A DNA stretch of 32,531 nt from Promethearchaeota archaeon (GCA_016839745.1 JAEOTS010000006.1:1-32531); one strand, 5' to 3'; counted from the first letter of the stretch, positions 1 through 32,531 are shown. A program made the numbers and translations. The notes: generated by a model not told the origin, from the letters alone.

Positions 1-1161
1 ACTCCTCACTATTTGATAGGTGTCTATTAACTCGTGATAATCGTATTGAGTGGACGAATCCCAGTTTCCAATTGCGTTTCGATTCGAAAGTATAAAATTA
101 ACGACTTCGTTTTGATTCAACCCAGTATACCCCGTGACATCTGCCAATTCAAGTCCCAAAGCTGTCCCGACTACATTAAGCATGTTATAAGCTCCATCAA
201 ACATTTGAAAAGAGTGACTGGTGGCGTCATATAATTTTGTTAAATACTGGTGAAAATTACTTAATTGGATGGTGTCGACTAAATCTAACACACTCAGGGT
301 TTTTATGTTATAATAAGAAGCTAACAAATTTACCTCACTAAACATCGCAAGAGAATTTAAACTCGGGTCATGTTCGTTGTAAAATCCCCCGAAATCGTAA
401 CTAGTTGAGCTATCCTCCTGTAATCCGTTTATAAAATTAACTAGGCTGGCCAATTCCGGATCGTAACCGCTCCAATCGTTCATTAGTAATTCGAGCGTGG
501 TAATCGCGTAAAAAGAATTATCCATTGTGGCTGTTTTAAACCCGTAAGATAAAGTTGGATCGTAGGGTTGACCTATAAATCCGTTCTCAGTTCCTTCTGG
601 ATTAAAGCAGCTCCAAATGAGATTTATTGAATCCTGAACATCAATCATATATAGCCTATTTAAGATATCTAAAGATAGAACTGCGTAGCAATTTACTTGG
701 AGAACAGACGTATAAGGGTTATACATATTAGGAAATATCGTATCTAAGTATCTATAAGCGTATTTATCCATGAATGTATGCGTTTCATCGTTATAAAGCG
801 ACATAACGTAATCTAAAACGCGCCCTTGATCGATTTGGTTCAACAATCCAACTGCCTCGAGAATATAGAGGGCGTAATAGGTTGCTTGTAACGACGGTTC
901 GTAATATTGTGGAAAGTAGCCTAATTGCGAATAGTCTATTAACTTTTGAGCGAAAATACTTTCAATCGTTTCGTAATTATCCGTGGATGAAACTTTTAGT
1001 TCTAAATCAAACTTGTTTTGTTTGTCTTCAAGTTTTTCTTGTATCAGAACGGGTTTGTTTGTAATGTCATCGTTGAATGCAATTCTTGAAAAAATTGAGC
1101 ACAAAATCAGAAGAAAGATACTACTACAAAATATGTATTTTTTCACATTATTCAATTTCAT
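1..1161 (-). CDS. Secreted or membrane-anchored prenyltransferase/squalene-oxidase-repeat (alpha/alpha toroid) protein, 3'-truncated by the window edge
   Basis: Not in the ORF track. I translated it by hand: ATG at 1161, frame open to base 1. N-terminal signal/TM (MKLNNVKKYIFCSSIFLLILCSIFS) followed by repeats such as SLQATYYALYILEAVG, TMDNSFYAITTLELL, LVNFINGLQ..FGGF, LLASYYNIKTLSVLD and LIDTYQIVRS. Confidence 0.75.
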   Translation of the reverse strand, partial: MKLNNVKKYIFCSSIFLLILCSIFSRIAFNDDITNKPVLIQEKLEDKQNKFDLELKVSSTDNYETIESIFAQKLIDYSQLGYFPQYYEPSLQATYYALYILEAVGLLNQIDQGRVLDYVMSLYNDETHTFMDKYAYRYLDTIFPNMYNPYTSVLQVNCYAVLSLDILNRLYMIDVQDSINLIWSCFNPEGTENGFIGQPYDPTLSYGFKTATMDNSFYAITTLELLMNDWSGYDPELASLVNFINGLQEDSSTSYDFGGFYNEHDPSLNSLAMFSEVNLLASYYNIKTLSVLDLVDTIQLSNFHQYLTKLYDATSHSFQMFDGAYNMLNVVGTALGLELADVTGYTGLNQNEVVNFILSNRNAIGNWDSSTQYDYHELIDTYQIVRS

Positions 1162-1163
1162 TG

Positions 1164-1496
1164 CTAAAGCTCCTTAACTAATTCTAATATACCTGAAATA
1201 AGTATCAATATTGCAGGTAGAAGGTTTATAAAGATCAGATTAAGTGCTGCTAATGACACAAGTGTTATCCAATGCCACGGAATCGGATTATCTGGTTTTA
1301 AACCAGTTACGATTGTGAATCCGGCAATTAAAAATCCACAATTGATGAAAATCAAGCTACCAACGCCTAAATTTAATATCCACACTTCTACATTTTCAAT
1401 TACGTATAACTTCATAAAAACAATGAATATACCGATTGCACCCCCCAAAATTGTCAGAAAGCGTACCATCTTTCTAAAAATTTCGGTTCTCTTCAT
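1164..1496 (-). CDS. Small multi-pass membrane protein, hypothetical
   Basis: 110 aa with 3-4 hydrophobic segments. Clear SD (AGGAGGTG) upstream of the ATG. Its stop lies 2 nt from the next ATG (1161). Confidence 0.8.
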   Translation of the reverse strand: MKRTEIFRKMVRFLTILGGAIGIFIVFMKLYVIENVEVWILNLGVGSLIFINCGFLIAGFTIVTGLKPDNPIPWHWITLVSLAALNLIFINLLPAILILISGILELVKEL

Positions 1497-1710
1497 TCAG
1501 CACCTCCTAAAACATTTCTTATTTTTTAATTTAATAATGATAATTCACTTCTCTTTTTTCAAGATTTAAGGTTTAAACGAAAAATCGACGAGTATATTTA
1601 AATAAAAAATAGGAAAAAAGAATGGGAAAAAGATACGAAGAGTTTTTCTCTTAATTTAGAGGAATTTGTAAAACTTTTTATTTTTTTATTTTAAATTTAA
1701 TCAAATGATT

Positions 1711-1985
1711 CTAAAATTCTAATTTCACCATATTGACGTTAAGATCGTTTAAACTTATTTGTATTAAGGAGTGATTTGGAATTTCTTTAGCATTTTCAGT
1801 AAATGGTGTGGTGTTTACAAGAATATCGTTATGATTTTTACTTAAAAAAAGTGTATGGTGTCTCCCATTAAAATTATTTTTATGGTTAAAGATGACATTA
1901 AAATGATGGGAATTAGAAAGAAAAGTATTAGCTCTAGTACCTATTTAAATTTTTATAAAGATGCTTTCTAAATCAGTCTTCATAT
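1711..1985 (-). pseudogene. Decayed copy of the 3' ~275 bp of the class II glutamine amidotransferase gene at 6832-7572
   Basis: Collinear without indels with 6832-7106 (offset 5121). About 35 mismatches in 275 by my manual count (~87% identity). In-frame GAA->TAA at 1945-1947; no 5' part or start codon. Confidence 0.92.
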
Positions 1986-2155
1986 CTTTTCTGTATTAAG
2001 CATATAAAAAAAATCAAGGACTCAAAAACAATTAAAGATGTCCACAGTTTTATTGGACTTGTTATCTTCAATCCAATATGTATAGAATAGTCAAATTATG
2101 GTTCTAAACGAAATTAATTAGGGTTGAATTATTTTTTCTTATACTTCTATGTTCT

Positions 2156-2288
2156 CGAAGATTTTTCGTCTTTTTATGGAATAATCGAAGATAGTTCGTT
2201 AGATTTATTATTGATAATTTATATATATAAAATGATTATACTTGATCTAATCTATTTAACTTTTAATAATAAATACGAATTAGATTCG
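2156..2288 (+). promoter_or_regulatory. gdhA promoter: three CGAA-N5-TTCG palindromes (2156-2168, 2186-2198, 2276-2288) and a TATA box TTATATAT (2219-2226)
   Basis: Sites read CGAAGATTTTTCG, CGAAGATAGTTCG and CGAATTAGATTCG. The same geometry occurs at 6571-6703 on the opposite strand. Confidence 0.7.
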
Positions 2289-2415
2289 AAAAAATCAAAA
2301 ATTAACATACAAAAGAGGGAAAATTATTTATAAAAAAGCTATAATTCTACCCGATAAAGTTGATATCCCGCGCAAAATTAAAAAGAGAATCAAAATAGAT
2401 AAGAATCCATTTGAA

Positions 2416-3645
2416 ATGGCGAAAAAACAAATTGATATAGTCGCTAAAGAGATGGGTTTAGATGAAAATATTAAAAAATACCTTAAAAGAGTTGAACGAT
2501 CCCTAATTGTATCAATTCCAATTATTATGGATAATGGGAAACTAGAGGTTTTTGAAGGATATAGAGTACATCACTCTACAGTTCGAGGCCCTGGTAAAGG
2601 AGGTATACGATATTCTAAAGATGTCTTTCTTGACGAGGTAAAAGCGTTAGCTATGTGGATGACGTGGAAAAATTCTTTGTTAAAACTTCCGTTAGGTGGA
2701 GCAAAAGGAGGGGTGTGTGTTGATCCTACTAAACTTTCAAGAAATGAACTTGAAAGATTAACTCGTAGATATACAGCAGAAATTATCAATATGATTGGTC
2801 CTGATATCGATATACCTGCCCCAGATATTAACACAAATCCCCAAATTATGGCATGGATCATGGATGTTTATTCTATGCAAAAAGGAAAATCAGTTCCAGG
2901 AGTAGTTACCGGAAAACCAATCGAAATTGGAGGTTCTGTTGGAAGAGAAACAGCAACAGGAATGGGATTATATTTTATCCTCGAAGCCTTGTGCATGAAA
3001 TTAAACTTGAATCTTAAATATTTGAGTGTTGTTATTCAAGGATTTGGAAATGTAGGAGGAAATATTGCTCAAATATTATATGAAAAAGGGGTTAAAATTG
3101 TAGCAGTTTCAGACATTAGTGGTGGTTTATACGATGCAGGAGGTCTGAATATAAAAGAATTAATCGATTGGAGAGACCAAAATCACTTATTAGAGGAATT
3201 TGATAAAAAGGAAAATGAATTCGTAAATAATGAAGAAATTTTAGAGATCGAATGCGACATTTTAATTCCTGCAGCCATAGAAAATCAAATAACGGAATCA
3301 AATGTGGATAATATAAATTGTCAAATTATAATTGAAGGAGCAAATGGTCCAACAACCCCTGAAGCAGATGAAATTCTTAAAGATAGAGGGATAATTGTAG
3401 TGCCAGATATCCTAGCTAATGCAGGGGGTGTATGCGTTTCATATTTTGAATATATTCAAGATATTCATAGTTATTTTTGGAAATTGGATCGAATTAATCT
3501 CGAATTAAAGAATGTTCTACTAGAAGCATTTGAAGAAGTTTATACTCTCTCAAAGGAGAAAAAGGTTACCTTAAGGATAGCGGCATACATGATTGCGATA
3601 TCAAGGTTAAGTAAAGCTATTGAATTAAGAGGAATTTTTCCATAA
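2416..3645 (+). CDS. gdhA: Glutamate dehydrogenase (Glu/Leu/Phe/Val dehydrogenase family); true start probably upstream (~2323-2326)
   Basis: GPGKGGIRY, GGAKGG, DIPAPD, TGKP..GGS.GR, GFGNVG Rossmann motif, EGANGP and PDILANAGGV. Confidence 0.96.
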   Translation: MAKKQIDIVAKEMGLDENIKKYLKRVERSLIVSIPIIMDNGKLEVFEGYRVHHSTVRGPGKGGIRYSKDVFLDEVKALAMWMTWKNSLLKLPLGGAKGGVCVDPTKLSRNELERLTRRYTAEIINMIGPDIDIPAPDINTNPQIMAWIMDVYSMQKGKSVPGVVTGKPIEIGGSVGRETATGMGLYFILEALCMKLNLNLKYLSVVIQGFGNVGGNIAQILYEKGVKIVAVSDISGGLYDAGGLNIKELIDWRDQNHLLEEFDKKENEFVNNEEILEIECDILIPAAIENQITESNVDNINCQIIIEGANGPTTPEADEILKDRGIIVVPDILANAGGVCVSYFEYIQDIHSYFWKLDRINLELKNVLLEAFEEVYTLSKEKKVTLRIAAYMIAISRLSKAIELRGIFP

Positions 3646-3693
3646 CGCCCGATAAATGCTACCTTATATTTATTAATTGTATAAAATTTTTTC

Positions 3694-4581
3694 TTATTTT
3701 CCTTGTGTAAAATAGATTTTATTAGTCATTTTGAAGATATCTATGAAATTTGATACTTTCATGTCGGGATTAATTCCTTCGATACTTTTAATTTTTTCGT
3801 TAATAAATCTCCAAAGGCTTTTTTCATTAGGAGCAATAAGTTTCAAAATTAGATTATGTTCGCCAGCTGAAGTGGTTAAAAGCTGAATCTCATCAAATTT
3901 TATTAATTTTTGGACGATATCTTTCAATTTTGAAGGATTAACGAATAAATGAATAATAGCTATAGTATTATAGCCTACTTTTATTGGATCAATAACGGTA
4001 TCAAATTTTTTTATAATTCCGTCATTAATCATGTTCTGTACGCGGTTATGTATTGTACTTGCTGCTAAATTCACTTTTTCACTTATCTCTTTGTAGGATA
4101 TTTTATAATTTTCTTGTAATATGTTAAGGATCATCTTATCCTTATCATCTAACCCTATCTGTATATCCGTCTCTTTTACTTTTTTAGATTCAATTTTATG
4201 TCGTTCAATTCCATACAATATAGCTCTTTTTAGAACATTTGCATTAAGCTCTCCTTTAACTAAGTAATCTTGAAATCCTTTTTTTAGAGAATTTAAAGCA
4301 ATTTCTTGGTCATCAAAACCTGTCAAAACTATAATTGGAAGTTCAGAAGTTAGATTTAACACTTTTTCGATCGTAGATTCCATATCACTGTCAGGAAGTT
4401 TTAGGTCTAATAAGATAATATCAAAGTCTTTCGTTTTAAGACGATTCATACCATCAATAAGGCGTGAAAATGATTCTAACTCATAAGTAAAATCAGAAAT
4501 TTTTTTTAAAAATTCTTGTATCAGGCGAACATCTGTAGTGTTATCTTCAATTAATAAAATATCTATATTGTGAGTTTCTAT
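3694..4581 (-). CDS. Response-regulator receiver domain fused to an Lrp/AsnC transcription factor (REC-HTH-RAM)
   Basis: The frame stays open upstream of the ORF-track ATG (4449) to 4587 and supplies the missing REC beta1 (IDILLIEDNTTDVRLIQEFL). Phospho-Asp in IILLDLKLPD, plus VLTG and YLVKG. Then an AsnC HTH (LDDKDKMILNILQENYKISYKEISEKVNLAASTIHNRVQNM..GII) and a RAM domain. Start codon uncertain. Confidence 0.9.
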   Translation of the reverse strand: METHNIDILLIEDNTTDVRLIQEFLKKISDFTYELESFSRLIDGMNRLKTKDFDIILLDLKLPDSDMESTIEKVLNLTSELPIIVLTGFDDQEIALNSLKKGFQDYLVKGELNANVLKRAILYGIERHKIESKKVKETDIQIGLDDKDKMILNILQENYKISYKEISEKVNLAASTIHNRVQNMINDGIIKKFDTVIDPIKVGYNTIAIIHLFVNPSKLKDIVQKLIKFDEIQLLTTSAGEHNLILKLIAPNEKSLWRFINEKIKSIEGINPDMKVSNFIDIFKMTNKIYFTQGK

Positions 4582-4741
4582 TTTAATTCACCATGTATTG
4601 CATAAATCTTTTAATTGAATAATATTCATTTTAAATGTATATTTATAGTTTAATAATTCTTATAAAATATTTATTTATCGAAATTTTTACAGAAAGTAAA
4701 TAATATTGTATGAATAATTAAAAAAGAGAGAGTTAAATAAA

Positions 4742-5803
4742 ATGAAATTGAACTTTCTAAAAGCTAGAACGAAAATCTTTACAATTCTGGTTTTAATACC
4801 ACTTTTAACTTTACTAGTTTTATACTTAGAATTAATACTTAAAACTACCATTCTTATTGCTCACCTTTTCTATTTTCCTTCAATATTGGCGTGTTTATGG
4901 TGGAAAAAAAAAGGTTTGATTGTGCCGGTATTTTTAGCTACTGTTTTAGTAGTTGTTCATTTGATAATAAGACAAGATTATTTCAATGCAGAGCCGATTA
5001 ATGATTTGATTATAGGTATATCGATAGTCTTTGTTGGAATTGTTGTCGCATATCTATCTGAACAAATTTCAAAAAAAGAATTTGATTTAAAAAATATTAT
5101 TGAAGATTTACAACGTTCTAACGAAGATTTGCAGCAATTCGCATATGTCTCATCCCACGATTTACAAGAACCTTTAAGAGCAATAATAAGCTTTTCTCAA
5201 CTTCTAGAAGATGAATATAAAGATAATTTAGACAAAGCTGGTAAAGAATTTCTTCATTTTATTACAGATGGGGCAAAAAAAATGAACACACTTATAAAAG
5301 ATTTGTTGGCATATTCAAGGATTACCACGCATGCTAAACCACCAAAGTGGAACAATCTCGAGAAGATTCTAGAAAATGCATTATTTAATTTGTCCGAATC
5401 AATTAAACAAAGTGGCGCAATTATTACTTATGATAAACTTCCTACTTTAAAAGTAGATAAAACTCAATTTTTGCAATTATTTCAAAATTTTATTAGTAAT
5501 GCTATTAAATTTCGACGAGAGGAGACACCTAAAATACACATAGGAGTAAAAAAAATAGATATCGGTTGGCTTTTCTCTATAGAAGATAATGGTATTGGGA
5601 TTGAATCACAGTATTTTGATCGAATATATAATATTTTTTATCGATTACATACTAAAGAGGAATATCCTGGTACTGGCATAGGATTACCTATCTGTAAAAA
5701 AATAATTCACCGCTATGGTGGACAAATATGGGTAGAATCAGAACTAGGTAAAGGATCAACTTTTTACTTTACCATTTTACTTAAAAATGCTAAAAACAAT
5801 TAA
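4742..5803 (+). CDS. Membrane-bound sensor histidine kinase (Cph1-like HisKA + HATPase_c)
   Basis: About 4 N-terminal TMs. H-box FAYVSSHDLQEPLR, N-box QNFISNAIKF, DNGIGI, GTGIGL and GKGSTFYF. Confidence 0.95.
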   Translation: MKLNFLKARTKIFTILVLIPLLTLLVLYLELILKTTILIAHLFYFPSILACLWWKKKGLIVPVFLATVLVVVHLIIRQDYFNAEPINDLIIGISIVFVGIVVAYLSEQISKKEFDLKNIIEDLQRSNEDLQQFAYVSSHDLQEPLRAIISFSQLLEDEYKDNLDKAGKEFLHFITDGAKKMNTLIKDLLAYSRITTHAKPPKWNNLEKILENALFNLSESIKQSGAIITYDKLPTLKVDKTQFLQLFQNFISNAIKFRREETPKIHIGVKKIDIGWLFSIEDNGIGIESQYFDRIYNIFYRLHTKEEYPGTGIGLPICKKIIHRYGGQIWVESELGKGSTFYFTILLKNAKNN

Positions 5804-5820
5804 CGGAGAAATAAAATGTA

Positions 5821-6264
5821 ATGGTAAATAAAAAAAAGAATAATTTTAAGATTTTACTTGTTGAAGATAATCCTGCGGATATTCGCCTTACACAAGAAGC
5901 TATTCAAAAAAGTGAATTAGTATCCCAGTTAGATGTCGTGAAAGACGGCGTTGAAGCAATAAAATTTTTACAAAAATTTAAAAAAGATTCTCATGTCGAG
6001 CGCCCTGATTTGATTCTTTTAGATTTAAATTTACCTAAAAAGAGTGGGCTTGATGTATTAAAGGAAATAAAGGAAGATGGAGATTTGAGACGAATTCCAG
6101 TAGTGGTTTTAACCATATCTAGTAACGAAGAAGATTTAATAAAAGCGTATAATCTCCATGCAAACTGTTTTATAAATAAACCATTAAATATTAAGGAATT
6201 TTACATAATTGTAGAATTCATTTGTACTTTCTGGTTTAAAGTAGTTAAACTTGCTAAAACTTAG
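5821..6264 (+). CDS. Stand-alone response regulator (Rcp1-like receiver)
   Basis: ILLVEDNPAD, PDLILLDLNLPKKSG, IPVVVLT and AYNLHANCFINKP. Lies directly downstream of the kinase. Confidence 0.95.
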   Translation: MVNKKKNNFKILLVEDNPADIRLTQEAIQKSELVSQLDVVKDGVEAIKFLQKFKKDSHVERPDLILLDLNLPKKSGLDVLKEIKEDGDLRRIPVVVLTISSNEEDLIKAYNLHANCFINKPLNIKEFYIIVEFICTFWFKVVKLAKT

Positions 6265-6324
6265 CGAAAAACTTGATTAGGTATAGCCCTTGATTAAAGA
6301 TAAAAAATTACTAATAGAATGATT

Positions 6325-6549
6325 TTATCTAACAACCTGAATAAGTTTTTCAATATTCTTTAATAAGTCAGCCTTTTCCAATTTAGGTTGATTGTATTCT
6401 TCAATAGGGTTACAATTCCACGGTCGAGAAATTCGATCATTGCATACTATAGCCCCATGAAAAATTTCAAAATCAGTACATGAATGATAAATTTTCCGAC
6501 CAAGAGAATATTCAACTCCACACTTAGGACACTTTACCATATAAATCAT
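6325..6549 (-). CDS. Small Zn-ribbon-like protein
   Basis: CPKC...HSC, plus two further Cys. Has its own TATA box and operator array upstream. Confidence 0.65.
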   Translation of the reverse strand: MIYMVKCPKCGVEYSLGRKIYHSCTDFEIFHGAIVCNDRISRPWNCNPIEEYNQPKLEKADLLKNIEKLIQVVR

Positions 6550-6570
6550 CTAATTTTATCTTATTTTTTA

Positions 6571-6703
6571 CGAATAATATTCGATTTCATTATCGAGTTT
6601 ATATTATACAAAATTGCTTCCTACACTTAATAATATATAACTCATCTTATATAAATCCATCGAAGAAAATTCAGTAATTAGTTTTCTTATCGTATTACTT
6701 TCG
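6571..6703 (-). promoter_or_regulatory. Promoter of the Zn-ribbon gene: three CGAA-N5-TTCG-type boxes (6691-6703, 6661-6673, 6571-6583) and TTATATAT (6640-6633)
   Basis: Sites read CGTATTACTTTCG and CGAAGAAAATTCA (one mismatch each) and CGAATAATATTCG (perfect). Spacing is 30 and 90, as at gdhA. Confidence 0.65.
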
Positions 6704-6831
6704 ATGGCAAGCGACATTTAATATATTTTCTTCAGTTAGTTTTAGGTGCCCTAAACTAAAATTTATGAATTATTGTCCAATTATTCAAGGATTTCATGAA
6801 TATAGCATATTTTTTCATATTATTAATGACT

Positions 6832-7106
6832 TTAGAATTCTAATTTCACCATATTCATGTTAAGATCGGCTAAACTTATTTGTATTAAGGAGTGATTTGG
6901 AATTTCTTTAGAATTATCAGTAAATGGTGTTGTGCTTACAAGAATATCGTTATGATTTTTACTTAAAAAAAGTGTATGGTGTCTCCCATTAAAATTAGTT
7001 TTATGGTTAGTGATAACATTGCAGCTTTGTGAATTAAAAAGAAAAGCATTAGCACCTGCACCTATTTCGATGGTTTTAAAGATGCTTTCTAAACCAATCT
7101 TCAAAT
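6832..7106. repeat. Right copy of the ~275-bp direct repeat (left copy 1711-1985)
   Basis: Direct manual alignment, ~87% identity. Confidence 0.92.
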
Positions 7107-7572
7107 TTCTACCTTCCTGTAATTCGTTGATAATTGAACAAAGATATTTTCGAGTATCTAAGTCAGTTTCATTATAAATTTTATTCAATTTTGGGTTTTT
7201 TAATTTTATACTTGGAAATTTTTTTATAATTCCATTGTGAGTTATGAGATATTTCTCTTTAATACTAATAGGGTGTACGTTTCCTAAGTTCTTTTTCCAA
7301 GGAAGCGTTTTTCTTGCGTGAACTAAAAGGAATCGAGTATTAATTTTAGCAAGATTTTTCCAGTCTGCGTGGTAAATAGGAGCTAAATCTCGCTTTATAA
7401 CGAGTTCTTTGTCATTTTCAGAGAGATAAGCAAATCCCCAGCCTAATCCATGGTGTCCAAGGAGGTCATACTTCCTTAAATAGCGCCAATGGCATGATTT
7501 TACATATTTTTTTAAAATATTGTAATCCAAATGAAAGGGTTCAAGAGAGCACTTAAAGAACATACGACACAT
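6832..7572 (-). CDS. Class II (Ntn) glutamine amidotransferase, YafJ/EgtC-like
   Basis: Met-Cys-Arg start at 7572 gives the N-terminal nucleophile Cys. Motifs HGLGWG, VHARK, NVHP, THNG and TDLDT. Confidence 0.85.
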   Translation of the reverse strand: MCRMFFKCSLEPFHLDYNILKKYVKSCHWRYLRKYDLLGHHGLGWGFAYLSENDKELVIKRDLAPIYHADWKNLAKINTRFLLVHARKTLPWKKNLGNVHPISIKEKYLITHNGIIKKFPSIKLKNPKLNKIYNETDLDTRKYLCSIINELQEGRNLKIGLESIFKTIEIGAGANAFLFNSQSCNVITNHKTNFNGRHHTLFLSKNHNDILVSTTPFTDNSKEIPNHSLIQISLADLNMNMVKLEF

Positions 7573-7610
7573 GAGCAATCAATTAGAATATTTTTATCCT
7601 AATAATAAAA

Positions 7611-8720
7611 TTAAGACTTACCTAAAAAGTAAGCGAATATAGAACCGTTATCGTGACAGCTAATAAGAATATTTAACTCTGAATCATATTTGATGTCGTT
7701 AACACAGGAATTTTTGTTAATTTCAGCAATAATTTTACCAGAACCAGCGTTTACGATTAAGATATTCCCTTTAGTAGTTCCAATAATGACATAGGTCATC
7801 GAGAAAGTGTCTATATGAATAAGTGTTTCCACATTAACATTTGTAATCTCCCAAATATTCTCTAATTCCGAATTCAAACACATTAATTTTGAACTAAATT
7901 CAATATCCTTAATTTCGATAGAGTCATCAAAAAAAGCGAATGAATAGCTGCTGACTAATAGGTAAGACTTCTTCTCAAGGTTGAATGAGGAACATCTCCA
8001 TACAAAGTCATCAAATTCAATTGTTTTTAATTCTTCTTGAGAACTTTTATCAATTACATGAAGTTTTTTATCATCCCCACCGCAGACAATCAGTTCTTTT
8101 CTGTTTGATTTCATATATGATACGCACCGAATTTTTTCATTAAAGTGTTTAAACCAAAGGAGTTCTCCGTTTTCTCCTTTAAAAACACGGATTGTTCCGT
8201 CATTTCCACACGCTATAATCTCTTTTAGGGAGGGATTTTTTGTGTCTTGCCATATAATAGCCTCTCCAATTCCATCTCCGAATAATTGCCCCCATATTAA
8301 GGATCCGTCAATTGGATTCAAGCATCGCATACTTTTATCAATAGAATAAGCTATAATTTCTTTGTTACCATCATTATTAACATCGTCAAACAAAAAACCG
8401 CTAATAGAAGCACCAAATTGGTGTATCCAAAATGGATTTAATTCATAAGAGGTGATACATTTGTATGTTCTTAACAGACCATCTAAACCTGCTGTGATAA
8501 TTTCGTTTGTATTATCTAGTATCATCGCTTGCCATAGAGAGGAATTTTCTGAAATCTCTAATTCAGTTAATTTTTTTCCATTTAGAGAAAAAATATATAA
8601 TTTCCCGGATTTAGTAAATCCTATAATTTCCTTTTGACCGTTATTATTTACATCTCCAATTTCAATCCCAAGAATCTTTTCACTGGAGTAGAACTCCCAA
8701 TGTTCTTTAATACTAACCAT
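7611..8720 (-). CDS. Beta-propeller protein with FG-GAP/WD40-like blades
   Basis: GDVNNNGQKEII, DDVNNDGNKEII, ITAGLDGLLRTY, IACGNDGTIRVF, VCGGDDKKLHVID and ISCHDNGSIFAY. No signal peptide. Confidence 0.8.
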   Translation of the reverse strand: MVSIKEHWEFYSSEKILGIEIGDVNNNGQKEIIGFTKSGKLYIFSLNGKKLTELEISENSSLWQAMILDNTNEIITAGLDGLLRTYKCITSYELNPFWIHQFGASISGFLFDDVNNDGNKEIIAYSIDKSMRCLNPIDGSLIWGQLFGDGIGEAIIWQDTKNPSLKEIIACGNDGTIRVFKGENGELLWFKHFNEKIRCVSYMKSNRKELIVCGGDDKKLHVIDKSSQEELKTIEFDDFVWRCSSFNLEKKSYLLVSSYSFAFFDDSIEIKDIEFSSKLMCLNSELENIWEITNVNVETLIHIDTFSMTYVIIGTTKGNILIVNAGSGKIIAEINKNSCVNDIKYDSELNILISCHDNGSIFAYFLGKS

Positions 8721-8861
8721 TCTTTTATCAGTTTAACTTACACTAGTTTATTAAGAGTTAATTAAATGAAACAGATATAATTTTTAATAAAATATGATTA
8801 TAAATAAATTAAAAGTAAATTAAGAATAAATTTAATATAAAAATTTGTTGAGTGAAAACAA

Positions 8862-9296
8862 GTGTCAGAAGAAAGAAATATTGATCCTTTTTCGATATTG
8901 ATTTTAGTTCTTAGTGTTATTGCAATTGTAACGGAATTAATTGGTCCTTTCGCAGGTTTCTATCTAGGTGGTGGCAATTATAGATATTCATGTTTGGATT
9001 GTGAATATAGTACAGGGTTTGATTATACAATGCAAATTATAATTATAATACTATTCGTGATTCAAATAGTCATTGCTTTGAACGAACTGCTACCTAACAA
9101 ATTCATTCCTATGGATATCACAAAATTCGGTATATATTTAGCAATACTAAGTTGGGTCTTTGCAATCATTGCACTTGCCTCTTTTGGAATAGCTTATATG
9201 GCTTTTGAATGGTGGCCCGAATTAGGTTTTTATGGAATGGTTGTCGGTGGTCTTCTTAATACAATACTATTCTTTTTGCAACAAAGAAATAAATAA
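8862..9296 (+). CDS. Four-TM membrane protein with a CxxC in the first loop
   Basis: Four hydrophobic helices. GAGTGA SD 6 nt before GTG. T-tract after the stop. Confidence 0.8.
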   Translation: MSEERNIDPFSILILVLSVIAIVTELIGPFAGFYLGGGNYRYSCLDCEYSTGFDYTMQIIIIILFVIQIVIALNELLPNKFIPMDITKFGIYLAILSWVFAIIALASFGIAYMAFEWWPELGFYGMVVGGLLNTILFFLQQRNK

Positions 9297-9310
9297 TTCT
9301 TTTTTTTTTT
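9297..9310 (+). terminator. Oligo-T archaeal-type terminator
   Basis: Run of about 11 T immediately after the stop of 8862-9296. Confidence 0.5.
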
Positions 9311-9484
9311 ATATTTTCTGCAATTTTGAATTAAATCTCCTAAATTTTCTGATAATTATCTTTGATCATTTCTTATAATAAGAACGAAATTTAAATCTTT
9401 TACACAATTCTCATAAACAATGGTAATTATTTTATCAATACAAAAATTACTTAATTCCGAAAAAAAATAGAGAAGGAGTCGAAA

Positions 9485-9682
9485 ATGAGCTTTCAAATTA
9501 AGCTAGATTTAGATGGTTGCACTGGTTGTGGAACATGTTACGAAGTCTGCCCAAGTGAATGTTTCGGGGAACCAGAAGGCGGAAAGGTAAATGTAATCGA
9601 AGACAATAGAGATGATTGCGTCGGTTGCAGAGCTTGTGAAACCCAGTGTCCCGAGGAAGTAATCGAGATTATTGAGGAATAA
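9485..9682 (+). CDS. 2x[4Fe-4S] ferredoxin
   Basis: CTGCGTCYEVCP and CVGCRACETQCP. SD AAGGAG upstream. Confidence 0.95.
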   Translation: MSFQIKLDLDGCTGCGTCYEVCPSECFGEPEGGKVNVIEDNRDDCVGCRACETQCPEEVIEIIEE

Positions 9683-9786
9683 GAATCACAAAAACCTCTT
9701 AGATATTTTAGCGATTTTTTTTTTTATTATTTTAAATTACTTTTAAATTATTTTTTTGATGTTATATAGCTTTTTTAAAGAATAAG

Positions 9787-9810
9787 TTCGTGAAATCCGC
9801 CTTTCACGAA
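9787..9810. other. Perfect 9-bp hairpin between convergent genes
   Basis: TTCGTGAAA-tccgcc-TTTCACGAA. Confidence 0.6.
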
Positions 9811-9901
9811 GAATTATACTCACAACCCACATATGTAGAGATATATCTTAGTGTTATGATAAATAAAAGATTAAGGAAGATCTAGAACTTTTTCATCTTA
9901 A

Positions 9902-11014
9902 CTACCACAATAGAATCCTTCCGCAGTTTTTACAGGTTCCTTCGTTAATTTGCATATTAAGACAATTTTCATGGTAGGTAGTACCACATGATTGACACTT
10001 GTATATTTTTCCTGTATATTCGCCGTAATCGTATCCGCAGTAACTACATTTATCAGCATAAGAAAAATCGGTGCTATTTACATCTATTTCAACTATTTGG
10101 GCAGTTCCTGTTAAACCCATGTTTTGAGTGGAAGGATTTAAGTATTGATCACTAGGCACAGAGGGGGATGCTTGTTGTGGTTGAACATAAGTTTCTGGCT
10201 GTTCCCAATCGGACACATATCCTTTTGCGGGTGTTTTTGCTATTCCCATCTTCGTGGATACTTTTTCATCTAATATATTGGTCAATATTAGAGCTGAAGC
10301 ATATTTACCTTTTGCACCTCCTTTCTGTAGGTGCGTATGAGATATCAAATGAATAACACGCCCTCCCGCGTTTCCGTGGTCAAAGTAACAAAGTACAGGA
10401 TCTTCGCCCCATTTCTTTTGTATGTGATAAGACCGGATAAGAACACGAACTGCAGGATTAAGAACTTGTATCGGAAAAGACCTATTTTCAAGCCACCACT
10501 TAAATTCAGCTTTCTTTGTATCTTTAGCTGTCATTTTTTGCCACTTAGCTTGTTGTATTTCACTCAATACACCATCCAAGAAGGGGTGATTTGGTTCGAC
10601 AATTTGACACGCAACAACAGCATCAGCAGTTTTTTGTTGATTCCATCGAATATAACCGGGAAAGATATTCTCAACTATATGTCTTATAGCCCAATCAGTT
10701 GTTATTAACCATCCTCCTTTCAATGACACATACTCGCTGATTTTTGGGAATGCAGAGTGCGGGATTTTATCTCCGGGGCATCCGATCAACACAACATCGT
10801 AATCACTTAAATTATGTTTCATAATATCGTTTGGTTTAATCGTGATATGCTTCGCGGCGTACATGTGATCTATCACCTTTCTAGGGTGTTCGTAACGACC
10901 TTCAATCGCAAGTATTTTACCGTGTTTTTCTACTGCTTTTACAACATCCTTTTTATCAAGTGCTTCCATTTTACGCCGTTTGACTTCAGAATACAGATCT
11001 TTCCAACTACTCAT
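9902..11014 (-). CDS. Class I GATase-like fold domain + P/Q/S-rich linker + C-terminal C4HC3 RING-like zinc finger
   Basis: LSDYDVVLIGCPG..ISEYVSLKGGWLITTDWA. C-terminus CSYC-x13-CQSC-x4-HENC-x10-CKNC. Confidence 0.75.
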   Translation of the reverse strand: MSSWKDLYSEVKRRKMEALDKKDVVKAVEKHGKILAIEGRYEHPRKVIDHMYAAKHITIKPNDIMKHNLSDYDVVLIGCPGDKIPHSAFPKISEYVSLKGGWLITTDWAIRHIVENIFPGYIRWNQQKTADAVVACQIVEPNHPFLDGVLSEIQQAKWQKMTAKDTKKAEFKWWLENRSFPIQVLNPAVRVLIRSYHIQKKWGEDPVLCYFDHGNAGGRVIHLISHTHLQKGGAKGKYASALILTNILDEKVSTKMGIAKTPAKGYVSDWEQPETYVQPQQASPSVPSDQYLNPSTQNMGLTGTAQIVEIDVNSTDFSYADKCSYCGYDYGEYTGKIYKCQSCGTTYHENCLNMQINEGTCKNCGRILLW

Positions 11015-11098
11015 TAAATTATCTCTTTTAATAATGTTTTAAGGAATTAAATATTACTTTTTATAAGTAATAAAAAATAATTCATATATATATTTGCA

Positions 11099-12613
11099 TT
11101 GGAAGCGACATTTATGGAAGATTTAAAAGATTTTGGCGAGCCGTTAGAATTTTGGCAATATTTTTATGAAATTACGAAAATTCCTCGATGCTCGACTTAT
11201 GAAGATAAGATAAGAGAATATATTAAAAATGAAGCTGAGAAATTGGGGTTTCAAACTGAAGTTGATATGATAAAAAATTTAGTCGTACGAATTCCTTCAA
11301 ATAGAGGCTCTGAAGGTAATAAATTAAGAGTCGTACTCCAAAGCCACATGGATATAGTGTGTGAAAAAAACGAAAATGTACAACATGATTTCTCAAAAGA
11401 TCCCTTAAAATTAAAAACGATTGAAATTGAAAACGAGAGATGGTTAACTGCTGAAGGTACAACATTGGGTGCAGATAATGGTGTTGGGATCGCATATCAG
11501 CTAGCGATTATGAAAAAAATACATGATGGAAGCCTAGTTTTTGATGCTCTTGATTTAGATTTATTATTCACAGTTGATGAGGAGAGAGGACTTTCTGGTG
11601 CAAGTCAAATGGATAAGAATTTGATAAGTGGAAAATATTTGTTAAACCTTGATTCAGAAGAAGATAATAGATTTACCATTGGTTGTGCTGGAGGAAGGGT
11701 CTTTAAGGCTGAATTAAGCTACGAGAAAGAATTAGTAAACAACCCGAATATGAGGGCGATAAAACTCTCTATTTCTGGACTACTTGGTGGGCATTCAGGG
11801 ACAGATATTAACAAAAAAAGAGGGAACGCTTTAAAAATATTAACTGAAATAATCTGGAAAATAAGTTCAAAATTTAATATTCTTATTAATTCTCTAGAGG
11901 GAGGGAACTTAACTAATGCGATTCCTAGGGAGGCCAATGCTATTTTCTTTATAGATCAGAGCCATAAGAATGAACTTGAAGCATTTTTAAAAGAAATAAC
12001 CCCTAATATTAAGAATCTTTATGAAGGAACAGATTCGAACTTAGTATTTTCAATTGATCTCAAAAAGGACTTCACTGATAAAACATCATTTTCAAAGGAT
12101 TTCCAAAATAAATTAGTTAATCTCTTTTATTTAATACCAAATGGACCTATTTCTTTACACCCTACAAGCGAAGGATTAGTTCATACATCACTGAATTTTG
12201 CAGTGGTGCACACACTAGAAAATGTAATCGAATTCAAAGTAAGTACTAGAAGTTTAGAACAATATGATAAAGATACTTTATTTGAGAAGCTAGATACACT
12301 CTTTAAAATGTCTGGGTTAGTCATAAACATTGAAATAATTACTATCTATCCAAGTTGGCCACCAGATTTTAACTCAAAGTTAACTGAAATATCTAAACAA
12401 GTATATAAAAATCTTTTTGATAAAGAAGTAACTATCCAAGCGATTCATGCTGGATTGGAATGTGCCTTTTTTAGTTATTATTATCCAGATATGGATATGA
12501 TATCATTAGGACCATATGTACTTGGTGGGCATTCTCCTGACGAGCGGCTTAAAATAAAAAGTGTTGCGAAAATTTGGAAATTTTTAATTGCTTTACTCCA
12601 AAAATTAAACTAG
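11099..12613 (+). CDS. pepD: Aminoacyl-histidine (beta-Ala-His) dipeptidase, peptidase M20C
   Basis: LQSHMDIVCEK, TTLGADNGVG, TVDEERG, NLDSEE, GGHSG, NAIPRE, IHAGLEC and HSPDE. Confidence 0.95.
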   Translation: MEATFMEDLKDFGEPLEFWQYFYEITKIPRCSTYEDKIREYIKNEAEKLGFQTEVDMIKNLVVRIPSNRGSEGNKLRVVLQSHMDIVCEKNENVQHDFSKDPLKLKTIEIENERWLTAEGTTLGADNGVGIAYQLAIMKKIHDGSLVFDALDLDLLFTVDEERGLSGASQMDKNLISGKYLLNLDSEEDNRFTIGCAGGRVFKAELSYEKELVNNPNMRAIKLSISGLLGGHSGTDINKKRGNALKILTEIIWKISSKFNILINSLEGGNLTNAIPREANAIFFIDQSHKNELEAFLKEITPNIKNLYEGTDSNLVFSIDLKKDFTDKTSFSKDFQNKLVNLFYLIPNGPISLHPTSEGLVHTSLNFAVVHTLENVIEFKVSTRSLEQYDKDTLFEKLDTLFKMSGLVINIEIITIYPSWPPDFNSKLTEISKQVYKNLFDKEVTIQAIHAGLECAFFSYYYPDMDMISLGPYVLGGHSPDERLKIKSVAKIWKFLIALLQKLN

Positions 12614-12700
12614 ATATCTTGAATAATAATTTCTTTTTTTAAAAAAATTTTAATTCAAAAAAAATTTATTAATCAAAATAAACACAATTCGAAGATTGGT

Positions 12701-13231
12701 ATGCAAGAGGAAAGAAGAAACAAATCAAAAATTCCTAAAGAAGATGTAATAGGTTCAGAGACTGTTTTCGAAAAGATTAGAGGGAGAACTCCATGGATTT
12801 TTGGGAAAACACTTAGAAAACCTAAGATACTGTTTCCAGCATTAAAAACTTCGAAAATGGATATACCTCTTCCAGGTAAATCAATCGCAGTAATGGGGAT
12901 TTATCTCATTTTATTCCTTTTACAAACTGGAATAGTGTATCTATTATTTAGAGAAACTCCAGCCTTAGGTTCAGATCCACAATCCGGGACGCCACTTTTT
13001 CTATATCCCGATATTAATGAATCTTTCATAATTGAAGGCATCGTCGCATCGATTTTTATTTTCCTGTGTTCTATAGGTTTTATTTTATTATATCAGGCAT
13101 CTAAATACGTATACAATAAGAATATTGCAATACGATATTTAGTTGTAGGGATTACTTTGATTTTAATTGCTTTCTTCACACTCCAAGCAATGATTACGAT
13201 TAAGCTTGGAGAGACATTATTTAACGTTTAA
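12701..13231 (+). CDS. Oligosaccharyltransferase accessory subunit, OSTC/DC2 (OST3/OST6 TM family)-like
   Basis: Three TMs. GIVYLLFRETPALG...PLFLYPDINESFIIEGIVASIFIFLCSIGFILL parallels eukaryotic DC2 (GIIYDVIVEPPSVG...[25 protein letters not shown], from memory). Confidence 0.75.
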   Translation: MQEERRNKSKIPKEDVIGSETVFEKIRGRTPWIFGKTLRKPKILFPALKTSKMDIPLPGKSIAVMGIYLILFLLQTGIVYLLFRETPALGSDPQSGTPLFLYPDINESFIIEGIVASIFIFLCSIGFILLYQASKYVYNKNIAIRYLVVGITLILIAFFTLQAMITIKLGETLFNV

Positions 13232-13372
13232 CTAATTTCTATTCAAAATCAAAATATAAATTTCATTTTTTGGTTAAATAAAATAGCATAAATATGCCTA
13301 TTTTGACATGAAATTTAATTTAAAGAAAAAAAGAAAAGATTAAAAATTTTCTAAGCAATTTTAAAATTAGAT

Positions 13373-13786
13373 TTAGCTAAGGGATTCAACGTAAGATTTA
13401 TAAGAAGTTTCATCTAATAGATTTCCTTTCTCTGCATCCCAATTTGAAGCATCAATCTTGAATAACCACGCAGTAAGGGCGCCTTCGTTTATTTTCTCAG
13501 GTTCATCCATTAAATCACTATTTACTTCCTTAACTGTTCCTGAGACTGGGCAATAGATGTCTCCTACGGCTTTACTTGACTCAACTGTAGCGTCGATAGG
13601 GTCTGAAGATGGTTCATCTCCATCCATAGTAACTTGAGAAAGTTCAGCTCCTTCAAGTGCATCAACATCCACAAAGGAAATCTCTCCTAATTGCTCAGCA
13701 GCAAAGGGGGTAATTCCTACTTCACCATTTTCGTCATTATACCATTGGTGGGTTTTAGTATACCAATATGTCATGCTTTTTAACAA
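13373..13786 (-). CDS. gcvH: Glycine cleavage system H protein (lipoyl carrier)
   Basis: YTKTHQW, VGITPFAAEQLGEISFV, and the lipoyl-Lys motif VESSKAVGDIYCPVSGTV. Confidence 0.93.
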   Translation of the reverse strand: MLKSMTYWYTKTHQWYNDENGEVGITPFAAEQLGEISFVDVDALEGAELSQVTMDGDEPSSDPIDATVESSKAVGDIYCPVSGTVKEVNSDLMDEPEKINEGALTAWLFKIDASNWDAEKGNLLDETSYKSYVESLS

Positions 13787-13908
13787 CTCTTTGTTAACAA
13801 TTTTAGAAATTTATATAATATTGAATTTAATTGTATGATAAAATTAATTATATCATAGATTTAAAATTTTTTTATTGAAAATATTTTTTAAAATAAAATA
13901 GCTAAATA

Positions 13909-14748
13909 ATGAAGCATTCTATTAAGAAACAAATAGATTCTTATATTGATTTTGAAGATTGGTATTTTAAGATAATAAACGATTTAAATTTCGATTATCT
14001 GAAAGATCTGGATGCAAGAGATTTTTTATCTGGTATTTTGAGAGAAAAAAGCGAAGAATGGCGTCTTGAAGAATTATTACTTTCTTTTAATCAATTAATC
14101 CAAAATAAAAAACAAATTTTTATATATGGATGTGGTCCTTCGCTTGAAGAAACTGTCAATTATATATTAAAAATTAAACAAAAAATTCATTATACTAATA
14201 CGGTGAATTTAGTTGCTGATGGTGCAGCTCGATTATTGATACAAAGGAAAATTCCAATACACGCGATTTTTACGGATTTAGATGGAATTACTAGAGCCAA
14301 TTTTGATAAGTCCGAGTTTATAATTGTTCATGCCCATGGAGATAATATTTCCAGGTTGAAATATTTTAAGTACGAAATTTTAAACTTTCCAAACGTTATA
14401 GGAACGACCCAAGTAAAACCACTTGAAAATCTTGTCAATTCAGGGGGTTTTACTGACGGTGACAGGATTTTATTTTTTATTGCTTCTTTATTAATTCCTA
14501 CACATGAATTATTTCTTATTGGCATGGACTTTAATGACATTGTGGGCAAATACAGCAAACTTGAGATAGAAAGGAATCATGTAGCAGATTCTATTAAGCT
14601 AAAGAAGTTACAGTATGGATTGAAGCTAATTGAATGGCTATTGCCCCAAATTAATAATCCCGTTTATGTCGTCAATTCAAAAATCGATACAGTTAACTTG
14701 AAATGTCTAACATTAGAAATGTTTAAGAAGAAGATTATAAAAAGCTAA
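13909..14748 (+). CDS. mptE: 6-hydroxymethyl-7,8-dihydropterin pyrophosphokinase MptE-like (DUF115)
   Basis: GCGPSL, ADGA, TDLDG, HAHGDN, GTTQ, GGFTDGDR and GMDF. Confidence 0.88.
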   Translation: MKHSIKKQIDSYIDFEDWYFKIINDLNFDYLKDLDARDFLSGILREKSEEWRLEELLLSFNQLIQNKKQIFIYGCGPSLEETVNYILKIKQKIHYTNTVNLVADGAARLLIQRKIPIHAIFTDLDGITRANFDKSEFIIVHAHGDNISRLKYFKYEILNFPNVIGTTQVKPLENLVNSGGFTDGDRILFFIASLLIPTHELFLIGMDFNDIVGKYSKLEIERNHVADSIKLKKLQYGLKLIEWLLPQINNPVYVVNSKIDTVNLKCLTLEMFKKKIIKS

Positions 14749-14751
14749 CTT

Positions 14752-15528
14752 CTAAATTTTATAGTCTTCCAATCCTTTTTTAGTAATCATATAAAGTAAT
14801 TTTTTTTCTGGTAAAAGATGAGAGTTTAATAAATGAATATAACTCATATCATTTTCCCTATAACTTAAATGTAAAAACTCAGAAAAAAAATGATTCAAAT
14901 ACTGCATACCTACAGGGATCTCCTTTATAATTGCATTTTCGTTAAAATTGGGAGCAACTTGAGCTGTTAAAATGGTGATTAAATTATAGTTCTGAGTTAG
15001 ATCATTAATTTTTTCTAAAATCCTTAGAAATGTTGTTTTAGTTTTAAAAAATGATATTTCTTTATCACCACGCTCAAGTCTATAATAATTATTGATAGAG
15101 TCAACAATTAGTAGCTTAATGTTATTGTGTTCAATTATATTTTCAATCTCATTCATTTTTAATAGAAAAGCGGTATTACTCATAATTTTTGAAACTAAAA
15201 TGTTCTTTAAAGCTTTTTCACCATCAAGATTATTAGCAACTGCCAACTCTCTTATCCTTTCGGGACGAAATGTGTTTTCTGTATCTAAATAAATCAATTT
15301 TTGAGATTTACGGAAAGCTTGCATTGATAATTGATGACATAATTGAGTTTTTCCTGTTTTGTTTGCTCCAAAAACCACATATGTCTTTCTCGATTGAAAC
15401 CCCCCCCCTATAACTTTATTGACATTTTTTGAATTAGTTGAAATTTGATTTTTGCCTAAATCTATTTTTTCGATCTCACTAATGATATAATTTTTTTCTA
15501 AATAAACGGATTTTTTCAATTTACCCAT
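14752..15528 (-). CDS. RadA/Rad51 paralog (RecA ATPase core lacking the N-terminal HhH domain)
   Basis: Walker A GANKTGKTQLCHQL, YLDTENTFRPERI, Walker B LLIVDS. Confidence 0.88.
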   Translation of the reverse strand: MGKLKKSVYLEKNYIISEIEKIDLGKNQISTNSKNVNKVIGGGFQSRKTYVVFGANKTGKTQLCHQLSMQAFRKSQKLIYLDTENTFRPERIRELAVANNLDGEKALKNILVSKIMSNTAFLLKMNEIENIIEHNNIKLLIVDSINNYYRLERGDKEISFFKTKTTFLRILEKINDLTQNYNLITILTAQVAPNFNENAIIKEIPVGMQYLNHFFSEFLHLSYRENDMSYIHLLNSHLLPEKKLLYMITKKGLEDYKI

Positions 15529-15588
15529 ATTGATTTCATCTTTTAACGATTACTTTGACTAATATATTAATTATAATAAATTTAAAAA

Positions 15589-15608
15589 ATACGATTTTAT
15601 AATCGTAT
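15589..15608. promoter_or_regulatory. Palindromic putative operator in the divergent radA-paralog / TFEbeta-like intergenic region
   Basis: ATACGATT-ttat-AATCGTAT. Confidence 0.45.
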
Positions 15609-15729
15609 AATATTAGCAAAAATTAAATCGTAGAATTAATTTGTGATTAAACATTGAATATCACTTATATAAATTTTAAGATTTGCTTTTATTATAATAT
15701 ACATATAAATTTAGTTACATCCTTTTAAA

Positions 15730-16332
15730 ATGGCAAAAAAAAAGAAAGAAGTTTGTCCCTTTTGTGGAAATAGTTTTGCTTATCTTAGCCGCCACAAGTG
15801 TAAAGTTAAAGAGAGAGTTGAGGGTCCAGAAGAAAGCGAAAAATCTGATGCTGAAAGAAGATTAGAAAGAATAGAAGAAAGAAAACGAGAAGGTGTACGT
15901 GGTTTAAAGAAAGACGAACAAATGGTTTTCAAACATATAATGCAAGTAAAAGATATCTATTTTGATGAATTATTAGAGATTACAAATAAAGAACGAGTAG
16001 AACTCGATAAGATTTTAGATACATTATCTTTACAGTCTAAAATTAAAGTGACCCGTGAGTTAGTAGTAGCTTCATGGACAAAACATATTTCTTTACTTGA
16101 AACTTTTGATGTAAAAGTAAAGGATCGTAAATTTGATAAAAAGAAAAATGATTTCATATTAGATATTTTCTCTCACCAACCGTGTTTAATTTGCCCATTT
16201 GCTAGTAAATGTAATAATACAAATCTTGATCAATTTAATCCAAAACACTGTCCATGGTTATCTGATTGGATAAAATTATCTTTAGAAGGAAAACCTTATG
16301 AAAGAAATTTCGAAGGTGTAATAGAAGAATAA
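15730..16332 (+). CDS. TFEbeta / RNA polymerase III RPC34(C39)-like protein with an extra N-terminal zinc finger
   Basis: N-terminal CPFC..HKC, charged coil, winged-helix-like segment, and a C-terminal PCLICP..C..NPKHCPWLSDW matching the RPC34/TFEbeta [4Fe-4S] motif. Confidence 0.7.
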   Translation: MAKKKKEVCPFCGNSFAYLSRHKCKVKERVEGPEESEKSDAERRLERIEERKREGVRGLKKDEQMVFKHIMQVKDIYFDELLEITNKERVELDKILDTLSLQSKIKVTRELVVASWTKHISLLETFDVKVKDRKFDKKKNDFILDIFSHQPCLICPFASKCNNTNLDQFNPKHCPWLSDWIKLSLEGKPYERNFEGVIEE

Positions 16333-16338
16333 AGACAA

Positions 16339-16974
16339 CTATTTTTTCTTTAATCCAATTAAGTAGATTTCATTACTCTTTTTATTTGATGATTTTGGTT
16401 TTAAACTCTTAACAACCATAAAACTACGCTTCATTTTCGTATAGAAATTTTCAAAATCAACCCCTTGAAATATTTTTATAACGAAATTTCCTTTGAATTT
16501 GAGGAATTTTGTAAGCTCAAGAATATTAAAGCAAAGTTTAGTTTGTCTTGCTTGATCACTAAATTTGTTTCCTGATTTGTTAATACTTGCATCAGATAGA
16601 ATGAGGTCAAGCTTTTCTTCTTCGAAATATTTACTTACTTCAATAAGAAACTCAGGCGTAGTAAAATCCATTTTAATGATCTTTATACCTTCAAGGGGGG
16701 ATAATTTCTTGGTATCTACGCCCATAATTTTATAGTGATCTCGGTGATAATATTTATCGAAATATCTAGTTAAATTTAATTCAGCATATTTTTTAGCTAT
16801 CTGTAACCACGACCCAGGGGCGCTACCTAAATCTAATATATAATACGCTCTTTTAAAAATATTGTACCTATTTTGAATATCTTGTAATTTAAAAGCCGAA
16901 CGGGCTCTATATCCTTCGCGCTTAGCTTGCTTATAGGCGGCATCTTTTCTGTGTTCTTCTGCATCTTTTGGCAT
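16339..16974 (-). CDS. rlmE: 23S rRNA Um2552 2'-O-methyltransferase RlmE/FtsJ
   Basis: AKREGYRARSAFKL, LDLGSAPGSWLQ, ILSDA, FVIKIFQG and KPKSS..SNEIY. Confidence 0.95.
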   Translation of the reverse strand: MPKDAEEHRKDAAYKQAKREGYRARSAFKLQDIQNRYNIFKRAYYILDLGSAPGSWLQIAKKYAELNLTRYFDKYYHRDHYKIMGVDTKKLSPLEGIKIIKMDFTTPEFLIEVSKYFEEEKLDLILSDASINKSGNKFSDQARQTKLCFNILELTKFLKFKGNFVIKIFQGVDFENFYTKMKRSFMVVKSLKPKSSNKKSNEIYLIGLKKK

Positions 16975-16984
16975 GGTTTTTATA

Positions 16985-18214
16985 CTAATTTAATTTTTCA
17001 TTTTGTCTTAGAACTTTTTTTAATTCGTCAATTTTCATGTCTGATTTAATCGAGATAAAATCGAAGTGAGTCCTTGAGGCTTTATAACCTTTCTCTTCAA
17101 TTATTTTAATTATGTCTTCTAGTTTAGGGATTGATGACAGTTTTAATTGCTGAGATATTTTATGAATGTTATAATATGAAATAGGCATATTTATTTCATT
17201 AAGTGCGAATTTAAGGATCTTTCTTATTCTATTTTTATTTTTAAAATGAAATTTCTCATTTAAAAGATTTAGTTCTTCTAAATATGATTTTTGATGCAAC
17301 TCACCAACCCATAAAGGTCCAGAATATGATAAATGTTTTTCGCTTAAGCATATAGGGCATTTTTGAGGAACTTTTAAGAGATTCTCAATAACAGATGAAC
17401 GATTCCCACAAGATTTACAATGAATAATATACCCATAACTTTTTGGTAAATCCTTCGAAATCTTTGACTTCCCCCTGAAAGTAATAGTAAAAATTCTTAT
17501 AAAATGGTTAGAATAGAAAGTTAAAAGCGGTATTATGCCTAAATTGTTTATATTGGCGATTCTTGAAATAAAAGACAGTAATATTCGCGCCCCAATTTCC
17601 TTACAATAATCAGTGTGAAGCGGTTTGGCCATATATTTTCTAATACAAACCTTTGGTTTAACTCCAAATAACACTGCTGTGTCTGTTGCTGTTATACATA
17701 ACAATCCTTTATCTTTCTTAATTGCTTTAAAGGCAGAATCAATATAGAGGTTGGGAGTGCCAAAAGGATCAATTGAAATAACATCGGGTAAAGCAGAACT
17801 TCGAGAGATTTCTGAAAACAATAGGTTGGCGTCTTTATTTAACACTTCCGCCTGGTTAGATTCAATTTCATTTAATTCTAAATTGTTTTTAATTAACTCA
17901 ACTGCAATGGGATTTATGTCGTTTAAATATATTTTTTCAACAGTTTTTGTATTTTTTAACAATCGTATTGAACCTATACCCGAAGCCGCCATTGAATCTA
18001 CTACTACTAACGATCCTTGACTTACGATGTTACTATACGCTATAACAGCTAGGATTGATATATCTCTGTTTAGCTCCATTCTTTTGTTATAAAAAACATT
18101 CATAGATTTAGAGGGGATAGTACCGTTATCTAGCTCGTGTAATAAGAATTTCACAGAACCTTCTTGCTTAGTAATGTACTTGTTTTTACCAAAATCTTGA
18201 TTTTCAGTTTTCAT
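16985..18214 (-). CDS. trm1: tRNA (guanine26-N2)-dimethyltransferase Trm1
   Basis: VFYNKRMELNRD, DSMAASGIGSIR, NDINP, IDPFGTP, ITATD, Zn finger, GPLWVG and SRTHF. Confidence 0.95.
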   Translation of the reverse strand: MKTENQDFGKNKYITKQEGSVKFLLHELDNGTIPSKSMNVFYNKRMELNRDISILAVIAYSNIVSQGSLVVVDSMAASGIGSIRLLKNTKTVEKIYLNDINPIAVELIKNNLELNEIESNQAEVLNKDANLLFSEISRSSALPDVISIDPFGTPNLYIDSAFKAIKKDKGLLCITATDTAVLFGVKPKVCIRKYMAKPLHTDYCKEIGARILLSFISRIANINNLGIIPLLTFYSNHFIRIFTITFRGKSKISKDLPKSYGYIIHCKSCGNRSSVIENLLKVPQKCPICLSEKHLSYSGPLWVGELHQKSYLEELNLLNEKFHFKNKNRIRKILKFALNEINMPISYYNIHKISQQLKLSSIPKLEDIIKIIEEKGYKASRTHFDFISIKSDMKIDELKKVLRQNEKLN

Positions 18215-18241
18215 ATTATCTTATACTTATTAACTAATTAA

Positions 18242-19237
18242 TTAGTTTGTTGAGAAAAAGAGGTTTACTGGCTTTTCGCTGCCTAACAAACCGCCAGAAG
18301 TTCTCGTATGAATCTCATTAACATTACTTACAGTTAAAGGTTCAATATGATCCATTTTTTTAACTTCATCTGTGTTTTCGGGGCTGCCAATAATTAAAAA
18401 AACTCCTTTTAAAGTTTTAATGATAAATGCCAAAGGAAGCCATTCATAATATATGCGTATTTTAGCTTTTGGTGAAGGAAAATATGAATATATCCCACCA
18501 TAAGTTATTATTGCATGCAAATCCCCAACAAAACTTCCGCTATAGCGATCTTTAAAATTTTGATTAATTAACGCTTGTTCGTAAGCTTTACATCTATCGG
18601 ACCACTTTGTTGAATCTCCTCCAACGCATCTTATACCTCCTTCCGCATTATTAGGTAATTTTTTTAATTCTTGATAAATATAATGATAAAAAGTCATACT
18701 ATATGGGGATGTATCCAGAATGAATTCTGCAACTTTACCATTAAGAGCTAAAACTAGGTTAGTATAAATCCCATAGAGAACATAAAAGCTACAAATAATA
18801 GTTCCCTTCTCATTGTATATTCCCACTATAGTCCCTACGGTTCTATTAACTATAACGTTAGATGAACCGTCTACGGGATCTATTGTAATTCCAAACTTCC
18901 CACTACCTAGAACAGGTTCAGCTTCTTCAGAAGCAACAAATAGAAAACTGACTTCCTTTTCTTTAAGTGCTTTTAGGATAATGCTATGAGTTAATACATC
19001 CTCATGAATTTGTGATTCCCCATAAAGATTGATAGTCTGCTTTTCTACATTTTCAATTTCCATTCTTTGTTCGATTTCGCGCGAAGTGATTCCCCTTTCT
19101 AACAAACCCCTTATGGGAATCGTTGCTTCAGCAATTGTTTCAATGATCTCAATTAACTCATCTCTATCTGAAAACGATTGTGGAATATCATTATCCAACC
19201 ATTTTGATAATTTTATTTTTTCTTTTCTCTCGCTCAT
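18242..19237 (-). CDS. fbp: Fructose-1,6-bisphosphatase class I-like
   Basis: NLYGESQ..ED, ASEE, IDPVDGSSN, VGTIVGIY, RYSGSFVGDLH and KIRIYYE..PLAF. Confidence 0.82.
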   Translation of the reverse strand: MSERKEKIKLSKWLDNDIPQSFSDRDELIEIIETIAEATIPIRGLLERGITSREIEQRMEIENVEKQTINLYGESQIHEDVLTHSIILKALKEKEVSFLFVASEEAEPVLGSGKFGITIDPVDGSSNVIVNRTVGTIVGIYNEKGTIICSFYVLYGIYTNLVLALNGKVAEFILDTSPYSMTFYHYIYQELKKLPNNAEGGIRCVGGDSTKWSDRCKAYEQALINQNFKDRYSGSFVGDLHAIITYGGIYSYFPSPKAKIRIYYEWLPLAFIIKTLKGVFLIIGSPENTDEVKKMDHIEPLTVSNVNEIHTRTSGGLLGSEKPVNLFFSTN

Positions 19238-19318
19238 TAAAACGACTCATTTGGTGTTTCTAAATTTTAGTTCTCGAATTAAAGTAATGAGCTATAATTC
19301 ATAATCTTTTATATTTTT

Positions 19319-20011
19319 TTATTCAAAACCGCGTTTGGTTAACTTGGAATTTAGCAGAAATGAGATATTATCATTTCCTCTATGTAAAATAAACTTTCGG
19401 TTGTTTGCTGCATCTGTTCGTTCGATTTTGATAGAATTTGTCACCCAATATTGCATTACATTACCACCGCTTTCCACTTCGAAAGTTTGTCCTTCTTGAG
19501 TTCTTCTACTAATTTCATTTACAATCAAGATACCAATCTCATATTTTTGTTTTAAATTAACCAAATTAGCTAACAATTGATTTAGTCTATAATTCAGAAT
19601 AAAGTTTTTTCCTTTTTTCTCACTATTTAATTCTAATCGATATAAATCTGTCATTGAATCTATAACTATTAAATTAAATGTCCCTTTCTTAGTTTTTAAA
19701 TCATCTAGAACGACAAATTCCAAATTAAAAACAAAATTGAATATATCGTCAAAATTCGTGGTATGAATAAATAGAATATTTTCTATAACATCCTCTAAAT
19801 TGCTTTCAAACACAGTACTAATTTTTTTGAATGGAAGATTTGGTTTTGTGTATATGTAAAGTACTTTTTTTTTGTTTAACGCATAAATATTAGCTGTTTG
19901 AAGTGATAATGTAGTTTTCCCAACACCAAAGTCACCCCATAATGAAGTGATTCCCTCTTTAGCATCAGTAGATTTAAAGAACTCATTTACTTTAGTTAGG
20001 GGAAATTGCAT
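19319..20011 (-). CDS. RadB-like RecA-family ATPase
   Basis: Walker A WGDFGVGKTT, LIVIDSMTDLYR, ILIVNE and SGGNVMQYW. Confidence 0.8.
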   Translation of the reverse strand: MQFPLTKVNEFFKSTDAKEGITSLWGDFGVGKTTLSLQTANIYALNKKKVLYIYTKPNLPFKKISTVFESNLEDVIENILFIHTTNFDDIFNFVFNLEFVVLDDLKTKKGTFNLIVIDSMTDLYRLELNSEKKGKNFILNYRLNQLLANLVNLKQKYEIGILIVNEISRRTQEGQTFEVESGGNVMQYWVTNSIKIERTDAANNRKFILHRGNDNISFLLNSKLTKRGFE

Positions 20012-20053
20012 AATTATAAATTTTTAATTGTTTATTTGATTTATATAATTAAT

Positions 20054-20917
20054 TTGAGAAATCAACCTTTATATATCTTAACAGAGGATTTGAATTTCTT
20101 CTATATGCTAAAGAACGAACTAGATAAGCATAATATTGAATTTCAGATTTTAAATTTAGATGCAAAAATTCCTAGTATATCTTCTATAATTCTTACAACC
20201 TCCGAAGATATAGATAAGCTAAAAGTAAGAAATCATAATAATTACCTTGTATATTCAAAAAAGGATGATTTTGAGAAGTATTTAATCACGGTAATTGCGG
20301 CCTACAGACTTAGTTATAAAAAAAATTATTCTACATTGACTTTTTCTATAGATCCAGGTAAAAAATTAGGTTTGATGATTTTTTTAGATGATTATTATTT
20401 AGATTCTTATTGCTGTTTTGAGAAAATTGAATTACTTAATATAATAAACAAGTATGTAGAAACATTTCAGGAAGATAATCCAAAATTGATGTATCTAAAT
20501 TTTAAATTAGGTCGAGGTGTTCTTACTATTACATTTGATTTAGTTAAACAACTTTATAGCATTTTCCAAAGTAGAAAAAATCTAAAAGTTTTTTTGATTG
20601 ATGAATTCAGGTCGTCAAAAATTAGATTCTCAAGGGAGAAAACAGGTCGAAAATTTTCAAAAGATGAAATTTCTGCTTTAATTTTAGCATTTAGAAATGG
20701 AATAGTAGTTAACCAAGATAATTATGGAAATATATTTGAGAAAATTAAACGCAAAAAGTTAAATATTGGTAATGTAAATACATTGAAAACTGAAAATCAT
20801 GAGGAATCTTTATTGCGGTTAAAGGATGTGGTAGAGAAGGTGTTATATGGAGAGTTAACTCTCAGTAGAGCAATGAAAATGTTAAACAATAATACATCAA
20901 AATTTGATAAAATTTAA
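20054..20917 (+). CDS. Protein with an RNase H-like YqgF/RuvX-type domain
   Basis: FSIDPGKKLG, FKLGRG, FLIDEFRSS and DEISALILA. Start moved to the in-frame TTG at 20054 because the track start overlaps the divergent gene. Confidence 0.65.
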   Translation: MRNQPLYILTEDLNFFYMLKNELDKHNIEFQILNLDAKIPSISSIILTTSEDIDKLKVRNHNNYLVYSKKDDFEKYLITVIAAYRLSYKKNYSTLTFSIDPGKKLGLMIFLDDYYLDSYCCFEKIELLNIINKYVETFQEDNPKLMYLNFKLGRGVLTITFDLVKQLYSIFQSRKNLKVFLIDEFRSSKIRFSREKTGRKFSKDEISALILAFRNGIVVNQDNYGNIFEKIKRKKLNIGNVNTLKTENHEESLLRLKDVVEKVLYGELTLSRAMKMLNNNTSKFDKI

Positions 20918-21041
20918 CTTTTTTAGAAATTTATAGTAATGAGAGTGATCGAAAGCTTCAGAATTGATCACAAAAATGTAAAAAAAATTTTTTGATGGGA
21001 ATGATTCTTTAATTCTCATTTTTTAGGGAATATTTGTAATT

Positions 21042-22139
21042 ATGAAAAGGATTAAAAGCATTGATATCCTTCGAGGTCTCTGTATATTCTATATGACTTT
21101 TGGACATCTGGTTAGCTGGTGGATCTCCCAAACAGATTTCTGGTTATATGAAATAATATGGAATTATGGGGCTCCAATAGGAGGTGGTGGATTTTTACTT
21201 GTTTCGGGTATGAGCGCCTCATTGTCGTACAAAAGAAATAAGCTTAAAGCTCAAAATTCTCAAGTATTTAAAATGAGTAGAGCCAGGAATATTTATATGT
21301 TGAGAACTTTGATTATATTTCTAATCTCTACTTCATGGAATTTTATGGGTACGCTTTTTATGGGCCTCTCAGGGGTTTGGTTATGGTTTGTTTTACAAAC
21401 AATTTCAATCTCCTTATTTATGGCTTGGCCATTTTTAAAGACCTCTAGAATATTTAGAATATTTATTTGTTTCGTATTCTGGATTAGTAACGAATTTATT
21501 TTATATTGGTTAACTCCTTATAGTAATGAACAAAACATACTTGGATATCTATTCTATTTTCTTTACAATAGCCCTGATCAAAACGTTATTTTGGGCTACT
21601 TTCCGTTCCTCCTCTTAGGAACTGTATTAGGTGATTTATTTTTTGAGTTAGGCAATTTAGAAGATTTAAAAGAAAAACACGCTTTTGTTAAGAGGAAAGT
21701 CCTCATACCAAGTGGGATTTATGGAAGTCTTCTGATAACATTTGGTCTTTTGTATAAATTTCCGGATTTTTCAAATAAGACAACATTTTCTTCTCATATG
21801 TTTATTATCGGAATAGAACTCATTTTATTAGCTTTTTTAGTCTATTTTAAAGATTTTAGAGTATCGAATCCACGAAAGAGATTTAAATTCTTTGAGATTT
21901 ATTCATTTTATTCATTTACTATCTTTCTTTCTCATCATCTCCTCTACTTCCTATTTCAACCAATTTTTAATATAATTGAGATATGGTTTTTTATAATACC
22001 CACAATGATAATATGGACATTTTTCTTTCGATTTATTTATAATAAATGGGGAAAATACGCTTCGATAAAATTTTTAATCAACAAGGTTGCTGTTCATATA
22101 GCAGAAAGAACAGATTCAGTCAAAATTGTGAAATCATAA
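21042..22139 (+). CDS. Heparan-alpha-glucosaminide N-acetyltransferase-like (DUF1624) membrane acyltransferase, paralog 1
   Basis: RIKSIDILRGLCI...GH, FLLVSGMSA; ~10 TMs. Confidence 0.85.
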   Translation: MKRIKSIDILRGLCIFYMTFGHLVSWWISQTDFWLYEIIWNYGAPIGGGGFLLVSGMSASLSYKRNKLKAQNSQVFKMSRARNIYMLRTLIIFLISTSWNFMGTLFMGLSGVWLWFVLQTISISLFMAWPFLKTSRIFRIFICFVFWISNEFILYWLTPYSNEQNILGYLFYFLYNSPDQNVILGYFPFLLLGTVLGDLFFELGNLEDLKEKHAFVKRKVLIPSGIYGSLLITFGLLYKFPDFSNKTTFSSHMFIIGIELILLAFLVYFKDFRVSNPRKRFKFFEIYSFYSFTIFLSHHLLYFLFQPIFNIIEIWFFIIPTMIIWTFFFRFIYNKWGKYASIKFLINKVAVHIAERTDSVKIVKS

Positions 22140-22292
22140 CATTATAATTTTTTAATCTTAGTTTTCTAAATCTAGAACCTTCTAAATTTCTGAAATAAAC
22201 CCTTACTAGGCAAATTTAAATTAAAATTTTATATTAAATGTTGAATTTATTAATTTTAATCCTAAACCCTAAGTATTAAATAAGGGGACATA

Positions 22293-23414
22293 ATGCCGAG
22301 ACTTAAAAGTATTGATATTTTTCGCGGGTTATGCATGAGTTGGATGTTTCTCGGTCATTTAATAGAGTGGTGGATTAAAGAAGAATTTTTTTGGCTAAAA
22401 AGTTTATCTTTTAGTGTTTTTGACCCAATTGGAGCTTCAGGTTTCTTATTTATCTCTGGCGTAAGCATAGCATTGTCGTATCGAAACCGGATATATAGAG
22501 TTGAAATATTAAAAGAGATGAGTTATTCAAGAGTAAAAGCCTCTTATTATCTTCGAGCTTTTTTTCTATTAATAATAGCGATAATTTATAACTTAGCTAT
22601 TGCTTTTACAATAAATAATTTATCGTGGATTTGGACTTGGTTTGTCTTAATGACTGCTGCTTTTTCATTACTAATAACTTGGCCTTTATTAAAGTTTTCA
22701 AAGAAGACTAGAATTGTGGTTGGTTTTTCTATCTGGTTTGTTAGCCAATTTATATATTTTATTTTTGTTCCATTTCAAAGTCAAGAAAATCTTCAGGGTA
22801 TATTATACCACATATTATATAACGACTATAGTCTGGATCCTCTTGTATTATTTTTTCCTTTCTTTCTTTTTGGAACTGTTATTGGAGATATTATAAATGA
22901 TATATATAATAAAAAAAACATAGAAATGAGGAGGAAGGAGATTAAGGAAAAGATGTTAATCCCTATAGGCGTCATAAGTTTAATATTGATTTCCGTTGGA
23001 ATAATATTCTATTTTCCAAATTTTCTTGTTAGGAGTAGTTTTTCTTGGTTAATATATACTTTAGGTATTAATTTGATGGCACTACTGATTCTAATAACTT
23101 TAGAAGAATATAATGTATTTAAGACTAAGAAAAATTATCGCGTTTTTTTTTACTTCTCGTACTATTCCTTTACAGTTTATTTAGGGCATAATTTCTTATA
23201 TTTTATTTTTTACGAAAGCTTAGACCTAATTCAAATTTGGATTGCCTCATTATTAACTTTCGTTGTATTTAGCTTGATTCTAAGGCAAATCTATAAAAAA
23301 TGGGGCTGGAAAGCTTCGTTAAAATCTATATTAGGCAAATTGAGTTTTAATTCAGCAAGCAAAATTGAAGAAAAAATAACTGAAATGAGAGAGAAAAGAA
23401 GAAACTCACCCTGA
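22293..23414 (+). CDS. Heparan-alpha-glucosaminide N-acetyltransferase-like (DUF1624) membrane acyltransferase, paralog 2
   Basis: RLKSIDIFRGLCM...GH, FLFISGVSI. Collinear with the upstream paralog (FPF.L.GTV.GD, SYYSFTVYL.H). Confidence 0.85.
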   Translation: MPRLKSIDIFRGLCMSWMFLGHLIEWWIKEEFFWLKSLSFSVFDPIGASGFLFISGVSIALSYRNRIYRVEILKEMSYSRVKASYYLRAFFLLIIAIIYNLAIAFTINNLSWIWTWFVLMTAAFSLLITWPLLKFSKKTRIVVGFSIWFVSQFIYFIFVPFQSQENLQGILYHILYNDYSLDPLVLFFPFFLFGTVIGDIINDIYNKKNIEMRRKEIKEKMLIPIGVISLILISVGIIFYFPNFLVRSSFSWLIYTLGINLMALLILITLEEYNVFKTKKNYRVFFYFSYYSFTVYLGHNFLYFIFYESLDLIQIWIASLLTFVVFSLILRQIYKKWGWKASLKSILGKLSFNSASKIEEKITEMREKRRNSP

Positions 23415-23415
23415 T

Positions 23416-23925
23416 CTATACCGTGGTAAGACTACACCTTAATTCTAACGGATAACTTTCAAATTTATTAAAAGGATAATTTAAAGTTACATAATTCCTG
23501 AATATATAATTCACAGCTTTTATATATCTACCATCAATTCCAACAGCAACAGCTCTGTCTTTATTAAACAAAAATAATACATCAACTATATCTCCAGTTG
23601 GGCTTTCAATCAGCACTAGATTATGAATATATGTATCCTCAAAAAAACTGAAAATTAATCTAATTAATGTTGGTTCTTCATGGATTATTAAAATTTTTTT
23701 ACTTTTCATTAAAGATCGCAATTTTCTAGAATACAATTTTGCTGCAAAGTGATCTTCTGACTTTACAAAAAAGAAAATAAATTCATTCATTCGAATTACA
23801 CATACGGGAAAAATATTTGTGATCTCATAGAAGAATTTTACAAGTTTTAGTTCGGTATTAAAGAATTGTTTTTTAATATTTATGATTTGACTAAAAAACA
23901 GATGATTAACCTTAGAATTAGACAT
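23416..23925 (-). CDS. Divergent archaeal NusA-like KH-domain protein
   Basis: IFFFVK..KLRSLMKSKKILII..LIFSFF, then DRAVAVGIDGRYIKAV, which resembles the AIGxxGxNI motif of the second KH domain. Confidence 0.55.
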   Translation of the reverse strand: MSNSKVNHLFFSQIINIKKQFFNTELKLVKFFYEITNIFPVCVIRMNEFIFFFVKSEDHFAAKLYSRKLRSLMKSKKILIIHEEPTLIRLIFSFFEDTYIHNLVLIESPTGDIVDVLFLFNKDRAVAVGIDGRYIKAVNYIFRNYVTLNYPFNKFESYPLELRCSLTTV

Positions 23926-24041
23926 ATTTAATTAATTTCTTACTTAAAGAATTTAAAATTCATGTTTTTTTAAATCAATAAAAATAATTTTTAGTATATC
24001 TTATTATAACTATAGTAATTTTATAATTCAAAGTTAAATCC

Positions 24042-24836
24042 ATGAAAGAACGATTAGATGTCCTATTAGTTGAGCGAAGACTTGTGGAAAGTAGAGTGAA
24101 AGCGCAATGGTTAATAAAAAATGGTTATGTATTTGTAAACGATAGGAGTATCGTAAAACCTGGAAAGAAGATCGAAAATACTGCAAGTATTAGTCTAACA
24201 CAAAAATTTCCTTATGTTGGGAGAGGAGGGCTTAAATTGGAAGCAGCCCTAAAAAATTTTTCACTAATTGTTAAGGACAAAATATGTGTTGACATTGGAG
24301 CCTCAGTCGGGGGTTTTACTGATTGTTTATTACAAAAAGGAGCAGAAAAAGTTTATGCTGTTGATACTGCAAAAGATCTACTTCACCCTTCTTTAAAGTG
24401 TAAAACAGATAAGGTAAAAATACTTGCGGGGATTGATGCTCGGACTTTTAAAAATTTAGGTGAATCTGTAGACATTGTAGTAATTGATATAACATTTGCT
24501 TCTTTAAAGGAAGTTTTACCTAATATCAAGTATTATCTAAAAAAGAATGGTAATGCTATCGTTCTTGTGAAACCTTTATTTGAAAAGAGCTTTAAAAAAG
24601 CTGAGAAATTGCAAATCATTACGGAAAAGCATGAGCTTATTAAAATTCTCAACGGTTTATCTTATTGGGCTTTAACAAATGGTTTTGTTCCTAAAAATGT
24701 TGTAAGATCTCCCTTGGAAGGAAAAGGAGGATCAATTGAATTTTTTTTTCATTTGGTGATTAATAACAATTATGTTATTCAAGAGGCAAAAAGAAACATT
24801 GAAAAAACTATTATTTCGCTTTTTCAGGATAACTAA
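24042..24836 (+). CDS. tlyA: TlyA-family S4-domain rRNA 2'-O-methyltransferase
   Basis: KERLDVLLVER, YVGRGGLKLEAAL, DIGASVGGFTDCLLQKGA, LVKPLFE and SPLEGKGGSIEF. Confidence 0.92.
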   Translation: MKERLDVLLVERRLVESRVKAQWLIKNGYVFVNDRSIVKPGKKIENTASISLTQKFPYVGRGGLKLEAALKNFSLIVKDKICVDIGASVGGFTDCLLQKGAEKVYAVDTAKDLLHPSLKCKTDKVKILAGIDARTFKNLGESVDIVVIDITFASLKEVLPNIKYYLKKNGNAIVLVKPLFEKSFKKAEKLQIITEKHELIKILNGLSYWALTNGFVPKNVVRSPLEGKGGSIEFFFHLVINNNYVIQEAKRNIEKTIISLFQDN

Positions 24837-25935
24837 GAAATTTTTTACCCCATTTTGTTTTGTTAAATTCTTTTATTCTTTTCTTTCCAATTGTAGGATA
24901 CCAAAACATATCATGGTAGACAAGAGAAGCTAAAATCGGGAAAGTCATAAATATTTTATTTCTCATCAGTGGATTTAGAAATTTTAAACTACCCTTTCTT
25001 ACCATTTGATCTCCCCAGATAACTAAGCTTCGTTTTACTTTAAAGTTCCAGTTGATAGAGGATACATCTTCTCCAATAATTTCTAATTGATCGAAGTCTC
25101 CACACCCTAATCCCTCATCATGAGCAAGTTTTATGGCAGGCAATTTCAAGGGATCAAAACCCAACATTCGAGAAACTACCACATCTACTGCTACTTGATC
25201 ATAGCCTGCAAGAAGATAATTTTTAATTCGAGGAATCATTGTACGAGGTCCTGATCCGTCGCCACATACAGTGCCATCTACTATTGCCAAGATGTTGGGA
25301 TGGATTTGTTTTTGAACAATCAGAAGATCTACTAACACTTCTGACATAAATTGGTGGCTATAATGACGACGTTTCGTAAGTAAGCCACCAAAGGCATTTT
25401 TCATCGCACTTGTGATAGTCGTATGCCCGTGTGTTTTCATAGTGGGTAAATGTATTATTGATTTTCCCATATAAAATCCAGGAATGAAGAAACCCTTAGG
25501 AAATACTTGTTTATCAAGAACATGTAGCTCTTTATTTTTAAATCTTAGAAATTTTGATCTAAGAGATTCATACGGAACAAAAGGGATTCTAGTCAAGGGT
25601 ACAAACCAAACACCATATTTTTCAATGATAGATCCCCATCGATTCCCTTTAATTCCTCTTTCAATGTTAGTAACAACTGTTTCGTTTTCCGCAGTAAAGA
25701 TTTTTCTAGGATCGTATCCATCCTCGATCATTGTCTTTAAAACGCCTTCTACTTGCCAAGGAGGGCTAGAGCACGAAGGGAAGAATTTAGACCAGCTTAA
25801 ATTTAATTTTAGGATATTATTCGAATTTTTATCATATACTTTCTCATATTGAGCTAAATGCATTAATTTACTATAATCCTCTAAAACTGTTTTAGGAGAT
25901 GTTTTTACCACAAAAATCTGGGTTGTATTAGACAT
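24811..25935 (-). CDS. DUF362 family protein
   Basis: LKLNLSW, IHLPTMKTHGHTTITSAMKNAFGG, AIVDGT..G.GP and DQVAVD. Confidence 0.85.
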   Translation of the reverse strand: MSNTTQIFVVKTSPKTVLEDYSKLMHLAQYEKVYDKNSNNILKLNLSWSKFFPSCSSPPWQVEGVLKTMIEDGYDPRKIFTAENETVVTNIERGIKGNRWGSIIEKYGVWFVPLTRIPFVPYESLRSKFLRFKNKELHVLDKQVFPKGFFIPGFYMGKSIIHLPTMKTHGHTTITSAMKNAFGGLLTKRRHYSHQFMSEVLVDLLIVQKQIHPNILAIVDGTVCGDGSGPRTMIPRIKNYLLAGYDQVAVDVVVSRMLGFDPLKLPAIKLAHDEGLGCGDFDQLEIIGEDVSSINWNFKVKRSLVIWGDQMVRKGSLKFLNPLMRNKIFMTFPILASLVYHDMFWYPTIGKKRIKEFNKTKWGKKFLSYPEKAK

Positions 25936-26071
25936 GATTAGTTACTAAAAAGATGGATATTTTATTTTTTTTACGCAAATTCTGAATTTAGAAATTAAAT
26001 AATTCTGGTAATAATGAAAATAGAAAAAATAGAAAAAGATTTGTTGTTTTTTACTAACTGAAAATGTCTAA

Positions 26072-27181
26072 TTAGTCGGAAATATATTCCATTCCTTTAT
26101 ACGACTTTTTTTCTTCAATTAAGGGTGCACACATCATATAATGTTCACCCCCTAGATCGATCCTTGTGGGGTTGTTTACATCGCATGCTGCATGATTTCC
26201 CATCTCGTAACATCTTGGATGAAAAGCACATCCGCTTGGAGGATTTACTGGGCTGGGAACATCGCCTTCTAAGATAACTCTTTGTGATTTTGAGTCAGGA
26301 TCGAAGGTTGGTCTTGCTGAGAGTAATGCTTTAGTATATGGATGAGTTGGATTGTAAAATACTTCATCTATGGTTCCTCCTTCGACGAACTTACCTAAAT
26401 ACATTACTTGAATTCGATCAGCGATATGTTGAATAACACTTAAATCGTGGGTAATGAATAGGTATGACAACCCAAATCTTTTTTGAAGTTCTTTTAATAA
26501 ATTTAAAATCTGTGCTTGAACTGATACATCTAACGCGGATGTAGGTTCGTCCAGAATAATTAATTCAGGATTACAGGCTAAAGCTCTAGCAATCACTATC
26601 CTTTGTTTTTGTCCTCCTGAAAATTCGTGAGCGTATCGATCTAAATGTTCTGCTTTCATTGAAACGGTTTCTAACAATTCAAGGACTCTTCTTCGAATTT
26701 CTCTCTTCTTTTTTATCCCCAATAATATTTTAAGAGGTTCCCCAATAATGTTAACAATCTTCCAACGAGGATTTAAAGAAGAATCGGGATCTTGAAATAC
26801 CATTTGAATTTTTTTACGAAATTTTTTAGTGTATTGTATTTCGTTCGTCATTTCAATTGGTTCATTTTTCTGGAATTTAGCGATTAATCCTTTACGTTTT
26901 GTTAATCTTTGACTGCCAAAATATATGTCTCCCGACTCAGGTTCAACTAAATTCAAAAGCGTATTTCCAATTGTCGTTTTACCGCATCCGCTTTCTCCGA
27001 CTAATCCAAGAGTTTCATTCCTACGAATATCAAAACTGACGCCATCAACAGCTTTAACTACCCCTACTTTTCTTTTAAACATACCTCCTAATATTGGGAA
27101 GTAAGTTTTAAGGTTTCTTACTGAAAGGAGGTAATCTTTTGCTACCCGTTCTGCATCAATTTTTTCATCAATTATAGTCAT
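26072..27181 (-). CDS. oppF: Oligopeptide/dipeptide ABC transporter ATPase (OppF/DppF)
   Basis: GESGCGKT, FQDP, FSGGQKQR, DEPTSALD, HPYT and GCAFHPRC. Confidence 0.93.
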   Translation of the reverse strand: MTIIDEKIDAERVAKDYLLSVRNLKTYFPILGGMFKRKVGVVKAVDGVSFDIRRNETLGLVGESGCGKTTIGNTLLNLVEPESGDIYFGSQRLTKRKGLIAKFQKNEPIEMTNEIQYTKKFRKKIQMVFQDPDSSLNPRWKIVNIIGEPLKILLGIKKKREIRRRVLELLETVSMKAEHLDRYAHEFSGGQKQRIVIARALACNPELIILDEPTSALDVSVQAQILNLLKELQKRFGLSYLFITHDLSVIQHIADRIQVMYLGKFVEGGTIDEVFYNPTHPYTKALLSARPTFDPDSKSQRVILEGDVPSPVNPPSGCAFHPRCYEMGNHAACDVNNPTRIDLGGEHYMMCAPLIEEKKSYKGMEYISD

Positions 27182-27217
27182 TTTTATTCCTTTATCTAAT
27201 TTATATTATTCAATTAA

Positions 27218-28498
27218 TTACACTCTATGCGAGGCATCGTCCTCTTTATCTGTCCACACATATTTAGGGGAATTTTTATATTCCTCATCGAATAAATGGC
27301 ATGCAACAAAAAACTTATCACCTATTTCGTTGAGTTTTGGTTTTACCTTATCGCATATTTCCATTCTTTCATCGCATCTTGGGTGAAATCTACAGCCAGA
27401 CGGGGGATAGATTAAATTAGGGACCATTCCTCTAATTACCTGTAATTTTGAATCTCTCTTTTCAATACTTGGAATAGCTGCTATTAATCCAATTGTGTAT
27501 GGATGCCGTGGATTATTAAAAAGATCTGTTGCTAGAGCATATTCAACAATATTACCACTATACATTACAGCTACTCTATCACACATTTCAGCGATGATAC
27601 CTAAATCGTGAGTAATTAAGAGGACTGAAGTTTTAAACTTTTTTTTTAAATCCTTCATTAATTCAAGAATTTGGGCTTGAATTGTTACATCTAACGCTGT
27701 TGTGGGTTCGTCGGCAATCAATAACTTTGGATTACAAGAAAGTGCCATCGCAATCATCACTCTTTGCCTCATGCCGCCACTTAACTCATGAGGGTATCTT
27801 TTCAAAATACCCCTTTCATCTGCAATCCCTACTTCTTTAAGAATCTTTGCTCCTTTTTCCTCTAGAACTTCATCAGTTTTCGGTATATGCTTAGTTTCTT
27901 GATGTAATTTTGTAATTTCTTTTGTAATTTCTTCGATTTCTGCTTCTGTTAACCGTAGATTACTATCTTTTAATTTCTTTTTCAATTCTTTTTGTTTTTT
28001 TTGCTTATTTTTCCTTTCTAATAATAGATTATCTAAAATTTCTTTGAGGATATGTTTTTGATGTAATTCAAAAACTTCATATAATTGTTCACCTACAGAT
28101 AAGACAGGATTTAGTGAATTTAAGGGGTCTTGAAAAATCATGGTTATGTCTTTACCACGATATCCCCTCATTTCTTTCTCGGATTTCTCTAGTAGGCTAT
28201 TTTTATCGAAGATTATTGTACCTTCTATTATTTCACCCGGTGCTCGTACAAGACGCAAAATCGAAAGAGCAGTAACAGATTTTCCGCAACCAGTTTCTCC
28301 AACCAATCCCAGTACTTCGTCTTTGTACATATTAAATGATATTCCATCTACTGCTTTAACAATTCCTTCTTCCGTAAAAAATTGCGTTTTAAGACCATTA
28401 ACCTCAAGTAATATATCTGGATCACTACTCTCAGAGATCTTTGCTTGATCTAATTTTTGATCTTCTTTGCTCCTGTTTTCATTAATTATCGTATTCAT
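27218..28498 (-). CDS. oppD: Oligopeptide/dipeptide ABC transporter ATPase (OppD/DppD) with a coiled-coil insertion
   Basis: GETGCGKS, FQDP, LSGGMRQR, DEPTTALD and GCRFHPRC. Confidence 0.93.
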   Translation of the reverse strand: MNTIINENRSKEDQKLDQAKISESSDPDILLEVNGLKTQFFTEEGIVKAVDGISFNMYKDEVLGLVGETGCGKSVTALSILRLVRAPGEIIEGTIIFDKNSLLEKSEKEMRGYRGKDITMIFQDPLNSLNPVLSVGEQLYEVFELHQKHILKEILDNLLLERKNKQKKQKELKKKLKDSNLRLTEAEIEEITKEITKLHQETKHIPKTDEVLEEKGAKILKEVGIADERGILKRYPHELSGGMRQRVMIAMALSCNPKLLIADEPTTALDVTIQAQILELMKDLKKKFKTSVLLITHDLGIIAEMCDRVAVMYSGNIVEYALATDLFNNPRHPYTIGLIAAIPSIEKRDSKLQVIRGMVPNLIYPPSGCRFHPRCDERMEICDKVKPKLNEIGDKFFVACHLFDEEYKNSPKYVWTDKEDDASHRV

Positions 28499-28547
28499 TT
28501 TCCCTTTTCCCCTTATTGTTATATAATAAATTAATAAGATAGATATA

Positions 28548-29558
28548 CTATAAGTTCTTCATTCTAGGATCTAATGCGTCTCTTAGACCATCACCCAACA
28601 ACATAAAAGCCATGACAGTAAGTAGAATCATAAATCCAGGCCAAAACATTGACCATGGTGCACTATACATGTTTGATCTTGATATAGATATATCATTACC
28701 CCATTCAATCATTTGAGGATCCCCGTAACCAAGAAAACTAAGGCCCGCCAAGCTTAAAATAATACCTCCAATATCAAACGTGAAAGAAATCAAGACTGGC
28801 TGGAATGTATTAGGAAGAATGTGTTTAAACATAATTCTCAATTTTCCGGATCCTGCAACTTTTGCTGCTTCTACATATGGTAAATTTTTAGCTTGTAATA
28901 CTGATCCTCTTATTAAGCGAGAATATCCTGCAATACCCAGAATACCATAAGCTAGTATAAAAAATTCCACTTGCCGCCCCAAAATTTCGACGAATACTAA
29001 GAGTAATATTATTCCTGGAAACGCCAACAAGATATCCATTAATCTCATCAATACAGAATCAATCCATCCTCCATAATAGCCAGCAACCATACCGACAAGA
29101 ATGCCCATAAGAACAGAAAACAGTATAGCGGGTAAAGCAATTGTTATAGAAGACCTCGCGCCCCAGATCATCCTCCCCAAGATATCACGTCCATTTAGAG
29201 TTTGCCCCAAAGGATGCAATGGAGAAGGAGGGCTCCATTGTCCCCAGGTATAGCCTGTTAATTCGTCATATGTGTATATCGAAAGCCATTGGGGAAAAAC
29301 GGCAAATGTAACAATTACAAAAATAAGAACGATACCTACTAAGGTTAATACAGATTTTAATCTCCGGATAAATTTTCTTTTGCTTATCTGTTTTTCATAT
29401 TCAAATCTTCGTTTCTCCAAATCTTCAGATATATGACCAGGAACAAAAAGAAACTTGAGATTAGTTCCAATCCAATGTAATATCTCTCTTAAACCACTTA
29501 ATTTCTTTTTCTTCTCTTCTATTTCTATTAATTCCTCTTTCATAGTTGGTTCTATCAT
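28548..29558 (-). CDS. oppC: Oligopeptide/dipeptide ABC permease (OppC/DppC)
   Basis: HPLGQTLNGRDILGR; EAA loop YVEAAKVAG..IMFKHILPN; GDGLRDALDPR. Confidence 0.93.
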   Translation of the reverse strand: MIEPTMKEELIEIEEKKKKLSGLREILHWIGTNLKFLFVPGHISEDLEKRRFEYEKQISKRKFIRRLKSVLTLVGIVLIFVIVTFAVFPQWLSIYTYDELTGYTWGQWSPPSPLHPLGQTLNGRDILGRMIWGARSSITIALPAILFSVLMGILVGMVAGYYGGWIDSVLMRLMDILLAFPGIILLLVFVEILGRQVEFFILAYGILGIAGYSRLIRGSVLQAKNLPYVEAAKVAGSGKLRIMFKHILPNTFQPVLISFTFDIGGIILSLAGLSFLGYGDPQMIEWGNDISISRSNMYSAPWSMFWPGFMILLTVMAFMLLGDGLRDALDPRMKNL

Positions 29559-29581
29559 TTTTTACCACATAATTTATTTAT

Positions 29582-30598
29582 TTAATATCTTATTCTTGGA
29601 TCCAACAATCCATAAATTACATCCATTGCTAAATTTATAAGTATAAATGTCAATGCTACTAGAAATACACCTGCATTAATTACATAAAAGTCGTTTCTCC
29701 GTATTGCTGTTATCATGAGTTGCCCCATCCCACTCAAGTTAAAAGTAGTTTCAGTGAGAACTGCACCTGATAACAAATAACCAAAACTTAGTCCTATAAC
29801 TGTAGCAGTTGGGATTAATGCATTCTTAAGTGCGTGGGTACCTATTACATCTTTTTCAGCACATCCTTTTGCTCTTGCAGTTCTTATATAGTCTTGTTGT
29901 AAAACCTCTAACATGCTTGAGCGGGTTTGTCGTGTAATTGATGCTATTGTTATAAATGATAAGCAAGCTACAGGTAATATTAAATGCATCAGATAATCTA
30001 TAGTTAAGTAAAATTTGCCAGTTATTAGTGAATCTATTAATCTGAATCCCGTAATAAATTCAGGGTTATCATACCATGCTGTTTTAAATCCAATTGCAGG
30101 TAATACTGGGATTTGATAAGTGAGAAAATATTGAAGTATCATCCCCATCCAAAATATTGGAATTGATACTCCTACTAACGATATACCTCTAATTGTTGTA
30201 TCTTTATATTTATTTCTGTGTCTAGCTGAAACAACACCGGACTTGATTCCTATAACTGAGGCAATTATGATTGATAATATGGTAATTTCCATGGTCCTAG
30301 GGAATCGTGTCCATATAAGGCGCCAAACATCCTCACCATGATCAATAGTTATAGACCTACCCCAGTCCCCAGTAAACAAATCCCCTAAATATCTGAAGAA
30401 TTGTACAATTAATGGTTGATCAAACCCGAGAAAATGCTCCATCTCTCTAATCTCCTCAGGAGTAGGGTGTGGACCTAAATAGGCATAAACCGGGTTTCCT
30501 GGCATAAATCTAGAAAGAACATAAACTACAGTTATAGCTCCAAACAAGACGGGTATCATTGTTAAAGCTCTTTTTATTATATATTTGATTAGACTCAT
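29582..30598 (-). CDS. oppB: Oligopeptide/dipeptide ABC permease (OppB/DppB)
   Basis: MPGNP, GDWGRS, RSSMLEVLQQDYIRTARAKG, HALKNA and LDPRIRY. Confidence 0.93.
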   Translation of the reverse strand: MSLIKYIIKRALTMIPVLFGAITVVYVLSRFMPGNPVYAYLGPHPTPEEIREMEHFLGFDQPLIVQFFRYLGDLFTGDWGRSITIDHGEDVWRLIWTRFPRTMEITILSIIIASVIGIKSGVVSARHRNKYKDTTIRGISLVGVSIPIFWMGMILQYFLTYQIPVLPAIGFKTAWYDNPEFITGFRLIDSLITGKFYLTIDYLMHLILPVACLSFITIASITRQTRSSMLEVLQQDYIRTARAKGCAEKDVIGTHALKNALIPTATVIGLSFGYLLSGAVLTETTFNLSGMGQLMITAIRRNDFYVINAGVFLVALTFILINLAMDVIYGLLDPRIRY

Positions 30599-30664
30599 AT
30601 ACTTTATATCACCTACAAATCTTTATTTTTCGTAATTTTAACCATATTAATATAAATATTAACT

Positions 30665-31336
30665 TTAAGTTACAATTTTGTATCTCTTAAAATATTGAAC
30701 ATATTTTCGTTTTGCTAAGGCTGCTAAAATCGCGGCAAGTAAGTTAATACCTAATAAGCTTAGTATCGTTATATAACTTTCTATCCTTATGAAATAGAGT
30801 GGAATTATTAATAAATTAAATTCGTAAATAAAGAAATACCAAATCCACGTTTCAACAATAATAAAGGGAACTAGCCATATGCTATTTCTAATTCCATATT
30901 CATAAAATGTTTCTCTAAATACCATAATGAATACAATTAGGAATAACAGGATAACAGGATAAAAGCTAAGAGTAACATTTGCGTTTATAAATCCAAAGTA
31001 AGCGAGAGCTATGTTCAAAAAAAATAATGTAATTGAAACACCTATTAAAATAATAGATGGAATCGATTTCTCAGTGAATATTAATAACATAATCCCTATT
31101 ATTAATATTGATATTACCAAGATTAGAAGGCTAAATATTAAAGGAACCGAAATTAAGGGAACTGGATAAAACATAACCTTATAAAGAAATACGATATTTT
31201 CTGCAAGTGTTTTGTTTGTTTCTGGATTTAGAATTGTTTCCTTTGGAAAAAAATTGGATAAAAATCCAAAAAATACAAAGTGTATTAATAAGAGTGTTAA
31301 TATAATATTTCCCTGTCTTGCTAAATTAAGTTTCAT
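30665..31336 (-). CDS. Hypothetical multi-pass membrane protein
   Basis: About 6 TMs. Start overlaps the upstream stop (ATGA). Confidence 0.75.
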   Translation of the reverse strand: MKLNLARQGNIILTLLLIHFVFFGFLSNFFPKETILNPETNKTLAENIVFLYKVMFYPVPLISVPLIFSLLILVISILIIGIMLLIFTEKSIPSIILIGVSITLFFLNIALAYFGFINANVTLSFYPVILLFLIVFIMVFRETFYEYGIRNSIWLVPFIIVETWIWYFFIYEFNLLIIPLYFIRIESYITILSLLGINLLAAILAALAKRKYVQYFKRYKIVT

Positions 31337-32193
31337 AATAGCTCCTTCGAATCAATAGAGTTTAAAATGTGATCTTTAATAAGATATTCAGTTCTCGTAA
31401 CTTTATTAATGATTCGATTTATGTTAAAAATCCTTATATCACAGTGTTGTCTACCATTTGATAGGAGTTTTTTATTATAGCTAAATGTGTCAATAATATC
31501 ATCATATATTAAATAAGGTACAAACTCCATATTTGTTGATTTATTGTTAGTTAAGTTTTTTGTTTCAACAGAAATGATATTGGGATAGTATTTTTGTTTT
31601 TTTTCGTTACATAATTTCTCTGATAATATCTCATTACGTCTAATAATCGTAATTTTATTGTTTTCCATCTTTTTTTTAAAATAATTAACGATCTTTTCAC
31701 AATAGTTAATAAGCTCACTTTTGAAATTCATATCTATCTCATTTAGACCTTGTTTATCTATTTCATAATAAGTTCTCAAAAATTCTGATGTGATAAAAGT
31801 GAAATCTTCTGTCAAACTAGGGATTTCTGCTTGAATCAATTTTGATTTCTCAAACCATTTTTCTATTGATTCATTTCTTAACGTTTGAAAAGTGATTTCT
31901 TTGTATTTTTTTCTTGCATATGTAATTAAATTTTTAATCCCAAACAAAAAGAATAAATTAAAATTTATACTTAACCCATACCTCTCAAAGGTTTTTTTTA
32001 ACTCAAGGAAATCAGGAAAGATAAATAATGTTGCTTGACCATTAGTTAATTTATCTATCCTCATAGGGATTGGGTGGATAGGAATTCTAAAAGGATCATC
32101 GATAAAAAAGTCAAAATAAAAACCAAAAGGAGCTAAATCATTTTTGGAGCTTCTTAATTTTTTTGGTGGGTTTTTAAACATGTTAAAAATCAT
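31333..32193 (-). CDS. Hypothetical soluble protein
   Basis: 286-aa ORF coupled to the downstream membrane gene. No family recognised. Confidence 0.7.
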   Translation of the reverse strand: MIFNMFKNPPKKLRSSKNDLAPFGFYFDFFIDDPFRIPIHPIPMRIDKLTNGQATLFIFPDFLELKKTFERYGLSINFNLFFLFGIKNLITYARKKYKEITFQTLRNESIEKWFEKSKLIQAEIPSLTEDFTFITSEFLRTYYEIDKQGLNEIDMNFKSELINYCEKIVNYFKKKMENNKITIIRRNEILSEKLCNEKKQKYYPNIISVETKNLTNNKSTNMEFVPYLIYDDIIDTFSYNKKLLSNGRQHCDIRIFNINRIINKVTRTEYLIKDHILNSIDSKELL

Positions 32194-32258
32194 AAAATAT
32201 TTCTTAAAATTTAAAAAAAAAAAAAATTTGTTAGTTGTTTATTTTTAACTTACTTTCT

Positions 32259-32531
32259 TTATGCAAAGTAGCAAGGATAGCACCATTTTCTTCCAATGCT
32301 ATTGGTTGGGTAGCCTTCAACGGTCGAAGTCCAAGCGTCCCAGTTGATAGATGTCAGGAGCAACATACCAGGATAATCTCTTTCGATGAATTTTTGTTGG
32401 ATCTCCTGGAAAATTGCATCTCTTGCGGCGAAATCGGTTTCTGTAAGCATTTGTTCGTATAGACCGCCAGGACCGTGCATATCAGGTTCATAATAGTTTC
32501 CACCATTAATATCTTCGTCCCATATTGGAAG
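32259..32531 (-). CDS. C-terminal fragment of an ABC peptide-binding protein (SBP family 5, OppA/DppA-like); 5' part outside the window
   Basis: Frame open to the window edge (LPIWDEDINGGNYYEPDMHG...). TDFAARDAIFQEIQQKFIERDYP is typical of SBP_bac_5 C-termini. Upstream of oppBCDF. Confidence 0.75.
   Translation of the reverse strand, partial: LPIWDEDINGGNYYEPDMHGPGGLYEQMLTETDFAARDAIFQEIQQKFIERDYPGMLLLTSINWDAWTSTVEGYPTNSIGRKWCYPCYFA

Follow-up and report, generated by a model that had tools for sequence, protein, structure and literature searches.

In archaea, the OmpR/PhoB, NarL/FixJ and NtrC classes of response regulators are largely absent (PMC5847659), and the Fil and Ltr systems are among the few cases in which two-component signalling there acts directly on transcription (PMC5847659). 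These systems, FilI–FilR1/FilR2 of Methanothrix (Methanosaeta) harundinacea and LtrK/LtrR of Methanococcoides burtonii, are both characterised and contain DNA-binding regulators (PMC5847659). The Asgard-archaeal locus described here can be likened to them by receiver domain and layout: one histidine kinase is found with a DNA-binding response regulator, whose transcriptional output is predicted in the present case, and a stand-alone receiver is present as in the Fil system. However, FilR1 (wHTH-DUF1724-REC) and LtrR (HTH-REC) lack the Lrp/AsnC HTH and the RAM ligand domain that characterise the regulator of this locus (REC-Lrp), their targets are methanogenesis and the cold response, and their hosts are not Asgard archaea. 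REC-Lrp follows the logic of OmpR/PhoB, NarL/FixJ and NtrC regulators, i.e. a receiver precedes a DNA-binding output and the gene adjoins a kinase, but its output consists of an Lrp/AsnC module that brings along a domain for ligand binding and oligomerisation, which could let two inputs converge on one protein.

The C-terminal 150 residues of REC-Lrp match archaeal Lrp/AsnC proteins; the comparators, which all lack an N-terminal receiver, are LrpA (1i1g), FL11/PH1519 (1ri7, 2e1c), PH0140 (9w4v), LysM, Ptr2, Ss-LrpB, Sa-Lrp and Halobacterium Lrp/LrpA1. A palindrome in the own promoter and autoregulation are typical of archaeal Lrp proteins such as LrpA and Ss-LrpB. Common to archaeal Lrp proteins and the present locus are 13-bp A/T-centred palindromes, an own-promoter box and multiple, regularly spaced boxes—a likeness that draws on Ss-LrpB, Ptr2 and LrpA—as well as a role in amino-acid metabolism, which is predicted here. 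Sa-Lrp is presented as glutamine-responsive (PMC3584215), and a Halobacterium Lrp has been described (PMC2894021). Cyanobacterial phytochrome-type pairs (Cph1–Rcp1/RcpA) offer a further comparison, as the stand-alone receiver matches the RcpA and Rcp1 structures over its full length (E ~5e-39). The kinase H-box, SHDLQEPLR, is of the same HisKA flavour as in such pairs. The kinase differs in lacking a phytochrome, PAS or GAF sensor, and its input region consists of four membrane segments.

In the window, i.e. the whole 32,531-nt stretch of Promethearchaeota archaeon DNA that was analysed, a five-gene module was confirmed:

1991–6832, unstranded: inserted cassette of 4.84 kb with five genes and three box-bearing promoters; its flanks align to a congener
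2416–3645, + strand: gdhA ‘type A’, counted from the conserved Met (Pfam, NCBIfam)
3694–4581, − strand: REC-Lrp, a REC-HTH_AsnC-RAM response regulator of 295 aa if the start is the ATA at 4581–4579 (Pfam, 17-homologue alignment)
4742–5803, + strand: membrane HisKA histidine kinase with four TM segments (Pfam HisKA and HATPase_c, translation)
5821–6264, + strand: stand-alone Rcp1/RcpA-like receiver, 18 nt 3′ of the kinase (Pfam, PDB, synteny)
6325–6549, − strand: 74-aa Cys/His-rich, Zn-binding gene, termed Zn gene (synteny, 17-homologue alignment)

Gene calls and Pfam domains agree with an earlier note on this DNA, according to which a kinase and an Rcp1-like receiver are divergent from REC-Lrp and flanked by gdhA and a 74-aa gene. 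The outer genes, gdhA and the Zn gene, are each convergent with their neighbour.

The order Zn gene, receiver, kinase, REC-Lrp, gdhA and the respective orientations are kept in ~20 of 25 orthologous loci (REC-Lrp identity 60–78%), with flanking genes that vary among the loci carrying this order. REC-Lrp was found in 30 of the 68 genomes of one GTDB family of Asgard archaea and in 0 of 232 genomes elsewhere in the phylum; in a set of 1.84 billion proteins, it forms a single cluster at 50% identity. Within the family, type-A gdhA was found in 16/20 REC-Lrp-positive versus 1/30 REC-Lrp-negative genomes (own tabulation). Linkage of REC-Lrp homologues to gdhA, the kinase and a shared promoter motif had been proposed as a check on the earlier note, whose hypothesis survived it strongly with respect to both synteny and boxes; because of this, a self-contained two-component circuit aimed at gdhA is well supported by comparative genomics. 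A literature search found no study of a REC-Lrp/gdhA cassette. The cassette's five genes travel together, and the unit would be a lineage-specific, transferable two-component regulon of one Asgard-archaeal family.

The cassette of this genome encodes no DNA-binding protein other than REC-Lrp, which leaves it as the one candidate binder there. The stop-to-stop frame of REC-Lrp (3694–4587, − strand) encodes REC, HTH_AsnC and RAM domains, all above the Pfam cut-offs (HTH_24, 60.7 bits; HTH_AsnC, 48.4 bits; AsnC_trans_reg, 33.7 bits, against curated cut-offs; REC, PF00072, E 5.7e-10 on the truncated ORF). Across 17 aligned homologues, the receiver residues D61, T89 and K111 never vary, and conservation of E14/D15 is 90% or higher. 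Lrp proteins in the PDB match residues 138–273 (E 1e-23 to 1e-38), and the same search returned no solved chain spanning both the receiver and the Lrp halves. NCBIfam LrpA, LrpA1 and LysM match at E 1e-16 to 1e-20 with scores all far below the equivalog cut-offs, and REC-Lrp is therefore not an orthologue of any named Lrp; other Lrp paralogues in this genome are only 28–30% identical to it. The two receivers of the cassette are not close paralogues (zero tblastn cross-hits at 1e-5). An AlphaFold model is confident for the receiver only (pLDDT ~90, compared with <50 for the RAM part) and is thus silent on inter-domain control.

gdhA is certainly a member of the ELFV glutamate dehydrogenase family, with full-length matches to ELFV_dehydrog (PF00208, E 1e-76) and the N domain (PF02812, E 3e-56); its NCBIfam scores for GdhA_Arch (500.9 bits, cut-off 750) and GdhB_Halo (504.1 bits, cut-off 620) both lie below the equivalog cut-offs. 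No other type-A/canonical GDH was detected in this genome. Ahead of the conserved Met, the open frame reaches back to 2284, and this part probably encodes an N-terminal extension that is conserved in orthologues. The 74-aa Zn protein matches no Pfam or NCBIfam family and has C7, C10, H22, C24, H31 and C46 invariant among 17 aligned homologues. In 11 loci, the same domain forms the N-terminal part of a 197-aa paralogue, Zn-Lrp, whose recognition helix is nearly identical to that of REC-Lrp; the 74-aa gene is the stand-alone form of this domain. In this genome and at seven further loci, the Zn protein is a 58–84-aa form without the Lrp half, and full box arrays are kept. The Zn gene had been proposed as a target; being the N-terminal domain of Zn-Lrp in those 11 loci, it is more than that.

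The module had also been reported to sit between direct repeats, which is the case:

1704–1990, − strand: left copy of the direct repeat, an orphan piece from the 3′ end of a GATase-like gene (repeat search, tblastn, collinearity with an empty site)
6825–7110, − strand: right copy of the direct repeat, where the intact GATase-like gene (6832–7578) has its 3′ end (repeat search, alignment, tblastn)

The repeats are 93% identical over 176 nt (1704–1879 and 6825–7000) and extend to ~1990 and ~7110 by alignment; the left one has 76% amino-acid identity to GATase-like residues 157–248 and contains one stop (tblastn). Window positions 1–1990 and 6833–9493 align to contiguous congener DNA (L112) with a 278-nt overlap. 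Because a congener has an empty site (G325:C131), collinear with the left repeat, the cassette was inserted at this position; the right-hand flank also occurs in G270, a genome without REC-Lrp. As read from these alignments, the repeats are the 3′ end of the GATase-like host gene, duplicated by cassette insertion. Pfam searches revealed no integrase, transposase or recombinase among the five insert genes, and window positions 1–9500 contain no tRNA or Rfam RNA.

The three promoters of the cassette carry the following elements, with TATA-like elements read from the sequence:

2156–2168, unstranded: gdhA operator box 1 (CGAAGATTTTTCG), exact match; position kept in orthologous loci
2186–2198, unstranded: gdhA operator box 2 (CGAAGATAGTTCG), exact match; ends 4 nt before the TATA-like element
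2203–2210, + strand: putative gdhA TATA-like element (ATTTATTA)
2276–2288, unstranded: gdhA operator box 3 (CGAATTAGATTCG), exact match; follows box 2 at 90 nt and immediately precedes the extended gdhA frame
4616–4628, − strand: REC-Lrp promoter operator (TGAATATTATTCA), 9 nt after the TATA-like CTATAAATATA (4648–4638)
6571–6583, unstranded: Zn-gene proximal box (CGAATAATATTCG), exact match; centred 28 nt before the ATG
6647–6656, − strand: putative Zn-gene TATA-like element (ATTTATATAA), 4 nt after the middle box
6661–6673, unstranded: Zn-gene middle box with a single mismatch, spaced 90 nt from the proximal box
6691–6703, unstranded: Zn-gene distal box with a single mismatch, spaced 30 nt from the middle box

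The exact motif CGAA-N5-TTCG occurs four times in the 32.5 kb versus 0.35 expected, a number that none of 100 shuffles reached, and all four sites (starts 2156, 2186, 2276 and 6571) sit in the gdhA and Zn-gene promoters. As the earlier note had claimed, both genes share one operator array; it consists of exact or one-mismatch boxes, and its 30/90-nt spacing is mirrored towards each gene. The motif is not over-represented in the 3.53-Mb genome (37 sites, control 44). Nevertheless, the only genome-wide cluster of at least three relaxed boxes and the only phased pairs are those of this module. As 13-bp palindromes of the form YGAA-N5-TTCR, the boxes keep conserved positions in the gdhA, Zn-gene and REC-Lrp promoters.

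Across loci, relaxed boxes are found in 19/19 gdhA, 16/16 Zn-gene and 24/25 REC-Lrp promoters, amounting to 5–7 per kb versus 0.165 per kb outside; for exact boxes, the figures are 37 in 15.4 kb of gdhA and Zn-gene promoter windows versus 4 in 341 kb elsewhere. Distances from box to start codon and the 30/61/90/121-nt spacings are fixed across loci: for instance, a box is centred 118–136 nt before the conserved Met of gdhA in all 19 loci, and most of the 16 orthologous Zn-gene promoters have the proximal relaxed box, the 90-nt spacing recurring in most loci. The conserved TATA-like element TTTA(T/A)A follows the middle box by 4–5 nt, and 15/19 gdhA and 13/16 Zn-gene promoters contain the composite of TTCR, ~4 nt and TTTA(T/A)A; the gdhA promoter of the window, with the variant TTTATT, is among the four lacking the strict composite at that position. 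The third operator, at the REC-Lrp promoter, was absent from the earlier note and is near-invariant, its core GAATATTATTC being exact in 20/21 loci. A box at the own promoter of REC-Lrp suggests autoregulation. Unlinked type-A gdhA genes also retain boxes (G099, G201 and G189), and none were detected upstream of paralogous GDH genes (0/14 regions).

The boxes could be real operators of another factor—Zn-Lrp where it occurs, a stand-alone Lrp whose helix is similar, or some unrelated protein—with REC-Lrp merely co-located or only a partner. Several observations fit such a scheme: G049, 99% complete by marker genes, has a boxed type-A gdhA and no REC-Lrp or close Lrp paralogue at E <= 1e-15; in G325, stand-alone Lrp paralogues (50–54% identical) lie near similar boxes; one other Lrp of this genome has the TIHNR core in common with REC-Lrp; and Zn-Lrp, found in many genomes and near-identical in its recognition helix, could be a binder or co-binder. 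Yet the full box arrays of this genome and the seven further loci persist without the Lrp half of Zn-Lrp, the best-conserved box belongs to the promoter of REC-Lrp itself, and boxes co-occur with REC-Lrp (16/20 versus 1/30 genomes), all of which makes another binder quite improbable.

Regarding the signalling proteins, the catalytic and phospho-acceptor motifs of the cassette are all intact. The kinase contains HisKA (E 6e-12) and HATPase_c (E 1e-24) domains by Pfam; besides the H-box, its translation includes NAIKF, DNGIGI and GTGIGL (N, G1 and G2 boxes) and, as judged by eye, four N-terminal hydrophobic segments without an extracytoplasmic domain. Its orthologues are 68–80% identical and adjoin REC-Lrp in ~20 loci; at L015, REC-Lrp adjoins a different kinase (31% identical). 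Pfam and NCBIfam searches of the five cassette proteins found no Hpt and no second HisKA or other His domain, and the system, proposed as a phosphorelay, is therefore not of this multistep (His-Asp-His-Asp) kind but has one kinase with two receivers; of that proposal, the circuit around REC-Lrp on gdhA is well supported and the phosphorelay label falls.

With two receivers, the kinase might signal only to the co-transcribed Rcp1-like protein, REC-Lrp binding the boxes either unphosphorylated or after phosphorylation by another kinase or small-molecule donors. The kinase and the stand-alone receiver, 18 nt apart on the same strand, form a classical cognate arrangement, REC-Lrp is divergent and not co-transcribed with the kinase, its receiver is nearest to those of large multidomain proteins, and at L015 REC-Lrp lies beside another kinase. 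This exclusive route is nevertheless unlikely, if somewhat less so than a foreign box binder, since the three genes remain adjacent in ~20 loci despite varying flanks, the phospho-acceptor residues of REC-Lrp are invariant, and in the FilI system one kinase serves both a DNA-binding regulator and a stand-alone receiver (PMC5847659).

In the circuit we favour, kinase-controlled REC-Lrp would act on the boxes at gdhA, the Zn gene and its own promoter. The membrane kinase would sense a probably membrane-associated signal and phosphorylate the receiver Asp of REC-Lrp as well as the Rcp1-like receiver, the latter potentially serving as a competitor, sink or adaptor. Acting with an amino-acid ligand bound by RAM, phosphorylation may then change the oligomeric state or box occupancy of REC-Lrp and thereby switch transcription of the one canonical GDH detected in this genome, with a putative link to nitrogen metabolism as the earlier note had suggested. 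Binding is predicted to involve the AsnC-type winged helix. Of the boxes at gdhA and at the Zn gene, two would be placed upstream, with the inner one next to the BRE/TATA position, and a third 90–121 nt downstream; since the spacings are multiples of ~30 nt, an Lrp oligomer could bind cooperatively and wrap the core promoter. At the REC-Lrp promoter, the lone box, which falls between the TATA-like element and the position where transcription is expected to start, would confer negative autoregulation. Such a circuit would be one of the rare archaeal examples of two-component signalling that controls transcription directly. For this explanation as a whole, regulon and circuit together, we estimate a probability of roughly 0.6.

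A more far-reaching joint reading is tentative, its odds falling somewhat short of even. According to it, REC-Lrp would represent a novel response-regulator class that arose in a single Asgard family; phosphorylation and an amino-acid ligand would together determine the oligomeric state of its Lrp core, which wraps three phased operators around the core promoter; with kinase, decoy receiver, Zn-domain partner, gdhA and cis-elements, it would form a 4.8-kb plug-and-play cassette that moves between genomes and has a conserved AUA start.

The start codon of REC-Lrp bears on whether the gene is functional. Its ATG-ORF (3694–4449) cuts the receiver short, the full receiver being encoded upstream, and there is no in-frame ATG, GTG or TTG ahead of it. 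The gene might thus be a decaying pseudogene in a recently inserted, partly inactive passenger; the gdhA N-terminal extension likewise lacks a canonical start, and the cassette is indeed an insertion. Such decay is highly improbable, however, given that the 297-codon frame is unbroken and 93% identical to relatives. At the position that ATG or TTG occupies in relatives, the window and 13 other loci have ATA 6 nt after GGTGA; because these 14 loci share this arrangement without a canonical start, AUA initiation is favoured over decay, and REC-Lrp translation probably starts at this codon.

The module that the earlier note had read as a self-contained regulon, with a kinase, a receiver and a REC-Lrp fusion controlling gdhA and a Zn-ribbon gene, was borne out in gene content and layout: the Zn gene, receiver, kinase, REC-Lrp and gdhA occur in the same order and orientations in about 20 of the 25 orthologous loci collected from genome assemblies. 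The genes flanking the cassette (1991-6832) recur at none of the other loci. The cassette carries the following genes and predicted operators, the latter being 13-bp palindromes (boxes) of the exact form CGAA-N5-TTCG or the relaxed form YGAA-N5-TTCR.

Genes and predicted operators of the cassette (coordinates; strand; feature; basis)
2416-3645; +; gdhA; Pfam
3694-4587, stop to stop; -; REC-Lrp (receiver, AsnC-type HTH and RAM); Pfam
4742-5803; +; HisKA/HATPase kinase; Pfam
5821-6264; +; stand-alone receiver, Rcp1/RcpA-like; full-length match, E ~5e-39
6325-6549; -; Zn gene, 74 aa; ORF
starts 2156, 2186, 2276; n/a; gdhA-side boxes; exact match
4616-4628; -; REC-Lrp promoter box; conserved core
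start 6571; n/a; Zn-gene-side box; exact match
starts 6661, 6691; n/a; Zn-gene-side boxes; one-mismatch match

REC-Lrp has numerous homologues (56-93% identical, ~290-298 aa), all with four Pfam domains, and D61, T89 and K111 are invariant across their alignment. AlphaFold modelled the receiver well, the HTH moderately and the RAM domain poorly, so the model does not illuminate inter-domain control, and no solved structure spans both the receiver and Lrp halves. The kinase begins with four hydrophobic segments and has no recognisable sensor domain.

The claim that the gdhA and Zn-gene promoters share an operator array holds: the window contains four exact boxes against 0.35 expected, a number reached in none of 100 shuffles, and both arrays are spaced 30/90 nt, each mirrored toward its own gene. 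Genome-wide, the motif is not enriched (37 sites vs 44 for the control). Across the 3.53 Mb, clusters of at least three relaxed boxes and phased pairs are found only in the cassette; clustering, not genome-wide abundance, is the signal of the boxes. The 11-mer core occurs 10 times in the window's own genome, four times outside long ORFs: twice in the cassette, once across a TIR-domain gene's stop codon and once before a Ras-family small GTPase gene. The last of these, a single box-like site (AGAATATTATTCA) 17 nt 5′ of the GTPase gene (G000:C37:24580; L116 1581-1591), is left unclaimed and may be due to chance. A three-box cluster in another genome (G113:C74) is spaced at 115 and 111 nt, falls within the coding region of an FAD-oxidoreductase and was taken as chance.

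Comparison across loci supports the boxes as predicted operators. The gdhA and Zn-gene promoter windows, 15.4 kb together, hold 37 exact boxes, compared with four in the remaining 341 kb of the loci. Relaxed boxes are present in 19/19 gdhA, 16/16 Zn-gene and 24/25 REC-Lrp promoters, at 5-7 per kb as opposed to 0.165 per kb outside. The REC-Lrp promoter box, TGAATATTATTCA, whose core is unchanged across 20 of 21 loci, had been missing from the earlier note. Box geometry is fixed across loci: gdhA promoters have one box centred 118-136 nt upstream of a conserved Met, a second 90-121 nt farther upstream and a third 30 nt beyond the second, while in Zn-gene promoters the spacing is 90 nt and then 30 or 61 nt. 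In 15/19 gdhA promoters and 13/16 promoters of the Zn gene, a TTTA(T/A)A element follows the middle box, 4-5 nt from its 3′ half-site. This puts the middle box at the BRE position, with the proximal box 3′ of where transcription is expected to start. In L011-L014, L017, L018, L020, L023 and L081, a ~40-nt stretch, CATATATAAAATGAAGAGATATAATCTAATCAATTAAAAT, located after the TATA-like element and ahead of the proximal gdhA box, is near-identical; this conservation exceeds what a spacer would be expected to show, and the stretch may represent a leader, a small ORF or another site for a protein.

Genomes of the window's family encode up to four GDH paralogues. Boxes are confined to the REC-Lrp-linked type (type-A gdhA), which is 74-83% identical to the window's gdhA and has a long N-terminal open frame; none was present in 14 regions upstream of other GDH paralogues, be it in genomes with or without REC-Lrp. 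Copies of type-A gdhA situated on a different contig, or 17 kb away from REC-Lrp (G099, G189, G201), retain boxes at the canonical distances. Type-A gdhA is found in 16 of 20 REC-Lrp-positive and one of 30 REC-Lrp-negative genomes, a contrast given without a formal statistic since the genomes are related. The exception, G049, has a boxed type-A gdhA (G049:C64; L083 650-790) and a marker completeness of 99%, and neither REC-Lrp nor a close Lrp paralogue was found in it at E <= 1e-15; either the regulator is unassembled or the boxes are used by another factor. In the window's own genome, which is 89% complete, gdhA is the sole canonical GDH detected; the up to four paralogues of its congeners are often in tandem.

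The start of REC-Lrp needs comment. The ATG-initiated ORF of the gene caller (251 aa) loses the first third of the receiver, and the open frame upstream, which supplies the missing strands and the acidic pocket, contains no ATG, GTG or TTG. A canonical in-frame start is absent from the window and from 13 of 25 other loci (L005, L007, L009-L013, L015, L018, L019, L022, L023, L025), all 14 of which share GGTGA followed by 6 nt and ATA (4579-4592, - strand, in the window), the TGA within GGTGA being the in-frame stop upstream; the remaining loci have ATG or TTG at the ATA position. Initiation at AUA (4581-4579), which would yield a protein of 295 aa that matches the length of its relatives, is the simplest reading. 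Recoding of the TGA and a +1 frameshift, considered as alternative accounts of the missing start, are less likely because the GGTGA-6 nt-ATA arrangement is common to the 14 loci. The arrangement has the appearance of an AUA start codon that has been conserved, on a gene that would regulate itself.

Type-A gdhA itself has a conserved N-terminal extension of 35-40 residues with the motif ..IIYKK..vL.DEvE... (window 2284-2415; orthologues in L001-L024 and L081-L083). Its start codon is ATG in many loci and GTG in two; the window and four others offer no canonical start. The extension is missing from GDH paralogues, whose open frames measure 418-425 aa, compared with 443-471 aa for type-A.

The Zn gene, proposed earlier as a target, does have a boxed promoter, but appears to be more than that. 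In 11 loci, its conserved 47-residue Cys/His domain forms the N-terminus of a 197-aa protein (Zn-Lrp), the remainder of which is an Lrp protein that shares 47-58% identity with REC-Lrp's Lrp half and has an almost identical recognition helix (LAASTIHNRVKKM in Zn-Lrp vs LAASTIHNRVQNM in REC-Lrp). The window and seven other loci have the Zn domain alone (58-84 aa). From this distribution it follows that the ancestral cassette encoded two Lrp paralogues with differing N-terminal input domains, and the Zn gene is better seen as putative regulatory machinery than as a mere target. The 74-aa product matched no Pfam or NCBIfam family; its AlphaFold model (pLDDT 66) had no Foldseek match in the PDB at E <= 0.001. 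By Rosetta-stone logic, the stand-alone domain may bind REC-Lrp in trans; a complex prediction with the Lrp half of REC-Lrp scored 0.00, was run without controls and is counted neither way. A congeneric genome, G325, has two stand-alone Lrp genes (G325:C4; L117 2308-2760 and 4772-5230) that show 50-54% identity to REC-Lrp's Lrp half, a similar recognition helix and YGAA-N5-TTCG-like boxes nearby; they may represent the stock that gave rise to REC-Lrp and Zn-Lrp.

What sequence comparison establishes for the cassette is that its motifs are intact, its parts co-inherited and its predicted operators conserved, supporting the core of the regulon interpretation, several details of which needed correction. 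In the mechanism we infer, the kinase would phosphorylate both REC-Lrp and the Rcp1-like receiver, and REC-Lrp dimers would occupy the palindromes. REC-Lrp's own promoter has one box, lying between TATA-like element and gene start, through which the protein would repress its own gene. The gdhA and Zn-gene promoters each have a pair of boxes upstream and one more downstream, in helical phase, which would let an Lrp oligomer wrap the core promoter, with phosphorylation and a RAM ligand choosing between partial and full occupancy. Ptr2 and LysM reportedly activate transcription from sites adjacent to the TATA box, whereas LrpA and Ss-LrpB are said to repress or wrap their promoters. The cassette layout is compatible with activation, with repression or with both.

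REC-Lrp was detected, always as a single copy, in 30 of the 68 genomes sampled from the window's own GTDB family and in none of 232 genomes representing 29 other families in the phylum; submitters had labelled the MAGs that carry it Loki-, Hod-, Thor-, Heimdall-, Hermod- or Odinarchaeota. Among 1.84 billion representatives at 50% identity, one full-length match emerged (524.6 bits). The next matches scored at most 253 bits and were single-domain, and those checked were REC-HisKA-REC, tandem-Lrp, REC-only or Lrp-only proteins; this search reached REC+Lrp fusions above ~147 bits, and weaker independent ones could lie below. Matches that resembled REC-Lrp in a Methanobacteriota MAG and in cyanobacteria (L030, L060) turned out to be proteins 744 aa or longer, with the receiver region alone in common. 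Archaeal two-component systems are thought to work mostly by protein–protein contacts, DNA-binding response regulators being rare (PMC5847659), and a census from 2018 includes a single unexplained ‘Other RR’ from a Lokiarchaeota MAG. Our literature search returned no paper on a REC-Lrp or REC-AsnC fusion or on Asgard two-component regulators, and no characterised two-component system from Asgard archaea. The cassette joins an Lrp regulator to a two-component system, both of them known parts, in a combination not found in the searched literature or in top-scoring matches outside the family.

Asgard archaea are the closest prokaryotic relatives of eukaryotes, archaeal core promoters are eukaryote-like, and GDH is central to the amino-acid-fermenting lifestyle proposed for Asgard archaea of this kind. 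Here, a candidate circuit can be mapped at base-pair resolution, backed by ~25 independent orthologous loci: it comprises a sensor, a pair of receivers, a DNA-binding output that carries a second domain for ligand sensing, three predicted operators and a metabolic target. The cis-regulatory architecture, with operators in fixed geometry around archaeal core promoters, is unusually well defined. The circuit bears on the read-out of phosphorylation at a TBP/TFB-type promoter, on the integration of two signals by an Lrp oligomer and on the control of GDH.

The direct repeats noted around the unit are present, but they are copies of a gene end: the right one is the 3′-terminal part of a GATase-like gene that is itself intact (6832-7578) and the left one (1711-1989) an orphan GATase-like fragment with a stop. 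In G325, prenyltransferase, orf110, GATase-like, beta-propeller and orf144 genes follow one another in unbroken order, and window segments 1-1990 and 6833-9493 both align to this region with an overlap of 278 nt. Given this contiguous empty site and the overlap, the 4.84-kb cassette is an insertion with a duplicated target segment, offering a clear case of a regulator moved together with its regulon as one unit. Pfam revealed no recombinase in the cassette, and Rfam and tRNA scans of window 1-9500 gave no matches; we infer single-crossover integration of a circular intermediate carrying a homologous segment. The patchy occurrence of REC-Lrp within genera (15/27 and 12/22 genomes), together with the variable flanks, fits a cassette gained and lost as a unit. 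The ~900 nt leading up to gdhA (given as 1497-2155) are geneless except for the orphan GATase-like fragment.
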